Assembly: GCA_965199855.1 (NCBI GenBank)
Contig: OZ241326.1
Location: 608,001-672,000, forward strand
Origin: a bacterium
GTDB taxonomy: Bacteria; UBA8248
Direction: 5' to 3'
Length of the DNA: 64,000 nt
The notes beneath the pieces were generated by a model. It was not told the origin of the DNA. It made no database searches and was given only the letters and a program-made list of their open reading frames with translations. Below, in pieces: positions 1 through 64,000 of the stretch. The translations under genes and the position numbers were made by a program. Every line of letters begins with the position of its first letter. The first letter of the stretch is position 1.

Positions 1-1757
1 GGGGCGCGATGGAATCCGGCCTGGTCGGAACGGACATCAGCCCCATCGCCGCGCATCTTACCGCGTCCTCCCTCGCGGCCGTCGGCGCGGGGGAGCCTTA
101 CGGAGACACCGACATCGGATGGGTGGAGGTGGGAGGAGAAGTCGCGGTAACCGGCTCCCTGGAATACCTGGGCAATACGGAGGTCGCCAACCTCTTCGCC
201 GAGGTCGCGGGACGCTCGACGGGAGAGCGGGAGGGAGAGGCGGGGAAGCATTCGGTCGCGGTTTTTGACGACAGCTTCGACTGGATATTGATGAATCCCC
301 CCTATTCGAGAACGCGCGGCGGGCAGAGCGCCTTTGACGTCGCCGGCCTCACCGGGAAGGAGCGGAAGGACTGCCAGGCGAAATGGAGGCTCCTGACGCG
401 CGGCGAGCCCGTCAACAACAAGGCGGGCATGGCGGCGTCGTTCCTCGCGCTGGCGCGAAAGAAGGTGAAGCGCGGCGGGCGAATCGGCTTCGTCCTGCCC
501 CTGACGGCGGCGTTCGCGGACTCCTGGCGCGTCACCCGGCGGATGATCGAGCGGGAGTTCAGGGACATTGTGGCCGTGGCGGTCGCCGGCGGGCGCGCGC
601 TGGGAAGGGACGCCCTTTCCGCCGACACGGGCATGGAGGAGATGCTGCTGGCGGCGACGCGGCGGGAGGAGTGGAGGTTCTCCGCGAAGGGAGAGGGCGA
701 CCCGGCGCCGATTCGCTGCGTCACGCTCCTGCGCCCGCCGGGGCGGGTGGGGGAGGCGGGGGAAATCGCCCGCGCGATAGCGGCGGCCGTCGAGCGCGCG
801 GGCGACGGCGGGCTGGCCGTCAAGGCGGGCGAGGAGGAGCTGGGGCAGGTTCTGGCGTTCGACGCGGGCGGCGAGGGCGCTCCGTGGGGGCCGCTCGGGG
901 TGACCCACGCGGATCTGGCGCTCGCGGCGGCCGCCCTCGCCGAGGGGCGGCTCGACTTCGGAGGGACGCGGGCGCCGTTCCGCGTGGAGATGGCCCCGCT
1001 CGATGAAGTGTTCGAGGTGGGGCCGACGCACGACCTGATTGGGCATCTGCGCGGCAGGGACCCGAGAGGCGCCTTCGAGTTTCACCCGGTGCGGAGCGCG
1101 CGGGACGCCATCGGCCGGGATCGCGCGCTGTGGGAGGCGAACGCCCGCGCGCAGCGGCGGCTCGTCCTCTCGCCGACGCACAAGGGCGCCGCCCCGGCGG
1201 GGGTCGGCTCGGAGCGGCGGCGGGCGGCCATGCGCCGGCATCAAAGCGACCTGCACTACGCCCGCAACATGCGCTGGACCTCGCAGGCGCTCCTGGCCGC
1301 GACGACGGCGCGCCCCGCCCTGGGCGGGAGCGGCTGGACGGCGCTCGGCCACGCCGACGCGCGGGCGCGCCGGGCGTTCGCGCTTTGGGCGAACTCCACG
1401 CTCGGCATGGCGGTTCACTGGACGCGGGGGCAGCGCGCCCACGCCGGCCGCTCTAGGACGCAGATAGGCGCGCTCAGGAAAACGCCCTGCCCCCGGCTGG
1501 ATGATCTGGGCGACGCCGCGCTGGACAGGGCGGCGGCGGACTTTGCGGAACTGGCGAAGCGCGGCGATTTGCTCCCCGCCTGCCAGGCGCACGCGGACGA
1601 CCTGCGGAAGGCCATCGACGAGGCGGCTCTCCGCCTCCTGGGACTGCCGGGAAGCGCCGCCGGGGCGGTCGGCGACCTGCGGCTGCTCTGGTGCGGCGAG
1701 CCCTCGGTTCACGGCGCGAACCGGGCGGCTCTGCGGCTGCTGGGGCGGGAGGGTTAG
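1..1757 (+). CDS. Type IIG-like restriction-modification fusion / N6-adenine DNA methyltransferase, C-terminal part (5' end outside the window)
   Basis: The frame is open to the window edge. Motif IV MNPPY and LSADTGMEEML, plus C-terminal WCGEPSVHG, all shared with the full-length paralog at 25188-28091. Confidence 0.85.
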   Translation, partial: GAMESGLVGTDISPIAAHLTASSLAAVGAGEPYGDTDIGWVEVGGEVAVTGSLEYLGNTEVANLFAEVAGRSTGEREGEAGKHSVAVFDDSFDWILMNPPYSRTRGGQSAFDVAGLTGKERKDCQAKWRLLTRGEPVNNKAGMAASFLALARKKVKRGGRIGFVLPLTAAFADSWRVTRRMIEREFRDIVAVAVAGGRALGRDALSADTGMEEMLLAATRREEWRFSAKGEGDPAPIRCVTLLRPPGRVGEAGEIARAIAAAVERAGDGGLAVKAGEEELGQVLAFDAGGEGAPWGPLGVTHADLALAAAALAEGRLDFGGTRAPFRVEMAPLDEVFEVGPTHDLIGHLRGRDPRGAFEFHPVRSARDAIGRDRALWEANARAQRRLVLSPTHKGAAPAGVGSERRRAAMRRHQSDLHYARNMRWTSQALLAATTARPALGGSGWTALGHADARARRAFALWANSTLGMAVHWTRGQRAHAGRSRTQIGALRKTPCPRLDDLGDAALDRAAADFAELAKRGDLLPACQAHADDLRKAIDEAALRLLGLPGSAAGAVGDLRLLWCGEPSVHGANRAALRLLGREG

Positions 1758-1833
1758 CGAAGCGCCGGCCCTTGTCCGCAGGGCGCCGTTCGCGAGCGAC
1801 CCGCCGCCCGCCAACCAACCGGACAATCGCCGG

Positions 1834-2746
1834 GTTGTCGGCCCATGCCGTCAAAGCGGGCGACCGCAGGCGGCCGCCCCTACGGCCTCCCTTTGAGGGT
1901 CGCCGTCCGGCAACGGGCGGTTCTCGAACCGCCCCTACGAAATCATAAACCCCGCGTTCCCGCCGTCATTCGCGGCGTCAATCCCGACAGGGCGGAGGGA
2001 TTGCGGAATCCGGGGTTTTGGTTTTTGACAGGGGACAACCACAGGGGGTTGTCCCTACGCCGCGTTGTCGGCCATGCCTTCAAATCGGGCGGCTACAGGC
2101 GGCCGCCCCTGCGGATCCGTGAAGCCCGCGTCCCCCCGCTGTCGAACGAATCGCCTCCGTATTCGTAGGGCCTGGTCGCGACCTGTCCCTGCGTGAAACG
2201 CACAAAATCCTTGGTTCCCGCCGCGAAGGACGCTCCCCACGCATATAGACGATGACGCGGATCGAATCGTAGGGACAACCCCCCGTGGTTGTCCTTCGCC
2301 ATGTCCCCACCCCGCGCCGGGACGTGAAAATCCCGTAGGGGTCGTTCGTGAACGACCCGCCGCGGTTCTGGATTGCGGCCTTCGCCGCAATGACGGGTTT
2401 TGAGGCGGCGCCCGTCGGAGGGGAAATCCTCGCCGCCGTTCGAGTTGTCGGCCCATGCCTTCAAATCGGGCGGGCCGCAGGGGCCGCCCCTGCGAAATCA
2501 TAAACCCCGCGTTCCCGCCGTCATTCGCGGCGTCAATCCCGACAGGGCGGAGGGATTGCGGAGTCCGGGGTTTTGGTTTTTGACAGGGGACAACCACAGG
2601 GGGTTGTCCCTACGCCGCGTTCGCGCGCCGGCGAGGCGCGGCCATCCCACGGGGGGCGTTCGTGATCGACCCGCCGCGGAGGCCGCCGGGATTGCGTAGG
2701 GACGCCCCTCCCCGGGGGCGTCCCGCAGGTCGCGGCCTGTCCCTAC
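1834..2746. repeat. Mosaic REP cluster (GTAG-type and CGTC-type palindromes) containing a ~138-bp direct repeat
   Basis: Multiple hairpins tagged GTAGGG/CCCTAC (e.g. 1915-1938, 2031-2058, 2269-2294, 2335-2358, 2696-2724) and CGTCA/TGACG (1964-2011, 2370-2395). 1929-2066 recurs at 2484-2621 with 2 mismatches. Confidence 0.85.
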
Positions 2747-2762
2747 GGAGGAAGCGGGCGCC

Positions 2763-3905
2763 TCAGAGCAGGCGCATGGCGGCGGCGCGCATGGCGTTGC
2801 CCCCGCCTAACGCATGGGAGAAGGCCGTAAGGTCGCGCAGCAGCCTTTCCATGGGCGCCTCCGTCATGTAGCCCGCCCCGCCCCAGACTTCCATCGATCG
2901 GCGCGCGGCGCGCTCGCAGGATTCCGCGGCGAAGGCCGGGACGAGAAGGCTCCGCCAGGGGTCGGCGTCCCCGGCGCGATCCGCCTCCCGGGCGGCGGCC
3001 TGCAGGCTTCTTCGGGCGGCGTCGAGCTCCACCAGGCTGTCGCAGAGCATGAAGCCCACCGTCTGGTGCCCGATGATGGGCTTGCCCCCCTGGACGCGCT
3101 CGCGCGCGTGGGCGAGGGCGTTTTCGTGCGCTTTTCTCGCCGCGCCGACGGCGGCGGCCGCCGGAAGAACGCGGACGGGGCGCGTCGCGCTTCTCCACGC
3201 CTCCTCCGCGCAATCGACCCGCTCCCGGCGCGCGAGCCTCGCGTCCTGAAAGCGCAGATCGACGTCCGGGCATGAGCGCATCCCCATGGAATCGTGATGG
3301 CGGGCGACCTCGATTCCCCGCCCGCGCCCGCTTCTCGCCAGAAAAATCCGCCGTCCGCTCCCCTCCGGGAAGGGTGACTCCAGAAGAAGAAAGCCGGCCG
3401 CCGCCCCGTTCAGCACGTGCGGCGCGGCTCCATGAAGCCGCCAGCCGTCCGCGTCCTCCGTGAGGGAGACGCCTGCGCTCCCCCCGCTCGCGGCGGGATT
3501 TCCGGCTTCCGGGGCGAGCGCCGCGTGGGCGAGATGGAGCGCGGGGTTTCCCGTGAAATCCGCCGCGAACGCCCGGAACTCCGCCTCGTCCAGCAAGCGG
3601 AGGAGGGCGCTCGACAGCGCCCAGTCCAGCGCGTGGATGACGGCGACGCCCAGGTCTCCCCAGCCGAGCTCCTCCGCCGCGAGGCACAGGCCCGGCGAGT
3701 CGGCGCCTCCGCCTCCGCAGTCCTCGGAAACGGCGAGGGTTCGCAGGCCCAGGGCGTCGCTCTTCGCCAGAATTTCCGCGGGGAAGCGCTTCTCCGGGCT
3801 TTTCTCGCGGTCGATGGCGTCCGTGAGCGGGAGAATCTCCCGCCGCGCGAAGTCGGCGGCCAGCCGCCGGAGCGCGAGGCGCGCCTCTCCCGGGTCGAAG
3901 TCCAT
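2763..3905 (-). CDS. Acyl-CoA dehydrogenase family protein
   Basis: ARERVQGGKPIIGHQ, WGGAGYMTEAPMERLLRD and EELGWGD motifs. Confidence 0.9.
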   Translation of the reverse strand: MDFDPGEARLALRRLAADFARREILPLTDAIDREKSPEKRFPAEILAKSDALGLRTLAVSEDCGGGGADSPGLCLAAEELGWGDLGVAVIHALDWALSSALLRLLDEAEFRAFAADFTGNPALHLAHAALAPEAGNPAASGGSAGVSLTEDADGWRLHGAAPHVLNGAAAGFLLLESPFPEGSGRRIFLARSGRGRGIEVARHHDSMGMRSCPDVDLRFQDARLARRERVDCAEEAWRSATRPVRVLPAAAAVGAARKAHENALAHARERVQGGKPIIGHQTVGFMLCDSLVELDAARRSLQAAAREADRAGDADPWRSLLVPAFAAESCERAARRSMEVWGGAGYMTEAPMERLLRDLTAFSHALGGGNAMRAAAMRLL

Positions 3906-3942
3906 GCGCTGACCTCTTTGTGGGCCGAGGCGCCGGCCCGGA

Positions 3943-4911
3943 TCAGTCGATGAGGCCCACGCCCTTGAGGTCCGAGGCGAGCGCCGCCTTCTCGTCCGCG
4001 CTCAGGGGAATCATCGGCGCGCGCGTGGGGCCGCCGCGCATCCCCATCAGGCTCATCCAGTCCTTGAGGGCGGCGATGGGAAACGCCCCCCGCGACCAGG
4101 GCTCCCATATCCATTTCTCGGCCACGCGCCGCATCGGGTTCATGGACTCGCGCGCCGTCCAGGCCTCCTCGAGGCTTCCCTCGTCGATCAGGTCGGTGTA
4201 TTTCCGCATCCCCAGGCTGCCCGGTCGCTGGAGGAGGAACGGGTCGGGCCCGCTCATGAAGGTCTGCTGCCCGTGATACGCCCGGTTGAAGAACCACTGG
4301 GTCTCCATCGGGTCGCTCACCACGATGTCCTCGCCCACGGCCTCGCGCACTTCGTCGCAGTGATGCTTGGGCTGCGCGTTCTTGACGCAGCAGACGTTCT
4401 CGTTGTCGTCCACGATCCGGCGGATGAGCTTCGGCGAGAGGGAGTAGCCGGTCGCCGCCGCGTTGAACAGGGAGACGCCGACGTCCACGTTCGCGCAGAC
4501 CTCCCTGAAATACGCGCGGACGCGCCCGGGGATTCCCTGCGCGCCCAGGTAGGGATTCGCCAGAATCGCGTAGGCCGCCCCCGCCTCCATCGCCGCGTGG
4601 GTCAGCTCTATCGCCTCCTTGGCCGAGGTGTGGCCCGTGTGCGCGATGACGGGCGTATCCCCCGCCTCGTCGCAGGCGATCGCCTGGCCGCGCAGGCGCT
4701 CCTCCTTCGTGAGGCACCAGAATTCGCCGATCATCCCGCCCACGAAGAAGCCCTTGATGTCCAGGTCGTCAACGTAGCGGCGGATGTCGGCGCGAAGCCC
4801 CTCCTCGTCGATGTCGTCGTTCCCGTCGAACGGATAGGGGATGGCGGCCCAGATGCCCTTCATGTTCTCCCTGCAGTAGGCGCGCGCGTCTGATTTCTCG
4901 TAGGGGGGCAT
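3943..4911 (-). CDS. Dihydrodipicolinate synthase (DapA/NAL) family aldolase or dehydratase
   Basis: IPYPFD..IDEEGL, GMIGEFWCLTKEER, Schiff-base Lys in CCVKNA, C-terminal GPTRAPM. Confidence 0.85.
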   Translation of the reverse strand: MPPYEKSDARAYCRENMKGIWAAIPYPFDGNDDIDEEGLRADIRRYVDDLDIKGFFVGGMIGEFWCLTKEERLRGQAIACDEAGDTPVIAHTGHTSAKEAIELTHAAMEAGAAYAILANPYLGAQGIPGRVRAYFREVCANVDVGVSLFNAAATGYSLSPKLIRRIVDDNENVCCVKNAQPKHHCDEVREAVGEDIVVSDPMETQWFFNRAYHGQQTFMSGPDPFLLQRPGSLGMRKYTDLIDEGSLEEAWTARESMNPMRRVAEKWIWEPWSRGAFPIAALKDWMSLMGMRGGPTRAPMIPLSADEKAALASDLKGVGLID

Positions 4912-4961
4912 GAAAGTCTCCTTCCCGACTGCGAACCGGGGGCGCCTTCAAAACGCCCGAA

Positions 4962-6140
4962 TCACCATTCATCCTCGCCGGCGGGCGCGAGAAGCGGAGC
5001 GGCCTTGAGCTTGACCGCCTCGTTCGTGCCGAAGCCGTGCAGGTAGCTCAGCGCGTCGCGCCAGCACTTCTCGGGCGTCGGCCTGTCGTCTCGGTGGACG
5101 GCGCCCGCCCTGCCCCATATCTCCATCGCCATGCGGCAGACCCTGACGCCCGCCTCCGAGGCGAACACCTTGGACATCAGGCGGCGCTTGGAGTCGTCCG
5201 CGGGCCCGTCCGCCTGCCGCGCCGCAGAATACAGGTAGGTTCTCGACGCTTCAATCAGCATGTACATCTCCGCGAGCGCCATCCGCGCCCACTGCTCGCG
5301 CATCGCGCCGTTCTCGCTCGCCGCCTCGCGGGCGAGATCGTAGGCGAGGCGGGCCGGGCCCATCACGGGAACGAGCGCGCCGCTCACCATCCGGCTCAGG
5401 ATGGAGAGTCCCCCGTTCCACGCGCCGAAGAGGCCGCTCGCCGGCACCCGGCAGTTCCGCAGGAGGAGCTCCCCGTTCTGCAGAAGGCGCCTGCCCAGCT
5501 TGGAGTGCGCCTCGCCGATCTCGAAGCCCTCCGCGCCGCGCGGCACGAGGAAGCAGGTGAGCCCCTCGCTCATCTTCTTCTCGGGCGCGGTTCGCGCGAA
5601 GATGAAGTAGTATTTCGCCAGTCCCCCGTTCGAGATGTAGTGCTTCACCCCGTTCAGGACGTAGGAGTCCCCCTCCCTTCGCGCCGTCATGCGCGGGCCG
5701 GCGCCCGGCGCGTCGAGCATCAGGAAGGTGTCGGTTCCGCTTTGCGGCTCCGTGGTGGCGAGGGCGAGCAGGGCGCGGGGGTCGTTCAGGAAGTCCTCCA
5801 GGTAGAGGTTGCGCTGCGCCCGGGTGGTCTCGTTCGCGAGCAGCTGGGTGAACTTGTAGGTCTGATCCATCGAGACGGCCACGCCCAGGTCGCCGTAGGC
5901 GAGCTCCTCCGCCACCATGGCCTGGACGAGGTGGCGCGCCCCGAAGCCGCCGAATTTTTTAGGGACGGTGAGCGTCCTCAGGCCCGCCGCGTCGATTTTC
6001 TCGGCGATGTCCCAGGGATAGGCCTCCCCGGGGGCGCGGTTCCTGTCTCGCGCGGCGGCGACGGGCAGAACGTCCTCCCGGGCGATCCTCCGCGCGCGGC
6101 GCACCATTTCGGCTTCCTCGGGGGAGAGGTCGGGCTTCAC
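4962..6140 (-). CDS. Acyl-CoA dehydrogenase family protein
   Basis: ALATTEPQSGTD, YVLNGVKHYISNG, SKVFASE motifs. Confidence 0.9.
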   Translation of the reverse strand: MKPDLSPEEAEMVRRARRIAREDVLPVAAARDRNRAPGEAYPWDIAEKIDAAGLRTLTVPKKFGGFGARHLVQAMVAEELAYGDLGVAVSMDQTYKFTQLLANETTRAQRNLYLEDFLNDPRALLALATTEPQSGTDTFLMLDAPGAGPRMTARREGDSYVLNGVKHYISNGGLAKYYFIFARTAPEKKMSEGLTCFLVPRGAEGFEIGEAHSKLGRRLLQNGELLLRNCRVPASGLFGAWNGGLSILSRMVSGALVPVMGPARLAYDLAREAASENGAMREQWARMALAEMYMLIEASRTYLYSAARQADGPADDSKRRLMSKVFASEAGVRVCRMAMEIWGRAGAVHRDDRPTPEKCWRDALSYLHGFGTNEAVKLKAAPLLAPAGEDEW

Positions 6141-6218
6141 GGCGCGAGAACGTCCGCAACGTCCGCGCGGTCGGACGCCGGAGACGCTTTCAGGGGGAGG
6201 GATGCCATGTCACGCGCC

Positions 6219-7523
6219 TTATTTGGTGATGGTTACGATGCTTTCGCGCAGGGGAACCTTGTGCCGCCGGGAATTTCCGGCCCACTTGCCGCCCCGGCGC
6301 CGGATGACCTCGACCTCGAAATCGGAAAATCCCGCGTCCACGGCCAGTTCGCCGACGATTTCATCCGTGCGCACGTGAACGCCGTAAGGCGCCGAATCCC
6401 CGAGAACCAGGACGAACCGCCGCCCCTCTTTCAGAACCGCGCGCGCGCCCTTTATCACCTTCAGCATGTCCTCGAAATAGCCGGCCACCATCAGATCGTA
6501 GGCTTTTTTGCCGCTCTTCTTCATCCGCAGCTCCGACAGCCGCTGGACGATGCCCGTCAGCTCGGCGTGCGTTCGCGGGCTCGCCGCCTTGACGCCGGGA
6601 CACCCGCGCGCCTCCTCCATGGCGGTTCGCCTTGTCTGCGTCGTCGCGGCGATAATGAGGCGATCCCGCACCTCGCGGGTGATGTCGGCCCAGCTTTCGT
6701 AGGTTCCCCAGAAATAGGTCTCGAGCCTCGTGCGGTCGGCGTAGTCGTAGTTGTTCAGATACGGCGGAGAGGTCAGGAGCAGATCGACGCTCCCCGCCGG
6801 AGCGTAATCAGCCAGATGACGGGCGTCTCCGTTGATGAGCCTGTGCTCCGAGGGCGGCGGGTTCAGAAATCTGACGGCGGCGACGTCGTCCAGCATCAGG
6901 GCGCAGCGCTTCTCGAACTCCTCGAAGGCGTCCCGCCGCGTCACCCGCGCGGCGTATTTGCCGGGGGCGATATAGGGCCAGCCCGCCCCGGCCGAGGTGA
7001 CGACGCGCAGAATCGCCGTCAGCGCCACTTTCAGAAAGTCCAGCCGCCGCGCGTCCGCGTCATGCGCCTCGATGGCCGTCCGAAGCGCGTAGAGCTGCTT
7101 AAGCGTTCGCTCGTCGAAGCACTTGTACACCAGGGCGGGCCAGACGTCCCCGCACCGGACGCCGCTCTCGCGGATCGCCCGGGCGCTTCGCAGAACCCGC
7201 TCGGCGTCCCGGGCCAGCGCGCCTGCGTCGCAGTCGAGGCGCAGCTTCGTCTCCGCTATCCAGAACACGAAGGGATGCGCTTCCACGCCGACGGAGCTGA
7301 CGCCCAGCGCCCTGGCGGCGACCGACGTCGTGCCCGTTCCCAGAAACGGGTCGGCGATCCAGTCTCCCGGCCCGAGTCCGTATTGCCGGATTTTGCTTTC
7401 GACCAGTTTGTGGGAGTAGCCGGCCGGGTAGGTGAACCATCGGTGGACCGGGGCGCGCAGGCTGTCCCGAAACGAGCCGTAGGCGCTCGGGCTCTCGCCG
7501 CCGGCGACCGCGCCGCGGCTCAC
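6219..7523 (-). CDS. Orphan DNA methyltransferase, N4-cytosine type (motif I before motif IV)
   Basis: HRWFTYPAGYS, DPFLGTGTT (SAM binding), TSPPY (catalytic), LRESI terminus. No adjacent endonuclease. Confidence 0.85.
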   Translation of the reverse strand: MSRGAVAGGESPSAYGSFRDSLRAPVHRWFTYPAGYSHKLVESKIRQYGLGPGDWIADPFLGTGTTSVAARALGVSSVGVEAHPFVFWIAETKLRLDCDAGALARDAERVLRSARAIRESGVRCGDVWPALVYKCFDERTLKQLYALRTAIEAHDADARRLDFLKVALTAILRVVTSAGAGWPYIAPGKYAARVTRRDAFEEFEKRCALMLDDVAAVRFLNPPPSEHRLINGDARHLADYAPAGSVDLLLTSPPYLNNYDYADRTRLETYFWGTYESWADITREVRDRLIIAATTQTRRTAMEEARGCPGVKAASPRTHAELTGIVQRLSELRMKKSGKKAYDLMVAGYFEDMLKVIKGARAVLKEGRRFVLVLGDSAPYGVHVRTDEIVGELAVDAGFSDFEVEVIRRRGGKWAGNSRRHKVPLRESIVTITK

Positions 7524-7929
7524 GGCATCCGCCGCGAATTCTCGCGGGAGGGATGGACTCGCGCCCCCGGCGCGTTCTTTGGCTTGGCTGTCATTATTCA
7601 GTGTCCCCGTTTCGCCTACGATAGCGGCGCGCGCCCCGGGCGGTCAAGGGCCGCGGCTGGAAGCCGGAAAAGGGAATCCGCGCCCGGATGAGGAGGAAGC
7701 GGCTTTGCGGCGAATGGACGCGGGGCTAATATGCGCGAATCCATGAGGATCATGGCGGGCTTCGTCCTTTGTCGAACGAGGGAGAGAAGGATGGCGCATG
7801 GGCGAAGGCGCCGGCCTTCTTCGATGAGAGGCTGAAGTAGCCGGGCGGAAAGCCCGAACGAAGGCGCGGCGGGGGATTCCCGGCCGGCTGGAAGCTGCTT
7901 TTCAGAGGCGAACGGAGGAGGGAGAAGGT

Positions 7930-8919
7930 ATGCCGAGAGCGGTTCTTTTCCATGAGACGGGAAGCGCGGACGCGCTTCGCCTGGAGGAAGTCCCTCTCGC
8001 CGAGCCGGGCGAGGGCGAGGTGCGCGTCAAGGTGGAGGCCATCGGACTCAACCGGGCGGAGGTGATGTTCCGGGAGGGCGCGTATCCCGAAAAGCCCGCG
8101 TTTCCCTCCCGCATCGGCTACGAGGCGTCCGGGACGATTGACGCCGTGGGCGCGGGCGTCGAGGGGTTCGCCGTCGGGGAGCGCGTGAGCACGATTCCCG
8201 CGTTCTCGATGGGGGAGCACGGGGTGTATGGCGAGTTCGCGGTCGTGCCGGCCCGCGCCGCCGCGCGATACCCCGCGCGCCTGACGCCCGTCCAGGCCGC
8301 CGCCATCTGGATGCCCTACATCACCGCCTACGGCGCGCTCGTGGAATACGGCGGGGTGGGGGAGGCGGACGCCGCGCTCATCACGGCGGCGAGCAGCAGC
8401 GTCGGGCTGGCGGCGATTCAGATCGCCAAGGCGGCGGGCGCCCGCGCGATCGCCGCGACGCGCGGGGCGGACAAGAAGGAATTTCTCCTGGAGGCGGGGG
8501 CGGACTTCGTCGTCGTCACCGACGAGGAGGTGCTGGCGGACTCGGTGATGGAGATCACCGAGGGCGCGGGGGCGAGCATCGTTTTCGACCCCGTCGTCGG
8601 GCCGTCTCTGGCGAAGCTGGCCGACGCGGCGGCTCCCCGCGCCATGATTTTCCTCTACGGCGCCCTGGCGCCCGGGGACGCCGTTTTTCCCCTGTTCCCG
8701 GCGCTGCCGAAGGGCTTGACGTTCAGGGGCTACACGCTCATGGAGATCACGAAAGACGCCGAAAAAAGGGAGCGCGCCAAGAAGTTCATCCGCGAGGGGC
8801 TGGAGTCCGGTGCCTTCCGCCCCGTCATCGACAGGACGTTTCCGCTCGACCAAGTGGCGGAGGCGCACCGATACATGGAGTCGAACCGGCAGAGGGGGAA
8901 AATCGTCCTCGAGGTCTAG
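7930..8919 (+). CDS. MDR-family NADPH:quinone oxidoreductase / zinc-binding dehydrogenase-like protein
   Basis: GLNRAE, GYEASG, AASSSVGLAAIQ, AHRYMESN..GKIVL. GGAG RBS upstream. Confidence 0.9.
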   Translation: MPRAVLFHETGSADALRLEEVPLAEPGEGEVRVKVEAIGLNRAEVMFREGAYPEKPAFPSRIGYEASGTIDAVGAGVEGFAVGERVSTIPAFSMGEHGVYGEFAVVPARAAARYPARLTPVQAAAIWMPYITAYGALVEYGGVGEADAALITAASSSVGLAAIQIAKAAGARAIAATRGADKKEFLLEAGADFVVVTDEEVLADSVMEITEGAGASIVFDPVVGPSLAKLADAAAPRAMIFLYGALAPGDAVFPLFPALPKGLTFRGYTLMEITKDAEKRERAKKFIREGLESGAFRPVIDRTFPLDQVAEAHRYMESNRQRGKIVLEV

Positions 8920-10592
8920 TTCGAGGCGCGGGGGGGCTGCCCGAACGGATTGGCGTGGGAGTAGGCCATCTCCTCGCTCGTGATGAACTCGAGCAGGGCG
9001 GGCGCGCCTTCCTCCGTCTTGCGCCTGGCCTCCAGGAAGGCCGCGCCGACTTCCGCCGGGTCCTCCACGCGCCTGGCCCATCCGCCCAGCGCCCTTGCGA
9101 TGTCGGCGTATTCGCCTCCCACGTCGCGCGTGCCGTATTTCTCGTGGGAGAGCGCCATGTGGCTCTTCTCCACCGCCATCGTGGAGTTCTTGAGCACCGC
9201 CGCGCAGATGGGCAGGTTCGCGCGGACGGCGGTTTCAAAGTCCAGCCCCGTCATGCCGAACGCCGCGTCGCCCATGAAGTTGACGCAGAACTTCTCCGGC
9301 GCCGCCAGCTTCGCGCCCATGATGAGGCCGAGCCCGGTGCCGAGCTGGTGGGATTTTCCCCAGCCCAGGTAGGACCTCGGCCCGTCCGACTGATAGAAGG
9401 GCAGAACCTCGTATCGCGGATTTCCCGAGTCGTGGGTGACGATGGCCCCGGACGCCGGCGCGCTTCGCATCAGCTCCCGGATCACGCGATAGGGGTTGAT
9501 GGGAACCTCATCGGAGTCGAGCTTCGGCGCCCATTCGTCCAGCCAGGACTTTCGCGCCCGCGCCACCCGCTCCTCCACGCCCTCGCGCGCCGCGCCGTCC
9601 GCGCCCCCGGCGCGCTCCGCGCAGCAGTCGATGAGCTGGCGAAGGACGAGCTTCGCGTCGCCGAGCAGGGGATGCTCTACGGGACGGCTCTTGCCCAGAT
9701 CGACCGGGTCGTTCGTCGCCTGGATGATTTTCTTTCCGGCGGGGACGGGGGCGGCGAGTCCGTGGTCGGTGAGGCTCGAGCCCACGGCGAACAGGACGTC
9801 CGCGTCCTTGAGGAAGCGCCAGGCGGGGCCGGCCATGACGCTCGAGCCCACGCCGAGCGCCAGCGGGTGGCGCTTCTCGGAGATGGCGCTTTTGCCCTCC
9901 ATGGTGGTCATCACGGGAATCCGAAGGAGCTCCGCCAGCTCCCGCAGCTCGTCCGTCGCCCGCGCGTAGAGGACGCCCGCGCCCGCGAGAATCACCGGGC
10001 GCTCCGCCTCCAGAAGGGCGCGGGCGGCGCGCTCGACGTCTTCGGGGTCCGCCTGGGCGCGCGTTCGCTTCACGGGCGCGTAGCCGCGCAGGAGGTCTTC
10101 GCTCACCTCCGCGACGGCTACGTCCGCCGGCAGCTCGACGAGGACGGGGCCCGGGCGTCCGTTTTTGAGCGCGCCGAAGGCGCGGCGCATGGCGTCCGCC
10201 GCTCGCTCGGGCACGCTGATCTGCTCCGCCGACTTCGTAACCGAGGCGTAGGAGCGGACGGAGCTGAACATCGGGAACACGCGATCCCGCCCCCTCGGGT
10301 GGCCGAGGGGAAGCAGCAGAACGGGCGAGGAGTCGGAGAAGGCGGTGGAGACGCCCGGAAAGGCGTTTTCCGCGCCCGGCCCGTACTGCATGGCGAAGAC
10401 GGCGGGGGCGGCGCCGTTGGTGACGCGGGCGTAGCCGTCGGCGATGCCCACCCCCACCCGCTCCTGGCGGCAGACGATCGGCCGAATCCCGACGGCGGCG
10501 GCCGCCTCGATCACGGGGGTGGTGGGGTAGCAGCTGAGGTATTTCACGCCCTCGCGCTTGAGGATTCCGGCGATGAGATCGACCACGCGCAT
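8916..10592 (-). CDS. Thiamine pyrophosphate-requiring enzyme (acetolactate synthase-like)
   Basis: RQERVGVGIADGYAR, QYGPG, TPP motif GDAAFGM...N. Start placed at MRVVD (GGAG RBS), shorter than the ORF track. Confidence 0.88.
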   Translation of the reverse strand: MRVVDLIAGILKREGVKYLSCYPTTPVIEAAAAVGIRPIVCRQERVGVGIADGYARVTNGAAPAVFAMQYGPGAENAFPGVSTAFSDSSPVLLLPLGHPRGRDRVFPMFSSVRSYASVTKSAEQISVPERAADAMRRAFGALKNGRPGPVLVELPADVAVAEVSEDLLRGYAPVKRTRAQADPEDVERAARALLEAERPVILAGAGVLYARATDELRELAELLRIPVMTTMEGKSAISEKRHPLALGVGSSVMAGPAWRFLKDADVLFAVGSSLTDHGLAAPVPAGKKIIQATNDPVDLGKSRPVEHPLLGDAKLVLRQLIDCCAERAGGADGAAREGVEERVARARKSWLDEWAPKLDSDEVPINPYRVIRELMRSAPASGAIVTHDSGNPRYEVLPFYQSDGPRSYLGWGKSHQLGTGLGLIMGAKLAAPEKFCVNFMGDAAFGMTGLDFETAVRANLPICAAVLKNSTMAVEKSHMALSHEKYGTRDVGGEYADIARALGGWARRVEDPAEVGAAFLEARRKTEEGAPALLEFITSEEMAYSHANPFGQPPRASN

Positions 10593-10785
10593 GCGGTTTC
10601 TCCGGTAGATCATCGAAAAGGGCTTCGTCCGGCGGATTCCCGAGTTTCCCATAGTTTCCGGTCCAAGAAAATTCGCGCCCCGGGAGCGGCGCGTCCCGTC
10701 CGTTTTCGCTACAATGCGCCCCGTCCGTCCTTTGCGCGGCGCGCTCGCGGCGCGCCCCGCGCTTTCGGGAAAGGGAAATCCGCTC

Positions 10786-11553
10786 ATGGCGAATCGGGAA
10801 GCGACCATATACGAGGTGAAGAACCGCGTCGCGTATCTCACCCTGAACCGGCCGGAGAAGAAGAACGCCATCAACCGCGCCATGCGGAAGGAGGTGCAGG
10901 ACGCCTACGCGGACATCGAGCGCAACCCGGAGGTCTGGGCGGCCGTCATCACCGCGGCGGGCGACGTTTTCTGCGCGGGGAAGGACATTCTGGAGAAGGC
11001 GCCCGAGGACGACGGGCGCGTGATGTCGAACGATGAGCTCTACCTGTATCTGCGCCACCTCTACAAGCCGATCATCTGCGCCATCAACGGCCCCTGCCTG
11101 GCCCAGGGCGCGGGCTTCGCGCTGAACTCGGACATCCTGATTTTCTCGGAGCGCGCCTCCCTCGGCTGGCCCCAGGTGAAGCGCGGCATCTCCTCGGTCA
11201 GCGGGCCCGCCATGTGCGCGCGTTCGATTCCGTGGCCGCAGGCGATGGGCTATCTCATGCGCGGGAGGCTCATCCCCGCGGAGGAGTGCCTTCGCCTGGG
11301 AATCGCCAACGAGGTGGTGGCGCACGAGGCGCTGCTGCCGACGGCGGAGCGCTACGCCGCCGAGATTCTCGAGTCCGCGCCCCTGGCGGTTCGCGCCATC
11401 AAGGAGGCGGCGCGGCGGGGGGAGGAACTGGGCTATCGGGACAGGGTGTACATGTCGCGCGACGTCGCGAACCGCATCCTCCGCACGGCGGACTCGAAGG
11501 AGGGCGTGCTGGCCTTCCGGGAGAAGCGGAAGCCCGAATGGCGCGGCGAGTAG
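10786..11553 (+). CDS. Enoyl-CoA hydratase/isomerase family protein
   Basis: LTLNRPEKKNAIN, FCAGKD, KPIICAING, AFREKRKPEW. Confidence 0.92.
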   Translation: MANREATIYEVKNRVAYLTLNRPEKKNAINRAMRKEVQDAYADIERNPEVWAAVITAAGDVFCAGKDILEKAPEDDGRVMSNDELYLYLRHLYKPIICAINGPCLAQGAGFALNSDILIFSERASLGWPQVKRGISSVSGPAMCARSIPWPQAMGYLMRGRLIPAEECLRLGIANEVVAHEALLPTAERYAAEILESAPLAVRAIKEAARRGEELGYRDRVYMSRDVANRILRTADSKEGVLAFREKRKPEWRGE

Positions 11554-11581
11554 CGCGGGCGTTCGGAGACGGGAGCGGAGA

Positions 11582-12586
11582 GTGGCGAAGCGCGCGGTCT
11601 GGGTGGGAACCCCCTTCATACTGAATTTCGAGGATCCCATGGAGATGTTCCGGCCCCTGGTGGACGAGGGGCTGGAGGTGCGCCTGGACGAGTGCCGCGG
11701 CCACATGCCCGAGGAGGACGTAATCGCCTGCCTGCCGGACGTCGAGGCCGTCATCGCCGGCGCCGAGCCTTACACCCGGAAGGTCTTGGAGAGCGCGCCC
11801 GCGCTTCGCGTCATCGCGCGCGCGGGAGTGGGCGTGAACAACGTTGACCTTCCGGCGGCCACGGAGCGGGGAATTCTCGTCGCGAACGCGGCGGGCCGGA
11901 ATTCAGAATCGGTGACGGAGCACCTCTTCGGCCTCATGCTCGGGGCGTGCCGGCGCATCGGCTGGCTGGACGCCGGGATTCGCAGGGGCCTCTGGCGGGA
12001 GATTCAGCCGCCGATGCGTCCCCTGAACGGCATGACGCTGGGGATTCTCGGCTTCGGAAACATCGGAAAGCAGGTGGCGAAAAGAGCGGTCGCCTTCGGC
12101 ATGAAGGTGATCACCCACGACATCGATCGGGACGAGGAGGCCGCCGCCGAGCTGGGCGCGCGGTTCGTGGGGCTGGAGACGCTGGCGCGCGAGTCGGACT
12201 ATCTCACCTGCCACGTTCCCCTGACGCCTGAGACCGAGCGCGTCATCAACCGCGAGATTCTGCGCGTGATGAAGCCGGGCGCCTTCGTGTTCAACACCTC
12301 GCGGGGAGGCGTCTTCGACCTCGACGCGCTCGCCGAGGCGCTTGCGGAGGGCGTCATCGCCGGCGCGGGGCTGGACGTGTATCCCGAGGAGCCGCCCGAT
12401 CCCGCGCATCCGGTCTTCTCGCTCGAGAACGTCGTGCTGACGCCGCACCTGGGCGGGCGCGGGGAGGACGCGATTCGCAACACCCTGCGCCACGCGGCGG
12501 GGTGCGTCCTGGCTTTCTTTCAGGGGACGCGGCCGCCCACGCTCGTCAACCCGGAAGCCTGGGAGGCTTCGCGCCGGCGGGGCTGA
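11582..12586 (+). CDS. D-isomer-specific 2-hydroxyacid dehydrogenase (phosphoglycerate dehydrogenase-like, no ACT domain)
   Basis: RAGVGVNNVD, GILGFGNIG, NTSRG, LDVYPEEP, TPHLGG. Confidence 0.9.
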   Translation: MAKRAVWVGTPFILNFEDPMEMFRPLVDEGLEVRLDECRGHMPEEDVIACLPDVEAVIAGAEPYTRKVLESAPALRVIARAGVGVNNVDLPAATERGILVANAAGRNSESVTEHLFGLMLGACRRIGWLDAGIRRGLWREIQPPMRPLNGMTLGILGFGNIGKQVAKRAVAFGMKVITHDIDRDEEAAAELGARFVGLETLARESDYLTCHVPLTPETERVINREILRVMKPGAFVFNTSRGGVFDLDALAEALAEGVIAGAGLDVYPEEPPDPAHPVFSLENVVLTPHLGGRGEDAIRNTLRHAAGCVLAFFQGTRPPTLVNPEAWEASRRRG

Positions 12587-12714
12587 GCCCTCCCTGCGAA
12601 GCGCCGCTGACGGCGTAGTGGAGAATCCTCGCCGCCCGCCCGGGCTCCTCCGCCGCGGCCACGACCGCGCCGCGCTCCTCCTGAAGCGCCGATGACGCGA
12701 AAGAATGACGCGGA

Positions 12715-12750
12715 ATGAAAAGCCCCGGCCCAATGAGGGCCGGGGCTTTC
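12715..12750. terminator. Bidirectional intrinsic terminator
   Basis: AAAGCCCCGGCCC-aatga-GGGCCGGGGCTTT hairpin with A/T tails on both sides. Confidence 0.8.
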
Positions 12751-12821
12751 GCATTTCGGTGACCTGGTGGGGATTCGCCTGGGCGAAGATGAACCCGGGA
12801 ACCTCCCCGCGGCTCTCTCCC

Positions 12822-12860
12822 CTAGGCGCCGGCCACCTCGTCCCTACAGTCCGTTTTCAT
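12822..12860 (-). CDS. Putative 12-aa small ORF MKTDCRDEVAGA within a stand-alone ~170-nt transcript (small protein or ncRNA)
   Basis: Preceded by GAAAGGAGGTGATCC (12879-12865) and a TTGACT-17-CATGAT promoter. Followed by a terminator at 12750-12715. Confidence 0.55.
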   Translation of the reverse strand: MKTDCRDEVAGA

Positions 12861-12891
12861 ATTGGGATCACCTCCTTTCCGACGTAGCCCC

Positions 12892-12920
12892 ATCATGCCG
12901 GAAGAGGAGAGAAAAGTCAA
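12892..12920 (-). promoter_or_regulatory. Sigma70-type promoter for the small transcript
   Basis: TTGACT (12920-12915), 17-nt spacer, CATGAT (12897-12892). Confidence 0.6.
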
Positions 12921-13013
12921 GAGGGGGCGCGGGGCGATCTCTGGCGGCCGCGCCTCGTCCGTGATATACCCGTTCCCGCGCGGCCGGGGAGGCTTCCGCG
13001 CCTCCGATCCGCC

Positions 13014-13106
13014 GGAGAGGTGTCCGAGAGGCCGAAGGAGTACGACTGGAAATCGTATAGGCGCCCACAAGGCGCCTCGAGGGTTCGAATCCCTCCCTCT
13101 CCGCCA
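13014..13106 (+). tRNA. tRNA-Ser (anticodon GGA)
   Basis: GGAGAGG acceptor stem, TACGA-CT-GGA-AA-TCGTA anticodon arm, long variable arm, GGTTCGAATCC, encoded CCA. Confidence 0.97.
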
Positions 13107-13133
13107 GCGAATCGTCCGCCGCGCCCGGAGGAA

Positions 13134-14162
13134 TCACCCGAAGAAGAGCTCGGCGGTGTCGAAGAAATCCTCCCGCAGCTCGTTCACCTTTCCGGATACC
13201 TCGTCCAGCGGAACCGGTTTGATGTCGCGCCCCTGAAGCGCGGCCATGACGCCCCAGGTTCCCTCGTGGGCGAATTCGCTCGCCCGCGCGCCCAGGCGGG
13301 TCGCCAGCACCCTGTCGTAGGGGACGGGGGAGCCGCCGCGCTGGATGTGCCCCAGGATGACGGCGCGCGTGTCCACGCTCATCCGGTCGCCGACTTCCTT
13401 GGCGAGGTATTCGCCGATGCCGCCGAGCTGGACGTGCCCGAACTCGTCCTGCGCCTGGCTTCGCGTCACGTAGTCCTCCATGCCCTTGGGCTTCGCGCCC
13501 TCGGCCACCACCACGTTGGCGAAGTTGCGCCCCCGCGCGAAGCGCGCCTTGAGGATATCGACCACCTCGTCGATGTCGAAGGGCCGCTCGGGCACGAGGA
13601 TGAGGTCGGCGCCGCCGGCGATGCCCGCGTAGGTGGCGAGCCAGCCCGACTGGCGCCCCATGACCTCGAGGATGATGACGCGGTCGTGCGCCTCGGCCGT
13701 GGTGCGCAGGCGGTCGATGGCGTCGGTGATGACGCCCACGGCGGTGTGGAAGCCGAAGGAGTAGTCCGTCAGCCCGATGTCGTTGTCGATGGTCTTGGGC
13801 ACGCTGATGACGTTGAAGCCCTCCCCGTTCAGGAAGGCGGCGACGCTCAGCGTGTCGTCGCCCCCGATGGCGATGAGGCCGTCGATGCGCGAGGCGCGCC
13901 AGTTTTCCCGGAGCTTGTCGAGCATGGCGGGGTCCTTCATCGGGTTCGTCCTGGAGGACCCCAGAATGGTGCCGCCCTGGTCGAGGATGCCGGAGATCAT
14001 CGGCCCCGTGATTTCCACGAAGTCCGCGTTCACCAGCCCGCGCCACCCCCGGCGCACGCCCAGGGTGGAGCTTCCGCGATGGAAATTCGAGGCTGTCACC
14101 GCGCGGATGACCGCGTTCAGTCCGGGGCAGTCGCCGCCGCCGGTCAATACTCCCAGCTTCAT
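13134..14162 (-). CDS. pfkA: 6-phosphofructokinase, PfkA family group III (probably PPi-dependent)
   Basis: GVLTGGGDCPGLNAVIR, GGTILGSSR, IGGDDT, PKTIDND, EVMGR, LGHIQRGG. Confidence 0.93.
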   Translation of the reverse strand: MKLGVLTGGGDCPGLNAVIRAVTASNFHRGSSTLGVRRGWRGLVNADFVEITGPMISGILDQGGTILGSSRTNPMKDPAMLDKLRENWRASRIDGLIAIGGDDTLSVAAFLNGEGFNVISVPKTIDNDIGLTDYSFGFHTAVGVITDAIDRLRTTAEAHDRVIILEVMGRQSGWLATYAGIAGGADLILVPERPFDIDEVVDILKARFARGRNFANVVVAEGAKPKGMEDYVTRSQAQDEFGHVQLGGIGEYLAKEVGDRMSVDTRAVILGHIQRGGSPVPYDRVLATRLGARASEFAHEGTWGVMAALQGRDIKPVPLDEVSGKVNELREDFFDTAELFFG

Positions 14163-14299
14163 GGCTCGCGCTTCCTTCTGATGGGGGGACGTTCACGCGC
14201 TTTCCGTATGCCTCGCATCATACCACAGCCGGGGGCGGGGGGGAGGGATACCGGCTTCCGGGCTTCGGCGGGCGCCGAGAGCGTGAGCGGCAAGTCAGG

Positions 14300-14773
14300 T
14301 CAAGAGGCGCGTCTTTTGATTTCGCCTCCGTTTTTCTCTCCAAGGTGCACGATGTCCCAATCGCCCCACTGCCGCTTGAGATATTCCGCAACGAGGCGGC
14401 GGTGGCAGTGGTGGGGCTGGTCTTCACTGCACAGCAGGCAGCCGTTTTCCACGACGTCCTTGGGGGTTGTTTCCTCGATGCGCCGTTCTCGCATCAATCC
14501 CATGAATCGGGCTTCATAGGTTTCCCAGTCGATCAGCTTCTTCCTGTAGTCGCGCAGCAGATCCCGCGTGGGCGCAAGCTGCGGCAGATGCGCGTAGTCC
14601 ATTCCGCAAATTTCCCGCAGGAAATAGGACAGATCGTCCCGTTTGGCGAAGCCGGCGAGTTGCGAGGCGTTGTTCAGCCGCACGTCAATGATTCGCCGCG
14701 CGCCCGACGCCCGCAGGAGATGGAAAAAATCACCGGCTGATTTTCTGGTGAAGCCGATGGTGAAAATGTTCAT
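14300..14773 (-). CDS. DUF488 family protein (short type)
   Basis: IFTIGFT, IDVRL, LLCSEDQPHHCHRRLVAEYL. Confidence 0.88.
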   Translation of the reverse strand: MNIFTIGFTRKSAGDFFHLLRASGARRIIDVRLNNASQLAGFAKRDDLSYFLREICGMDYAHLPQLAPTRDLLRDYRKKLIDWETYEARFMGLMRERRIEETTPKDVVENGCLLCSEDQPHHCHRRLVAEYLKRQWGDWDIVHLGEKNGGEIKRRAS

Positions 14774-15396
14774 GCGCTTCGGGCGGCGGCGCGGGCGGCT
14801 TGGGCCTCGTCCTGGCGTGAGATTCGCCGCGCCTGTCTGGCGATAACTCTCGCAATCCGCTGGTCGCGCCGTTCAAACAGCTCCCCCTGCTGCGGGTCGC
14901 CATACAGGGCGAGCAGCCGATCCATGGCGTCGAAATGCGTCTCCAGCCTCCCGTCGGCGAGGATGTGTCTCACCTTGACGCCTCGCGCCTCAAGAGCCCG
15001 CGCCACCAGCAGGGCGCGATGGCACGCCAGAGGCTCTTTCTCCGCGCACATGAGCGCGAGGCGGCGATCGGCGGCGTCGTGAACAATCCGCTCCAGTCCG
15101 CGCCGGAATGGTTCGGTTCTACTGATGCGGTCGTAACAGACGCGCCCGTTTTCATAGCAGGAGGGATCGTCCGATCTGCCTCCCAATTCCAGTCCATGGA
15201 ACGCGTACTCAATCCCGCTCGCGGCGAGGCCGCGCGCCAGCGGCTCGCGGTTGAATTGCGGATTGTGACGGCTGAACGGCGCCGAGCGGACGTCCGCCAG
15301 CGCGGCGACGCGATGCCGCCGCAGCAGCGCGGCGAACGCTTCAAGGGTATGCGTGGAATGGCCGATGGTGAGGATGTTCTCGTCAATTACGCTCAT
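14770..15396 (-). CDS. DUF488 family protein
   Basis: LTIGHST, DVRSAPFSRHNPQFN, LGGR, LMCAEKEPLACHR. Overlaps both neighbouring genes. Confidence 0.9.
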   Translation of the reverse strand: MSVIDENILTIGHSTHTLEAFAALLRRHRVAALADVRSAPFSRHNPQFNREPLARGLAASGIEYAFHGLELGGRSDDPSCYENGRVCYDRISRTEPFRRGLERIVHDAADRRLALMCAEKEPLACHRALLVARALEARGVKVRHILADGRLETHFDAMDRLLALYGDPQQGELFERRDQRIARVIARQARRISRQDEAQAARAAARSA

Positions 15397-16108
15397 TGCC
15401 CTGCTGCCCGCCCGCAGTGATTATCGCGGCGATGAGTTTGTAGCACGCGCCCTGATATTCCCCAAGGCTGATGGTAAGATAGCATTCACCGATTTCATAG
15501 TCTCCAGCCGGCTTGGCGAAATATGTTTGCTCGAATTTGGGGTCGGTAACCCAGAGAGCATATTCGTTGCCTGCGTGCGAGAATCGACCTTGCACGCGCA
15601 GCCTTGGCCTTCGGTGGCCGAAACCTTTATGCATGGCTACGTTGAGCTGCAAACACTCGATGCGGATTAGTCGCAACGAATCGGCGATCGAACCGGTTGT
15701 AGCCAGCGGGATTTTATTATTTTTACCTTTGCTGGTGCTGTGCCCGTCGAGCCAGAGTGGCCCGTCAGGGTCCGTGAGCGCTGGTAAATCGGACCGCGGC
15801 AGATGCCCGACTTTCCTCCAATCATGTTCGGAATCAAGCAGCCAGTTCTCGGTTTGATAGTCTTCAGGCTGTCGTTTCAAGAGCGGGATGTCGATGATGT
15901 CGAGCACCTGCGGGTCGCTTCTGTTTTCGTATTGCCGTTCATTCTTGCGTACTTCTTGGTTTTCGCGTGCGCTGACGGGTCGGATCCATTGTCCAGCTTG
16001 GTTGTCGCTCCACTCGCGGCCAGCGATGCACCTCCCGTTTGATTTCCGGGAGTTTGCGAGGCAGACGATGCGCTTCACATTCTGCATTTCGACGACTTCC
16101 TTTCGCAT
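15383..16108 (-). CDS. Dual OB-fold domain protein associated with DUF488
   Basis: IVCLANSRKSNGRCIAG, WIRPVS, QTENWL, VTDP, LTISLGE..CYKLIAAII. Lower GC than the flanks. Confidence 0.75.
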   Translation of the reverse strand: MRKEVVEMQNVKRIVCLANSRKSNGRCIAGREWSDNQAGQWIRPVSARENQEVRKNERQYENRSDPQVLDIIDIPLLKRQPEDYQTENWLLDSEHDWRKVGHLPRSDLPALTDPDGPLWLDGHSTSKGKNNKIPLATTGSIADSLRLIRIECLQLNVAMHKGFGHRRPRLRVQGRFSHAGNEYALWVTDPKFEQTYFAKPAGDYEIGECYLTISLGEYQGACYKLIAAIITAGGQQGNERN

Positions 16109-16459
16109 TCCAAAGCTTTCGCGCGCATCACCTGGGGATTGGGTGATGCAATTTTCTCCCCTATGCGGGCATCGGAAATTCTAGCATCTCGGATTTTCTC
16201 GAATCAAGGATGCCGTTGAGACGCTTTCTTGCCGGCGCCTTGTTTTCGTTATTCTCCCGTTCCTTCCGTTTTGCCCGATTGACTTTTCCGGGAGAGAGAG
16301 AAGCCCCCCCTCCCCCGGCGCCTGGCGCGGCGCGCGCTTTTCGTGCTAGAATCGCGCCCACGTCGAAAAACTGGAGAGATCGCGCGTCGGAGGGGTTTGC
16401 GGCCGGCCCCCGCTTTCGTCCCAAGTGGCCGCGTCATCTCGACAGGAAAGGAGAGCGCC

Positions 16460-17599
16460 ATGTCCAGGAAGGAGCCGCAGGAGCATCCCGGAATCCTCGT
16501 TCCCGAACCATCCGGCCTCACGCGCAGGAGCTTCATCCGGACCCTCGGCGCGGCGGCGGCCGCGCCCATGGCGTTCGCGGCGCGCGAGGCGGAGGCGGCG
16601 AGCTGGCCCGCGCGCCCCATCACCACGGTCGTCATGTACGCGGCGGGCGGCGGCACCGACACCGTCATCCGCACCCTGGTGGGGGAGATGGCCCGCTCCA
16701 CCGGCTGGCGCGTCAACGTCATCAACCGCCCCGGCTCCTCCGGCGGCGTGGCCACCCGCTACGTGCTCAACAAGGCGGCGGACGGCTACACGTGGCTGGG
16801 CGCGGCGAACTACAACAAGTTCGTCCGCCCGATGGGCTACGTGAACTCCGCGGCGTGGGAGGACTGGCAGCACTTCGGCGCGGCCACCTCGCTGGCGAGC
16901 TGGTCGGTGCGGCCCGACTCGCCCTTCAAGAGCTTCGGGGACGCGGTCGCCGCGGCCAAGAAGCGCTCCGGCAAGCTCACCATCTCCACCTCGGGGGTGG
17001 GCAGCATCTGGCACGAGGTGGGCGCCATCGTAGCGGACGCCGCGGGCGTCGAGCTGCGCTTCGTCCCCTACAAGGGCGGAAAGCCCGCCACCGTCGCGGG
17101 GCTTCAGGGCGAGGTGGACATCGCCGGCGGCGGCGTCCACGAGCACGTCGAGTTTCTGCGGGCGGGCAAGCTGCGCAACCTCATGCACACGGGTCCGAAG
17201 GATCTGGACATTCCGGACTACGGCAAGGCGTTCAGCGTGGGCAACTTCCTGCCCGCGCTCAAGGGGCTGCTGCCCATGGGCGGCACCTACAGCATCGGCG
17301 TCGAGCGGGCGGCGCCCGTCGAGGTTCTCGAGAAGATCAGGCCGGCGTGGATCGCCGCGGCGAAGTCCGAGGCCTTCGGGAAGATCGCGAAGCGCAAGTA
17401 TTTCCAGAGCGACATTCGCGTGGGCGCGGACGCGGATCGCCGCGCCGCCCTGCTGGAGTGCCTGAGCGCCAAGACCCTGCTGCGGCTTCAGAAGCACATC
17501 GGCAAGAAGGTGCGCGGCCCGAAGGAGCTCGGCCTTCCCGACCCGAAGAACTTCGACGCCTGGTGGCCTCCGAAGGGATACAAGCCCCGCATGAGCTAG
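16460..17599 (+). CDS. tctC: Tripartite tricarboxylate transporter substrate-binding protein (TctC/Bug) with Tat signal
   Basis: TRRSF twin-arginine signal, WPARPI..AAGGGTD, ADGYT, VPYKGG. Confidence 0.88.
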   Translation: MSRKEPQEHPGILVPEPSGLTRRSFIRTLGAAAAAPMAFAAREAEAASWPARPITTVVMYAAGGGTDTVIRTLVGEMARSTGWRVNVINRPGSSGGVATRYVLNKAADGYTWLGAANYNKFVRPMGYVNSAAWEDWQHFGAATSLASWSVRPDSPFKSFGDAVAAAKKRSGKLTISTSGVGSIWHEVGAIVADAAGVELRFVPYKGGKPATVAGLQGEVDIAGGGVHEHVEFLRAGKLRNLMHTGPKDLDIPDYGKAFSVGNFLPALKGLLPMGGTYSIGVERAAPVEVLEKIRPAWIAAAKSEAFGKIAKRKYFQSDIRVGADADRRAALLECLSAKTLLRLQKHIGKKVRGPKELGLPDPKNFDAWWPPKGYKPRMS

Positions 17600-17621
17600 C
17601 GGGCCTCCGCGACGCTCCCCG

Positions 17622-17653
17622 GACGGGCCGCCCCATTCGCCGGGCGGCCCGTC
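17622..17653 (+). terminator. GC-rich stem-loop after the binding-protein gene (attenuator or mRNA stabiliser)
   Basis: GACGGGCCGCCC / GGGCGGCCCGTC 12-bp inverted repeat between tctC and tctB. Confidence 0.55.
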
Positions 17654-17705
17654 TTGGGAGGGGCCGTTTTTCCGTCCCGCGCCCGGGACGCGCCGGGAGA
17701 GCCGC

Positions 17706-18308
17706 ATGGCCGCCCTGAAAGACGACGAACGCGAGGCCCGCCCGCCCGCCTCCTCCGAGGAGGCGCCCGGCGGCGCGCCCCCCGGAAAGGACCTGGCGGC
17801 GGCCGTCTGCGTGGGCGTCCTCGCGGTTTGCGCCATGCTCCTGGCGCTCCTCATGCCCGACCCCGGCGGCAACGTCTTCACCGCGCCGGGCTTCATGCCC
17901 TTTCTGACCGGCCTGAGCCTGCTCGTCATGGCCGCGGGCCTCGGGGCGAGCGCCCTCAAGAGGGGCGCCCGCGCGCGGGCGAATCTCCCGTCCGCCGGAA
18001 GGGGGCTGCGGCGCTATTTCGCCGACTATGAGAACCAGTGGGCGATCATCCTGATGGGCGTGGTGATCCTCTACGTGGCCCTCATCGACTGGGTCACCTT
18101 CGAGGTCTCGGCGCCGCTGGGTGCCTCGGGCTGGCGGATCGCCTTCAGCAGCTTCGAGGCGGTCACCATTCCCGCGCTGGCCGTCGCGCTCAAGATGTTC
18201 TGGCCGAAGCCCTTCCTCCGCTGCCTCGCCGTCTCGCTGGTCTCCACGCTGGTTCTGGCCGCCGCGTTTCGCTACGGCTTCGGAATTCCCCTGCCGGGAT
18301 CGGGATAG
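17706..18308 (+). CDS. tctB: Tripartite tricarboxylate transporter small membrane subunit TctB
   Basis: Several hydrophobic segments, APGFMP, C-terminal FGIPLP. Lies between tctC and tctA. Confidence 0.75.
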   Translation: MAALKDDEREARPPASSEEAPGGAPPGKDLAAAVCVGVLAVCAMLLALLMPDPGGNVFTAPGFMPFLTGLSLLVMAAGLGASALKRGARARANLPSAGRGLRRYFADYENQWAIILMGVVILYVALIDWVTFEVSAPLGASGWRIAFSSFEAVTIPALAVALKMFWPKPFLRCLAVSLVSTLVLAAAFRYGFGIPLPGSG

Positions 18309-18310
18309 GC

Positions 18311-19792
18311 GTGTTCTTCCTGGAGCAGCTCGTCCACGCGATGGACCCCTATCTGGTGTTCGTCTGCGTCCTGGGCACCATCCTGGGGCTGCTCTGGGGC
18401 TCGATGCCGGGCATCTCGACGACCATGTCCATGGTGCTGCTCATCGGCCTCTCCACCCAGATGAGCCAGGACGTGGCCATCATGTTTCTGCTGGGCGTCT
18501 ATACGGCGAGCGTCTTCGGCGGATCGATCACCGCGGTGCTGATAAACATCCCGGGCACGCCCGCCGCCGTTCCCACCATGATCGAGGGGCACCCTCTCGC
18601 CCGGAGGGGGGAGGGCGGGCTTGCGCTCGGCACGGCGCTGGCGGCGTCCTTTCTCGGAAACTGGGTGGGCATCCTGCTTCTGGTGGCGTTCATCCCCCTC
18701 ATTCTCCTGGTCGCCCTCCAGTTCCGCTCCTGGGAGATGTTTCTCCTCGCGCTGTGGGGAATCGCCATCTGCGGAACGCTCACCTCGGGAGAGGCGCCCA
18801 TCAAGGGCTGGATATCCGGCTGGATCGGGCTGCTCATCGCCTATGTCGGACTCGACAACATCTACGGCGTTCCGCGCTTCACCTTCGGGAGCGCGCTGCT
18901 CGAGGACGGCATCAGCTACATTCCGGTGATCATCGGCTTCTTCGGCCTCGCCGAGGTTCTCTGGGTGCTTCCCCAGAAGGCGCCGCCCGCGATTCCCGAG
19001 AAGGTGGACCGGGTGGTGCCCCCCTTCTCCATGCTGTGGCGATACGCGCGCTCCTCGGTGCGCTCGGGCCTCATCGGCACGGTGATCGGCGCGATTCCCG
19101 GGGCGGGCGGAAACATCGCCGCCTTCGTCGCCTACGACGTGGGAAAGCGCCGGGCGCGGCCCGAGGAGCGCGAGAAGTTCGGCAAGGGGAGCTACGAGGG
19201 CATCGTCTGCGGCGAGGTGGCCAACAACGCCTGCATCGGCGGAACCATCCTGCCCACGCTGACCCTGGGGATTCCGGGCAGCCCGCCCGCCGCGGCCTTC
19301 ATGGCGGCTCTCGAGCTCAAGCACGTGGTGATGGGCCCCACCATCAACATCGAGAACCCGGGCCTCGTCTATTTCATCTACGGCGCGCTCATCGTGGCCA
19401 ACTTCCTGATGTACGTCTTCGGCCTCCTGCTGGTGAAGCCGGCGGTGAAGCTCTACAGCCTGCCCCGCACCCTGCTGATGCCCGTCATCATCCCCATCTG
19501 CGTCCTGGGGGCGTACGCGGTGCGCCTGAGCATGTTCGACGTCTACGTCATGCTGGCCTCGGGGTTCGCCGGCTACGCCCTGAGGCGCCTCGGTCTTCCG
19601 CTGGCGCCCATGGTGCTGGCCGTCATCCTGGGCTCCCTGGCGGACGAGAACCTGCGCCGCGCCCTCATCACCTTCGAGAACAAGCCGTTCTGGCATTTCC
19701 TCTCCAGCCCCGTCGGGACCCTGCTGCTCTGCGTCTCCCTGTTCACGCTCTACGACGGCGTCTTCCGCCGCAGGCGCGCGGCGAAGACCTGA
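18311..19792 (+). CDS. tctA: Tripartite tricarboxylate transporter permease TctA
   Basis: GSMPG, GGSITAVLINIPGTP, EVANNA, PTLTLGIPG. GTG start inferred. Confidence 0.92.
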   Translation: MFFLEQLVHAMDPYLVFVCVLGTILGLLWGSMPGISTTMSMVLLIGLSTQMSQDVAIMFLLGVYTASVFGGSITAVLINIPGTPAAVPTMIEGHPLARRGEGGLALGTALAASFLGNWVGILLLVAFIPLILLVALQFRSWEMFLLALWGIAICGTLTSGEAPIKGWISGWIGLLIAYVGLDNIYGVPRFTFGSALLEDGISYIPVIIGFFGLAEVLWVLPQKAPPAIPEKVDRVVPPFSMLWRYARSSVRSGLIGTVIGAIPGAGGNIAAFVAYDVGKRRARPEEREKFGKGSYEGIVCGEVANNACIGGTILPTLTLGIPGSPPAAAFMAALELKHVVMGPTINIENPGLVYFIYGALIVANFLMYVFGLLLVKPAVKLYSLPRTLLMPVIIPICVLGAYAVRLSMFDVYVMLASGFAGYALRRLGLPLAPMVLAVILGSLADENLRRALITFENKPFWHFLSSPVGTLLLCVSLFTLYDGVFRRRRAAKT

Positions 19793-19862
19793 CGGCGAAA
19801 GGCGCGCTCCCGCCCGCGGTCGTCCGCGCCCTTTCGCCGCTTCACCCCCTTACTTTTCCCGT

Positions 19863-19890
19863 TTGACATTTCCGGAGCGGGTGGTAGCAT
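19863..19890 (+). promoter_or_regulatory. Sigma70-type promoter of the cupin-ABC operon
   Basis: TTGACA-16-TAGCAT with an extended -10 TG. Confidence 0.55.
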
Positions 19891-19965
19891 GAGCGCACAT
19901 CGTCAAAACGCGGCTGGGCGGCGGCCGCGCCTTGCGAGGTGCCCGTCGGCCCGAGGGGCGGAGCA

Positions 19966-20313
19966 TTGGCCGAGCGAGCGGCGCGCCTGATACGGCGCGA
20001 GGACTGCAAGCGCAAGACGCTCGACGGCGGGGCGCGCGCCTGGCGGGTGACCTCGAGGGAGGATCACGGCTGGAACGTCGACGCCTGGCTGACGGTCTTT
20101 CGCCCGGGCGAGACGCACGAGTGGCACGACCACGAGGAGGACGAGCTCATCTACGTCATCGAGGGCGAGGGCCGATACGAGCTGGAGGATCGGAGCATCG
20201 AGTTCCGGGAAGGGGACTGCGTTTTTCTCCCCCGAAAGACGAGGCACCGCAGCATGACGGGAGGAGAGCGGGACGTGAGGCTGCTGGCGGTATTTCACCC
20301 GGCGAGAGAGTAG
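19966..20313 (+). CDS. Cupin domain protein
   Basis: HEWHDHEEDELIYVIEGEG and GDCVFLP..HR cupin motifs. Start is uncertain (TTG 19966 or GTG 19939). Confidence 0.85.
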   Translation: MAERAARLIRREDCKRKTLDGGARAWRVTSREDHGWNVDAWLTVFRPGETHEWHDHEEDELIYVIEGEGRYELEDRSIEFREGDCVFLPRKTRHRSMTGGERDVRLLAVFHPARE

Positions 20314-20393
20314 GCGGGAGCTTTCGCCGGATTCGGTCGTTTTCTCTGGCTGGCGCGGAGGCGATGGCGCCCCACTCATGGAGGGAGGAGAAA

Positions 20394-21389
20394 ATGAAAA
20401 AGCTCAGCCTGGTTCTGATCGCGGCGGTCGCGGCGTTCGGCGCGGCGTCGAACGCGCTGGCCGCGAAAGGCGTCGTCCGCCTGATTCACGACAACACCTC
20501 GCACGCGGCCATCCCCTACATCGCGGAGAAGAAGGGCTTCTACAAGGCCGAGGGCGTCGAGGTGAAGCGCCGGGTCACGAGTCCGCGCGCCCTGATCGAC
20601 GCCTTGATCGGCGGCACCGCCGACATCATCAGCACGCGGGGCTCGCGCGTGGGCCAGATCGCCGCGCGCGGCCTGGACGTGGTGGGCATCGCCCTGAACC
20701 GCTACGGGAACCAGAACATGGTGCTGGTGCCCGTGAAGGACAAGACCACCAAGTCGGTGAAGGACCTGAAGGGCAAGACCGTGGGCGCGCAGATGGGCAC
20801 CGGCACCTGGGCCACCTGGATGACGTATCTCTCGCGCATCGGGCTCTCGGACAAGGACTTCAAGATTCGCAACACGAAGACGGGCTCGCTTCCCGCCGCC
20901 TTCGAGCGGGGCGCGCTGGACGCGGGCCTCACCTGGGAGCCCTGGGGGTCGATCATCGTGGACAAGGGGCTGGGCCGGATGGTCATGGGGCCCAAGGACT
21001 ACGATGATCTGCTGGGCTACACCTCGCCTGTGTTCCTGACGAGCTCGTGGTCCTACATCCGGCAGAAGAACCCCGACGGCGCGCAGCGCTTCATGAACGC
21101 CCACGTCCGCGCGATGCGCTTCCTGAACCGCCGCCGCGACGAGTCGGCGCAGCTGATGCGGGAGTTCTGGAAGAGCCAGGGCTTCGACTTCAGCGTGGAG
21201 AAGGTGAAGAACAACCTGTATCGGTTCATGCGCTGGGATCGCGCGATGATCACGCACCGCGACATCAAGGAGGTGCAGGACGGCGTCGACGTGAGCGTGA
21301 AGAAGGGCAAGCTGCCCAAGCGCATCGACGTCACGAAGCACATCGACACCATGCTGGTGGAGAACGCCTACTTCGCGCTGATGAAGTAG
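20394..21389 (+). CDS. ABC transporter substrate-binding protein, SsuA/TauA/NMT1 family
   Basis: Sec-pathway signal peptide, YIAEKKGFYKAEG, DLKGKTVG, TWEPW. GGAGGAG RBS. Confidence 0.88.
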   Translation: MKKLSLVLIAAVAAFGAASNALAAKGVVRLIHDNTSHAAIPYIAEKKGFYKAEGVEVKRRVTSPRALIDALIGGTADIISTRGSRVGQIAARGLDVVGIALNRYGNQNMVLVPVKDKTTKSVKDLKGKTVGAQMGTGTWATWMTYLSRIGLSDKDFKIRNTKTGSLPAAFERGALDAGLTWEPWGSIIVDKGLGRMVMGPKDYDDLLGYTSPVFLTSSWSYIRQKNPDGAQRFMNAHVRAMRFLNRRRDESAQLMREFWKSQGFDFSVEKVKNNLYRFMRWDRAMITHRDIKEVQDGVDVSVKKGKLPKRIDVTKHIDTMLVENAYFALMK

Positions 21390-21512
21390 GGCGAGGCGGG
21401 CGATTCCGAAGGGCTTTTGTCGGCGCCGCCGGCGCTCCCCCCGGAGGGGCGATCCGTCCCTCCGGAGGGAGGGATATACGCGCCCCCGGCGGGCGAAGGA
21501 GAACCGGAAACG

Positions 21513-22838
21513 ATGGACGCGCTTCAGAAAAAGGTTGTCGAGGCGGTGGATGAGGATTTCCTCGTCCGGACGACGATGGAGCTCGTGGACATTCCGAGTC
21601 CCACCGGCTCCGAGGAGGCGGCGGCCCGCTACATGAGCGCGAAATACGAGGAGGCGGGCTTCGAGGCGCGTCTCCAGAAGGTGGCCGAGGGCCGCTACAA
21701 CGCGGTCGGCGTCTCGCCCGGGACGGGCGGCGGCTATTCCCTGATGTTCAACGGCCATCTGGACACCTCCTATTCCGGCGAGGAGCCGGAGCTCACCCAG
21801 CCCGGCTACAAGAACAAGGCGATTCTGGATGGGGAGTGGATCATCGGAAACGGCGCCTTCAACATGAAGAGCGCCGACGTCTCCTACCTCGCCGCGGCCA
21901 AGGCGCTCGCCGACGCGGGCGTGAAGCTCAAGGGCGACATCGTTCTGGCCTCCGTCGTGGGCGAAATCGAGAAGAACCGGGTCGATCAGTATCAGGACGC
22001 GCTCTACGACGGCTACGGCGTCGGCACCCGGCACCTCATCTCGCACGGCTACCTGACGGACTTCTGCATCCTGGGCGAGCCGACCGGGATGCAGGTCGCC
22101 CCCTGGCACGGGGGCACGGTGTGGTTCAAGATCACGACGCGGGGGCTGATGGGCCATACCTGCTACGGCGACTACACGGCCAGCGCCATTGAGCGCATGG
22201 AGCGCGTGCAGGCGGCCATCCGCAAGTGGATTCCCGAATACAGGGGGCGCAACGAGTTCCTGGGGGAGCGTCCCCACGTCAACGTGGCCGCCATCGAGGG
22301 GGGATGGCCCTATCGTTGCGCGCGCTCGCCCGTGGAGTGCCGCCTTTACGTGGACGTCCGCCTCGTGCCGGGCCAGAAGATTCAGGACGCGCAGGCGGAG
22401 TTCAAGGGCGTCATCGAGGGCGTGAACCGGGAGCATCCCGACGTCGAGGCCAGGGTCGAGGTGTTCTGCTCGCATCCCCCCTCGGGCATCCCGGTCGATT
22501 CGCTGCCTTCCAAGGCCATGATTCGCGCGCACGAGGAGGTCATGGGCGAGAAGCCCAACGTCATCGTCAAGACCTCCTACCTCGACGGCGCCCACATGAA
22601 CCGCTACGGCATTCAGACCATCACGTATGGGCCGGCCGGCCACACCACGACGACGGACTACGGCTGGAACGCCGACATGGGCGAGCACGTCAACGTCAAG
22701 ACGCTGGTGAAGGCGACCAGGGTCTATGCGCTGGCGGCGCTGGACATCTGCTCGCGGGATCGGGACCCGGCCGCCATCCCTCCGGATCCCTACGCGAACC
22801 TGCCCGAGCCCGGGCAGATCGAACTTCTCACGGGCTGA
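21513..22838 (+). CDS. M20 family metallohydrolase (ArgE/DapE-like)
   Basis: IPSPTGSE, FNGHLDT, GNGAFNMK, VVGEI, GEPT. Confidence 0.88.
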   Translation: MDALQKKVVEAVDEDFLVRTTMELVDIPSPTGSEEAAARYMSAKYEEAGFEARLQKVAEGRYNAVGVSPGTGGGYSLMFNGHLDTSYSGEEPELTQPGYKNKAILDGEWIIGNGAFNMKSADVSYLAAAKALADAGVKLKGDIVLASVVGEIEKNRVDQYQDALYDGYGVGTRHLISHGYLTDFCILGEPTGMQVAPWHGGTVWFKITTRGLMGHTCYGDYTASAIERMERVQAAIRKWIPEYRGRNEFLGERPHVNVAAIEGGWPYRCARSPVECRLYVDVRLVPGQKIQDAQAEFKGVIEGVNREHPDVEARVEVFCSHPPSGIPVDSLPSKAMIRAHEEVMGEKPNVIVKTSYLDGAHMNRYGIQTITYGPAGHTTTTDYGWNADMGEHVNVKTLVKATRVYALAALDICSRDRDPAAIPPDPYANLPEPGQIELLTG

Positions 22839-22861
22839 AGGCCCGGGCGGGGGAGCTTCCG

Positions 22862-23722
22862 GTGGCGTCGGTCGATAAAGCGCGGGGCAGCTCCGGCGGG
22901 GCGGCGGGCGGCGGGAGGCGGCTCGGCCCCCCGAACTGGGGCGTCGTCCTGCGGAACTCCGGCAAGGCGCTCTTCCAGATGGCCGCGCCCCTCATCGGGT
23001 TGCTCGTCCTGTGGGAGCTGCTCGCCCATTCGGGGACGCTGCATCCCGTCCTGTTTCCTCCCCTCGAAACCATCTGGCTCACGATGGTGAAGCAGGCGCG
23101 CTCCGGCATCCTCTGGCTCGACATCTACGTCTCGCTCTACCGGCTGCTGATCGGCGCGGCGCTCGCCATCGTTTCGGGGACCATGGTCGGGCTGTGGATG
23201 GGAATGAGCCAGACGGTGGAGCGGGTTCTCGCGCCGCCGATGTATTTCTTCCTGGCCGTGCCGGGCCTCGCGCTGTTTCCCATCGTCATCCTGTGGTTCG
23301 GGCTGAGCGACTTCACCCTCATCTCCGTGCTGTGGTTCGAGGGCATGATCACCGTCATGGTGAACGCCTGGACGGGCGTGAAGACGGTGGACGCCTCCCT
23401 CATCCGCGCGGGCCGCGCCATGGGCGCGAAGGGGATGACGCTCTTCTTCCAGGTGATGGTTCCGGGGGCGCTGCCGAGCCTCATCGCGGGCTACCGCATC
23501 GCCTTCAGCCGCGCCTGGCGCATCGTCGTGACCGGCGAGATGATCGTCGCCCTCGAGGCCGGCCTGGGCTTCCGCATTTTCTCCGCCCGCGACTTCCTCG
23601 CGGCGGACATGATGTACGGCGGCGTGGTGGTCGTCGGCATCCTGGGCGTGATCGTGGAGCGCGTCTGCCTGCGGAGCATCGAGCTGGCCACGGTCCAGCG
23701 GTGGGGAACGCTGCGCGAATAG
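22862..23722 (+). CDS. ABC transporter permease, SsuC/TauC family
   Basis: VSLYRL, PGLALFPIVILWFG, EAA-like loop RAGRAMGA, PGALP, GEMI..GLG. Confidence 0.9.
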   Translation: MASVDKARGSSGGAAGGGRRLGPPNWGVVLRNSGKALFQMAAPLIGLLVLWELLAHSGTLHPVLFPPLETIWLTMVKQARSGILWLDIYVSLYRLLIGAALAIVSGTMVGLWMGMSQTVERVLAPPMYFFLAVPGLALFPIVILWFGLSDFTLISVLWFEGMITVMVNAWTGVKTVDASLIRAGRAMGAKGMTLFFQVMVPGALPSLIAGYRIAFSRAWRIVVTGEMIVALEAGLGFRIFSARDFLAADMMYGGVVVVGILGVIVERVCLRSIELATVQRWGTLRE

Positions 23723-23731
23723 GAGCGAGCT

Positions 23732-24547
23732 TTGTCGAATCCGGGCGCCGTGAAGCTTCAGGTCAGCGGTCTGGGCAAGGTCTTCACCATCGACGAGGGG
23801 TGGGGGCGGAGCACGGACATCACCGCCCTCGAGGGGGTGAACTTCGAGGTGCGCGGCGGCGAATTCATCTCCCTGATCGGGCCGAGCGGGTGCGGCAAGA
23901 GCACCCTCCTGATGATCGTGGCGGGCCTGTATGAGAAGACGGGGGGCGATCTCGTCCTGGACGGCCGCCGCATCGACGGCACGGGCTTCGACCGGGGCGT
24001 CGTGTTCCAGGAATTCGCCGTCTTCCCCTGGCTGACGGTCGCCGGAAACGTCCGCTTCGGAATGCGGATGAAGGGAATCCCGAAGCGGGAGCGCGACGCC
24101 GTCGTCGATCGCCTCCTGCGGCTCGTGGAGCTCGAGGGCTTCAAGAACGTCTATCCCTACCGGCTCTCGGGGGGGATGAAGCAGCGCGTCGGCATCGCGC
24201 GCGCCCTCGCCTTCGACCCCGAAGTCATGCTCATGGACGAGCCCTTCGGCGCCCTCGACGCCCAGACCCGCTCGAGCCTCCAGCAGCTTCTCGTCCAGGT
24301 GTGGATGGAGACCCACAAGACCGTCCTCTTCGTGACCCACAGCGTCCGGGAGGCGGCCTATCTCTCCGACCGGGTGCTCCTGATGTCGCCGCGCCCCGGC
24401 CGGGTGGCGGAGGAGATCAAAATCGATCTGCCGCGTCCGCGCGACGCCCTTTCGGTGGAGTTTCTCGCCTGCGAGCGGAAGGTGGCCGAGACGCTGGCGC
24501 GGCTGACGGGGCAGTCCGACGGCGGCCCCGCGTGGGTGACGGACTGA
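23732..24547 (+). CDS. ABC transporter ATP-binding protein, SsuB/TauB family
   Basis: GPSGCGKST, LSGGMKQR, MDEPFGALD, VTHS. Confidence 0.95.
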   Translation: MSNPGAVKLQVSGLGKVFTIDEGWGRSTDITALEGVNFEVRGGEFISLIGPSGCGKSTLLMIVAGLYEKTGGDLVLDGRRIDGTGFDRGVVFQEFAVFPWLTVAGNVRFGMRMKGIPKRERDAVVDRLLRLVELEGFKNVYPYRLSGGMKQRVGIARALAFDPEVMLMDEPFGALDAQTRSSLQQLLVQVWMETHKTVLFVTHSVREAAYLSDRVLLMSPRPGRVAEEIKIDLPRPRDALSVEFLACERKVAETLARLTGQSDGGPAWVTD

Positions 24548-24573
24548 ACTGCAGCCAGAGGAGAGCGCGAGAG

Positions 24574-25011
24574 ATGATCAAAAGACAGTTCATGCAGCCC
24601 GAGGACATGTGGTCCCGCGTGGAGAACGGCGAGCTGCTCTACGTGCCCGTGGTGACGATTCACGGCGCGGATCACGCCCACGTCTATCTTTCCGGCCAGG
24701 TGCCCCGAAGGCCCTCGGGCGAGGTGGAGGGCGTGGGCGACATGCGCGCCCAGATACGGGTCACCTGCGAGAACATCGGCAAGGGGCTGGCGCACGCGGG
24801 CGCGACGTTCGACGACATCGTCCGCTCCACGACGTATGTGACCGACATCATGGAGTATTACAGGCACTCGGACGAGCGCTTCAAATACTTCAAAAACGTT
24901 CGTCCGGCCAGCACGCTCATCGAAATCTCCCGGCTCGGCCCCCCCGACGCCCTGATAGAGATAGAGGTAGAGGCCATCATCGAGCCCGAGCGCCTGCGCG
25001 CCGCGCCCTAG
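24574..25011 (+). CDS. RidA (YjgF/YER057c/UK114) family protein
   Basis: VYLSGQ, RPASTLIEI, LIEIEVEA. Confidence 0.88.
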   Translation: MIKRQFMQPEDMWSRVENGELLYVPVVTIHGADHAHVYLSGQVPRRPSGEVEGVGDMRAQIRVTCENIGKGLAHAGATFDDIVRSTTYVTDIMEYYRHSDERFKYFKNVRPASTLIEISRLGPPDALIEIEVEAIIEPERLRAAP

Positions 25012-25187
25012 GCGGGATTCCGGGGGAGGCCGGCGGGCGAGGATCGCCCGCGCTTCCCGCGAGATTCTCTCCGCGGCGGCGCGCTCCCCGGTCGTCTTTC
25101 GCGGCCGGAAGCCGGATTTGCTCCCTTCAATCCGCGTGGGATAATATCGCCCGCGAATCCGCCCTGAAGTCCGGGAGACCCACCGCG

Positions 25188-28091
25188 ATGGCGACGGCGG
25201 CCACGACCGAGCCGGTCTTCAACTCCGCGTTCGGCCGCGCCCTGCGCGGAAAGCACCCGCTCTGGAAGGACGCGATAGGCGTCGAGCGCACCGGCGTCCT
25301 GCTGGGCGCGCCGGGCAGGCAGCCGGACATCCTCCTCGCGCCTTCGGGGAGTTCGCCCGTGGCGATTGAGGCGGAGTTCGCCCCCGCCGCCACGGTGGAG
25401 GCCGACGCCGCCTCTCGGCTGGGCGCGAACCTGGAGGGCGACGGCGGAAGGATAGAGAACGCCATCGCCCTCCGCATCCCTTCCGAGCTGCGGACCGTCC
25501 GCCAGAACGAAATCGAGGACGCCATCGGGCGGGCGGTCTTCGCCTACTGCGTTCTTTCCGAGACGAAAGCCGGGGGACGCCGGCGGTGGCCCGAAAGCGG
25601 CTGGCTCCACGGCGGCGTGGACGACGTGGCGAACTGCCTGGAGTCGGTCTCCCTCTCCGAGTCCCTCATCTCCAGGACGACGGACGTGCTCGAGGAGGGC
25701 GTCACCCAGGCCGCCAACATCCTGAAGACGGCGGAGGAGCCCATCCACCGGAGCATCGCCGCCCATCTCCACCAGGCGCCGGGCGAGCAGACCAACCGCA
25801 TGGCGGTCGCCATCATGGCCAACGCCGCCGTGTTCCACACGCGCATCGAGGGGCGGGAGGGCGTCCCCCTGCTGGACGACCTGAAGGGCCCGACCGGATT
25901 CTACAAGATAGGGGTCCTCGACTGCTGGCGGTGGACCATGGAGAACGTCAACTACTGGCCGATTTTCAGAATCGCGTCGGACCTGCTGGCGAAGGTGCCG
26001 ACGATTCAGGCGAACCGGATGCTGAACCGCCTCTACGGCATGGCGGGCAAGCTGGCGGACATGGGCGCGGCGAGCCTGAACGACCTCTCGGGGCGGATGT
26101 TCCAGAAGCTCATCGCCGACAGAAAGTTTCTCGCCACCTTCTACACCCTGCCGGTGTCCGCCGCCCTGCTGGCGGAGCTCGCCGCCTCCCGGCTACGGAC
26201 GGACTGGGAAAGCGCGGACGCGGTGAAGGGCCTGCGGGTCGCCGACCTCGCCTGCGGAACGGGAACCCTCATCGGCGCCCTTTATCACGCCGTTCTCGCC
26301 CGCCGCCGCCGGGCGGGAAGCGACGACGCCGAGATTCACTCCGCCATGATGGAGGAGTCCCTCTACGCCTTCGACATCATGCCCGCCGCCACGCATCTGG
26401 CGGCCTCCACCCTCTCGAACGCCCATCCCGCCGTCCTCTTCGGAACCACCCGCATCGTCACGATGCCCTACGGCTACGACGAGAACAGGCACCCGCACAT
26501 CGGCTCGCTGGAGCTCATCGTCCACGAGCAGGCGACCTCCCTCTTGAGCCTGGGCGGGGAGCGGGTCGCCGGCCGCCCGGGCGCGGAGACGGAGGAGGCG
26601 AGCAGGGCCGTCGGCGTTCCGCATGAATCGATGGACGTCGTGATCATGAATCCCCCCTTCACGCGCCCGACCAACCACGAGACGGCGGAGGTGCCGGTGC
26701 CCTCCTTCGCCGGCTTCAGCACTTCGGACGAGGAGCAGAAGGCGATGAGCTCCCGACTGAGGCTGATGCGCGGGCGCCTCCCGCATCCCGCGGGCCACGG
26801 AAACGCCGGGCTGGCGTCGAACTTCATCGACCTGGCGCACGCCAAGCTCAAGCCGGGCGGCGTCCTCGCGCTGGTGCTGCCGGCGACCTTCGCCCAGGGC
26901 GAATCGTGGGAAGCCGCGCGGAATCTTCTGGCCGAGCGCTACAGGGACGTAACCGTTGTCACAATCGCGACTGACGGGCCGACCGACCGGGCGTTTTCCG
27001 CCGATACCGGAATGGCGGAAGTGCTGGTCGTCGCCACCAGACGGGACGAAGAAGACGAAGACGGCGAATCGACCTTCCAGTTCGTCAATCTTCATCGGCG
27101 TCCGGTTCATCATCTGGAGGCGGTGGAACTGGCGAAGTTCATGGCGGGGACGGATCGCCGGCCGGGGACGGGGAGTATCGTTTTCGGCCGCGAGGGCAGG
27201 AGCGGCGAGATCGCGGTCGGGGGCAGCTACATCAACGCCGAACAATTCCACTGCGGCTGCGCGGGTCTGGCGCATCATCATCTCGCCCGCTTCATGCTTT
27301 CGCTCGCGGAAGGCGAATTGCTGGCGATCAGACGAAACAGGGCGGCGGGCATACCCTTGACGAGCCTGAAAAACCTGGGCGAGCGGGGGCTGCTCAGCCG
27401 CGACCTCACCGGCGCGCCGCCGAGGGGGCCGTTCAAGAAGATTCCGTTGTCGCCGGGGCAGTTGCCGGCCTATCCCGCGCTCTGGACCCATGACGCGCGC
27501 CGGGAGCGCTCCTTCATGGTGGAAGCGGACTGCGAATTGCGGAGCAGGGAGGGGAGCGAAGAGCAGGCGGCCGATGTCTGGCAACGCTTCGCCTCCCGGC
27601 TTCATCTGACGGTTAATTTCCAGGTCAACTCGCAAAGCCTGGCGGCCTGTCTGACGCTGGAGAAAACCCTGGGCGGCACAGCCTGGCCGAACTTCATTCT
27701 GGAAGACATCGAACATGAAAAGGCCGTCCTGCTCTGGTTCAATTCGACCTTGGGCCTGATGGGTTACTGGTGGGCGGGGACAAGGCAGCAACTTGGCCGG
27801 ACGAGGGTCCAAATCACGACTATTCCCTCCCTGCTCTCCATTGACGCCCGAAAATTCGACAAGAGCTCCTTGCGCAAGGCGGATTCTCTTTTCGAGCGGT
27901 TCCGCGGCGTCGAGTTTCTCCCCGCGAACGAGAGCTACCGCGACCCCGGCAGAAAGGCGCTCGATGAGGCTCTGCTCGTGGATCTGCTCGGTGTTCCGGC
28001 GGAGCTGATGGACGATTTCGACCTCGTTCGCCGCCAGTGGTGCGCCGAGCCGAGCGTGCACGGGGGCAAGAAGACGCGGCTCCGAGCGTGA
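25188..28091 (+). CDS. Type IIG-like restriction-modification fusion (N-terminal PD-(D/E)xK-like domain, m6A methyltransferase, C-terminal specificity region)
   Basis: PDILL..AIEAE at the N-terminus, FYT, DLACGTGTL, MNPPF, FSADTGMAE, WCAEPSVHGGK. 967 aa. Confidence 0.85.
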   Translation: MATAATTEPVFNSAFGRALRGKHPLWKDAIGVERTGVLLGAPGRQPDILLAPSGSSPVAIEAEFAPAATVEADAASRLGANLEGDGGRIENAIALRIPSELRTVRQNEIEDAIGRAVFAYCVLSETKAGGRRRWPESGWLHGGVDDVANCLESVSLSESLISRTTDVLEEGVTQAANILKTAEEPIHRSIAAHLHQAPGEQTNRMAVAIMANAAVFHTRIEGREGVPLLDDLKGPTGFYKIGVLDCWRWTMENVNYWPIFRIASDLLAKVPTIQANRMLNRLYGMAGKLADMGAASLNDLSGRMFQKLIADRKFLATFYTLPVSAALLAELAASRLRTDWESADAVKGLRVADLACGTGTLIGALYHAVLARRRRAGSDDAEIHSAMMEESLYAFDIMPAATHLAASTLSNAHPAVLFGTTRIVTMPYGYDENRHPHIGSLELIVHEQATSLLSLGGERVAGRPGAETEEASRAVGVPHESMDVVIMNPPFTRPTNHETAEVPVPSFAGFSTSDEEQKAMSSRLRLMRGRLPHPAGHGNAGLASNFIDLAHAKLKPGGVLALVLPATFAQGESWEAARNLLAERYRDVTVVTIATDGPTDRAFSADTGMAEVLVVATRRDEEDEDGESTFQFVNLHRRPVHHLEAVELAKFMAGTDRRPGTGSIVFGREGRSGEIAVGGSYINAEQFHCGCAGLAHHHLARFMLSLAEGELLAIRRNRAAGIPLTSLKNLGERGLLSRDLTGAPPRGPFKKIPLSPGQLPAYPALWTHDARRERSFMVEADCELRSREGSEEQAADVWQRFASRLHLTVNFQVNSQSLAACLTLEKTLGGTAWPNFILEDIEHEKAVLLWFNSTLGLMGYWWAGTRQQLGRTRVQITTIPSLLSIDARKFDKSSLRKADSLFERFRGVEFLPANESYRDPGRKALDEALLVDLLGVPAELMDDFDLVRRQWCAEPSVHGGKKTRLRA

Positions 28092-28215
28092 ACGCGGCGG
28101 CCCCGCCCGAACGCGTGACGCCCGCCCCCCGGCTCGCGGTCGGCGAGATTTACCCCCCGCGCGGGATCGTGTAGATTCTCCTCATCGCTCACCCCAAAAT
28201 TCCGGAGCCCTCCGA

Positions 28216-29589
28216 ATGGATGAACTCAGGGTATTGTCCGTGTGCGGAAATCTGGGCTACGGGTTTCCCGAAGCCTCTCTTGCGAACGGCATCGCGCGCG
28301 ACCCGCACTTCATGGGGGCGGACAACGGCTCCACGGACGCCGGGCCCTATTATCTCGGAAGCGGCGATCAGCTCACGAAGCGCGAGCAGATATTGCGCGA
28401 CCTGGGCTTTTCGCTCGCCGCCGCCAGAAGGAAGAGGATACCCTACGTCATCGGCTCGGCGGGGACGGCGGGCGGCGACCCCCACGTGGACAGCGTGCTC
28501 GACGTGATGCGCGAGCTGGCGCGGCGCGACGGCCACCGCTTCAGGCTCGCGGTCATTCGCTCGGAGATGGACAGGGCGCTCCTCAAGCGCGCCGTCCGGG
28601 AGGGCCGGACGCGCCCTCTCGGCAATCTTCCCGAACTCACCGAGGAGATGGTGGACGAGAGCGTCCGCGTCGTCGGCCAGATGGGGCTGGACCCCTTCAC
28701 GCGGGCGCTGGAGGGGGGCGCGGAGGTCGTTCTCGCCGGACGCTCCTGCGACACCGCCATCTACGCCGCCTACGCCGCCATGCGGGGCTTCGACCTGGGC
28801 CTCGCCTTCCACATGGCGAAGATCATCGAGTGCGGCGCGCAGTGCGCCCTGCCCATCGGGGCGAACGACTGCATTCTGGGCGCGTTGCGCGGGGATCACT
28901 TCACGCTCGAGCCGATGAACGAGAAGATGCGGGTGACGCCCGGCTCCGTGGCCGCCCACATGATGTATGAGCAGCCCGACCCCTGTCTGTTCCACGAGCC
29001 CGAGGGGACAGTCGACCTCGCGGATTCGGCCTTCGAGCAGCTCGACGAGCGCCGCGTGCGGGTGAGCGGCAGCCGCTTCACGCCCGCCCCGAAGCCCACC
29101 ATCAAGCTGGAAGGGGCGCGCCTCAGGGGCTATCGGACGATCACCGTGGCCGGAATGACCGACCCGCGCCTCATAGCGAGCCTGGACGAGGTGGAGGCGA
29201 GCGTGAGGGAGACGGTCGCCGAGATGGTGCGGGGGTCGCTGGCGCCCGGGGACTACGAGCTGCGCTTCATCTTCTACGGGCGGGACGGCGTGCTGGGCCG
29301 CCCGGCGCCGGCTGCGGCGAACGGGGCGGCGCGCCCCCGGGAGGTCGGCGTGGTCATGGAGGCCATCGCGCGGGATCAGCGGACGGCGAACGCCGTCCTC
29401 TCCCTGGCGCGGAGCGGCTTTCTGCACTGCGGCTTCGAGGGGCGCAAGGCCACCGCGGGCAACCTCGCCTTCCCCTTCTCGCCGTCCGACTTCGAGGGCG
29501 GGCCGGTCTATGAGTTTCACATCTACCACCTGATGGAGCTCGAGGACGCAGGCGCGCCGTTCGAGGTCGAATACGCGCAGGTGGGCTGA
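28216..29589 (+). CDS. Acyclic terpene utilisation AtuA-family (DUF1446) protein
   Basis: LGYGFP, DNGSTDAGPYYLG, GSAGTAG, AKIIECGA, AAHMMYE. Confidence 0.85.
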   Translation: MDELRVLSVCGNLGYGFPEASLANGIARDPHFMGADNGSTDAGPYYLGSGDQLTKREQILRDLGFSLAAARRKRIPYVIGSAGTAGGDPHVDSVLDVMRELARRDGHRFRLAVIRSEMDRALLKRAVREGRTRPLGNLPELTEEMVDESVRVVGQMGLDPFTRALEGGAEVVLAGRSCDTAIYAAYAAMRGFDLGLAFHMAKIIECGAQCALPIGANDCILGALRGDHFTLEPMNEKMRVTPGSVAAHMMYEQPDPCLFHEPEGTVDLADSAFEQLDERRVRVSGSRFTPAPKPTIKLEGARLRGYRTITVAGMTDPRLIASLDEVEASVRETVAEMVRGSLAPGDYELRFIFYGRDGVLGRPAPAAANGAARPREVGVVMEAIARDQRTANAVLSLARSGFLHCGFEGRKATAGNLAFPFSPSDFEGGPVYEFHIYHLMELEDAGAPFEVEYAQVG

Positions 29590-29591
29590 GG

Positions 29592-29903
29592 ATGGAGCGG
29601 CTCTACGACCTGGCCGAGGTGCTGCGCAGCAAGAACGCGGGCCCCCTGAGCATCACCATCGATCTGCTGTTCCCCGACGAGGCGGCATACAGGCGGGTCG
29701 CCGACAGCGAGGCGCTCTCGCCCGGCGTCGTCGCCGAGCTCTACGAACTGGCGGTCGAGGACGTGAGGATCATCCATTTCGACGCGGCCAACGCCATCAA
29801 GATCACCCTGCCGAGAAAGGGGCCGACCTCGGGCGCGCCGGGCGACCGGGACGTCTACGGCGCCCAGCAGCACGGCCCCCTGCTCGGCGTCATGATTCCC
29901 TGA
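29592..29903 (+). CDS. DUF4387 family protein (partner of DUF1446)
   Basis: LRSKNAGP..ITIDL and GDRDVYGAQQHGPL. Confidence 0.85.
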   Translation: MERLYDLAEVLRSKNAGPLSITIDLLFPDEAAYRRVADSEALSPGVVAELYELAVEDVRIIHFDAANAIKITLPRKGPTSGAPGDRDVYGAQQHGPLLGVMIP

Positions 29904-29954
29904 AGCCGAAGCCCCGGCGGCCGCGCGGCGCCGGGGGACGAGGAGGCCTCCCCG

Positions 29955-31340
29955 ATGGACGTCGAACGGGTCATTGCGCGAATCGAGGAGGATTTCGAGT
30001 CCTCCCACCTCGAGCGTCTTCTGAAATACATCCGCCAGCCGAGCGTCTCCGCCCTGAACCTCGGAAACGAGGAGATGGCGCGGATGCTGGCCGAGGAGAT
30101 CGCCGAGGCCGGCGGCAGCGCGGAGGTGGTGGAGACTTCGGAGTTTCCCGTCGTCTTCGGCTTCATCGACGAGGGCGCGGAGCGGACGCTCCTCTGTCAC
30201 GGCCTCTACGACGTGACGCCGGCGGAGGAGCCGAACTGGATGAACCCGCCCTTCGAGCCGCGCGTCCGGGAGCTGGAGGGGCTGGGGCGCTGCGTCGTGG
30301 GGCGCGGCGCGGAGGACATGAAGACGGGCATCGCCTGCGCGATGAACGCGGTGTTCGCCGCGCGCGCCGCCGGCGAGAGGCTGCCGATCAACCTGATGTT
30401 CGTCCACGAGGCGTCCGAGCTCGGAAGCGGCGGAATCATGGACTTCTTCCCGCGCTACCGGGAGAGGATGCGGAAGGCGGACGCCGTCTGCTGGCTCTGC
30501 CCCATGGCGCACGCCGACGGGACGCCCATCGTCCCCCTGGGGCTCAAAGGCAACCTGATGGGCAGGCTCTTCTGCCGTCCGGGGGCGTGGGGCGGGCCGA
30601 CGGGTAACGAGATTCACGCCCTCCACGCCAACTGGGTGGGCAATCCCGCCGAGCGCCTGGCCGAGGCGGTCGTCCATCTGCAGGCGAGGCTGGGGGAGAT
30701 ATACGAAAGCGGCGCGGGGTGGACGCCGAGCGCGGCGCAGGAGGCGCTCTGCCGGGAGCTTGCGGCGCGCATGGACCCCGAAGCGCTCAGGCGAACCCTG
30801 GGAGTCGAGCGGCTTCGCCGGGAGGATTTTCGCGCCGCCCTCCGCGCCCACCTGTTCAAGCCGGAGTTCACCCTCATCGGGCTTCAGGCGGGCTTCATCG
30901 GCGAGGGAAAATCCGTCAAGGTGAGCATCCCCTCCGAGGCGCAGGCGGTGGTGAACATGCGCTTTCAGCCGGGGGAGGATCCGGACGAGCGCATAGAGAA
31001 CGTCCGCGCCATCCTCGCCGAGGGCGGCTACGGCGACGTGGAGTTCGTCGTGAACAACCGCTACGCGGGCGGCGGAACGGCGCCGGATCACCCCCTCGTC
31101 GCGTGCGTTCTCGAGGCGCACGCCGCCATGGGCGCGGACCCTGAGGTCTGGCCCGCGCATCCGGCGGGGATGCCGGTCGCGCTGTGGACGGAAGGTCTGG
31201 GCGTTCCCTGGATCGGCGGGCTTCCCTGCCACGCCATGAACAAGCACGCGGCGAACGAATACGCGCAGACGGCGGGCGTCCTCCGCGCCGAGAAGTTCCT
31301 GGCGCGCCTCTTCGAGGGCTTCTCGCGGCTCTCGTATTGA
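29955..31340 (+). CDS. M20/M25/M40 family metallohydrolase
   Basis: QPSVS, YDVTP..WMNPPFEP, GRGAEDMK, HAANE. Confidence 0.85.
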   Translation: MDVERVIARIEEDFESSHLERLLKYIRQPSVSALNLGNEEMARMLAEEIAEAGGSAEVVETSEFPVVFGFIDEGAERTLLCHGLYDVTPAEEPNWMNPPFEPRVRELEGLGRCVVGRGAEDMKTGIACAMNAVFAARAAGERLPINLMFVHEASELGSGGIMDFFPRYRERMRKADAVCWLCPMAHADGTPIVPLGLKGNLMGRLFCRPGAWGGPTGNEIHALHANWVGNPAERLAEAVVHLQARLGEIYESGAGWTPSAAQEALCRELAARMDPEALRRTLGVERLRREDFRAALRAHLFKPEFTLIGLQAGFIGEGKSVKVSIPSEAQAVVNMRFQPGEDPDERIENVRAILAEGGYGDVEFVVNNRYAGGGTAPDHPLVACVLEAHAAMGADPEVWPAHPAGMPVALWTEGLGVPWIGGLPCHAMNKHAANEYAQTAGVLRAEKFLARLFEGFSRLSY

Positions 31341-31664
31341 CGGGAGGCGGGGGCGTCCGCGTTCTCTCTTTCCTCAAAGCGGCGCGGGACGCGAACGGCC
31401 CCGGAAGGCGTATCAATAAGAGGGCGGCCGCTTGCCGGGCGAGGCGCCCGGCGCGGGAGACCCCTTATTACTTCAGCCCGGGGATGTCTCGGGAATCGGG
31501 GTGAAAGGATTCGGCAGGCCGTGAAGCGCCGTGGTCGGGCTTGGAAAGCGTTGAGCGACCCGACCTGAAGAGTTCTCCGAATGGCTCGACCCCTGTCCGG
31601 GAGAAGCGCGCGGCTCCGCAACAGGCGGGCCCCGCCTTTTGAAAAAACGCACCCGGTCCGAGAA

Positions 31665-32390
31665 TCACCCGCTTCCCGCAGGCGGCCAGACGCGCTCTCC
31701 CAGGCTGGGAGAGCTGGGGGCGTGAACCAGGGTGCTCACCGCCCGGCGCGAGCGGGGTATCTTCTCCGTGATGAAGTTTTCCCGGAGGGATTCGAGGGAG
31801 ACCCACTCGTAGAGAATGCCGTGTTTGGCCCAGCCGGAAACCGAAACCAGATTGCGCGCCCCGACGCATCCCTTCATCCTCGTCAATCTGGGCATTCGCT
31901 CCTGGGCGTACCAGCACCCCAGCTCATCCTCGTTTTCAACGGCGTTGACGTTGAAGGTTCCGAACTGGATGCCGGGGCCCGGCGTGAGGCCCGGCGCGCG
32001 GGTTTTCGCCTCGGGGCCATCGATCCGGTTGTGCTCCATGAAAATGCACGAGCGCGCGTTTTTTCGCCGCCCTAGCATTTCGCGCTCCTCCAGGGTCATC
32101 TTCTCCTCCATCTGCTCGGGAGACGGGTCGAGGAAAACGCTTGGCCCCGGCGCGCCGAAAAGCATCAAATACTGAATGCCCGCCGGGACGCTTTCGTCCT
32201 CGGTGTGATGGACGATTCCTCGAATGCGCTCCTCGCGCTCCCGGGTCGCGACGTTCTTCACGTGCGCCGCCCACAGGTAGCCCGGGCGCGCGAGCGCGTC
32301 GGGGATATGGACTTCGTGAAGCCAGGAGAGATATTCGGCTTCTCCTTCCCGGGCGAGGTCATACCAGACCGCCCAGATTCCTCTGTCCAT
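31665..32390 (-). CDS. Conserved hypothetical protein with two EthD/DUF4286-like repeats
   Basis: YLSWLHEVHIPDALARPG and WYAQERMPRL..GCVGAR duplicated pattern. GGAG RBS. Confidence 0.65.
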   Translation of the reverse strand: MDRGIWAVWYDLAREGEAEYLSWLHEVHIPDALARPGYLWAAHVKNVATREREERIRGIVHHTEDESVPAGIQYLMLFGAPGPSVFLDPSPEQMEEKMTLEEREMLGRRKNARSCIFMEHNRIDGPEAKTRAPGLTPGPGIQFGTFNVNAVENEDELGCWYAQERMPRLTRMKGCVGARNLVSVSGWAKHGILYEWVSLESLRENFITEKIPRSRRAVSTLVHAPSSPSLGERVWPPAGSG

Positions 32391-32680
32391 TTATCGACTC
32401 CCCCTCATATACGCTCCCGACGCGCTCGCTGCTTCAAGGTGGGCGGGGCAATTCCGGGCAGGTTACCACATGTCTTATGGGAGGAGGGATGGAAGGGAGC
32501 TTCCCGCAGGGGGAGTCCGCTTTTGATTGGCGGGTTGACGCTCGGGGCGATTCCTGCTAGACCTCATCGCACAAGCGAGAAAGATGAAGAAGCGGCGGCG
32601 CCTCCAGGAATCGGAGCTCCGTCCTCGAAGGCGGCGTGAATGAGGACGGCGCGCGTTCCATCTCCACGGAGGGAGGGGGC

Positions 32681-33157
32681 ATGCGAAAAGCCGATGTCTG
32701 CGCGGCGATCGTTTTTTTGCTCTACAGCGCCGTCGGCTTTTTCTACATCATCCCGACGCAGATTCAGTATGCCATTCCCCCGGAAGATGTTTCCAACGCG
32801 GTTTTTCTGCCCACCTTCTTTCCCACCTCTTCCGTCGTCGTCTTCGCGCTGGTCAGCGTCATGTTCCTTTTCGGGGCGCTCAGAAGAAGCGAGGGGCGGC
32901 CGCAGGCGCTCGCTAGCAAAAGGGCGTTGCTGCAGGTGTGCGCGGTCTTCGCCGCCTGCTACGTCTATGTCGAGTCTATGGCGTATTTCGGCTTCCTGCT
33001 GAGTTCTCCGGTTTTTCTCGCCGCCTTGATGATGTTCATGGGAACGCGCGACTGGCGATACGTCGCGCCCATGGCCGTTTTGTTTCCCGTCGGGGTGAAT
33101 TATTTCTTCTGGTTCGCCTTCAAACTGGCGCTGCCCCAAGGCAGCCTTTTCCATTAA
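32681..33157 (+). CDS. tctB: Tripartite tricarboxylate transporter TctB
   Basis: Hydrophobic segments, PTFFP, FGFLLS, FKLALPQG. Confidence 0.8.
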   Translation: MRKADVCAAIVFLLYSAVGFFYIIPTQIQYAIPPEDVSNAVFLPTFFPTSSVVVFALVSVMFLFGALRRSEGRPQALASKRALLQVCAVFAACYVYVESMAYFGFLLSSPVFLAALMMFMGTRDWRYVAPMAVLFPVGVNYFFWFAFKLALPQGSLFH

Positions 33158-33165
33158 GAGGGCGC

Positions 33166-34704
33166 ATGTTCGAGCAAATCATCCAGGGAATCTCGATGGC
33201 GCTCACGTGGCAGGGTCTGGCCATGATCGCGGTGGGCGTCTTCGTGGGCATCACGGTGGGCGCCATTCCGGGCCTCACCAGCGTCATGGCGACGGCGATT
33301 CTGGTTCCCTTCTCCTTCTTCATGCCGCCGGTTCTGGGCATCCCCTTTTTGCTGGGCATCCACAAGGGAACGCTCTTCGGAGGTTCCATCCCCGCCATCC
33401 TGGTGAACACGCCGGGAACGGCGCCCGCCGCCGCGACCTGCATGGACGGATTTCCTCTGGCGCAAAAGGGCGAAGCCCGGAGCGCCATTCAAATGGCGCT
33501 GTATTCCTCCACCATCGGAGACACCTTCAGCGATCTCGTTCTTATTCTGGCGGCGCTTCCGCTGGCCGCGGTGGCGCTCCTGTTCGGGCCGGCCGAGTTT
33601 TTCGGACTCCTGCTGATGGGCATGGCCATCATCTCCAGCGTGACGGGAGCCTCCGTGGTGAAGGGCGTGCTCTCCGCTCTGATCGGCCTCCAGCTCGGGA
33701 TGGTGGGCACGGATATCATTTCGGGAGGGGAGCGCTTCACGTTCGGCCTTCCCGGCCTGGCCGAGGGAGTGGGGGTGGTGCCCCTGCTCATCGGGCTTTT
33801 CGCCGTCAGCGAGGTTTTCATCCAGGCGGAAAAGCGGGCCGTCGATTTGGCGCGCCCGCCCGAAGCCCTGCGCCTGCAGGGGGGCAGGACGCTGAAGATC
33901 GCCGAGGTCTGGAACTCCGCTCGGACCATCGTGCGCTCGTCCATGATAGGCACCTTCGTCGGCGCGATTCCGGGGACGGGGGCGGCCATCGCCACCTTCG
34001 TCAGCTACGCGGCGGCGAAGCGGGCGGCGAAGCGGCCGGAGGAGTTCGGCCGCGGCAGCTATGAGGGCGTCGCGGCCTCCGAGGCGGCCAACAGCGCGGT
34101 CGCGGGCGCGGACCTGATACCCACCCTGACGTTCGGAATCCCGGGCGACCCCAGCGCGGCGATTCTCATGGGCGCGTTCATCGCCCAGGGGCTGCGGCCG
34201 GGGCCAAGCCTTTTTCAGGAGCACGCCCCCGTCATGTACGCCATCTTCACGCTGCTCCTCCTGGGGAACCCCATCATGCTGATCCAGGGCTGGCTGCTCA
34301 CGGGCATGTTCGCCAAAATCGTCACCATCCGTCAGTCGATACTGGTGCCGGGGATCATTCTCTCCTGCCTCGTGGGGGCGTACGTCTATCACAGCAACTT
34401 GGGGGATCTCGTTCTCGCGCTCGTCGCGGGCCTGTTCGGCTACGGACTCCGGAAGCTGAAGTTTCCCATGGCCCCGCTCGTCATCGCGTTCATCCTCGCG
34501 CCCCGGGCGGAGGAGGCCCTGCAGCAGGCGCTCATCATTTCACGGGGCGATTATTCCATTTTCCTCACCCGTCCCATCGCGGCTTTTTTCATCGGCATGA
34601 CCGTGCTGATGCTGGCGTTGAGCATTTGGAGGCGTCCCTGGGCTTCGACGCTGAAGCCGCAGGCGCCGGTCGATTCAGCCCTTCCAAAGGAGGAATCAAG
34701 ATGA
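33166..34704 (+). CDS. tctA: Tripartite tricarboxylate transporter TctA
   Basis: GAIPGL, GGSIPAILVNTPG, EAANSA, PTLTFGIPG. Confidence 0.93.
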   Translation: MFEQIIQGISMALTWQGLAMIAVGVFVGITVGAIPGLTSVMATAILVPFSFFMPPVLGIPFLLGIHKGTLFGGSIPAILVNTPGTAPAAATCMDGFPLAQKGEARSAIQMALYSSTIGDTFSDLVLILAALPLAAVALLFGPAEFFGLLLMGMAIISSVTGASVVKGVLSALIGLQLGMVGTDIISGGERFTFGLPGLAEGVGVVPLLIGLFAVSEVFIQAEKRAVDLARPPEALRLQGGRTLKIAEVWNSARTIVRSSMIGTFVGAIPGTGAAIATFVSYAAAKRAAKRPEEFGRGSYEGVAASEAANSAVAGADLIPTLTFGIPGDPSAAILMGAFIAQGLRPGPSLFQEHAPVMYAIFTLLLLGNPIMLIQGWLLTGMFAKIVTIRQSILVPGIILSCLVGAYVYHSNLGDLVLALVAGLFGYGLRKLKFPMAPLVIAFILAPRAEEALQQALIISRGDYSIFLTRPIAAFFIGMTVLMLALSIWRRPWASTLKPQAPVDSALPKEESR

Positions 34705-35690
34705 CGCGCAAATCGTGGAGCATCGCCCTGGCGGCGATTCTGTCGCTCGGACTTCTCGCCTTCGCCGCCCCGCCCGCCGGAGCGGAGAAGTATCCCTCGA
34801 AGCCCATCAAGATCATCGTGCCCCTCGGCGCGGGAGGTTCGCACGATCTCCACGCGCGCGCCGTGGCCAGCGTGCTGCACCAGTACATCGGCCAGCCCGC
34901 GTTCGTGCAGCTCATGCCGGGCGGCGGCGGAAAGATAGGCATGGGCGCGCTCAAGCGGGCCAGACCCGACGGCTACACCCTCGCGATGGGCGCGAACAGC
35001 CATCTTTACATGTCCCCTCACGTGAAGGACATGGGCTTCGATCCCTTCAAAGACTTCATCCCCGTCTTTCAGATCAACGAGCTCCCCTACCTGCTGGTCA
35101 CGCTGGGGAACAAGCCGTGGAAGAATTTCAAGGAATACATCGCGGCGGCGAGAAAAAGCAAAGGCAAGATCATGCACGGCTCCACGGGAACGTATGGCCT
35201 CAGCCACACGATGCTCATGAAGATCGCCTACGACATGAAGGTGACGCTGAACCACGTTCCCTTCCGCGGGGGCGGCCCCGCCATGCTCGCCATGCTGGGC
35301 GGACACGTGGACACGTCGGGAGCCAACCCGGCGACGGGGGGCGTCCTCTCGAACTACAAGTCCGGCAAGATCCGCATTCTGGGCGTCGCCGCCGCGAAGC
35401 GCTTCCCGCTTTTCCCGGACGTTCCGACCTTCAGGGAGCAGGGGGTGGATCTTCTCCTCTCCTCGAAGCGCATCATCATGGCGCCCGCCGGAACGCCCGC
35501 GGATCGAATCGAGATTCTGACGAAGGCGCTGCTCAAGATGGCCAAGGACAAGACCTTCAAGCGCCTTCTGAAGAAGATGGGCGTTCGTTCGCAGCCGCTC
35601 GTCGGGGAGAAGCTCCTGAAGGAGCTGAAGGCGGAATACAACAGCAACAAGAACATTTACAAGAACGCCGGGGTCAAGATCAGGGAGTGA
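34701..35690 (+). CDS. tctC: Tripartite tricarboxylate transporter substrate-binding protein TctC
   Basis: Signal peptide, YPSKPIKIIVPLGAGG, PDGYT, HVPFRGG, PDVPT. Confidence 0.92.
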   Translation: MTRKSWSIALAAILSLGLLAFAAPPAGAEKYPSKPIKIIVPLGAGGSHDLHARAVASVLHQYIGQPAFVQLMPGGGGKIGMGALKRARPDGYTLAMGANSHLYMSPHVKDMGFDPFKDFIPVFQINELPYLLVTLGNKPWKNFKEYIAAARKSKGKIMHGSTGTYGLSHTMLMKIAYDMKVTLNHVPFRGGGPAMLAMLGGHVDTSGANPATGGVLSNYKSGKIRILGVAAAKRFPLFPDVPTFREQGVDLLLSSKRIIMAPAGTPADRIEILTKALLKMAKDKTFKRLLKKMGVRSQPLVGEKLLKELKAEYNSNKNIYKNAGVKIRE

Positions 35691-35934
35691 GGCGCGGACG
35701 CGCGAGGGAGGCCGCCGGTCATGGCGGGGGCGGATGCTCGCGCCCCGCCCGCGGCGCTTTCAGGGACGAGGCGGCGCGGGGAGCGGATGGGAGACTCGAG
35801 CGGCCCATCCGGCCGCGGGCCGGAGATCGCGGCTCCCGGAGAGGGATGGAAATCAGGGTGAAGTTCTTTTTTCGCGACGGGAGCGAGTCGATGGTCATTT
35901 GTCCGCCGTCCCGGCTGAGGGGCGGGGCTCGTCC

Positions 35935-36815
35935 GTGCGCCGCCTGAGCGATCGCCTGGTGGCGGAGACGGAATATCTCTGGGCGAACGTGGGCGCCGGG
36001 ATTACCGGGGAAGGCGTGGTTCTCATCGATTGTCCCGTGCGGCCCTCGGATTCGCGCCGCTGGCGGGACGAGCTCGCGTCTCTCAGCCCCAAGGGCGTCC
36101 GCTGGCGCATTTCGACGGATTATCACGGCGATCACGTCATCGGCGCCGCGTTCCTCGAAGATGAGGGAATCGTTTCGATCGCTCCCGCGCGCGCGTTCGA
36201 GGAGCTCGCGGCGCGAGGCGCGGCTCCCTCGCCGGCCGCGAAGCCTTCATCAGCGCCTTGAACGACATGGGGGAGCCCGACGAGGCGAATGAAATCGCTG
36301 AAGCCGTCCTCCCCCTGCCGCAGGTGTGCTTTGAAAAAGAGATGACGCTTCACCTCCATCCCCTGACGTTCGAGATTTTCTGTCTGGGCGGCCACACCCC
36401 CGCCTGCAGTTCGGTGCACGTGCCCGAGGAGGGGGTCGTCTTCACGGGCGACGTGATGATCAACGAGCCGGGCCCGGGAATGCGGGAAGCCCGCTTCCGG
36501 CAATGGATCGAGGCGCTCCGGCGAATCGAGAGCCTGCCCGTGGAGCACGTCGTCCCCGGGCATGGGGAAATATGCGGCCTCGACGAGGTGCGGGGACTCA
36601 GGAACGATTTTGAGGAGATGTGGGGGATCATGGAAAGCCTGGTGAGCGGAGGAATGAGCCGGGAAGAAGCCGCCGCCGCGCCCGCGTTCGAGAAATTCTT
36701 CTGGTCGGACGAGTCGCGGGGCGCGTCCTGGATCGAGCACAGGAGAAGAACCTTTCGGCGGGGGCTCGACAATCTCTACGCGGAAGTGAGGGAGGGAGCG
36801 GGACATGCGGGCTGA
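35935..36815 (+). pseudogene. MBL-fold metallohydrolase (cyclase-like) split by a 1-nt frameshift near 36226-36228
   Basis: The 5' ORF has ANVG, VVLID and TDYHGDH. The 3' ORF has GGHT, FTGD and VPGHG. One extra C in the CCC run would join them. Confidence 0.75.
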
Positions 36816-37221
36816 GGAGAAGAGGCTGGGCCGCGTCTTTCATCTGGAGTTCGACGAGGATGACGACTTCTTCGAGGAGTTCAACCGCTTCGTGAAGGAG
36901 GAGAACGTCCGATGCGCCTCGCTCATCGTGTTCGGCGCGCTGAAGGAATCCGACCTCCGCGCGGGCTTTCGGGAAATCATCGGGCCTTCCTCGCGGCGCC
37001 GCTTCCACGACTGGCGCGAATTCGCCGCCGTGGGGAACGTCAGCTGGCCGCGGAAGCCTCCCGCCGTTCTGGAGGATGAGGCGTGGGATGAGCCCCAGCC
37101 CTACGTTCACCTTCATCTGGCGCTGAGCGGGGGGCCCTATCAGCCCGGAGAGGTCCTGGTCGGCCATTTGAGCGGCGGAATCGTCAAGGGCGCGTTCGCC
37201 GAGGTTCACGAGTTCATCTGA
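36805..37221 (+). CDS. PPC/DUF296 domain protein
   Basis: IVFGAL, VGNVS, HLHLAL, VGHL motifs. Confidence 0.8.
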   Translation: MRAEEKRLGRVFHLEFDEDDDFFEEFNRFVKEENVRCASLIVFGALKESDLRAGFREIIGPSSRRRFHDWREFAAVGNVSWPRKPPAVLEDEAWDEPQPYVHLHLALSGGPYQPGEVLVGHLSGGIVKGAFAEVHEFI

Positions 37222-37235
37222 GCGCGGAGCGCTTC

Positions 37236-37859
37236 ATGGAAGCGGAGCGAAGAATTCAGGAGAGCCTGGACAGGAGCGAGATCAAGGACGTCGTTTCGAT
37301 AGTGAATTACGCGCGCGATTCCGGGCTTTGGGAGGAGTTGCGGACATGCTATCACCCCGACGCCACGCTCACCACCTCTTGGTTCACCGGGACGCGGGAC
37401 GAATTCATCGATGCCGCCCGGAAGATGAAGATCGCCCGCCATCCGGGAGAGAGCCAGAAGCATACCGTGACGAACCCCTGGGTTCGCCTCAGGGGCGACC
37501 GCGCGGCGGCGGAGCATGACCTGATTCTCTACCAGAGAAGGCTGATCGACGGGGCGGAGCTGGATTTCACCACCTGGAGCCGCGTCGTCGCCCTGCTCGA
37601 GAAGCGCGAGGGCGCATGGCGGATCTGGAAGCGAACAAACATCTATGAAAAGGACAGGATGGACCCCTGCAGGCCCGATGAGCTGCCCGCTTCGTTTTAC
37701 GCCTCCATCGACTTGAAGGGATACCCCCGCGCCATTCGCTATCACTGCTGGCGAAACGCCGGCATCGGCCATCCCCCCGCCCCGAACCTCGTCCTCAAGA
37801 ACAGCGCGGAGGAGCGCGCCGTCCGAGAGGAGGCCGAGAGGTGGCTCGCGGGGGGCTGA
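37236..37859 (+). CDS. SnoaL-like / NTF2 family protein
   Basis: LDRSEI..ARDSGLWEEL..CYHPDA, LEKREGAWRI, YEKDR. Confidence 0.8.
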   Translation: MEAERRIQESLDRSEIKDVVSIVNYARDSGLWEELRTCYHPDATLTTSWFTGTRDEFIDAARKMKIARHPGESQKHTVTNPWVRLRGDRAAAEHDLILYQRRLIDGAELDFTTWSRVVALLEKREGAWRIWKRTNIYEKDRMDPCRPDELPASFYASIDLKGYPRAIRYHCWRNAGIGHPPAPNLVLKNSAEERAVREEAERWLAGG

Positions 37860-37976
37860 GGCCCGGTCTCGTCCCTGCTTGCCATCAACTACCCGTCAAT
37901 TAAATTTATGCAACGAAATCAGTAGGTTATGGGATTTTTCGGGATGTTTTCCCGTTTTCCATCAACTAAAAAGGCG

Positions 37977-38579
37977 TCATTTTGACTGCATGAGCGTCTC
38001 GATAAAGCATTTCGCGTGAGGGGACGCTTCCTGAACTTTGGCCGGATCCAGCGTCGCCAGAATATCGAAGCCGTGCGAGCCCTTGTCGTAGCGGCGTTTC
38101 GCAGTCTCTCGGGCGGCTTGCCCGAGGCCGTCAAGAACGTCCTTTTTGGAAATCTCTTCGATTTGCGGATTCGCCGGCAGCGCGCTCTCCCGAAAACCCT
38201 GGCCATAAAACTCCCCGAGCGCGTTCTTGTCCGCAAGAAACCAGGACTCCATAACCTGCACCATGAAATGGCACTGATCATTGCTCGCCTCGCTGGGTCG
38301 TTCCCATGAGTCATGCTCCCGCTCTTCAAGGTGTTGCCATGGGTCTTTTGCTCTTATCGGGTCTTCGGAGTCCACGAGAAGGATGGCGGTTGAATCCTTG
38401 ACGTTCTGAATATGAAACTTGAATCTTTCGTAAGCGTCCCTGCGAGTGCCGCAGGCAACGATTCCCGGCATTCGTCCGCTCAATCCCGCCTTCTCGATAA
38501 AAATCCTGAAGCCTTTGCGGCACGCCGTTCTCTGCGATGTCCGCGCGCCGCCGCCTTCTACGAAGAGCTTGACGCTCAC
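37977..38579 (-). CDS. DUF4276 family protein (TOPRIM-like)
   Basis: LFVEGGG, LLVDSED, MVQVMESWFLAD, YDKG. GTGA overlap with the ATPase stop codon. Confidence 0.85.
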   Translation of the reverse strand: MSVKLFVEGGGARTSQRTACRKGFRIFIEKAGLSGRMPGIVACGTRRDAYERFKFHIQNVKDSTAILLVDSEDPIRAKDPWQHLEEREHDSWERPSEASNDQCHFMVQVMESWFLADKNALGEFYGQGFRESALPANPQIEEISKKDVLDGLGQAARETAKRRYDKGSHGFDILATLDPAKVQEASPHAKCFIETLMQSK

Positions 38580-39772
38580 CACCGATTTCCCCCGATCTCT
38601 CCGCTTGTCCATAGCTCCCCGAGCCGATATTTTTCCAGCCAGGGTTTGAGTTCCTCCGCGTCGAGGCGGCGAAGCCGCGTCGCCCCGTCGGATTTCTCGC
38701 ACACGATTACGGCTTCCGGGACGTCCGTGAGCGCGTCCACGAGAATGTCGGAGTGCGTCGTGACGAAGAGCTGGCTGCGCGAGGACGCCTCGACCAGGAG
38801 TTTCGCCACCTCCGGAATCACGTCCGGGTGCAGGCCGGTCTCCGGCTCCTCGATGCAGATAACCGGCGGCGGGTCCGGATGGCAGAGCACGGCGAGCAGG
38901 CAGAGATAGCGCAAACTCCCGTCGGAGAGCCGCGTGGCGGGCACGGGATGCTGAAGGCCCTCTTCGTGGAAGAACGTTTGGACTGCGCCGTTATTTATGT
39001 TGGGGACGATATCTTCGACCGACGGGTAGAAATCCCTTATCCGGTCCAGCATCCGGCGTTTTACGGGGGGGCGGTTTCTCAAATCGCTTAGCACCAAACC
39101 GAGATTCGAAGCGTCCTCCAGAAGGTAATGCTGTATGGAATCGACCGCTGCGGATAGACGGGGCGGCTTGTCGCGCTTGAAACTCCATTCGCGATAGAAA
39201 CGGATGCGCTCGAATTGCTCGACCAGGTAGGTCAGCGCCGGATAGGAGTCGGGGTCTCGCCTCTGCGACAGAATCGACTGATCCGGAATCATTTCTTCTC
39301 GCTTCAAACCGCGCTCGCGTTCGCCCCCATCTTCATAGAAAACATTGAGCACCGGGTAACCTTCTTTATAGTCGTAATAAAGGTATGGCGTATCATTGTC
39401 CTGGTATGGCTTCTCGTTCTCTATCGCTTCGTCCTTGAGCGTGAAGCGCGAGCCGGTTTCCGTGAATGACAAGCGGTATCTGAGCGGTTGAGGTCCCTTC
39501 GGATATTCAACGGTGACGTCCACAGTCGCCGTGTTGAGGCCGGAAGCTCCCTTCCAAAACCAATCTCGGACGCCGCCACCTTTTTGAATCGGCTCTTGAA
39601 TGCTTCCGGGCGCGGCCGCCAGAAGCGACAGCACTTCGATCAGGTTGGATTTCCCGGAAGCGTTCGGCCCGATGAGGACGTTCAGCGGCTCAAGAGGAAA
39701 TTCATCGTCCCAGGAGTCGTAGGAGAGAATGTTGTCCAGACGGATCGTTCGGATAAACCTCTTTCCTTCCAT
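38576..39772 (-). CDS. AAA_21 / ABC-type ATPase (SMC/OLD/AbiEii-like)
   Basis: LNVLIGPNASGKSN, LSDGS, IEEPETGLHP, VTTHS. Lower GC than the flanks. Confidence 0.9.
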   Translation of the reverse strand: MEGKRFIRTIRLDNILSYDSWDDEFPLEPLNVLIGPNASGKSNLIEVLSLLAAAPGSIQEPIQKGGGVRDWFWKGASGLNTATVDVTVEYPKGPQPLRYRLSFTETGSRFTLKDEAIENEKPYQDNDTPYLYYDYKEGYPVLNVFYEDGGERERGLKREEMIPDQSILSQRRDPDSYPALTYLVEQFERIRFYREWSFKRDKPPRLSAAVDSIQHYLLEDASNLGLVLSDLRNRPPVKRRMLDRIRDFYPSVEDIVPNINNGAVQTFFHEEGLQHPVPATRLSDGSLRYLCLLAVLCHPDPPPVICIEEPETGLHPDVIPEVAKLLVEASSRSQLFVTTHSDILVDALTDVPEAVIVCEKSDGATRLRRLDAEELKPWLEKYRLGELWTSGEIGGNRW

Positions 39773-39888
39773 CCCCCGATCTCCTCTCGCCGCTAATGGC
39801 GAATGGCTCCAATCTATCAGCCGTTCGCTCGAATTTGTCGAGTCGTTCGTTCATCAGCGCCCGGGCGTCGGGACGCCGGCCCCCCCCT

Positions 39889-40338
39889 CTACCCCCGCTT
39901 GGCGAAGAACTCCCGGAACCTGTCGGCGAGGGGGGCGGCGCGCCAGTCGAAGCCGGTGGCGTCCGCCGCCCGCTCCATCTCCTCCGCCGTCCAGCCGCCC
40001 TCCTCCGCCAGGTGATGCAGCGAGCAAATCCCGGCCCGCCCCGTCGCCTTTCAGTGGACGAAGGCGGGCCCTTGGGCCTTCGCCTCGCGCAGCGCGCGAC
40101 TCACCTCGGCGAGGGAGTCCGGGCTGAACTCGACCGGCGAGACGGGGACGTTGACGTAGCGCATCCCCAGCCGCTCGGCCTCGGCGCTTGCGCGTTCGGG
40201 GGGAAGCGCGCCCTGATCCTCGTCGGGGAAGCGCGTGTTGATGATGGTCCTGACGCCTCTGGCGGCGAGGGCCTCGAGATCGCCGGGGGCGGGCTGCGAG
40301 CCGAAGGCGACATCCTCCGAAGCGTGGAAATAGTCCAT
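39889..40338 (-). CDS. Selenoprotein: DUF442/PTP-like (rhodanese-phosphatase fold) sulfurtransferase or phosphatase with Sec at the catalytic site
   Basis: GSQP..L..GVRTIINTR..E N-terminus. Reads VH-TGA-KATGR (HCxxxxR equivalent) at 40053-40051, continues 53 codons in frame to TAG at 39891-39889, and has a SECIS-like hairpin. Confidence 0.85.
40011..40048 (-). promoter_or_regulatory. Putative bacterial SECIS element of the DUF442-like gene
   Basis: Upper stem GCGGGC/GCUCGC begins 11 nt after UGA, loop CGGGAUUU, imperfect lower stem. Confidence 0.65.
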
Positions 40339-40409
40339 GAGAAGCTCCATGCGAAAGCGGGCGCGCCGCCGTCGGCGCGCTTCCCGAAAGAGGAGAGCCG
40401 GCGGCGCGG

Positions 40410-40970
40410 CTAGCCGTTCGCCGCGCCCTCGACGCTGAACGGCTCGCCGTTCACCTCGACGGTGGACTTGAGGGGCACCGGCTCCGTGATGAGGCTCTCG
40501 GCGAAGCAGCCGTTCCTGGCGTTCTTGATCAGGCGGGCGAGCCTCTCGGCGGGCTCGTCCGACTCCACCCGCAGGTGGGTGTCCACGGCCTCCCACTTGT
40601 TGAACACCGTGCCCTTCAGGACGGAGCCGCCCAGGGTCTTGCGGAACCGGACGGAGACGCTCGCCCCCTTGATGGTCATCTTCATCATGTGCGCGTACCG
40701 CGACACCTGGGTGAGCAGTCAGAAGCCCGTCGCCATCGCCAGATAGGCCATCGGCGTGGGGTAGCGCCCCGTTCCGCCTATCTGCGCCCCCTCGTCGCAG
40801 AAAATCTCGTGCTCGCCGGCCACGCCGCGCTTGAGCTGGAGCGAGCCCTCGACCATCTCGACGCGGACGGTGCTGTCCGTGTAGAGGCCCCGGGCGGGGA
40901 GCTCCGGCTTGTCGATGACGCGCTCGCCGGGCGTCGTGGAGGTGCTGTGTCCGTCAATCGGCCCTTCCAT
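40410..40970 (-). CDS. Selenoprotein: OsmC/Ohr-like protein with Sec at the first catalytic Cys
   Basis: DEG..GG.G..PTPMAYLAMATGF-TGA-LLTQ (TGA at 40721-40719) joins two same-frame ORFs. Second Cys in NGCFAES. GAGGAGG RBS. Confidence 0.9.
40682..40718 (-). promoter_or_regulatory. Putative bacterial SECIS element of the OsmC-like gene
   Basis: GUG-(bulged U)-CGC-GGUAC-GCG-CAC stem begins 12 nt after UGA. The bulged U and GU in the loop resemble the E. coli fdhF SECIS. Confidence 0.75.
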
Positions 40971-41204
40971 GAATATCCTCCTCTCGTGGATGCGCGGTTC
41001 GGTGGTTTCCCCTTGCGCGGACAGGATAGGGCAAACGCGGGCGCGGGCATAGCTCCCGGCTCCCCGGGGCGGGAGGGGCGATTGCGGCGCCGCGGCAGGC
41101 CTGCTAAACAGAAGGCCCGCCGGTCGAATGGCGCACCCGCCTTTGGCGCGCGCAGGGAGCGGGGCGAACGCCCGCCTTTCCTTTTTTCGGGAGGAGACAC
41201 CGAC

Positions 41205-41603
41205 ATGTTCAACAAGGTGCATCACATCGGGGTCGCCGTCCGCGACATGGACGCCGCCATCGCCCTCTATGCGGGCATGGGCGCGAAACTGCTCGCGCGC
41301 GAGACCTCCGCCGACGGCTCGACCGATCTGGCCATGCTCGATCTGGGCGGCGACCTCATCGAACCCATCTCGCCGCTCAGGGAGGGGACGAATCTCGCCC
41401 GGTTCATCGAGACGCGCGGCGAGGGCCTCCACCACGTGGCCTTCGACGTGAAGAACATCGACGGGGTTCTCGCGGACATGAAGGCGCGGGGCTTCGAGCT
41501 CATCGACGAGAAGTCGAGGCGCGGCTTCGGCGGGCACCTCATCGCCTTCATCCAGCCCGGGAGCTCGATGGGGACGCTCTGGGAGCTGGTGGAGGACGTC
41601 TAG
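41205..41603 (+). CDS. mce: Methylmalonyl-CoA epimerase (VOC family)
   Basis: HHIGVAV, RGEGLHHVAF, LIDEKSRRG, IAFI.P...GTLWEL. Confidence 0.82.
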   Translation: MFNKVHHIGVAVRDMDAAIALYAGMGAKLLARETSADGSTDLAMLDLGGDLIEPISPLREGTNLARFIETRGEGLHHVAFDVKNIDGVLADMKARGFELIDEKSRRGFGGHLIAFIQPGSSMGTLWELVEDV

Positions 41604-41904
41604 GCGCCTTCTCCCGCCCCGAGCGCGGCCGCGTCTTCCGTCAGAAGACAGCAGTTGGAGACGCTTGCCCGCGCGCGCTGATTCGCCCGTCCGGAGGGAG
41701 CGCGCTCCGGAGGGCGTATGCCTTTCCCTCCGCCGGTTCCACGGCTTCGAGCGCGGCATGAGTCTCCCAAGCTCCTTTCCTCGCCCGGAAAGCCTCGTTA
41801 TAGCCTCGTTCGGCGCGAAATGGCGACTTCCTCCTTCCCGGGCGAAGGGGATTCGCCGCTTCCCCCCTTCCCAAAGGCGGCGGGTCGGGGTAGGATTCAG
41901 CGGG

Positions 41905-42040
41905 AGCCTGCGAAGGATTCGACCGGCCGGGTCTCGCGCGGCGGGAGCCCGCGAACCCCGTCAGGTCCGGAAGGAAGCAGCGGCAAGCGGACGCTCCCGG
42001 GCGCCGCGAGGTCGCCTGGCCGGTCGGCTCCTTCGCGGGC
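41905..42040 (+). ncRNA. ffs: Signal recognition particle RNA
   Basis: Conserved GTCAGGTCCGGAAGGAAGCAGC core inside a long hairpin. Located directly upstream of dnaX. Confidence 0.95.
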
Positions 42041-42116
42041 GCGAGTCCGTTTTTCGCATCATGGCGGCCTTGTCGGCGATCAGGCGTCTCCGCCAATCGC
42101 CAGGGATGGGTTCTCG

Positions 42117-43841
42117 ATGGCCTTCGTCGGCAGCGCGAGAAAGTGGCGCCCGCAGCGCTTCGCGGATCTCATCGGCCAAGAGCACGTCAGCCGCACGCTC
42201 ACGAACGCCCTCGCCTCGGGGCGCGTCGCGCCCGCCTATCTGTTCAGCGGAACGCGCGGGGTGGGCAAGACGACCACCGCGCGCATTCTCGCCAAGGCGC
42301 TCAACTGCGAATCGGGCGAGGGGCCCCTTCCCGAGCCTTGCGACCGGTGCGCCTCGTGCGGGGAGATCGCCGGGGGGTCGCACCCCGACGTTCTCGAAAT
42401 CGACGCCGCCGCCTACACCGGCGTGGACAACGTGCGCGAGCTGCGCGAAGGGCTTCGCTACCATCCCGCGCGCGGACGCTGCAAGACGGTGATCTTCGAC
42501 GAAGTCCACATGCTCTCCCGAAGCTCCTTCAACGCCCTGCTCAAGATACTCGAGGAGCCCCCGCCCCACGTCGTCTTCATCATGGCGACCACGGAGCTCA
42601 AGGGGGTTCCCGACACGATTCTCAGCCGCTGCCAGGTGTTCGAGTTCAGGCGAATCGCCTCCTCCGTCATCGCGGCGCATCTCGCCAGGATCGCGGAGGA
42701 GCAGGGCAGGAAGATGGACGAGGCGGCCGTGAAGCTGCTCGCGCGCATGGGCGAGGGCAGCATCCGCGACGCGCAGTCCCTGCTTGATCAGGCGCTGGCC
42801 TTTTCCGCCGAGGATCCGGTGTCGGCGCAGGAGGTGGAAAAGGTGCTCGGCGTTCCGGCCGGAAGCGTCTATAAGGTGCTCGTCGAGGCGGTGATCGCGC
42901 GCGACGGCGGGAGCGCGCTCGCGGAGCTCAAGGCCGTCTTCGACGCGGGCCACGACCTCAGACTCTTCTCCTCGAACCTGCTGGAGTATCTGCGCGACTG
43001 CATGGTTCTCCTCTCGGCGGGAGACGACGAGGCGCTCTTCGACGTCGCGGCGTCGGAGATCGAGGAGCGCAAGGGCGTGGCCGGCGCGATGGACTTCGCC
43101 CAGGCGCATCAGGCGTATTCCATCCTCCAGGGGGCGGAAGCCGAACTCAGAGCCTCGGATCACCCCCAGATGACGCTCGAGGTCGCCCTCCTGCGGATGT
43201 GCCAGATCGAGCCTCTGGCGGATCTGGACGCCCTGATGGAGAGGATCGAGGGCATGGGCGCGGGCGCTCCGCCCCCGGCGTCCCCGCCGCGCCGCGCGGC
43301 TTCCTCCGCCGCGCCCGCCCGGGCTTCCGGGGAAGCCCCGGGAGAGGCCGCCGCTCCCGCGCCGCCGCCTTCCCCGTCCGGGCGAACTCCTGAAGATTCG
43401 CCCGCCTCGGAGGTCGGGGCGGAGGCGTGGGACTCCGAAGCGGCGCGCCGGGTATGGGCGGACGCGGTGGAGTCCCTGCGCCCGACGCGCCGCGCGCTTT
43501 TTCGGGGCGCCGCGCTCGACCTGGAGACCGAGGGGCTCATCCGCCTCGCCCTCGCCCGCGAGAACGCGAACGCGCAGGGCCTGCATCTGGCGGAGGAGTC
43601 CCTGCCCGCGCTCGAGGCGTTCTTCAGGGAGCATTCTCCCTGGCGCGCCAGGGTCGAGCTGGCGGGGGAGGAGAACGGCGCGCGCCCGGCGGCCGGGGAA
43701 GAGGCGGCGCAGGGCGCGAAGGGGCGCGGCGGGGCGGCGAACGAGGGCGAGGACGCCGTGATTCAGGAGGTGGTCGATCTGTTCAACGGACAGATCATCG
43801 ACATCCGCCCCCTGCGGACGCGAAAATCCAATGGAGCTTGA
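42117..43841 (+). CDS. dnaX: DNA polymerase III subunit gamma/tau
   Basis: ARKWRPQ, GTRGVGKTT, zinc Cys cluster, DEVHML, LLKILEEPP, SRC. Confidence 0.97.
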   Translation: MAFVGSARKWRPQRFADLIGQEHVSRTLTNALASGRVAPAYLFSGTRGVGKTTTARILAKALNCESGEGPLPEPCDRCASCGEIAGGSHPDVLEIDAAAYTGVDNVRELREGLRYHPARGRCKTVIFDEVHMLSRSSFNALLKILEEPPPHVVFIMATTELKGVPDTILSRCQVFEFRRIASSVIAAHLARIAEEQGRKMDEAAVKLLARMGEGSIRDAQSLLDQALAFSAEDPVSAQEVEKVLGVPAGSVYKVLVEAVIARDGGSALAELKAVFDAGHDLRLFSSNLLEYLRDCMVLLSAGDDEALFDVAASEIEERKGVAGAMDFAQAHQAYSILQGAEAELRASDHPQMTLEVALLRMCQIEPLADLDALMERIEGMGAGAPPPASPPRRAASSAAPARASGEAPGEAAAPAPPPSPSGRTPEDSPASEVGAEAWDSEAARRVWADAVESLRPTRRALFRGAALDLETEGLIRLALARENANAQGLHLAEESLPALEAFFREHSPWRARVELAGEENGARPAAGEEAAQGAKGRGGAANEGEDAVIQEVVDLFNGQIIDIRPLRTRKSNGA

Positions 43842-43910
43842 GGCCGCGCGGGCGGCGGAGGGGCGCGGCGCCCATCGGACGCCGGCCGGAACCATCTCGG
43901 GGAGGTTTTC

Positions 43911-44228
43911 ATGTTGAAGGGCGGCATCGGCAATCTGATGAAGCAGGCGCGCCAGATGCAGGACAAGATGGCGCAGCTCCAGGAGGAGATGGCGGGCCGG
44001 ACGGTGGAGGCGTCGGCGGGCGGCGGCATGGTGCGGGTGGTCGCCAACGGCGCGGGCGAGGTGCTGTCGGTGAAGATAGACCCGCAGGCGGTGGACCCGG
44101 ACGACGTGGAAATGCTCGAGGATCTGGTTCGCGCCGCGTGCAACGAGGCGTCCCGGAAGGGGCGCGACATGATGTCCGAGCAGATGAAGAAGCTCACCGG
44201 CGGCCTGCCGATTCCCGGCCTGTTCTGA
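43911..44228 (+). CDS. ybaB: Nucleoid-associated protein YbaB/EbfC
   Basis: MKQARQMQ, AGGGMV, EMLEDL. Lies between dnaX and recR. Confidence 0.95.
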   Translation: MLKGGIGNLMKQARQMQDKMAQLQEEMAGRTVEASAGGGMVRVVANGAGEVLSVKIDPQAVDPDDVEMLEDLVRAACNEASRKGRDMMSEQMKKLTGGLPIPGLF

Positions 44229-44298
44229 GCGGGGGCGGCGCGCCGCTCTCGTCCTCTTTTGACGGCGGCCGCGTTCCGGAGCGCGGCGAGGGAGCGTC

Positions 44299-44907
44299 AT
44301 GCAGCTCAGCCGGTTTCCCGCCATCGAGGCGTGCGTCGAGGCGTTTCGCCGCCTGCCGGGGGTGGGGCCCAAAAGCGCGCAGCGCATCGTCTTTCACCTG
44401 CTGGGCAAGGACCCGGAAGCCGCGGGCGCAATCGCCGCCGCGTGCGGGCGCCTGCGCGAGGAGGTGGGGTTCTGCGCCACCTGCTCCATGCTCGTGGAGG
44501 GCGAGGCCGGCGGAGAGGACTGCGCCGTCTGCGGCGCGCGCGATCCCGGCGTCATCTGCGTGGTGGAGGAGCCCGCCGACGTTTTCGCCATCGAGCGCGC
44601 GGGAGGCGTGAAGGGCCGCTACCACGTGCTGATGGGCGTCATATCGCCCCTGGACGGCGTGGAGCCCGAGGACCTCGCCATCCCGCAGCTGATCGAGCGC
44701 GTGAAGCGCGAGGAGGTGCGGGAGGTGATTCTCGCCCTCAACCCCAACTTGGCGGGCGAGGGCACCTCGCTCTATCTCGCGGAGGTTCTCAAGCCGCTCG
44801 GGGCGCGCGTGACCCAGCTGGCGCACGGCCTGCCGATGGGCAGCCACCTCGAATACGCGGACGAGATGACGCTCACCCGCTCCCTGGAGGGACGCCGCGA
44901 GATGTAG
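44299..44907 (+). CDS. recR: Recombination protein RecR
   Basis: LPGVGPKSAQR, C4 zinc finger, ICVVEE, YHVL.G, LEYADE. Confidence 0.96.
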   Translation: MQLSRFPAIEACVEAFRRLPGVGPKSAQRIVFHLLGKDPEAAGAIAAACGRLREEVGFCATCSMLVEGEAGGEDCAVCGARDPGVICVVEEPADVFAIERAGGVKGRYHVLMGVISPLDGVEPEDLAIPQLIERVKREEVREVILALNPNLAGEGTSLYLAEVLKPLGARVTQLAHGLPMGSHLEYADEMTLTRSLEGRREM

Positions 44908-44931
44908 CACAGGCGCGCTCCCGCTTGGGCG

Positions 44932-45765
44932 TCATCGGGGCTGAAGCCGTATGGAGATGATCCGCACCTCCTTCTCGGGCGCCCCGCCCGCCCCGACGGG
45001 CGTCTCTCCGATTCTCTCGACCACCTCCATGCCGCGCGCCACCCTCCCGAATACGGTGTGCTTGCCGGCGAGCCAGGGCGTATCCGCCAGGTTGATGAAG
45101 AACTGCGAGCCGTTCGTGTCCGGCCCCGCGTTCGCCATCGCCAGCGCGCCCTTCACCGGCGGGCGCGAGGGGAGCGTCGGGCTGAAGCGGTAGCCCATGT
45201 TCTCGTAGGCCTCCTTCAGGGTGATGCCGTTCAGGCGCGCCCGCACCTCCCCTTCGCGCGCGTCCAGGTCCGCCTGGGAGCGAATCCCCATGCCGCGGAG
45301 CAGGGGCGCCAGCAGGACGCGCCGGAAGTCGCTCTGGCTTCGCACACCGAGGAAGGGGTGGGGGCGGCCCTCCTCGAGCGCCTTCATCCCGCGCAGCCCC
45401 AGGGCGTCCGCGTTGATCTCGTCCTCGAAGCGGTAGCCGGGGCCGCCCGTGCCGTCGCCCTTCGGGTCGCCTCCCTGAATCATGAAGCCCTTGATGACGC
45501 GGTGGAACGTCAGCCCGTCGTAGAAGGGGCGCTTCGCCTCCGCGCCCGTCCGGGGGTCGGTGAAGGGGCGCGTCCCCGCCGCCAGCGCCAGGAAGTTCTT
45601 CACCGTTCTGGGCGCGGCCTCGGGGAAGAGTTCGAGGAGGACGTCCCCGAAGTTCGTCTTCATCAGGAGGAGGGGGTTTCCGGGCTTCCCGCGCTTCGTC
45701 TCCTGGGCGGGGCAGGGCGAGGCGGCGAGGAGCAGGAGGGCGAGGGCGAGTGCGGCTTTTCTCAT
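44932..45765 (-). CDS. Exported cyclophilin-type peptidyl-prolyl isomerase with an internal insertion
   Basis: Signal peptide, FYDGLTFHRVIKGFMIQGGDP, AMANAGPDTNGSQFFI, KHTVFG. Confidence 0.92.
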   Translation of the reverse strand: MRKAALALALLLLAASPCPAQETKRGKPGNPLLLMKTNFGDVLLELFPEAAPRTVKNFLALAAGTRPFTDPRTGAEAKRPFYDGLTFHRVIKGFMIQGGDPKGDGTGGPGYRFEDEINADALGLRGMKALEEGRPHPFLGVRSQSDFRRVLLAPLLRGMGIRSQADLDAREGEVRARLNGITLKEAYENMGYRFSPTLPSRPPVKGALAMANAGPDTNGSQFFINLADTPWLAGKHTVFGRVARGMEVVERIGETPVGAGGAPEKEVRIISIRLQPR

Positions 45766-45834
45766 CGGTTTCTCCGGGAGCTGCGTGAGGGGGAGCGTTC
45801 GTCCCGGCGCGCGGCCGGGCGGCCGGCGCGGGCG

Positions 45835-46335
45835 TCAGGGCGTCCGGCCGAAGCGCGCGGCGAGCGCCTCTTCCCGGTAGGCGAAGATGCGCTCCAGCCG
45901 CGGGCGGACGAGGAGGGCGTTCGCCGCCGTCGAGAGCGGCCCCAGCGGCAGCATGTAGTGAACGAGGTCGCGCGCCTCGACCCCGCCCTCCACCTCGCGG
46001 AAATCGTGCCGGTGATGCCAGAAGCGGTAGGGGCCGAAGCGCTGCTCGTCCACGAAGAAGCGCCCCTCCTCCACGTGGGTGATCTCGGTCACCCAGCGAA
46101 TCGGAATCCCCAGGAGGGGACGCACGCGGTAGCGGATGATCATCCCCGCGCGCATCCGCGCGGGCAGCTCGTTCTCCACGGCGAGGCCCAGCTCCGGCGG
46201 GGTGATCTCCGCGAGATTGCGCGGATTCGAGAAGAAGTCCCAGGCGGCGTCCATGGACGCGGGCAGCCGCTGCGCCGCCTCCAGGCGGAAGAAATTGCCC
46301 CCCGCCCCCTTCGCGCTCCCCCCGTCTCCGCTCAA
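45835..46335 (-). CDS. SRPBCC family protein
   Basis: AWDFFSNPRNL..ITP, WVTEI, FVDEQRFGPY..WHHRH, IFAYR. TTG start inferred from a GGAGAGG RBS. Confidence 0.85.
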   Translation of the reverse strand: MSGDGGSAKGAGGNFFRLEAAQRLPASMDAAWDFFSNPRNLAEITPPELGLAVENELPARMRAGMIIRYRVRPLLGIPIRWVTEITHVEEGRFFVDEQRFGPYRFWHHRHDFREVEGGVEARDLVHYMLPLGPLSTAANALLVRPRLERIFAYREEALAARFGRTP

Positions 46336-46392
46336 GGCTTCCTCTCCGATGCGGGCTTGCGGGGACGCGAGAAAAGCCCCCCGCGAATTTCC

Positions 46393-46421
46393 TTGCAACA
46401 TAGCATGTATCGCGCTATGCT
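46393..46421 (+). promoter_or_regulatory. higBA promoter with overlapping palindromic operator; probably leaderless
   Basis: TTGCAA-17-TATGCT. CATAGC/GCTATG inverted repeat spans the spacer and -10. ATG lies 6 nt after the -10. Confidence 0.6.
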
Positions 46422-46427
46422 TCCAGC

Positions 46428-46700
46428 ATGAGGATCGCCCACAAGGGACTGCGGCGGCTCTACGAGCGCGACGACGCCCGTCTGCTGAATCCCGAACACG
46501 TCGGGCGCATCCGCCGCGTTTTGTCCGATCTCGACTCCGCGCGCGGCCCCCGGGACCTGAACTGGCCCGGCTATCGCCTCCATCCGATGACGGGCGACAT
46601 GCGCGGCTTCTGGAGCGCGCGCGTCTCGGCCAACTGGCGAATCGTCTTTCGGTTCGCTGACGGCGAGGCCGCGGACGTGGACCTGATCGACTATCATTAG
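46428..46700 (+). CDS. higB: Type II TA toxin HigB (RelE/ParE family)
   Basis: HKGLRRLYE, PGYRLHP..G, WSARVSANWRIVFRF, DYH terminus. Confidence 0.92.
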   Translation: MRIAHKGLRRLYERDDARLLNPEHVGRIRRVLSDLDSARGPRDLNWPGYRLHPMTGDMRGFWSARVSANWRIVFRFADGEAADVDLIDYH

Positions 46701-46713
46701 GGAGGACGCCCCC

Positions 46714-46977
46714 ATGCCCATGGCCAACCCGACGCATCCCGGCGAGAGCGTCCGCGAGGCGCTCCGGGCCGCCGAATGGACGGTGACGGACGCCGCCAAG
46801 CGGCTCGGCGTGGCGCGGAACACCCTCTCGCGCCTCGTGAACGGCCGCATGGGCGTCTCGCCGGAGATGGCGCTGGCGCTGGAGCGCGTCGGCTGGAGCA
46901 ACGCCGAGTTCTGGATGCGCCGCCAGGCCGCCTACGATCTGGCGCAGGCGCGGCGCGCTCGGGGTTCGGCGGCTTAA
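46714..46977 (+). CDS. higA: HigA family antitoxin (HTH)
   Basis: HPGE, AAKRLGVARNTLSRLVNG, SPEMALAL, AEFWM..Q..YDL. Confidence 0.93.
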   Translation: MPMANPTHPGESVREALRAAEWTVTDAAKRLGVARNTLSRLVNGRMGVSPEMALALERVGWSNAEFWMRRQAAYDLAQARRARGSAA

Positions 46978-47048
46978 GGCGCGCGCCCGGCTCCCTCTCT
47001 TTTCAGCGTCGGGACGCGGGCGATGGCTCCGCTAGGCGGCCGCGCGGC

Positions 47049-47140
47049 TGGCGGAGAGAGAGGGATTCGAACCCTCGAGGCCGGTTTCCCGGCCTACTCG
47101 CTTAGCAGGCGAGCGCCTTCAGCCACTCGGCCATCTCTCC
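47049..47140 (-). tRNA. tRNA-Ser (anticodon GCT)
   Basis: Reverse complement shows CTCGC-CT-GCT-AA-GCGAG, a long variable arm, GGTTCGAATCC and CCA. Confidence 0.97.
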
Positions 47141-47168
47141 CGGCGGTCGCGCGCGGCGGACGCTTCCC

Positions 47169-47254
47169 TGGCGGAGGGAGAGGGATTCGAACCCCCGGAG
47201 CTTTCGCTCAGTGGTTTTCAAGACCACCGCCTTCGCCCGCTCGGCCATCCCTCC
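47169..47254 (-). tRNA. tRNA-Ser (anticodon TGA)
   Basis: Reverse complement shows GTGGT-CT-TGA-AA-ACCAC, a variable arm, GGTTCGAATCC and CCA. Confidence 0.97.
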
Positions 47255-47368
47255 GCGCGCCGGGGATGATACCACGCACGGGCGGGGGTGGTAAGGGCGG
47301 GGGGAGGGAGGCGTCGATATCTCTTGAATTTGACTACCGGGTGTATTAAATTTAGATATACCTCTTGG

Positions 47369-48781
47369 ATGAAAAGGAAGGATGCTCCCATGCCGCCGCC
47401 GGAACAGCTGGAATTGCCGTCGGACACCCCGTGGAATGGGGACGCCTCGGACTCGCCGAAGAATATCTTTGTGCGGATAGGTAACTGGCTGAAAAAAGAC
47501 CGTAAGCAGTGGATGTCGGAAGACTCGCTCATCGCTTCTCTCGCCGTCCTGCTGGGCGCGTTGCTGTTGGTTTTTCTTGTCGTCATGGCTTGCGACGAGC
47601 TGGAGTCGATTTATAGGTTTATGGGGCTATCGAACGATGAGGACAAAAAATTTTCGGCTCTGAAATCTCTCGGCATCGCCATGGGCGGCGTCATCCTCGC
47701 CATTCAGGCGGTGAATTCTTACAGACGATCTAAGGGGATAGAGAAAGCCGCGGATGCGCAGGCTCGTGCCGCGGATGCACAGGCTCGTGCCGTGGAGGCA
47801 CAGACTAAAGCCATAGAGCAACAGACTGCAGCGAACAAAAACGACGAGGGAAGACTTCGACAGGAACGTCTGCAAAACGGTATTGAACATCTGGGGCACA
47901 ATTCAAGCTCCGTGCGGATGAGCGGGGCTTACGAACTTTTCCACTTGGCGGAGGAAACCGAAAATCTGCGCAAAGTCGTGTTTGACATTCTCTGCGCGCA
48001 CATCCGCCTGACAACAGGCGAGAGTGAATATCAGAACGACCACGGGTCGAAGCCCTCCGAGGAAATCCAGAGCCTGCTGAATCTGCTTTTCGTGCAACAG
48101 GAGCATGAGGTTTTCAAGGGCCTCTATGTTAATTTGGCCGGTAGCTGGCTGAACTACGCTAATCTCACAGAGGCGCGTTTATACGGAGCGGATTTGAACT
48201 CCGCCCGATTACAAGGGGCTTCTCTGAAAAATGCGCGTTTACTAGGAAGTTCCCTTAAAGGTGCATATTTGCAATCTGCGGATCTTGGTAGCGCATATTT
48301 GCAAGGAGCTGTTCTTTTTGAAGCAGGCTTACAGGGAGCCCAGATGGAAAAAGCGTGCTTGGCAGGATCTGTTATCGGCGGAGCAGGACTACAAGGAGCT
48401 AAGATTCGGGAAGTGCAACTTCAGGGAGTTAAATACCAAGTCGATTCTAATTCGTTTAAGGAGCGTATCTTGAAATCAGTGGATAAAAAGGCGGATATAA
48501 ACAAAGACGAACCTAATAATAGACCTATATTTGAGGGCGGACTGGGCAAAGGCGACATAGAACGCTTAACGAAAGGTTTATCTGATAAAGATGCCCGTGG
48601 TTTAAAGGATATCCTACTAAAAACACACACTGCGGAGCGACATCATTTCATATCAGCAGAGAAGCTGGAAAATGAGGGCATCAATATCGATGCCTACACG
48701 CAAGAACAGGCCGAGGAGTGGATAGCCGAATACGAGGCGGCCATGGCGGAAGTTCCGCCGAAGAAGGAGGACGCCGGCTGA
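47369..48781 (+). CDS. Membrane-anchored pentapeptide-repeat protein (low GC)
   Basis: Two hydrophobic segments, AADAQAR heptad repeats, then A(D/N/Y)L(Q/x)G pentapeptide repeats. Start is 47369 or 47390. Confidence 0.85.
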   Translation: MKRKDAPMPPPEQLELPSDTPWNGDASDSPKNIFVRIGNWLKKDRKQWMSEDSLIASLAVLLGALLLVFLVVMACDELESIYRFMGLSNDEDKKFSALKSLGIAMGGVILAIQAVNSYRRSKGIEKAADAQARAADAQARAVEAQTKAIEQQTAANKNDEGRLRQERLQNGIEHLGHNSSSVRMSGAYELFHLAEETENLRKVVFDILCAHIRLTTGESEYQNDHGSKPSEEIQSLLNLLFVQQEHEVFKGLYVNLAGSWLNYANLTEARLYGADLNSARLQGASLKNARLLGSSLKGAYLQSADLGSAYLQGAVLFEAGLQGAQMEKACLAGSVIGGAGLQGAKIREVQLQGVKYQVDSNSFKERILKSVDKKADINKDEPNNRPIFEGGLGKGDIERLTKGLSDKDARGLKDILLKTHTAERHHFISAEKLENEGINIDAYTQEQAEEWIAEYEAAMAEVPPKKEDAG

Positions 48782-48867
48782 TGCCCACGCTGACCTGGCT
48801 CACCCGAGACGCGGACATCGCCGCGGCCTCGCGCGCGCAGATGCTGGAGAAAATCGGCGGAGGATGA
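48781..48867 (+). pseudogene. Possible 5' remnant of a type III R-M methyltransferase (mod) gene
   Basis: MPTLTWLTRDADIAAASR resembles Mod N-termini (MPTLxW). TGATG coupling to the upstream gene. Stops after 28 codons. Confidence 0.45.
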
Positions 48868-48976
48868 ATCAAAGGCGGGCGGTTCCCGAACAGCCCCTGT
48901 GAAATATGCGGCGAGGGGCGCGCGTATGCGGCGGGCGAGCCTTCCCCCGGCGTTCCGCGCCGCCCGCCGGAATCCT

Positions 48977-50263
48977 TCAGCCCCCCTCGATGACCTCCAT
49001 GCCGCCCATGTAGGGGCGAAGCGCTTCGGGGATTTCGACCGCGCCGTCCGCGCGCTGGAAGTTCTCGAGTATCGCCACCACGGTGCGCCCGACGGCCAGG
49101 CCCGAGCCGTTCAGGGTGTGGACGAAGGCGGGCTTCTCCCCCGGCGCCGGGCGATAGCGGATGTTCGCGCGCCGCGCCTGGAAGTCCCCGAAGTCGCTGC
49201 ACGAGGAAATCTCGCGGTAGGCGTTCTGCGAGGGCACCCAGACCTCGATGTCGTAGGTCCTGGCGGCGGAGAAGCCCAGGTCTCCCGCGCACAGATCGAC
49301 GACGCGGTAGTGCAGCCCCAGCCGGCGCAGCACCTCCTCGGCGTCCGCCGTGAGGCTTTCCAGCTCCTCGCCGCTCGCCTCGGGGCGGGCGAACCTGACG
49401 AGCTCCACCTTGTTGAACTGGTGCTGGCGGATGAGGCCGCGCGCGTCCTGGCCGTAGGAGCCCGCCTCGCTGCGGAAGCAGGGGGTGTAGGCGGCGTATT
49501 TGAGGGGCAGGTCGCGCCCGTCCAGGACTTCCTCCCGGTGGATGTTGGTGACGGGAACCTCGGCGGTGGGAATGAGGTAGAAGCGCCCGTCATCGACCCG
49601 GAAGAGATCCTCCTCGAACTTGGGCAGCTGGCCGGTGCCCGTCATGGCTTCGGGGTTCACCATGAACGGCGGGAGCCACTCGGTGTAGCCGCGCTCGCCC
49701 GCGTGGAGGTCGAGCATGAAGTTGATGAGGGCGCGCTCGAGCCGCGCCCCCGCCCCCCGGTAGAGGGCGAAGCGGGCGCCGGCGATTCTGGCGGCGCGCT
49801 TCATGTCGAGAATCCCCAGCGCCTCGCCCAGCTCGTCGTGCGCGCGGGGAGCGAAGCCGAAGGCGGGCTTCTCCCCCCATGTCCGCACGAGGGCGTTGTC
49901 CTCCGCGCCTTCGCCGTCGGGGATGGCGTCATGCGGCGCGTTGGGCAGCTCGAGCAGGCGGTCGCGCCGTTCGCGATCGAGCGCCGCCAGCTCCCCCTCC
50001 ATGGCTTTCGCCTCGGCGGTGATCCGCCGGCTCTCGGCCAGAAAAGCCTCGACCTCGCCGGCGGGCGCGTTCGCTCGCCTGAGCTCGCCGATTCTCCTGC
50101 CGCGCCTCCTCGCCTCGGCCACCCGGCTTTCCGCCTCGTGGGTCAGCTCCCGCCTGCGGGCGTCGATCTCCAGAATTTCGGAGAAATCCCACGTCCCGCC
50201 CCTGCGGGAGAGGGCGCGCGCCACGGCTTCGGGGTCGCTCCTGATGAGGCGAATGTCGAGCAA
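48977..50263 (-). CDS. serS: Seryl-tRNA synthetase
   Basis: [56 protein letters not shown]. Confidence 0.98.
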
Positions 50264-50480
50264 TTCCGGCTCCTTCGTCGAGGGGCGCCGCGCCGCCCGC
50301 GCGCGGAGTCGTGAAGATAGAACGGGCGGGCGCGCGCGTCAACGGAATCCGCGCCCGGGCCTTGCGGCTCCCGCGTCCGCCGACGCCGCGGGCGGTCGGG
50401 GGTATGTTTCCCCTTCCGGATGGGGTATCCTCGGCGCGTCGGGAGGGCTGTCCGGCTTCGCTGAACCCTGGGAGACGCGG

Positions 50481-50945
50481 ATGTTCGGTCTGTTTCGCGC
50501 AATGGCGCGTTCGGGCGGCGCAATCGCCGCCTGTCTGGCGCTGCTGGGTCTGGCGTTCTACGGCATCGCCCAGATGAGCGTCATCCTCGTGGACGATCCC
50601 GCCCGGGGGTTCCGGATACTCGGCGTATTCCTCCTCTTCTCGGTCGCGTTCTGCTTCGCCCTGAAGTGGGTTCTGCGGCGCGCGATCGCGCAGGCGCTTC
50701 GGCCCGTCGGCGCGGCGAAGGAGGCGACCTCGCGGCTCGTCTCCATCGGCGAGGAGGGCGGAAAGCGGGCGCTTCGCTCGCTGGGAAGGCGAATGCGCGC
50801 CGCCGGCAGCGTCCTCGCCTGGACGGCGGGGGGAGCGGCGCGCCTGGCGTGGCGCGCGCGGCGCGTCTGGCCCTTCATGCGGCGCGGCCGGGACGCCGAG
50901 AGCGCGGACGTAATCCCCCTCAAACGGAACCGCGAGGGCCGCTAG
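50481..50945 (+). CDS. Hypothetical membrane protein
   Basis: GGGAG RBS, two transmembrane segments, C-terminal ADVIPL. Confidence 0.55.
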   Translation: MFGLFRAMARSGGAIAACLALLGLAFYGIAQMSVILVDDPARGFRILGVFLLFSVAFCFALKWVLRRAIAQALRPVGAAKEATSRLVSIGEEGGKRALRSLGRRMRAAGSVLAWTAGGAARLAWRARRVWPFMRRGRDAESADVIPLKRNREGR

Positions 50946-50973
50946 CCTCCGGGGAGCGGGAAGGCGCGGCCGC

Positions 50974-51441
50974 TCACGCCGCCGGCGAATCCTCCCTCTG
51001 CTCGTAAATGAGATAATGGCTCCGCGCCATGTTCAGGCTCTCGTAGGCCGCCTGCGCCCCCTCGTTCCGGGCGTCAACGTAGAGCTGGAGGCCGCGCGCC
51101 CCCGCCTGAGCTGCGAGGTTCCCGACGTGGCCGTGCAGGGCGCGATAGACGCCCCGCCTCCTCGCCGACGGAACGACGTAGACGTTCTGAATCCACCAGT
51201 AATCCCCGTTGTTCCAGTCGCTCCACTCCAGGGTTACGCGGATTTGCCCGATAATCTCATCGCCCCGATGCGCGAGGTAATACCGCCCCTTCGAGGGGTC
51301 GGAGATTGATTTTTCCACCCCCCGCCGGACGACGCCGGGCGCCAGGCGCAGATTTTCGCTCTCGAGGGCCATCTCGACGTTGAATTCGGTGATTTTCTCC
51401 GCGTCGGCGAGAACGGCCGGCCGTATATCGAAATCCATCAT
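50974..51441 (-). CDS. GNAT family N-acetyltransferase
   Basis: EWSDWNNG..WWIQNVYV..ARRRGV, LYVD..N..AQAAY. Confidence 0.9.
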   Translation of the reverse strand: MMDFDIRPAVLADAEKITEFNVEMALESENLRLAPGVVRRGVEKSISDPSKGRYYLAHRGDEIIGQIRVTLEWSDWNNGDYWWIQNVYVVPSARRRGVYRALHGHVGNLAAQAGARGLQLYVDARNEGAQAAYESLNMARSHYLIYEQREDSPAA

Positions 51442-51684
51442 CCCTCCGGATTCGGGAAGTTCGCGCCCGCGGCGGCTTCGCGCGGAGCCTACCGAATCCC
51501 GCCGCGGGAGTAAAAGCCGCCCGCGCCGTCCGCCCGCCGGGAAAAGCGGCGGCGCGGCTGGAAACGGGCGCGGGGGAGGGCTACCATCTCCCGCGGCTTT
51601 CTTCTCAAGAGTTTCTCCGCCTGAACGCCGGCGCGAAAAGCGGGCGGGGCCGCGTCCGTCATCCGCCGGAGCGGGAGGCGTGAA

Positions 51685-52926
51685 ATGCGCCTGAACCTCA
51701 TCGCCCCGCTCGCCTGCGCCTTCTTTCTCCTTTCTCTGATTTTTCAGGAAGCGCCGGACGAATTCGCGACCTCTTTCCCGGAGGCGGCGGAGAAGGAAGC
51801 GTCCGCCGCCGGGCACTTCCGCCACCCCCTGCCCCCGATGGGCGAGGCGCCGGCGTCATACCGGGGCGCGGAGCGATCCCTGCTGCCGGAGCGCTGCGGG
51901 GGGTGCCACCCCGCGCAATACGCGCAGTGGAGAACCTCGCTGCACGCCAGGGCGATGGGACCGGGCGTCTATGGGCAGCTCGTCGATATGTGGCGGACGG
52001 ACCCCGGGGGCGCGCGGAGCTGCCATGAGTGCCACGCGCCCCTGGCGGAGCAGCGAAGAAGGGTGAAGGCGGGCGCGGGCGCCTCCGCGCGCTGGCGGAA
52101 GAACCCGGCGCATGACGCGAGGCTGGAGAGGAGCGGGTTGTCCTGCGCCGCCTGCCACGTGCGGGCGTGGCGCGTGCATGGCCCGCTCAGGAGGGAGGCG
52201 TCCCCGGCCGGTGCGGCGAGGAGCGGCGCGCACGCCGGCGTGGAGCGCGCGTCTTTTTTCAGCCGCTCCGAATTCTGCGCGAGCTGCCACCAGCACGACT
52301 TCCCCGGCCCGAACGGAAAGCCGATTCAGAACACGTACAACGAATGGAAGAACTCCCTCTGGGGCCGGGAGGGAGTCGCCTGCCAGAGCTGCCACATGCC
52401 CGGGGGCGCGCATCTGTGGCGGGGCATCCACGATGCGGAGATGACCCGGGGCGCCGCGCGGATAGAGGTGGCGCTTGGCGAAGAAGCGTCCGGGGAGGTC
52501 GCCACCGCCCGAATCAGGATCACGAATTCGGGCGCCGGCCATTACTTTCCCACGTACATTACGCCTTCGGTGGAGGTCGTCTCCCGGCTCGAGGACGCGA
52601 GCGGGCGCGCCCTGCCGGGCTCCCGGCAGATCAACGTGATCGGGCGGAGGCTCTCGCCCGACTTCAGCCGGGAGATCAGCGACACGCGCATCCCTCCGCA
52701 GCGGTCCATCACGTTCCGATACCGGCGCGCGCGCCCGCGGCGCGCGGCGCGGCTCCGGGTGCGCGTTCGCGCGCGCCCCGACGCCTTTTATGAGGATTTC
52801 TTCCGCCGCTTTCTCTCGCGCCCCGGCATTTCCGAATTGTCGCGCGGGCTCATTGAGCGGGCGCGGGACGCGGCCGCGGCGTCGGGCTTCGACATTTACG
52901 ATGAGTCGTTCGGGCTGAACCCCTAG
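51685..52926 (+). CDS. Exported multiheme c-type cytochrome (5 CxxCH, cytochrome c554-like)
   Basis: CGGCH, CHECH, CAACH, CASCH, CQSCH. N-terminal signal and a GAGHYFPT domain. Confidence 0.88.
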   Translation: MRLNLIAPLACAFFLLSLIFQEAPDEFATSFPEAAEKEASAAGHFRHPLPPMGEAPASYRGAERSLLPERCGGCHPAQYAQWRTSLHARAMGPGVYGQLVDMWRTDPGGARSCHECHAPLAEQRRRVKAGAGASARWRKNPAHDARLERSGLSCAACHVRAWRVHGPLRREASPAGAARSGAHAGVERASFFSRSEFCASCHQHDFPGPNGKPIQNTYNEWKNSLWGREGVACQSCHMPGGAHLWRGIHDAEMTRGAARIEVALGEEASGEVATARIRITNSGAGHYFPTYITPSVEVVSRLEDASGRALPGSRQINVIGRRLSPDFSREISDTRIPPQRSITFRYRRARPRRAARLRVRVRARPDAFYEDFFRRFLSRPGISELSRGLIERARDAAAASGFDIYDESFGLNP

Positions 52927-55250
52927 AAAGCCGAGCGGGGAGGCTTCTCCCCCCGAACCGCGCGCGCGACGTCCTCCGGCGCGATGGGCAGCCTGTTCAG
53001 GTTGGGGTTCGCCGGGTCGCCGACGGCGTCCGCGATGGCGTTGGCGATCGCGGGCGCGGCCGGAATGAGCGGCATCTCCCCCGCTCCCTTCGCCCCGAAG
53101 GGCCCCTCCACGTCGGGCGACTCCACGATCACGCTCTCGATTTCCGAGACGTCCAGGCTCGTGGGGTTGAGCTGGCTCTCGAAGTCCGCGTGGGAGATCG
53201 CGCCGTCTTCATGGTGAACCTGCTCCGCCAGCGCCCAGCCCAGCCCCTGCGCGATGCCGCCCTCTATCTGGCCGTTCAGGGTGAGGGGGTTCATGGCGAA
53301 GCCCACGTCCTGCGCGCTGGTGATTCTCAAGACCGAAACCTCGCCGGTTTCGACGTCCACCTCGACCTCGGCGATCTGGGCGGCGAACTCGGGCCCCGGC
53401 CTTGAGGGCTCCGGGTGGCCGCGCGCGTTCTCCGCCCGGTGGGGCGGGTTCTCCCCGCGGTAGGCGCCGCGGCCGGTCACGGGCCCCTCGCCTTTCCAGA
53501 CGGCGGAATGCGCCGCTTCGGCGAACGCGACGGCGCGCGAGGGCGCCGCGCGGACGAAGATGCTCCCCTCTCCGACCTCCAGATCCTCCGGGGAGGATTC
53601 GAGCATCCGCGCCGCTTGGCGCAGCATCTGCCCGCGCGCGTCCTCCGCCGCCATGCGCACCGCGTGCGCCATGTTGAAGGTGGTTCGGCTGCCCGCGCTG
53701 ATGGCGTCGAAGGGCGCGGCTTCGGTGTCGGCGATGAGAACGCGCGCCTTCCGGACGTCCGCGCCCAGAACCTCCGCCGCCACCTGCGCCATCAGGGTGG
53801 CCGCCCCCGTTCCCAGATCGGAGCACCCGGTCAGGACGGTCAGCCCCCCGTCCTCGTTCACCTTCACCACGGCGCCCGACGCGCCCCCGCCCGTGGGATA
53901 GCGCGCGCAGGCCGCGCCCATCCCCCGGCGGATTCGCCCGCCCGGGCCCCTCCCGCCCCTCTTCGCCCAGCCCGCCCTCTCGCCCGCGCGCTTCAGCGTT
54001 TCCTTGACGCTCACGCTCTGGAGAATCGTGCCGGCGGGGTCGGCGTCGTTCTCCTCCATCGCGTTCAGGAGCCGGAAGGCGAGGGGGTCCATGCCCAGCT
54101 CGCGGGCGACGCGGTCGGTGTGCCGCTCGCAGGCGAAGGCGACCTGCGCCACGCCCAGCCCCCGGTAGGAGCCGCTGGGGGGCAGGTTCGTATAGACGAG
54201 CAGGCCGTCCACCCGGACGTTCGGAATCCTGTAGGGCCCCGCGGCGGTGTAGCAGGATTTTCCCAGCACCATCGGCCCGGTCATGCAGTAGGCGCCGTTG
54301 TTCGCCGTGATCCGGACGTGGCGCGCGAGGATTCTCCCCTCCTTCGTCACGCCCGTGCGGTAGCGCATCCGGTAGGCGTGCCTCGGGTTTCCGGTGATGG
54401 TCTCCTCCTCGCGGCTGAGGGTGAGCTGGACGGGCCTGTGCGTTTTCCGGCTCAGGAGCGCGGCCACGGCCTCCAGCAGGTGCTGGGATTTGCCGCCGAA
54501 GGCGCCGCCCACGTGGGTGCTCACCACGCGCAGCTTGTTCATGGGCAGCTCGAGGATTTCCGAGGCGATGGCGCGCACCACGAACGCCGCCTGGGTGGGC
54601 GAGTGCACGATGGTGCTGCCCTCGGGGCCGGGCTCGGCGAGCACGGCGCGGGGCTCCAGATAGTTCTGGTGAACGCGGGGCGTCTCGTAGGCGTCCTCGA
54701 AGACGAAATCGGCGCGCGCGAGCGCCTCCTCGATGGGCGCGCCCGACTGGATGAGAATCTCGGAGGCCACGTTTCCGTAGCGGACGGCGCCGGGAAACGC
54801 CTCGTAGTCCTCCGGCGCGTCGTGGAGGAGCGGGGCGCCGTCCCTGAGCGCGTCTTCCGTCGTGAACGCGGCGGGGAGCGCCTCGTAGTCCACGCGGATG
54901 CTCTCGACGGCGGCCCGGGCGGCCTCGGGCGTATCGGCGGCGGCGGCCGCCACGCGCTCGCCGACGTAGAGCGCCTTGTCGATGGCGAAGAGCGGCTCGT
55001 CGCGCACGAGCCTGCCGTGGCGGATGCCGGAGAAGTCCGCCGCCGTGACGACGGCGCGCGCGCCGGGGATTCTCCGGGCGGCGGCCGCGTCGATTTTCCT
55101 GATTCTGGCGTGCGGGTGCGGGCTCAGGAGCAGTTTCGCGGCGAGGAGGCCGGGCCTTCGCAGGTCGTCGCCGAAGTCGGCGAGGCCGGAGACTTTCTCC
55201 GCCGAGTCGAGCCGGGGGATGGGCTTGCCCAAAAGTCGGTAGTCGGACAT
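52923..55250 (-). CDS. Xanthine dehydrogenase family molybdopterin-binding (large) subunit
   Basis: VGGAFGGK, YRGLG, AGSR, GQIEGG, GAKGAGE. Confidence 0.93.
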   Translation of the reverse strand: MSDYRLLGKPIPRLDSAEKVSGLADFGDDLRRPGLLAAKLLLSPHPHARIRKIDAAAARRIPGARAVVTAADFSGIRHGRLVRDEPLFAIDKALYVGERVAAAAADTPEAARAAVESIRVDYEALPAAFTTEDALRDGAPLLHDAPEDYEAFPGAVRYGNVASEILIQSGAPIEEALARADFVFEDAYETPRVHQNYLEPRAVLAEPGPEGSTIVHSPTQAAFVVRAIASEILELPMNKLRVVSTHVGGAFGGKSQHLLEAVAALLSRKTHRPVQLTLSREEETITGNPRHAYRMRYRTGVTKEGRILARHVRITANNGAYCMTGPMVLGKSCYTAAGPYRIPNVRVDGLLVYTNLPPSGSYRGLGVAQVAFACERHTDRVARELGMDPLAFRLLNAMEENDADPAGTILQSVSVKETLKRAGERAGWAKRGGRGPGGRIRRGMGAACARYPTGGGASGAVVKVNEDGGLTVLTGCSDLGTGAATLMAQVAAEVLGADVRKARVLIADTEAAPFDAISAGSRTTFNMAHAVRMAAEDARGQMLRQAARMLESSPEDLEVGEGSIFVRAAPSRAVAFAEAAHSAVWKGEGPVTGRGAYRGENPPHRAENARGHPEPSRPGPEFAAQIAEVEVDVETGEVSVLRITSAQDVGFAMNPLTLNGQIEGGIAQGLGWALAEQVHHEDGAISHADFESQLNPTSLDVSEIESVIVESPDVEGPFGAKGAGEMPLIPAAPAIANAIADAVGDPANPNLNRLPIAPEDVARAVRGEKPPRSAF

Positions 55251-55297
55251 GCGCGGCCTCGGCGGGGGTGACCGCCGCCTCCATGAAGCGGAACGGG

Positions 55298-56047
55298 CTA
55301 CTGTATCGCGTTTTTCAGCTTTTCAAAAAAGCCGCGAATCCGTCTGGCGTTCGCCCCGACGTCGCCCGCGCCCACGCGGGACTTCGAGCGGATGTCGAGG
55401 CGCGTCTTCGCCCCGCTCGACGTGACGCGGACAACGATGTCGTCGACGAAGCCGTACCAGAACGTGGCGTCCGTCGCCTCGATGCGTCCCTCCGCCGGAT
55501 TCGACGCGACGACGCGCCAGCCCATGGCGCGCGCGGCGGCGAGGGCGCGCCCGAACACCTCCCTTTTTGAATCCCGCGAGATGAAGGGCCCGATGTCGGG
55601 ATACGCCTTCTCCTGCAGCCGCGCGATTCGCGCCCCCTCGTAGGCGGGCGGGTTCTTCGCCCCTTCCCGCAGGGGGAGGAGCGCCCGGAAGGCGGGCGGG
55701 TTTCGCGCGTCCGTCGTGATGTCGTGAATCCTGGGCACCCGTCTCGCGATTTGCATCTGCGCGTGAAGAAAGCCGGCCACGGCGAAGCCCAGCGCGGCGG
55801 CGGCCGCCGCGGCCAGCGTTCTGCTCCGGGAGGCGTCGCGCAGGGCGAACACCCCTCCCGCCACCGAGACGGGCACGGAGAAGAGAGCGATGACGGAGGC
55901 GGCCTTGAGAATCCGGAATCCCGCGCCGAAGCCCCACAGCTCCCAGCGATGGCCCGCTCCCGAGGCCAGGGCGGCGAGGGCGCAGGCGGCCGCGATCGAC
56001 AGGCCCAGCCAGGCGAGGGACGCGAGGGCGAAGCGCTTCCTGGTCAC
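55298..56047 (-). CDS. DUF1499 membrane protein
   Basis: IHDITTD..PPAF, IEATDATFWYGFVDD, DIRSKSRVGAGDVGANARRI. Confidence 0.88.
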   Translation of the reverse strand: MTRKRFALASLAWLGLSIAAACALAALASGAGHRWELWGFGAGFRILKAASVIALFSVPVSVAGGVFALRDASRSRTLAAAAAAALGFAVAGFLHAQMQIARRVPRIHDITTDARNPPAFRALLPLREGAKNPPAYEGARIARLQEKAYPDIGPFISRDSKREVFGRALAAARAMGWRVVASNPAEGRIEATDATFWYGFVDDIVVRVTSSGAKTRLDIRSKSRVGAGDVGANARRIRGFFEKLKNAIQ

Positions 56048-56354
56048 GAGTTTTCTTCTCCGGCGCCGGAAGGGGCGCTTTTCGATCCCTGGGGGCTGTC
56101 GGGTCGGCGGCTCGCCGCGACTCCGCGCGGGGCGCCTTTGGTTCGCGTCCTCCGAAGTGTGGTATCCTGCGCGAGACCGCGCCCGATTCTATACGAGGGA
56201 GCGCCATGCGGCCAATTCCACCCGCGAAGACCCGCCCGCCCGCTTTCGGGCGAAGGCCGGTCGGCCGGAGCGCCGCGGCGGAATTGCCCAGCGGCCGGCC
56301 CGGGACGATCGGCTATCGCCGCCGCGCCTTTTCTCTCCTCTGCTCGGGGACGCC

Positions 56355-56999
56355 GTGAGGCTCGACCCGTCGCTGGTCGTCATCACCGACCGGAAAATCC
56401 TGGCGCGCGCTTCCGGCAGAGGGCTCGAGGACGCCGTTCGGGCGGCCGCCGGCGGCGGGGCGAGCATGATTCAGCTCCGGGAGAAAGACGCGGGCGGCGC
56501 GGAGACGCTCCGCATGGCGGACGCGCTGCGCGAGGCGCTGGTGGGGACGGGCTGCGCCTTCGCGGTGAACGATCGGGTGGACGTGGCGATGGCCTGCGGC
56601 GCGGACGGGGTGCATCTGGGGCGGGAGGATTTGCCGCTTCCGCGGGCCAGGGCGATGGCCGGCGGCGCACTGTTCTACGGCGCGACCGCCGGGAAGCGCG
56701 AATGGGCGCTGCGCGCCGCCGCGGAGGGGGCGGACTACATCGGCGTGGGGCCCGTGTATGAGACGGGGAGCAAGGCCGGCGCGCGGGAGCCGATAGGCCC
56801 CGAAGGATTCCGGGAAATCATCGGTCTGGCCCCCGGCCTTCCCGCCGTCGCCATCGGGGGAATCGGCGTCGAGAACGTGGAGGCCGTGATGGCCGCCGGC
56901 GCCTCCGGCGTCGCCGTGATTGGCGCGGTGATGGGGGCGTCCGACCCCGAAGGGGCGGCCAGGGCGCTGCGGCGCCGCGTCGAGAGGGCGAGGGGATGA
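56355..56999 (+). CDS. thiE: Thiamine-phosphate synthase
   Basis: QLREK, VNDRVDVA, GVHLG, DYIGVGPVYETGSK, AIGGI. Confidence 0.93.
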   Translation: MRLDPSLVVITDRKILARASGRGLEDAVRAAAGGGASMIQLREKDAGGAETLRMADALREALVGTGCAFAVNDRVDVAMACGADGVHLGREDLPLPRARAMAGGALFYGATAGKREWALRAAAEGADYIGVGPVYETGSKAGAREPIGPEGFREIIGLAPGLPAVAIGGIGVENVEAVMAAGASGVAVIGAVMGASDPEGAARALRRRVERARG

Positions 57000-58024
57000 T
57001 CGGCGAATCGGCCGCGGCGCTCGGCGAGTTCGCCCTCATAGAGCGCCTGAGAAGCAGGCTCGGCGCGGAGGAGAGCGGCGCGGAGGTCGTCGTCGGCAAC
57101 GGGGACGACGCGGCCGTCATCGAGGCGGGAGGAGGGAAATGCTGGGCGATGACGTGCGACGCCCAGGCGCAGGGCGTGCATTTTCCGATGTCGGAGAGCG
57201 TCTCCGGCTTCGACGCGGGCTGGAAGGCGCTGGCGGCGAACGCGAGCGACATAGCGGCCATGGGAGGAAGGCCGCGCTTCGCGCTCGTCTCGCTGGGCGT
57301 GCCCGGGGACGCGGCGGTCTCGTTTCTGGATGGCGCCTATGACGGGCTTCGCGCGCTCGCCGAGCGGTGCGGCGTCCTCGTTCTGGGGGGCAACGTCGCG
57401 CGGACGCAAGGGCCGCTGTTCATCGACGTGTTTCTCGTGGGCGAGGTGATGAGAAAAAGCGTTCTTCGCCGGAGCGGGGCGCGCCCGGGGGACAGGCTTC
57501 TGGTGACGGGGCGTCTGGGCGACGCGGCCGCCGGGCTGGATTTGCTGGCGCGGCCGCGGGACCGAATCCCGAAAGGTTCGCGGGAGCGGCTCGTCTCCGC
57601 GCAGTCGAGGCCGCGGCCCCGCGTCGCCGAGGGCGCGGCGGTCGCGGAGTCGGGGCTGGCCACCGCGATGATGGACGTCAGCGACGGTCTGGCCGGGGAC
57701 GTTCGGCATCTGTGCGGCGCGAGCCGGGCGGGCGCCGTTCTTTGGGAGGAGAGCCTGCCCGTCTCGGACGCCCTGCGCGCGTGGGCGTCCGTCTCCGGCG
57801 AAAACCCCCTCGAATGGGCGCTGCGCGGCGGAGAGGACTACGAGCTTCTCATCACGGCGCCCGGGGAGTCCGTTCGCGCGCTTCAGGAGATCGTCTCCGA
57901 AGCGGGGGGCGCGCCGCTCACGCCCATCGGCGAGATCGCGCCGCTCTCCGAGGGAATTTCCGTGAGGCGCGCGGAGGGAGTCTCTCCTTTGGAGAGCCTC
58001 TCCTGGGAGCATTTCCCCGCCTGA
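56996..58024 (+). CDS. thiL: Thiamine-monophosphate kinase
   Basis: GEFALI, GDDAA, NASDIAAMGG, DVSDGL, GGEDYEL. Confidence 0.95.
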   Translation: MIGESAAALGEFALIERLRSRLGAEESGAEVVVGNGDDAAVIEAGGGKCWAMTCDAQAQGVHFPMSESVSGFDAGWKALAANASDIAAMGGRPRFALVSLGVPGDAAVSFLDGAYDGLRALAERCGVLVLGGNVARTQGPLFIDVFLVGEVMRKSVLRRSGARPGDRLLVTGRLGDAAAGLDLLARPRDRIPKGSRERLVSAQSRPRPRVAEGAAVAESGLATAMMDVSDGLAGDVRHLCGASRAGAVLWEESLPVSDALRAWASVSGENPLEWALRGGEDYELLITAPGESVRALQEIVSEAGGAPLTPIGEIAPLSEGISVRRAEGVSPLESLSWEHFPA

Positions 58025-58194
58025 CCGCGTCCTTCCCGGATGGCGGAAGGCGATTGCCGCGGGCCGCCGCGGCCATCCTCGCGCGGGAGGCGCCGCGCGG
58101 AGTTTGAGGTGGATTCCTTGGCAGATCGCCCCGCGCCTTCGCACATTCGGGACGTCCGCGAAAATCTTCTCGCCGGCGATTCGGGACGGGGGCG

Positions 58195-59436
58195 ATGAGC
58201 GCGCAGGGGCCGTTGAAGGGAATCCGCGTGCTCGACCTCTCGCGCATCCTCGCCGGGCCTTTCTGCACCATGATGCTCTCGGACCTGGGCGCGGAGATCA
58301 TCAAGCTCGAATCCCCCGGAAGCGGGGACGAAACCCGCGCCTGGGGCCCGCCGTTCGAGAAGGGGGAGAGCGCCTATTTCCTGAGCGTGAACCGGGGCAA
58401 GAAGAGCGTGGCGGTCGATCTCAAAAAGCCCGAGGGGGTGGAAATCGCCCGCGCCGTCGCGGAGCGGGCGGACGTGGTCGTCGAGAATTTCCGGCCCGGC
58501 GTCGCCGCGCGCCTGGGCGTCGGGCATGAGGCGCTGAGCGCGCTGAACCCCCGGCTGGTCTATGTTTCGGTTTCCGGCTTCGGGCAGACGGGCCCCTATC
58601 GGGATCGCTCGGGCTTCGACATCGTGGGCCAGGCGATGAGCGGCATCATGAGCGCCACGGGCGAGCCGGACGGCGGGCCCTGCAAGGCCGGGGTTCCGCT
58701 GAGCGACCTCGCGGCGGGCATGTGGGCGGCCTACGGCGTCGCCGGTGCCCTCCTCGCCAGGGAGAAGACGGGCAGGGGGCAGCGCATCGACCTCTCCCTG
58801 CTCGACAGCAGCGTCTCCCTTCTCACCAACCTGAGCGGCTGCTACTTCATGGACGGCGGCGTCGGCGGGCGGTGGGGGTCGGCGCATTTCCAGATCGTTC
58901 CCTACCAGGCGTTCCGGACGAAGGATCGGGAAATCATCATCGGGGTGACGAGCGATCGATTCTGGGAGCATTTCTGCGCCGTCATCGAGGCGCCCGGGCT
59001 GGCGGACGACCCCAGGTTCCGGGACATACCCGCCCGCGCCAGGAACCGCGCCGAGCTCATCCCCCTCCTGGAGGAGCGCCTCGCCAGAAGAAGCGGGGAT
59101 GAATGGCTGAAGCTGCTGGAGGAGAAGGGGATTCCGTGCGGCCCCGTCCACGACGTGGGCGAGGCGCTCGAGGACGCGCAGGTTCGCCACCGGGAGATGG
59201 TGGTGGAGACGGAGCACGCCCTGCTGGGCAAGGTGCGCGCCACCGGCCTGCCCCTGAAATTCTCCGAAAGTCCGGGAGGGGTGCAGGGCCCCGCCCCCCT
59301 GCACGGAGAGCACACCCGGGAGGTGCTGTCGAATCTCCTGGGGTTCGGCGGGGAGAAAATCGAAAGGCTGCTGGAGGAGCGGGTGGTCAAGGAGCCCGGG
59401 CCCCGATCGGCCCGGGGGATTCCCCTGAAGGACTAG
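58195..59436 (+). CDS. CoA-transferase family III (CaiB/BaiF)
   Basis: LDLSRILAGP, GDETR, NRGKKS, ENFRPG, GFGQTGP. Confidence 0.95.
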   Translation: MSAQGPLKGIRVLDLSRILAGPFCTMMLSDLGAEIIKLESPGSGDETRAWGPPFEKGESAYFLSVNRGKKSVAVDLKKPEGVEIARAVAERADVVVENFRPGVAARLGVGHEALSALNPRLVYVSVSGFGQTGPYRDRSGFDIVGQAMSGIMSATGEPDGGPCKAGVPLSDLAAGMWAAYGVAGALLAREKTGRGQRIDLSLLDSSVSLLTNLSGCYFMDGGVGGRWGSAHFQIVPYQAFRTKDREIIIGVTSDRFWEHFCAVIEAPGLADDPRFRDIPARARNRAELIPLLEERLARRSGDEWLKLLEEKGIPCGPVHDVGEALEDAQVRHREMVVETEHALLGKVRATGLPLKFSESPGGVQGPAPLHGEHTREVLSNLLGFGGEKIERLLEERVVKEPGPRSARGIPLKD

Positions 59437-59440
59437 CGGC

Positions 59441-60598
59441 TCATTCCGAGGCGAGCGCCTCGATCAGCCCGCCGAGCAGCGCGCCTCTCGGGGCGATGGA
59501 GTCCAGCTCCAGATATTCCTCGTCCGTGTGCAGGCCTCCCCCCACGGGCCCCAGGCCGTCGAGCGCCGCGACTCCGAGCGGAGCGAGATAGTTGCCGTCG
59601 GAGCCTCCGCCGGTGTGGGCGTGCCGGAGTTCGACCCCCGCGCCGCGCGCGATTCCGGCGGCTATCGAGAGGAGCCTTTCCGTTCCCCGGCTGCGTTCCA
59701 TGGCGGGCCTTCCGCCGGTGACCTCGAATTCCGCGCGCGTTCCCTCGATGTGGGGCGTGGCGATCATCCGGCGCAGCGCGTCCGCCATGGAGTCGAGGTC
59801 CGCCTGCCGATCCGCGCGGAATTCGACGTGGCAGGAGGCCGCGTCCGCCACGACGTGCGGCCTCTCCCCGCCCGAGAGGCCGGTGATGTTGACGGTTCCG
59901 CCCGCGCCCGCCAGGCTCTGGACGTCCACCATCTTGTGGGCGAGCTCGTGCGCGGCGCTTCTGCCCTTCTCGGGCGCGACGCCGGCGTGGGCCGCGACCC
60001 CGCGGACGCGCAGGCTTCCGCAGCAGCTCCCCTTCCTCGAGGATACGATGGAGCCGTCCGCGCGGCCGGGCTCGATGATCAGCGCGCAGGCGGCGTCTTT
60101 TCCGAGCCGCTCGATCGTCTCTCTCGATGAGGGATTTCCGCGCTCCTCGTCGGCGTCGTAGAGAATCTGAATCGTCGAGAAGTCCCGGAACCCCCCGGCC
60201 AGCAGTGCCTCCACCGCGAACCGGCAGGTCACCAGCGCCCCCTTCATGTCGGCCACGCCCGGCCCCCGGGCGGCGCCTCCCTCGACGGAGAAGGGCCTGC
60301 GCGCGGCGGTTCCCTCGGGGAACGCGGTGTCGCAGTGTCCGATCACGAGTATCCGGGGGCCTTTCTCCCTCGCGCCCCGAAGCGTCGCCAGAAGGTGATC
60401 CCCCGTCCCGCGCGCGCCGGGAATCATCTCCACGTCGGCGCCCATGCCGCGGTATTTTTCCGCGAAATGGGCGGAGACGGCGTTCGTCCCCTCCCCGGGA
60501 AACGTCGGGGAGTCGATGTTCACCACGCGGGCGATTTCCTCGATGATCGCCTCTCTCCGCGCTTCGAGGTATTTTCTGACGGCGGCCGCGCCGATCAT
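59441..60598 (-). CDS. M20 family glutamate carboxypeptidase-like peptidase
   Basis: GHCDT, GPGVADMKG, DEE, AHAG, GGGSDGN, DGLGP..H..EY. Confidence 0.9.
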   Translation of the reverse strand: MIGAAAVRKYLEARREAIIEEIARVVNIDSPTFPGEGTNAVSAHFAEKYRGMGADVEMIPGARGTGDHLLATLRGAREKGPRILVIGHCDTAFPEGTAARRPFSVEGGAARGPGVADMKGALVTCRFAVEALLAGGFRDFSTIQILYDADEERGNPSSRETIERLGKDAACALIIEPGRADGSIVSSRKGSCCGSLRVRGVAAHAGVAPEKGRSAAHELAHKMVDVQSLAGAGGTVNITGLSGGERPHVVADAASCHVEFRADRQADLDSMADALRRMIATPHIEGTRAEFEVTGGRPAMERSRGTERLLSIAAGIARGAGVELRHAHTGGGSDGNYLAPLGVAALDGLGPVGGGLHTDEEYLELDSIAPRGALLGGLIEALASE

Positions 60599-61377
60599 TC
60601 GCGCAATCTCCCCCGGTAGAAGCTTCCCGCGACGGAGTCTCCCGCGGCGAGAAGGTCGTAGAGGCCCTCCGGCACCGCCTCGAATACCGCCCGCGCGTCC
60701 CGGAGCGCCTTTTTCGAGACGCAGCGGCTCAGGTAAAGCGCCCGCTTCGCGCCGGGCGGGAAGCGGCGCGGGTAGCTTTCGGGATGGCTCGCCAGCCGCG
60801 CCAGATGAAGCGGCTCGATGACGTCGCCGGCTTCGAGCGCCGCGATCTCGCGGACCCGCTCCATCCGGTGGACGATTCTCTCGTCCGCCCTTCGCCCGAT
60901 CGCGCTCAGCCCCAGCACGAGGACGCAGCGCGTCGCCCCCCCGGGGACGACGGGCTCGCCCGGCCCCGGCGCCTTGATGAGCCGCTTCCTCGCGCCGTCC
61001 GTCTTCACGATGAGGACGCCTTGAAAGCCCGAGCGGCGTAGCGCCTCCGCCTGGCGCGCCTCGATGCCGCGAAACATGTTCCCCGGCAGCTTTTTCTCCA
61101 CCCAGACGACGCCGCCGCGGCCCGACCAGTCCCGCGCGGCGGACTGAAGCGAGGCGCGCCCCGCCTCGCTCAGCAGAACGGGCGGGGAGCCCTCCGCGCT
61201 GCCCAGGCCGTGGAGGTTCGTCGTGCTGGTGATGACGACGGGAAACGGCGCGTCCAGCGTCTCCCGGAGGAGCCGCTTCATGAGCGTGGCCTTGCCGCCG
61301 GCGCCCATGACGCAGATCATGTCGCCGGGCGAGACGCCCAGCATCGCGCGCAGGGCGGGCGCGGGTTCGATGCGCAT
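60595..61377 (-). CDS. yqeC: Selenium-dependent hydroxylase accessory protein YqeC
   Basis: VMGAGGKATLM, VVITSTT, DGARKRLIKAP..EPVVP, GLSAIG, VHR. Confidence 0.8.
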   Translation of the reverse strand: MRIEPAPALRAMLGVSPGDMICVMGAGGKATLMKRLLRETLDAPFPVVITSTTNLHGLGSAEGSPPVLLSEAGRASLQSAARDWSGRGGVVWVEKKLPGNMFRGIEARQAEALRRSGFQGVLIVKTDGARKRLIKAPGPGEPVVPGGATRCVLVLGLSAIGRRADERIVHRMERVREIAALEAGDVIEPLHLARLASHPESYPRRFPPGAKRALYLSRCVSKKALRDARAVFEAVPEGLYDLLAAGDSVAGSFYRGRLRE

Positions 61378-61379
61378 TT

Positions 61380-62528
61380 TCAGGCCGCGGCGCGGTAGAT
61401 TCTCTCGATGTCCTCCAGCGTCAGCTCCCTGGGGTTGCAGCTGAGAAGACGCTCGAGTCTGAAGGCGGCCTCGGCCAGTTCGGGGATGGCGTGGGCGGGG
61501 ACGTCCACCTCCCCGAGCCGGGTGGGCGTCCCGCAGTCGCGGCAGAGCCTCTCGACCGCGCCGACGGAGAGCGCCGCCGCCTCGTCCCGGGAGATGCCCT
61601 CGGTCGATTCGCCGAGCAGCTCCGCGACGCGGGCGAACTTCTCCGGCGCCGCCGCGTGGTTCTCCCGCACGACGTGGGGGAACATCAGGGAATTGCTGAC
61701 GCCGTGGGGAATGTGGAACCGCGAGCCGAGCGGATACGCCAGGGCGTGGACCGCGCCCGCCCCCGCCCCCGCGAGCGCCACGCCCCCGTAGTAGGAGCCG
61801 AGCGCCATGTCGGCTCTGGCCTCGAGGTCGCCTCCGTCCTCGCATACGCGCCTCAGCGCGCCGGCGATGAGCCTCATGCCCTCCAGGCTGTACATCTCGC
61901 TCAGGGGGGTGGCGTTTCTGGCCACGTAGGTTTCCAGGCAGTGCGTGAAGGCGTCCACCCCGGCGGCGGCGGTGACCCCGGGCGGGGCGGAGAGGGCGAG
62001 CTCCGGATCGACGATGGCGGCGAAGGGAATGACGCGCGTACTGACGATGGCCAGCTTCACCCGCTCCTCCGGCACCGAGAAGATGGCGTTGGGCGTGGCC
62101 TCGGCGCCGGTTCCGCTCGTGGTGGGCGCGAGGATGGTGGGCAGACCCGGCTTCGGGAGGAGCTCCACGCCGAGGTAGTCCCTCGGCGCGCCCTCGTTGC
62201 CCAGCAGCGCGCCCACGGACTTCGCCATGTCCATCGAGCTGCCGCCCCCGACTCCGACGACCAGGTCGAAGCCCCCGCCCCGGCACTCCTCGAGCGCCTT
62301 CTCCAGATCGCCGATGGCGGGCTCGGGCGGGCAGGCGTCGTAAATCTCCACGCCCGCGCCGGCCTCCTTCAGGGGCGCAATCGCCGCGTCCGCCGCGCCG
62401 GCCTCGCGCACGCCCTTGTCCGTGAAGAAGAGCGCGGCGCGCGCTCCCAGAAAGGCGGCCTCATCCTTGAGCTTCGAGATGACGCCCGCGCCGAACCAGG
62501 TTTTTTTCGGGTGGCGAATGCTGTGCAT
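61380..62528 (-). CDS. Iron-containing alcohol dehydrogenase
   Basis: GGGSSMD, PTTSGTGAE, GVDAFTHCLE, HALAYPLG, IPHG. Confidence 0.94.
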   Translation of the reverse strand: MHSIRHPKKTWFGAGVISKLKDEAAFLGARAALFFTDKGVREAGAADAAIAPLKEAGAGVEIYDACPPEPAIGDLEKALEECRGGGFDLVVGVGGGSSMDMAKSVGALLGNEGAPRDYLGVELLPKPGLPTILAPTTSGTGAEATPNAIFSVPEERVKLAIVSTRVIPFAAIVDPELALSAPPGVTAAAGVDAFTHCLETYVARNATPLSEMYSLEGMRLIAGALRRVCEDGGDLEARADMALGSYYGGVALAGAGAGAVHALAYPLGSRFHIPHGVSNSLMFPHVVRENHAAAPEKFARVAELLGESTEGISRDEAAALSVGAVERLCRDCGTPTRLGEVDVPAHAIPELAEAAFRLERLLSCNPRELTLEDIERIYRAAA

Positions 62529-62628
62529 CGGGCGAACTCCTTTCGTTCGGAAAGTCCCCTTCGCGGCGTCTCGCGCCGGGGCGGGCATTATCTCCATGCG
62601 CCCGCCTCCGCGCAACGGATTCGGGGAA

Positions 62629-63630
62629 TCAGGGCTTCCAGGCGCGGCGCGTCAGCAGACGCCAGGCGTTGCGCCAGGCGATGCGCGCGGCGGCCGCGCG
62701 GCTGAGCTTGGAGAGAATCTTCTGGCGGAAAAGAAGCGCGCGCCCCGCATACGCCGCCGGCCCGCCCGCGCCGCTCCCGACCATGAAATGCCCCGCCCGC
62801 GCCTCGAGCAGCGCCCGCCATTCAAGGGCGAGCGCGCCGCCCGGGTCGAACAGGTGGTTTTTCCGCGCGGCGGGCGTCTCGCCGGGGGCGGGCGGCGGCT
62901 CCTGGGCGAGCGTGAAGAAGAGTCCGGCGTATCTCAGGCTCAGCGCCCGCAGGAGGCCGTGCCCGTAGCCCGGCCAGGCGTCGGGGTTCTCGACGCGGCC
63001 GGCGCGCGTCCAGACGATTCCCGCCCCGGGCGCCGCCCGAAGCAGCCGTTCGAGCCGGGCGAGGCCGGCGTCGTCTTCGGGCTGCGCCACCCACGCGGGC
63101 GCGCCCGCCTCGCTCGCCAGCCGAAGGACGCCCGCGAGCGCCCCGCCCGCCCCGGCGTCCCCGGAGGACGCGGCGCGCCAGGCGATCCTTCCGATTCCGA
63201 ACGCGCCGCCCCCGAGCTGCCGCCCGAGGCCGGCCGTTTGGCCCGCCGCGTCCGCCCGGCCTTTCAGGACGCCGGAGGCGGTGAGCGGAATCAGCCGGGC
63301 GGGGTGCCGCGCCGCCGCCTTGCGTATCGCCTCCCCGCTTCGGGCGGAGACGGCGGCCAGGGCGACCCCCGCGCGGTTCATACCCTCGATGAGCCGCGCC
63401 GGGCTTCGCCAGGCGTCGAGGGCGGCTTCCATGTCGATCAGGGGGAGCGCGCCGCCCGCCAGACGCCCCCGGAGCGTCCGCTCGTAGAGCCTGATTCGCG
63501 CCTCCCGGCTCGTCGGGCCTTCCGGCGCTTTCGATTGCGGCGGCGCGGGAGGCTTCGCCTCGTTCGCGCCGGCCGCCGCAAGGAGCGCGCCGATGAGGAG
63601 CGGCGGCGCCAAGGCGATGAGCCGGGGCAT
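62629..63630 (-). CDS. Exported hypothetical protein, degenerate amidohydrolase-like barrel
   Basis: Signal peptide, LPLIDME, HPARLIP, FGIGR, FMVGSG. The usual metal-ligand His and Asp residues appear replaced. Confidence 0.5.
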   Translation of the reverse strand: MPRLIALAPPLLIGALLAAAGANEAKPPAPPQSKAPEGPTSREARIRLYERTLRGRLAGGALPLIDMEAALDAWRSPARLIEGMNRAGVALAAVSARSGEAIRKAAARHPARLIPLTASGVLKGRADAAGQTAGLGRQLGGGAFGIGRIAWRAASSGDAGAGGALAGVLRLASEAGAPAWVAQPEDDAGLARLERLLRAAPGAGIVWTRAGRVENPDAWPGYGHGLLRALSLRYAGLFFTLAQEPPPAPGETPAARKNHLFDPGGALALEWRALLEARAGHFMVGSGAGGPAAYAGRALLFRQKILSKLSRAAAARIAWRNAWRLLTRRAWKP

Positions 63631-63788
63631 CACATCAGGCTCCCGGGCGATGGAGGCGGAGGACGCGCCCACTATACATCATCGCGCGAGAGCGAACGCA
63701 CCCGCCCGCAGGGGGCGATGGAGGATGAGGGACGACGGAGCGGCCGGCTTCGCGCGGGAGATGCGCTTTTATCAGGCTGAAGAGGGAT

Positions 63789-64000
63789 TTACCCTGCCGC
63801 TCGCGCTCGGTCGGCGGTAGCCGGATCGACGATCCAGCCCTCCGAGCGATCGCAGTTCTTCGGGCCGCCGTATTTCGATTTCCGGCTCGCCCAGGCCGCC
63901 TGCGCCGCGCAAAGCACGGCGTCCAGCAGATCAGCTTTCGGATCGTCGATCAGAGTTTTCTCTTTTATATCCATGCCCAGATGGACCTTGATACCGTAAG
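63789..64000 (-). CDS. DUF429 family protein, C-terminal part (gene starts beyond the window)
   Basis: DLLDAVLCAAQAAWA and EGWI motifs. Confidence 0.65.
   Translation of the reverse strand, partial: YGIKVHLGMDIKEKTLIDDPKADLLDAVLCAAQAAWASRKSKYGGPKNCDRSEGWIVDPATADRARAAG

Follow-up and report, generated by a model that had tools for sequence, protein, structure and literature searches.

A predicted selenocysteine form of the DUF442 family, with the in-frame UGA at the catalytic position of a phosphate-binding-type loop

The window analyzed here is a stretch of 64,000 nt of bacterial DNA. On its minus strand we identified a gene of the DUF442 family whose in-frame UGA, located at the position of the catalytic cysteine, is predicted to encode selenocysteine (Sec). 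Taken as a whole (recoding, position of Sec, inferred chemistry and context), a functional selenoprotein gene is the best explanation of the data, with a probability of roughly 85%. For the recoding taken by itself our confidence is higher still, and the sequence data point very strongly to a genuine selenoprotein gene. The protein represents a Sec version of an established Cys family with the PTP fold rather than a novel type of system.

Gene structure and database records

The frame at 39889-40338 had been described in an earlier note on this DNA as GPAFVH, followed by UGA and a further sequence up to a stop; coordinates and peptide proved correct. With TGA translated as U, the product has 149 residues (MDYFHASEDVAFGSQP...GPAFVH-U-KATGRAGICSLHHLAEEGGWTAEEMERAADATGFDWRAAPLADRFREFFAKRG*). 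The start ATG occupies 40338-40336 of the minus strand, so that the product begins with MDYF; the terminal stop is TAG (39891-39889). The elements of the gene are as follows.

39889..40338, minus strand: CDS of the predicted DUF442/BLH_phosphatase Sec protein, 149 aa (translation; PF04273 at 47.6 bits; AlphaFold2 pLDDT 95.9)
40345..40348, minus strand: Shine-Dalgarno-like GGAG, 6 nt before the ATG at 40338 (read from the sequence)
40051..40053, minus strand: predicted Sec codon UGA, codon 96, at the catalytic nucleophile position of the H-C-x4-R loop
40019..40040, minus strand: predicted SECIS hairpin, 7-bp stem GGCGGGC/GCUCGCU with loop CGGGAUUU at 40026-40033
40024..40026, minus strand: codon of Cys105 (Sec+9), lying within the 3′ arm of the SECIS

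Another ATG is located 12 nt upstream, at 40350. The MDYF start at 40338 appears preferable because of the spacing of the GGAG and because the residues ahead of Sec number exactly 95 in all 57 related genes.

Public records give a shortened picture of the gene. The read-through product matches 56 database proteins, of which 52, including the genome's own record (P0209), have a length of 95 aa. Proteins P0004 and P0022 terminate at ...FVH, while P0069 is a 53-aa piece from beyond the TGA called as a separate protein. One concern had been that close orthologues might really end at VH. In the DNA they do not: the TGA is followed by a conserved frame of 53-59 codons, and only the database calls stop there.

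Conservation of the in-frame TGA and the Sec machinery

The genome of the window (3.04 Mb, one contig) carries selA (548 bits), selB (372 bits) and selD (344 bits), all scoring above the curated cut-offs, as well as a tRNA-SeC with anticodon tca. Its selD has an in-frame TGA of its own (Sec-type selD). Across the phylum selA was detected in 49 of 51 genomes; the two genomes without a selA match are 79% and 67% complete.

A six-frame search of the 51 genomes of the phylum (E <= 1e-5) produced 59 match rows, 57 of them with an in-frame TGA. The TGA-bearing rows belong to this genome and, within its family, to 34 of the other 41 genomes; the 10 genomes outside the family contribute none. In every one of the 57 extracted genes, which represent 35 genomes of one family and fall to ∼40% identity, the TGA is codon 96. 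Most genomes of the genus possess two DUF442 Sec copies, 40-48% identical to each other. The frame after the TGA is conserved at 53-59 codons with a single exception, locus L054, where it is ended early by a second TGA standing in place of a Trp codon.

Purifying selection is the same on both sides of the TGA (dN/dS 0.19 after it versus 0.17 before it in orthologues). For paralogues the values are 0.18 and 0.11; codons 109-147 and codons 1-95 were used, respectively. The UGA is followed by a conserved frame under purifying selection, the pattern expected of a selenoprotein gene.

Predicted SECIS hairpin

In the bacterial Sec pathway, SelB bound to Sec-tRNA recognizes a hairpin at the ribosome. 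The stem GCGGGC/GCUCGC reported earlier, beginning 11 nt after the UGA, is present as described; one more pair, G-U, extends it to 7 bp. Counted from this seventh pair, the stem starts 10 nt and the apical loop 17 nt after the UGA.

RNAalifold, applied to the 57 genes, returned exactly the same 7-bp stem, with standard pairs at all 7 positions in 57/57 genes. Variation within the stem is slight: one pair is G-U in 35 genes and A-U in 22, and two other pairs are changed once each, on one side. No compensatory double changes were found among the 57 genes and, because no stem pair changes on both sides, covariation measures did not rise above those of shuffles. The argument for the SECIS is therefore one from conservation alone. 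Part of this conservation is at the protein level, since the frozen codons also encode the conserved G-R-A-G-I-C-S. The longer lower stem seen in the window's own MFE fold is not conserved, and its covariation is not above controls.

The codons GGG, GCC, GGG, AUU, UGC and UCG of the SECIS were each invariant in the first 46 genes compared. GGG is used in 43 of the 43 genes having Gly at that SECIS column (given as Gly101). Mean codon entropy is 0.14 bits for the 7 SECIS columns versus 1.10 bits for 34 other conserved columns. In distant genera the loop differs (CGGGGUUU, CGGGGUCU, CGGGAUAU and CGGGCUUU) and the stem is unchanged.

The bSECIS model, as set out in section 5 of PMC13188914, has a loop of 3-9 nt, a stem of 4-16 bp, a UGA-loop distance of 16-37 nt, a G within the first two loop positions and an MFE <= -7.5 kcal/mol. 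The predicted hairpin falls within all the published constraints (loop of 8 nt, CGGGAUUU; stem of 7 bp; spacing of 17 nt), with a consensus energy of -11.1 kcal/mol and a local MFE of -20.6 kcal/mol. Its single-sequence fold is unremarkable: over 49 nt, the energy of -20.6 kcal/mol corresponds to z = -1.83 and is reached by 13 of 200 shuffles. That the hairpin is more than a chance structure is argued by its retention, together with the TGA, in 57/57 related genes. The only Rfam match in 39500-41500 was miRNA-like and is ascribed to chance (E 0.97).

Family assignment, fold and catalytic loop

A profile search of the 149-aa product agreed with the DUF442/PTP-like family named in the earlier note: the score against PF04273 (BLH_phosphatase, formerly DUF442) is 47.6 bits, above the gathering cut-off of 26.1. 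This match, made with U entered as C, covers residues 10-106 of the 153-aa version (P0002) and runs across the Sec position. The peptide after the TGA also aligns to family homologues. In the TIGR01244 (‘family sulfur transferase’) alignment, residues 11-137 correspond to profile positions 6-129, well beyond the TGA. The TIGR01244 score of 50.4 bits is below the curated cut-off of 85.85; the protein is a divergent relative of this family and, by NCBI's rule, not a member. The rhodanese domain PF00581 gave no match at E <= 0.01, and the resemblance to rhodaneses is functional only.

The catalytic loop reads H-U-K-A-T-G-R, i.e. U-x4-R. In alignments with PDB sequences, the TGA position lines up with the Cys both in the DUF442 protein NMA1982 (2f46) and in TpbA (4r0s). 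Among the 74 distant homologues, the corresponding column of the 91-row alignment has Cys 67 times, Ser 6 times and Asp once. Alignment thus shows the predicted Sec at the catalytic-Cys position, at the start of a phosphate-binding-type loop H-U-x4-R, as the resemblance to known active-site loops had suggested. The C-x5-R signature of classical PTP and dual-specificity phosphatases was not found, the loop U-K-A-T-G-R having x4. The Pfam families PTP-NADK, PTP-SAK and Y_phosphatase3 matched weakly, all under their cut-offs.

An AlphaFold2 model was built from the 91-row alignment (16 Sec-clade rows, P0014 and 74 single-domain relatives; the latter were chosen among 150 listed representatives, with fused and short proteins left out). 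The full-length model forms one compact domain with pLDDT 95.9 and pTM 0.91. Its three final helices (residues 100-114, 118-127 and 138-146) all follow the TGA, in keeping with the earlier remark that the helix-rich downstream part fits the fold. According to the model, a 95-aa product would be without the catalytic loop and the last three helices. The best Foldseek matches of the model are the solved DUF442 proteins 2f46 (TM 0.75/0.78) and 3gxh, followed by dual-specificity/PTP-type phosphatases (TpbA, Tk-PTP, PTPMT1 and PFA-DSP1).

Cys homologues and distribution of the Sec form

With a threshold of E <= 0.001, an exhaustive HMMER search identified 2052 homologues. Among full-length relatives P0014 (162 aa) comes closest, with 51% identity across 97% of the length; it has Cys at the Sec column (HCKAIGRAGVCS). 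A quick maximum-likelihood tree was computed from 101 rows, made up of the 57 Sec genes, P0014 and 43 distant homologues out of the 74. It places every Sec gene together with P0014 in one clade (SH-aLRT 94), inside which the branch point of P0014 is not resolved. The tree is compatible with one Cys-to-Sec change, the direction of which we do not press.

A second cysteine, Cys105, located in the helix after the catalytic loop, distinguishes this clade. It is present in 16/16 Sec-clade rows and in P0014 (17/17 together) and in none of the 74 distant homologues. The nearest Cys relatives include two kinds of fusion proteins: an MBL domain with two rhodanese domains and DUF442, and AhpC/Redoxin with DUF442. 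Two database proteins of 94-95 aa that end with IH or VH (P0065 and P0174) may be further Sec forms.

We searched one genome each of 185,579 species with a degenerate DNA pattern for H-U-x3-G-R-A-G-I-C-S and found 44 stretches. Records of 41 of them are named ‘MAG: Nitrospinota bacterium’, ‘uncultured Nitrospinaceae bacterium’ or ‘MAG: bacterium’. The other three (two from Mesorhizobium and one from Hyphomicrobiaceae) were rejected as chance occurrences in frames full of stops.

As a control for the frequency of internal TGAs in this family, TIGR01244 was searched in 401 genomes sampled from the Mesorhizobium phylum and matched in 111, a count that takes in one ordinary Cys-type match from G446 (flagged unpublished). 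An internal TGA was noted in six TIGR01244 rows of this phylum; all six proved to be normal stops after Cys-type proteins of ∼110 aa. TIGR01244 had no match in six genomes of a small neighboring phylum. Within the searches made, the predicted Sec form is limited to one uncultured family-level lineage, a restriction that goes beyond the earlier note.

Gene neighborhood

The upstream neighbor on the same strand carries an in-frame TGA as well.

40410..40970, minus strand: OsmC-like selenoprotein gene (PF02566, 51.5 bits)

Its TGA is located at 40719-40721 in the context ATGF-U-LLTQ (motif U-L-L-T) and is kept in 11 of 11 aligned loci. By its motif, we identify the predicted product with the catalogued UxxT OsmC-like selenoprotein. 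The OsmC-like gene adjoins the DUF442 Sec gene in 21 of 24 orthologue loci, all within the genus, and its product is a possible functional partner of the DUF442 Sec protein. Co-transcription of the two genes is not assured, because a weak terminator-like hairpin lies between them. In the region 39600-41400 three terminator-like sites were found versus 1.2 expected; no sigma-70-like promoter was detected in the same region.

Outside the genus, and at the genome's own second copy, the order is Transglut_core2 (PF13369), DUF442 and ilvD. This order was observed in 9 of the 12 loci examined (L035, L105, L106, L108, L114, L115, L038, L057 and L058) and not at L110, L111 and L033. The order, probably the older one, does not point clearly to any function. 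No sulfide-oxidation genes (SQR, PDO) adjoin the DUF442 Sec gene. Downstream of the gene there is an unrelated pair of lower GC content that matches the PADLOC candidate system HEC-01.

Possible function and alternative explanations

Characterized DUF442 domains are rhodanese-type sulfurtransferases working via a persulfide on the catalytic Cys. In Blh, the DUF442 domain takes sulfane sulfur from thiosulfate and passes it to cyanide or GSH (PMC5823870). The SQR-fused DUF442 domain is a rhodanese that requires Cys94, being inactivated by C94S (PMC9163753). Because of these activities and of the fusions of the nearest Cys relatives, we favor a selenium-based sulfane-sulfur transferase or carrier, an assignment by analogy to which we give about even odds.

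The proposed mechanism would proceed as follows. The hairpin beginning 10 nt after the UGA (40053-40051) would recruit SelB and Sec-tRNA(Sec), and Sec would be inserted as residue 96 in place of termination to give a 149-aa single-domain PTP-fold protein. By analogy with the characterized DUF442 domains, Sec96 would attack a sulfane-sulfur donor (thiosulfate, persulfide or polysulfide). The sulfur would be held on Sec96 as a Se-S adduct by Arg101 and the loop amides and then handed to a thiol acceptor. By forming a selenenylsulfide with Sec96, Cys105 could resolve or protect it, and the OsmC-like selenoprotein and the DUF442 Sec protein may jointly handle reactive species of sulfur or oxygen.

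The restriction of Cys105 to the Sec clade makes another function possible, though rather unlikely as a whole: a real selenoprotein acting as a two-residue redox enzyme. Sec96 would attack an oxidized substrate in the anion-binding loop and Cys105, a candidate resolving or ‘backdoor’ partner, would resolve the Se-S bond. Substrates could be an oxyanion (e.g. arsenate), a persulfide or a hydroperoxide-derived species, with recycling by a thiol system or by the OsmC-like selenoprotein. Cys relays of this sort operate in arsenate reductases with a P-loop C-x5-R, of both the LMW-PTP and the Cdc25 type. According to section 7 of PMC13188914, the majority of catalogued selenoproteins are redox proteins in which Sec is paired with a Cys (Sec...Cys). 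The distribution of Cys105 (17/17 rows of the Sec clade with P0014 versus 0/74 distant rows), the adjacency of the OsmC-like gene in 21/24 loci and the AhpC/Redoxin-DUF442 fusions point in the same direction. However, the flanks examined contain no ars or thiol-reductase genes and the OsmC adjacency is restricted to one genus. The Cys105 codon lies inside the SECIS stem, so that its nucleotide conservation is confounded, yet the Cys-form protein P0014 has Cys105 too. Still more doubtful is a bolder version, a first PTP-fold selenoenzyme with a Sec96/Cys105 selenenylsulfide catalyst. In the genus, such an enzyme would form a relay with the adjacent OsmC-like selenoperoxidase, clearing persulfides or hydroperoxides or reducing a P-loop oxyanion.

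A phosphatase function (hydrolysis of protein or small-molecule phosphoesters by a real selenoprotein) would be suggested by the PTP fold, by the dual-specificity/PTP-type phosphatases that come after the two DUF442 structures in the Foldseek results, and by the weak matches to PTP-NADK, PTP-SAK and Y_phosphatase3. We consider it improbable in comparison with sulfur transfer, because the loop is U-x4-R, not C-x5-R, and because the DUF442 domains characterized in the passages cited above (PMC5823870, PMC9163753) are sulfurtransferases. Every PTP-type Pfam score is under its cut-off, and Table 1 of PMC13188914 has no phosphatase family, the word itself being absent.

Should the TGA be a true stop, the gene would be a 95-aa fragment or a pseudogene and the downstream frame a relic. 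Public gene calls do end at the TGA, as the 52 of 56 matches of 95 aa illustrate, and L054 has a second TGA replacing a Trp codon. A relic, however, would not hold a dN/dS of 0.19, nor would it keep a hairpin with frozen synonymous sites; the frame has stayed open and in phase across 57 genes whose identity falls to ∼40%, and the 95-aa piece would, by the model, be without its catalytic loop and three helices. We therefore regard a true stop as very improbable. An altered genetic code with TGA read as a standard amino acid, for which only the open frame speaks, has a practically negligible probability: it is contradicted because TGA is the terminal stop within the same gene family (in 6 of 24 orthologues and in the genome's own paralogue), and a dedicated tRNA-SeC, selA and selB are present.

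Published catalogues and significance

Table 1 of PMC13188914 (2026; 119 families and subfamilies) includes an OsmC-like protein (UxxT) and five rhodanese-like forms, consistent with the earlier statement that rhodanese-type selenoproteins are known. The table has no PF04273, TIGR01244 or phosphatase-like entry, which bears out the suggestion of a new or little-studied selenoprotein family. The terms PF04273, TIGR01244, NF040641, ‘phosphatase’ and ‘tyrosine’ have 0 occurrences each in PMC13188914. In the main text of the deep-Sep paper, the 2022 review and the BSepDB paper, ‘phosphatase’, ‘DUF442’ and ‘sulfur transferase’ are absent; their supplements might list the family. Full-text search found no paper on DUF442 together with selenoproteins and no paper combining any two of TIGR01244, PF04273 and selenocysteine. 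‘Tyrosine phosphatase-like’ was absent from the 10 papers listed by a further search. No selenoprotein model of NCBIfam release 20 matches the read-through product. The Sec form of DUF442 is absent from the current catalogue and is cut short in every public annotation examined.

The finding would add a selenoprotein family missed by current catalogues and annotation pipelines, with the public copies examined cut to 95 residues and left without the active site. A family profile would correct dozens of truncated gene calls. Selenium use would be extended to a sulfurtransferase type with the PTP fold and an anion-binding loop. This would parallel the rhodanese selenoproteins on an unrelated fold, as a convergent replacement of Cys by Sec. 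The nearly invariant hairpin offers a clean natural SECIS for an uncultured lineage, and the pairing with an OsmC-like selenoprotein suggests a selenium-dependent stress system. If true, the Sec/Cys105 pair or the OsmC partnership would represent a new selenium-based redox relay and raise the interest of the family.

Comparison with known systems

The closest characterized systems are the N-terminal DUF442 domain of Blh (Xylella/Agrobacterium) and the SQR-fused DUF442 domain of Cupriavidus pinatubonensis (PF04273/TIGR01244), which share their Pfam family, PF04273, with the predicted protein. The predicted protein differs from both in having Sec for Cys and in being stand-alone, with neither a dioxygenase nor an SQR fusion. 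It scores below the TIGR01244 cut-off and is encoded outside a sulfide-oxidation operon, and its activity is predicted from sequence. With the solved DUF442 proteins 2f46 and 3gxh it shares the fold and the H-[C/U]-x4-R loop, with the nucleophile in the same column. In comparison with known DUF442 domains, the loop Gly is at +4 rather than +3, and there is an extra Cys at +9.

Rhodanese-like selenoproteins (forms 1-5 in Table 1 of PMC13188914; PF00581, NF041203 and NF045694) provide a precedent for selenium-based sulfur transfer. They too are bacterial, have the SECIS within the coding region and carry Sec in place of the active-site Cys of a sulfurtransferase-type anion-binding loop. They belong to another fold and family, with motifs UxxS, UxxG or CxU, whereas the protein described here has the PTP fold and H-U-x4-R.

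The upstream OsmC-like selenoprotein (PF02566, UxxT), on the same strand, has a catalogued motif and comes from a family unrelated to DUF442. A pairing of OsmC-like and DUF442 selenoproteins is not mentioned in the operon section of PMC13188914.

Cys-dependent PTP and dual-specificity phosphatases (TpbA, 4r0s; Tk-PTP, 5z5a; PTPMT1, 3rgo) have a similar overall fold (TM 0.6-0.75) and the same succession of a nucleophile, an Arg-containing loop and a helix. In contrast to these enzymes, the predicted Sec protein has a loop one residue shorter, sequence identity to them is 18-22%, and its scores against the corresponding Pfam families are below the cut-offs.

Gene neighborhood of the selenoprotein pair

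The DUF442 gene lies beside a gene for an OsmC-like protein that also carries an in-frame TGA, and the resulting two-selenoprotein gene pair is present at 21 of the 24 orthologue loci. The features around the DUF442 gene are as follows (window positions):

41718-43841 (+), dnaX-type ORF (DNA polymerase III tau/gamma-like), from by-eye reading of the translation only
about 41200-41603 (+), small glyoxalase/VOC-like ORF, likewise read only by eye from its translation
40410-40970 (−), OsmC-like protein gene, in-frame TGA at 40719-40721
40396-40411 (−), terminator-like hairpin, then a T-rich run
37977-39772 (−), genes of an AAA_21 ATPase (398 aa) and a DUF4276 protein (241 aa), PADLOC HEC-01A/B matches

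Translation of the OsmC-like gene around its TGA gives ATGF-U-LLTQ (motif UxxT); Cys58 and Cys155 are invariant, and the protein is a member of an already known selenoprotein family. The terminator-like hairpin sits in the gap between the OsmC-like and DUF442 genes, directly after the stop codon of the former, and could limit co-transcription of the pair or could have occurred by chance (three terminator-like sites were found in the region vs 1.2 expected). Upstream of the pair, the dnaX-type and glyoxalase/VOC-like ORFs are divergent to it. Directly downstream of the DUF442 gene is the pair matching the candidate defence system HEC-01A/B, with PADLOC scores of 562 bits for the ATPase and 259 bits for the DUF4276 protein. 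By its base composition (GC 54-60%, against 64-71% in the flanks) this stretch looks like an inserted island.

Second DUF442 copies and selD

Three loci elsewhere in this and a related genome were considered:

G000:C1:2363529-2363981 (−), second Sec-containing DUF442 gene of the same genome (locus L035, 992-1444)
L054, 1106-1438 (−), paralogue with a second TGA in another genome, G009
G000:C1:2985603-2986568 (−), selD with one in-frame TGA (locus L010)

The second copy is 47% identical to the window copy, has the same TGA and hairpin, and is flanked by a Transglut_core2 gene and ilvD. Other genera of the family share this gene order, which probably marks the ancestral locus. In the G009 paralogue the Trp codon of the other copies (FD-W) is replaced by the second TGA (FD-TGA), and its hairpin stem shows a single change, with GU in place of GC. 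Decay of this copy, or an error in sequencing, may account for this. The selD gene reads …ARAGG-U-GSKLG…, with a hairpin ∼11 nt downstream of the TGA, and its product is the usual Sec-type SelD.

Relatives among database proteins

Two divergent truncated DUF442 proteins, P0065 (95 aa, 47% identity, C-terminus ...FIH) and P0174 (94 aa, 43%, ...FVH), may be Sec forms from additional lineages. Proteins P0062, P0063, P0074 and P0099 have Cys-type DUF442 domains with 36-41% identity to the window protein. Fusions among these four involve a metallo-beta-lactamase with two rhodanese domains, and AhpC/Redoxin peroxiredoxin-like domains; the AhpC/Redoxin-DUF442 fusion echoes the adjacency of the OsmC and DUF442 genes in the window.
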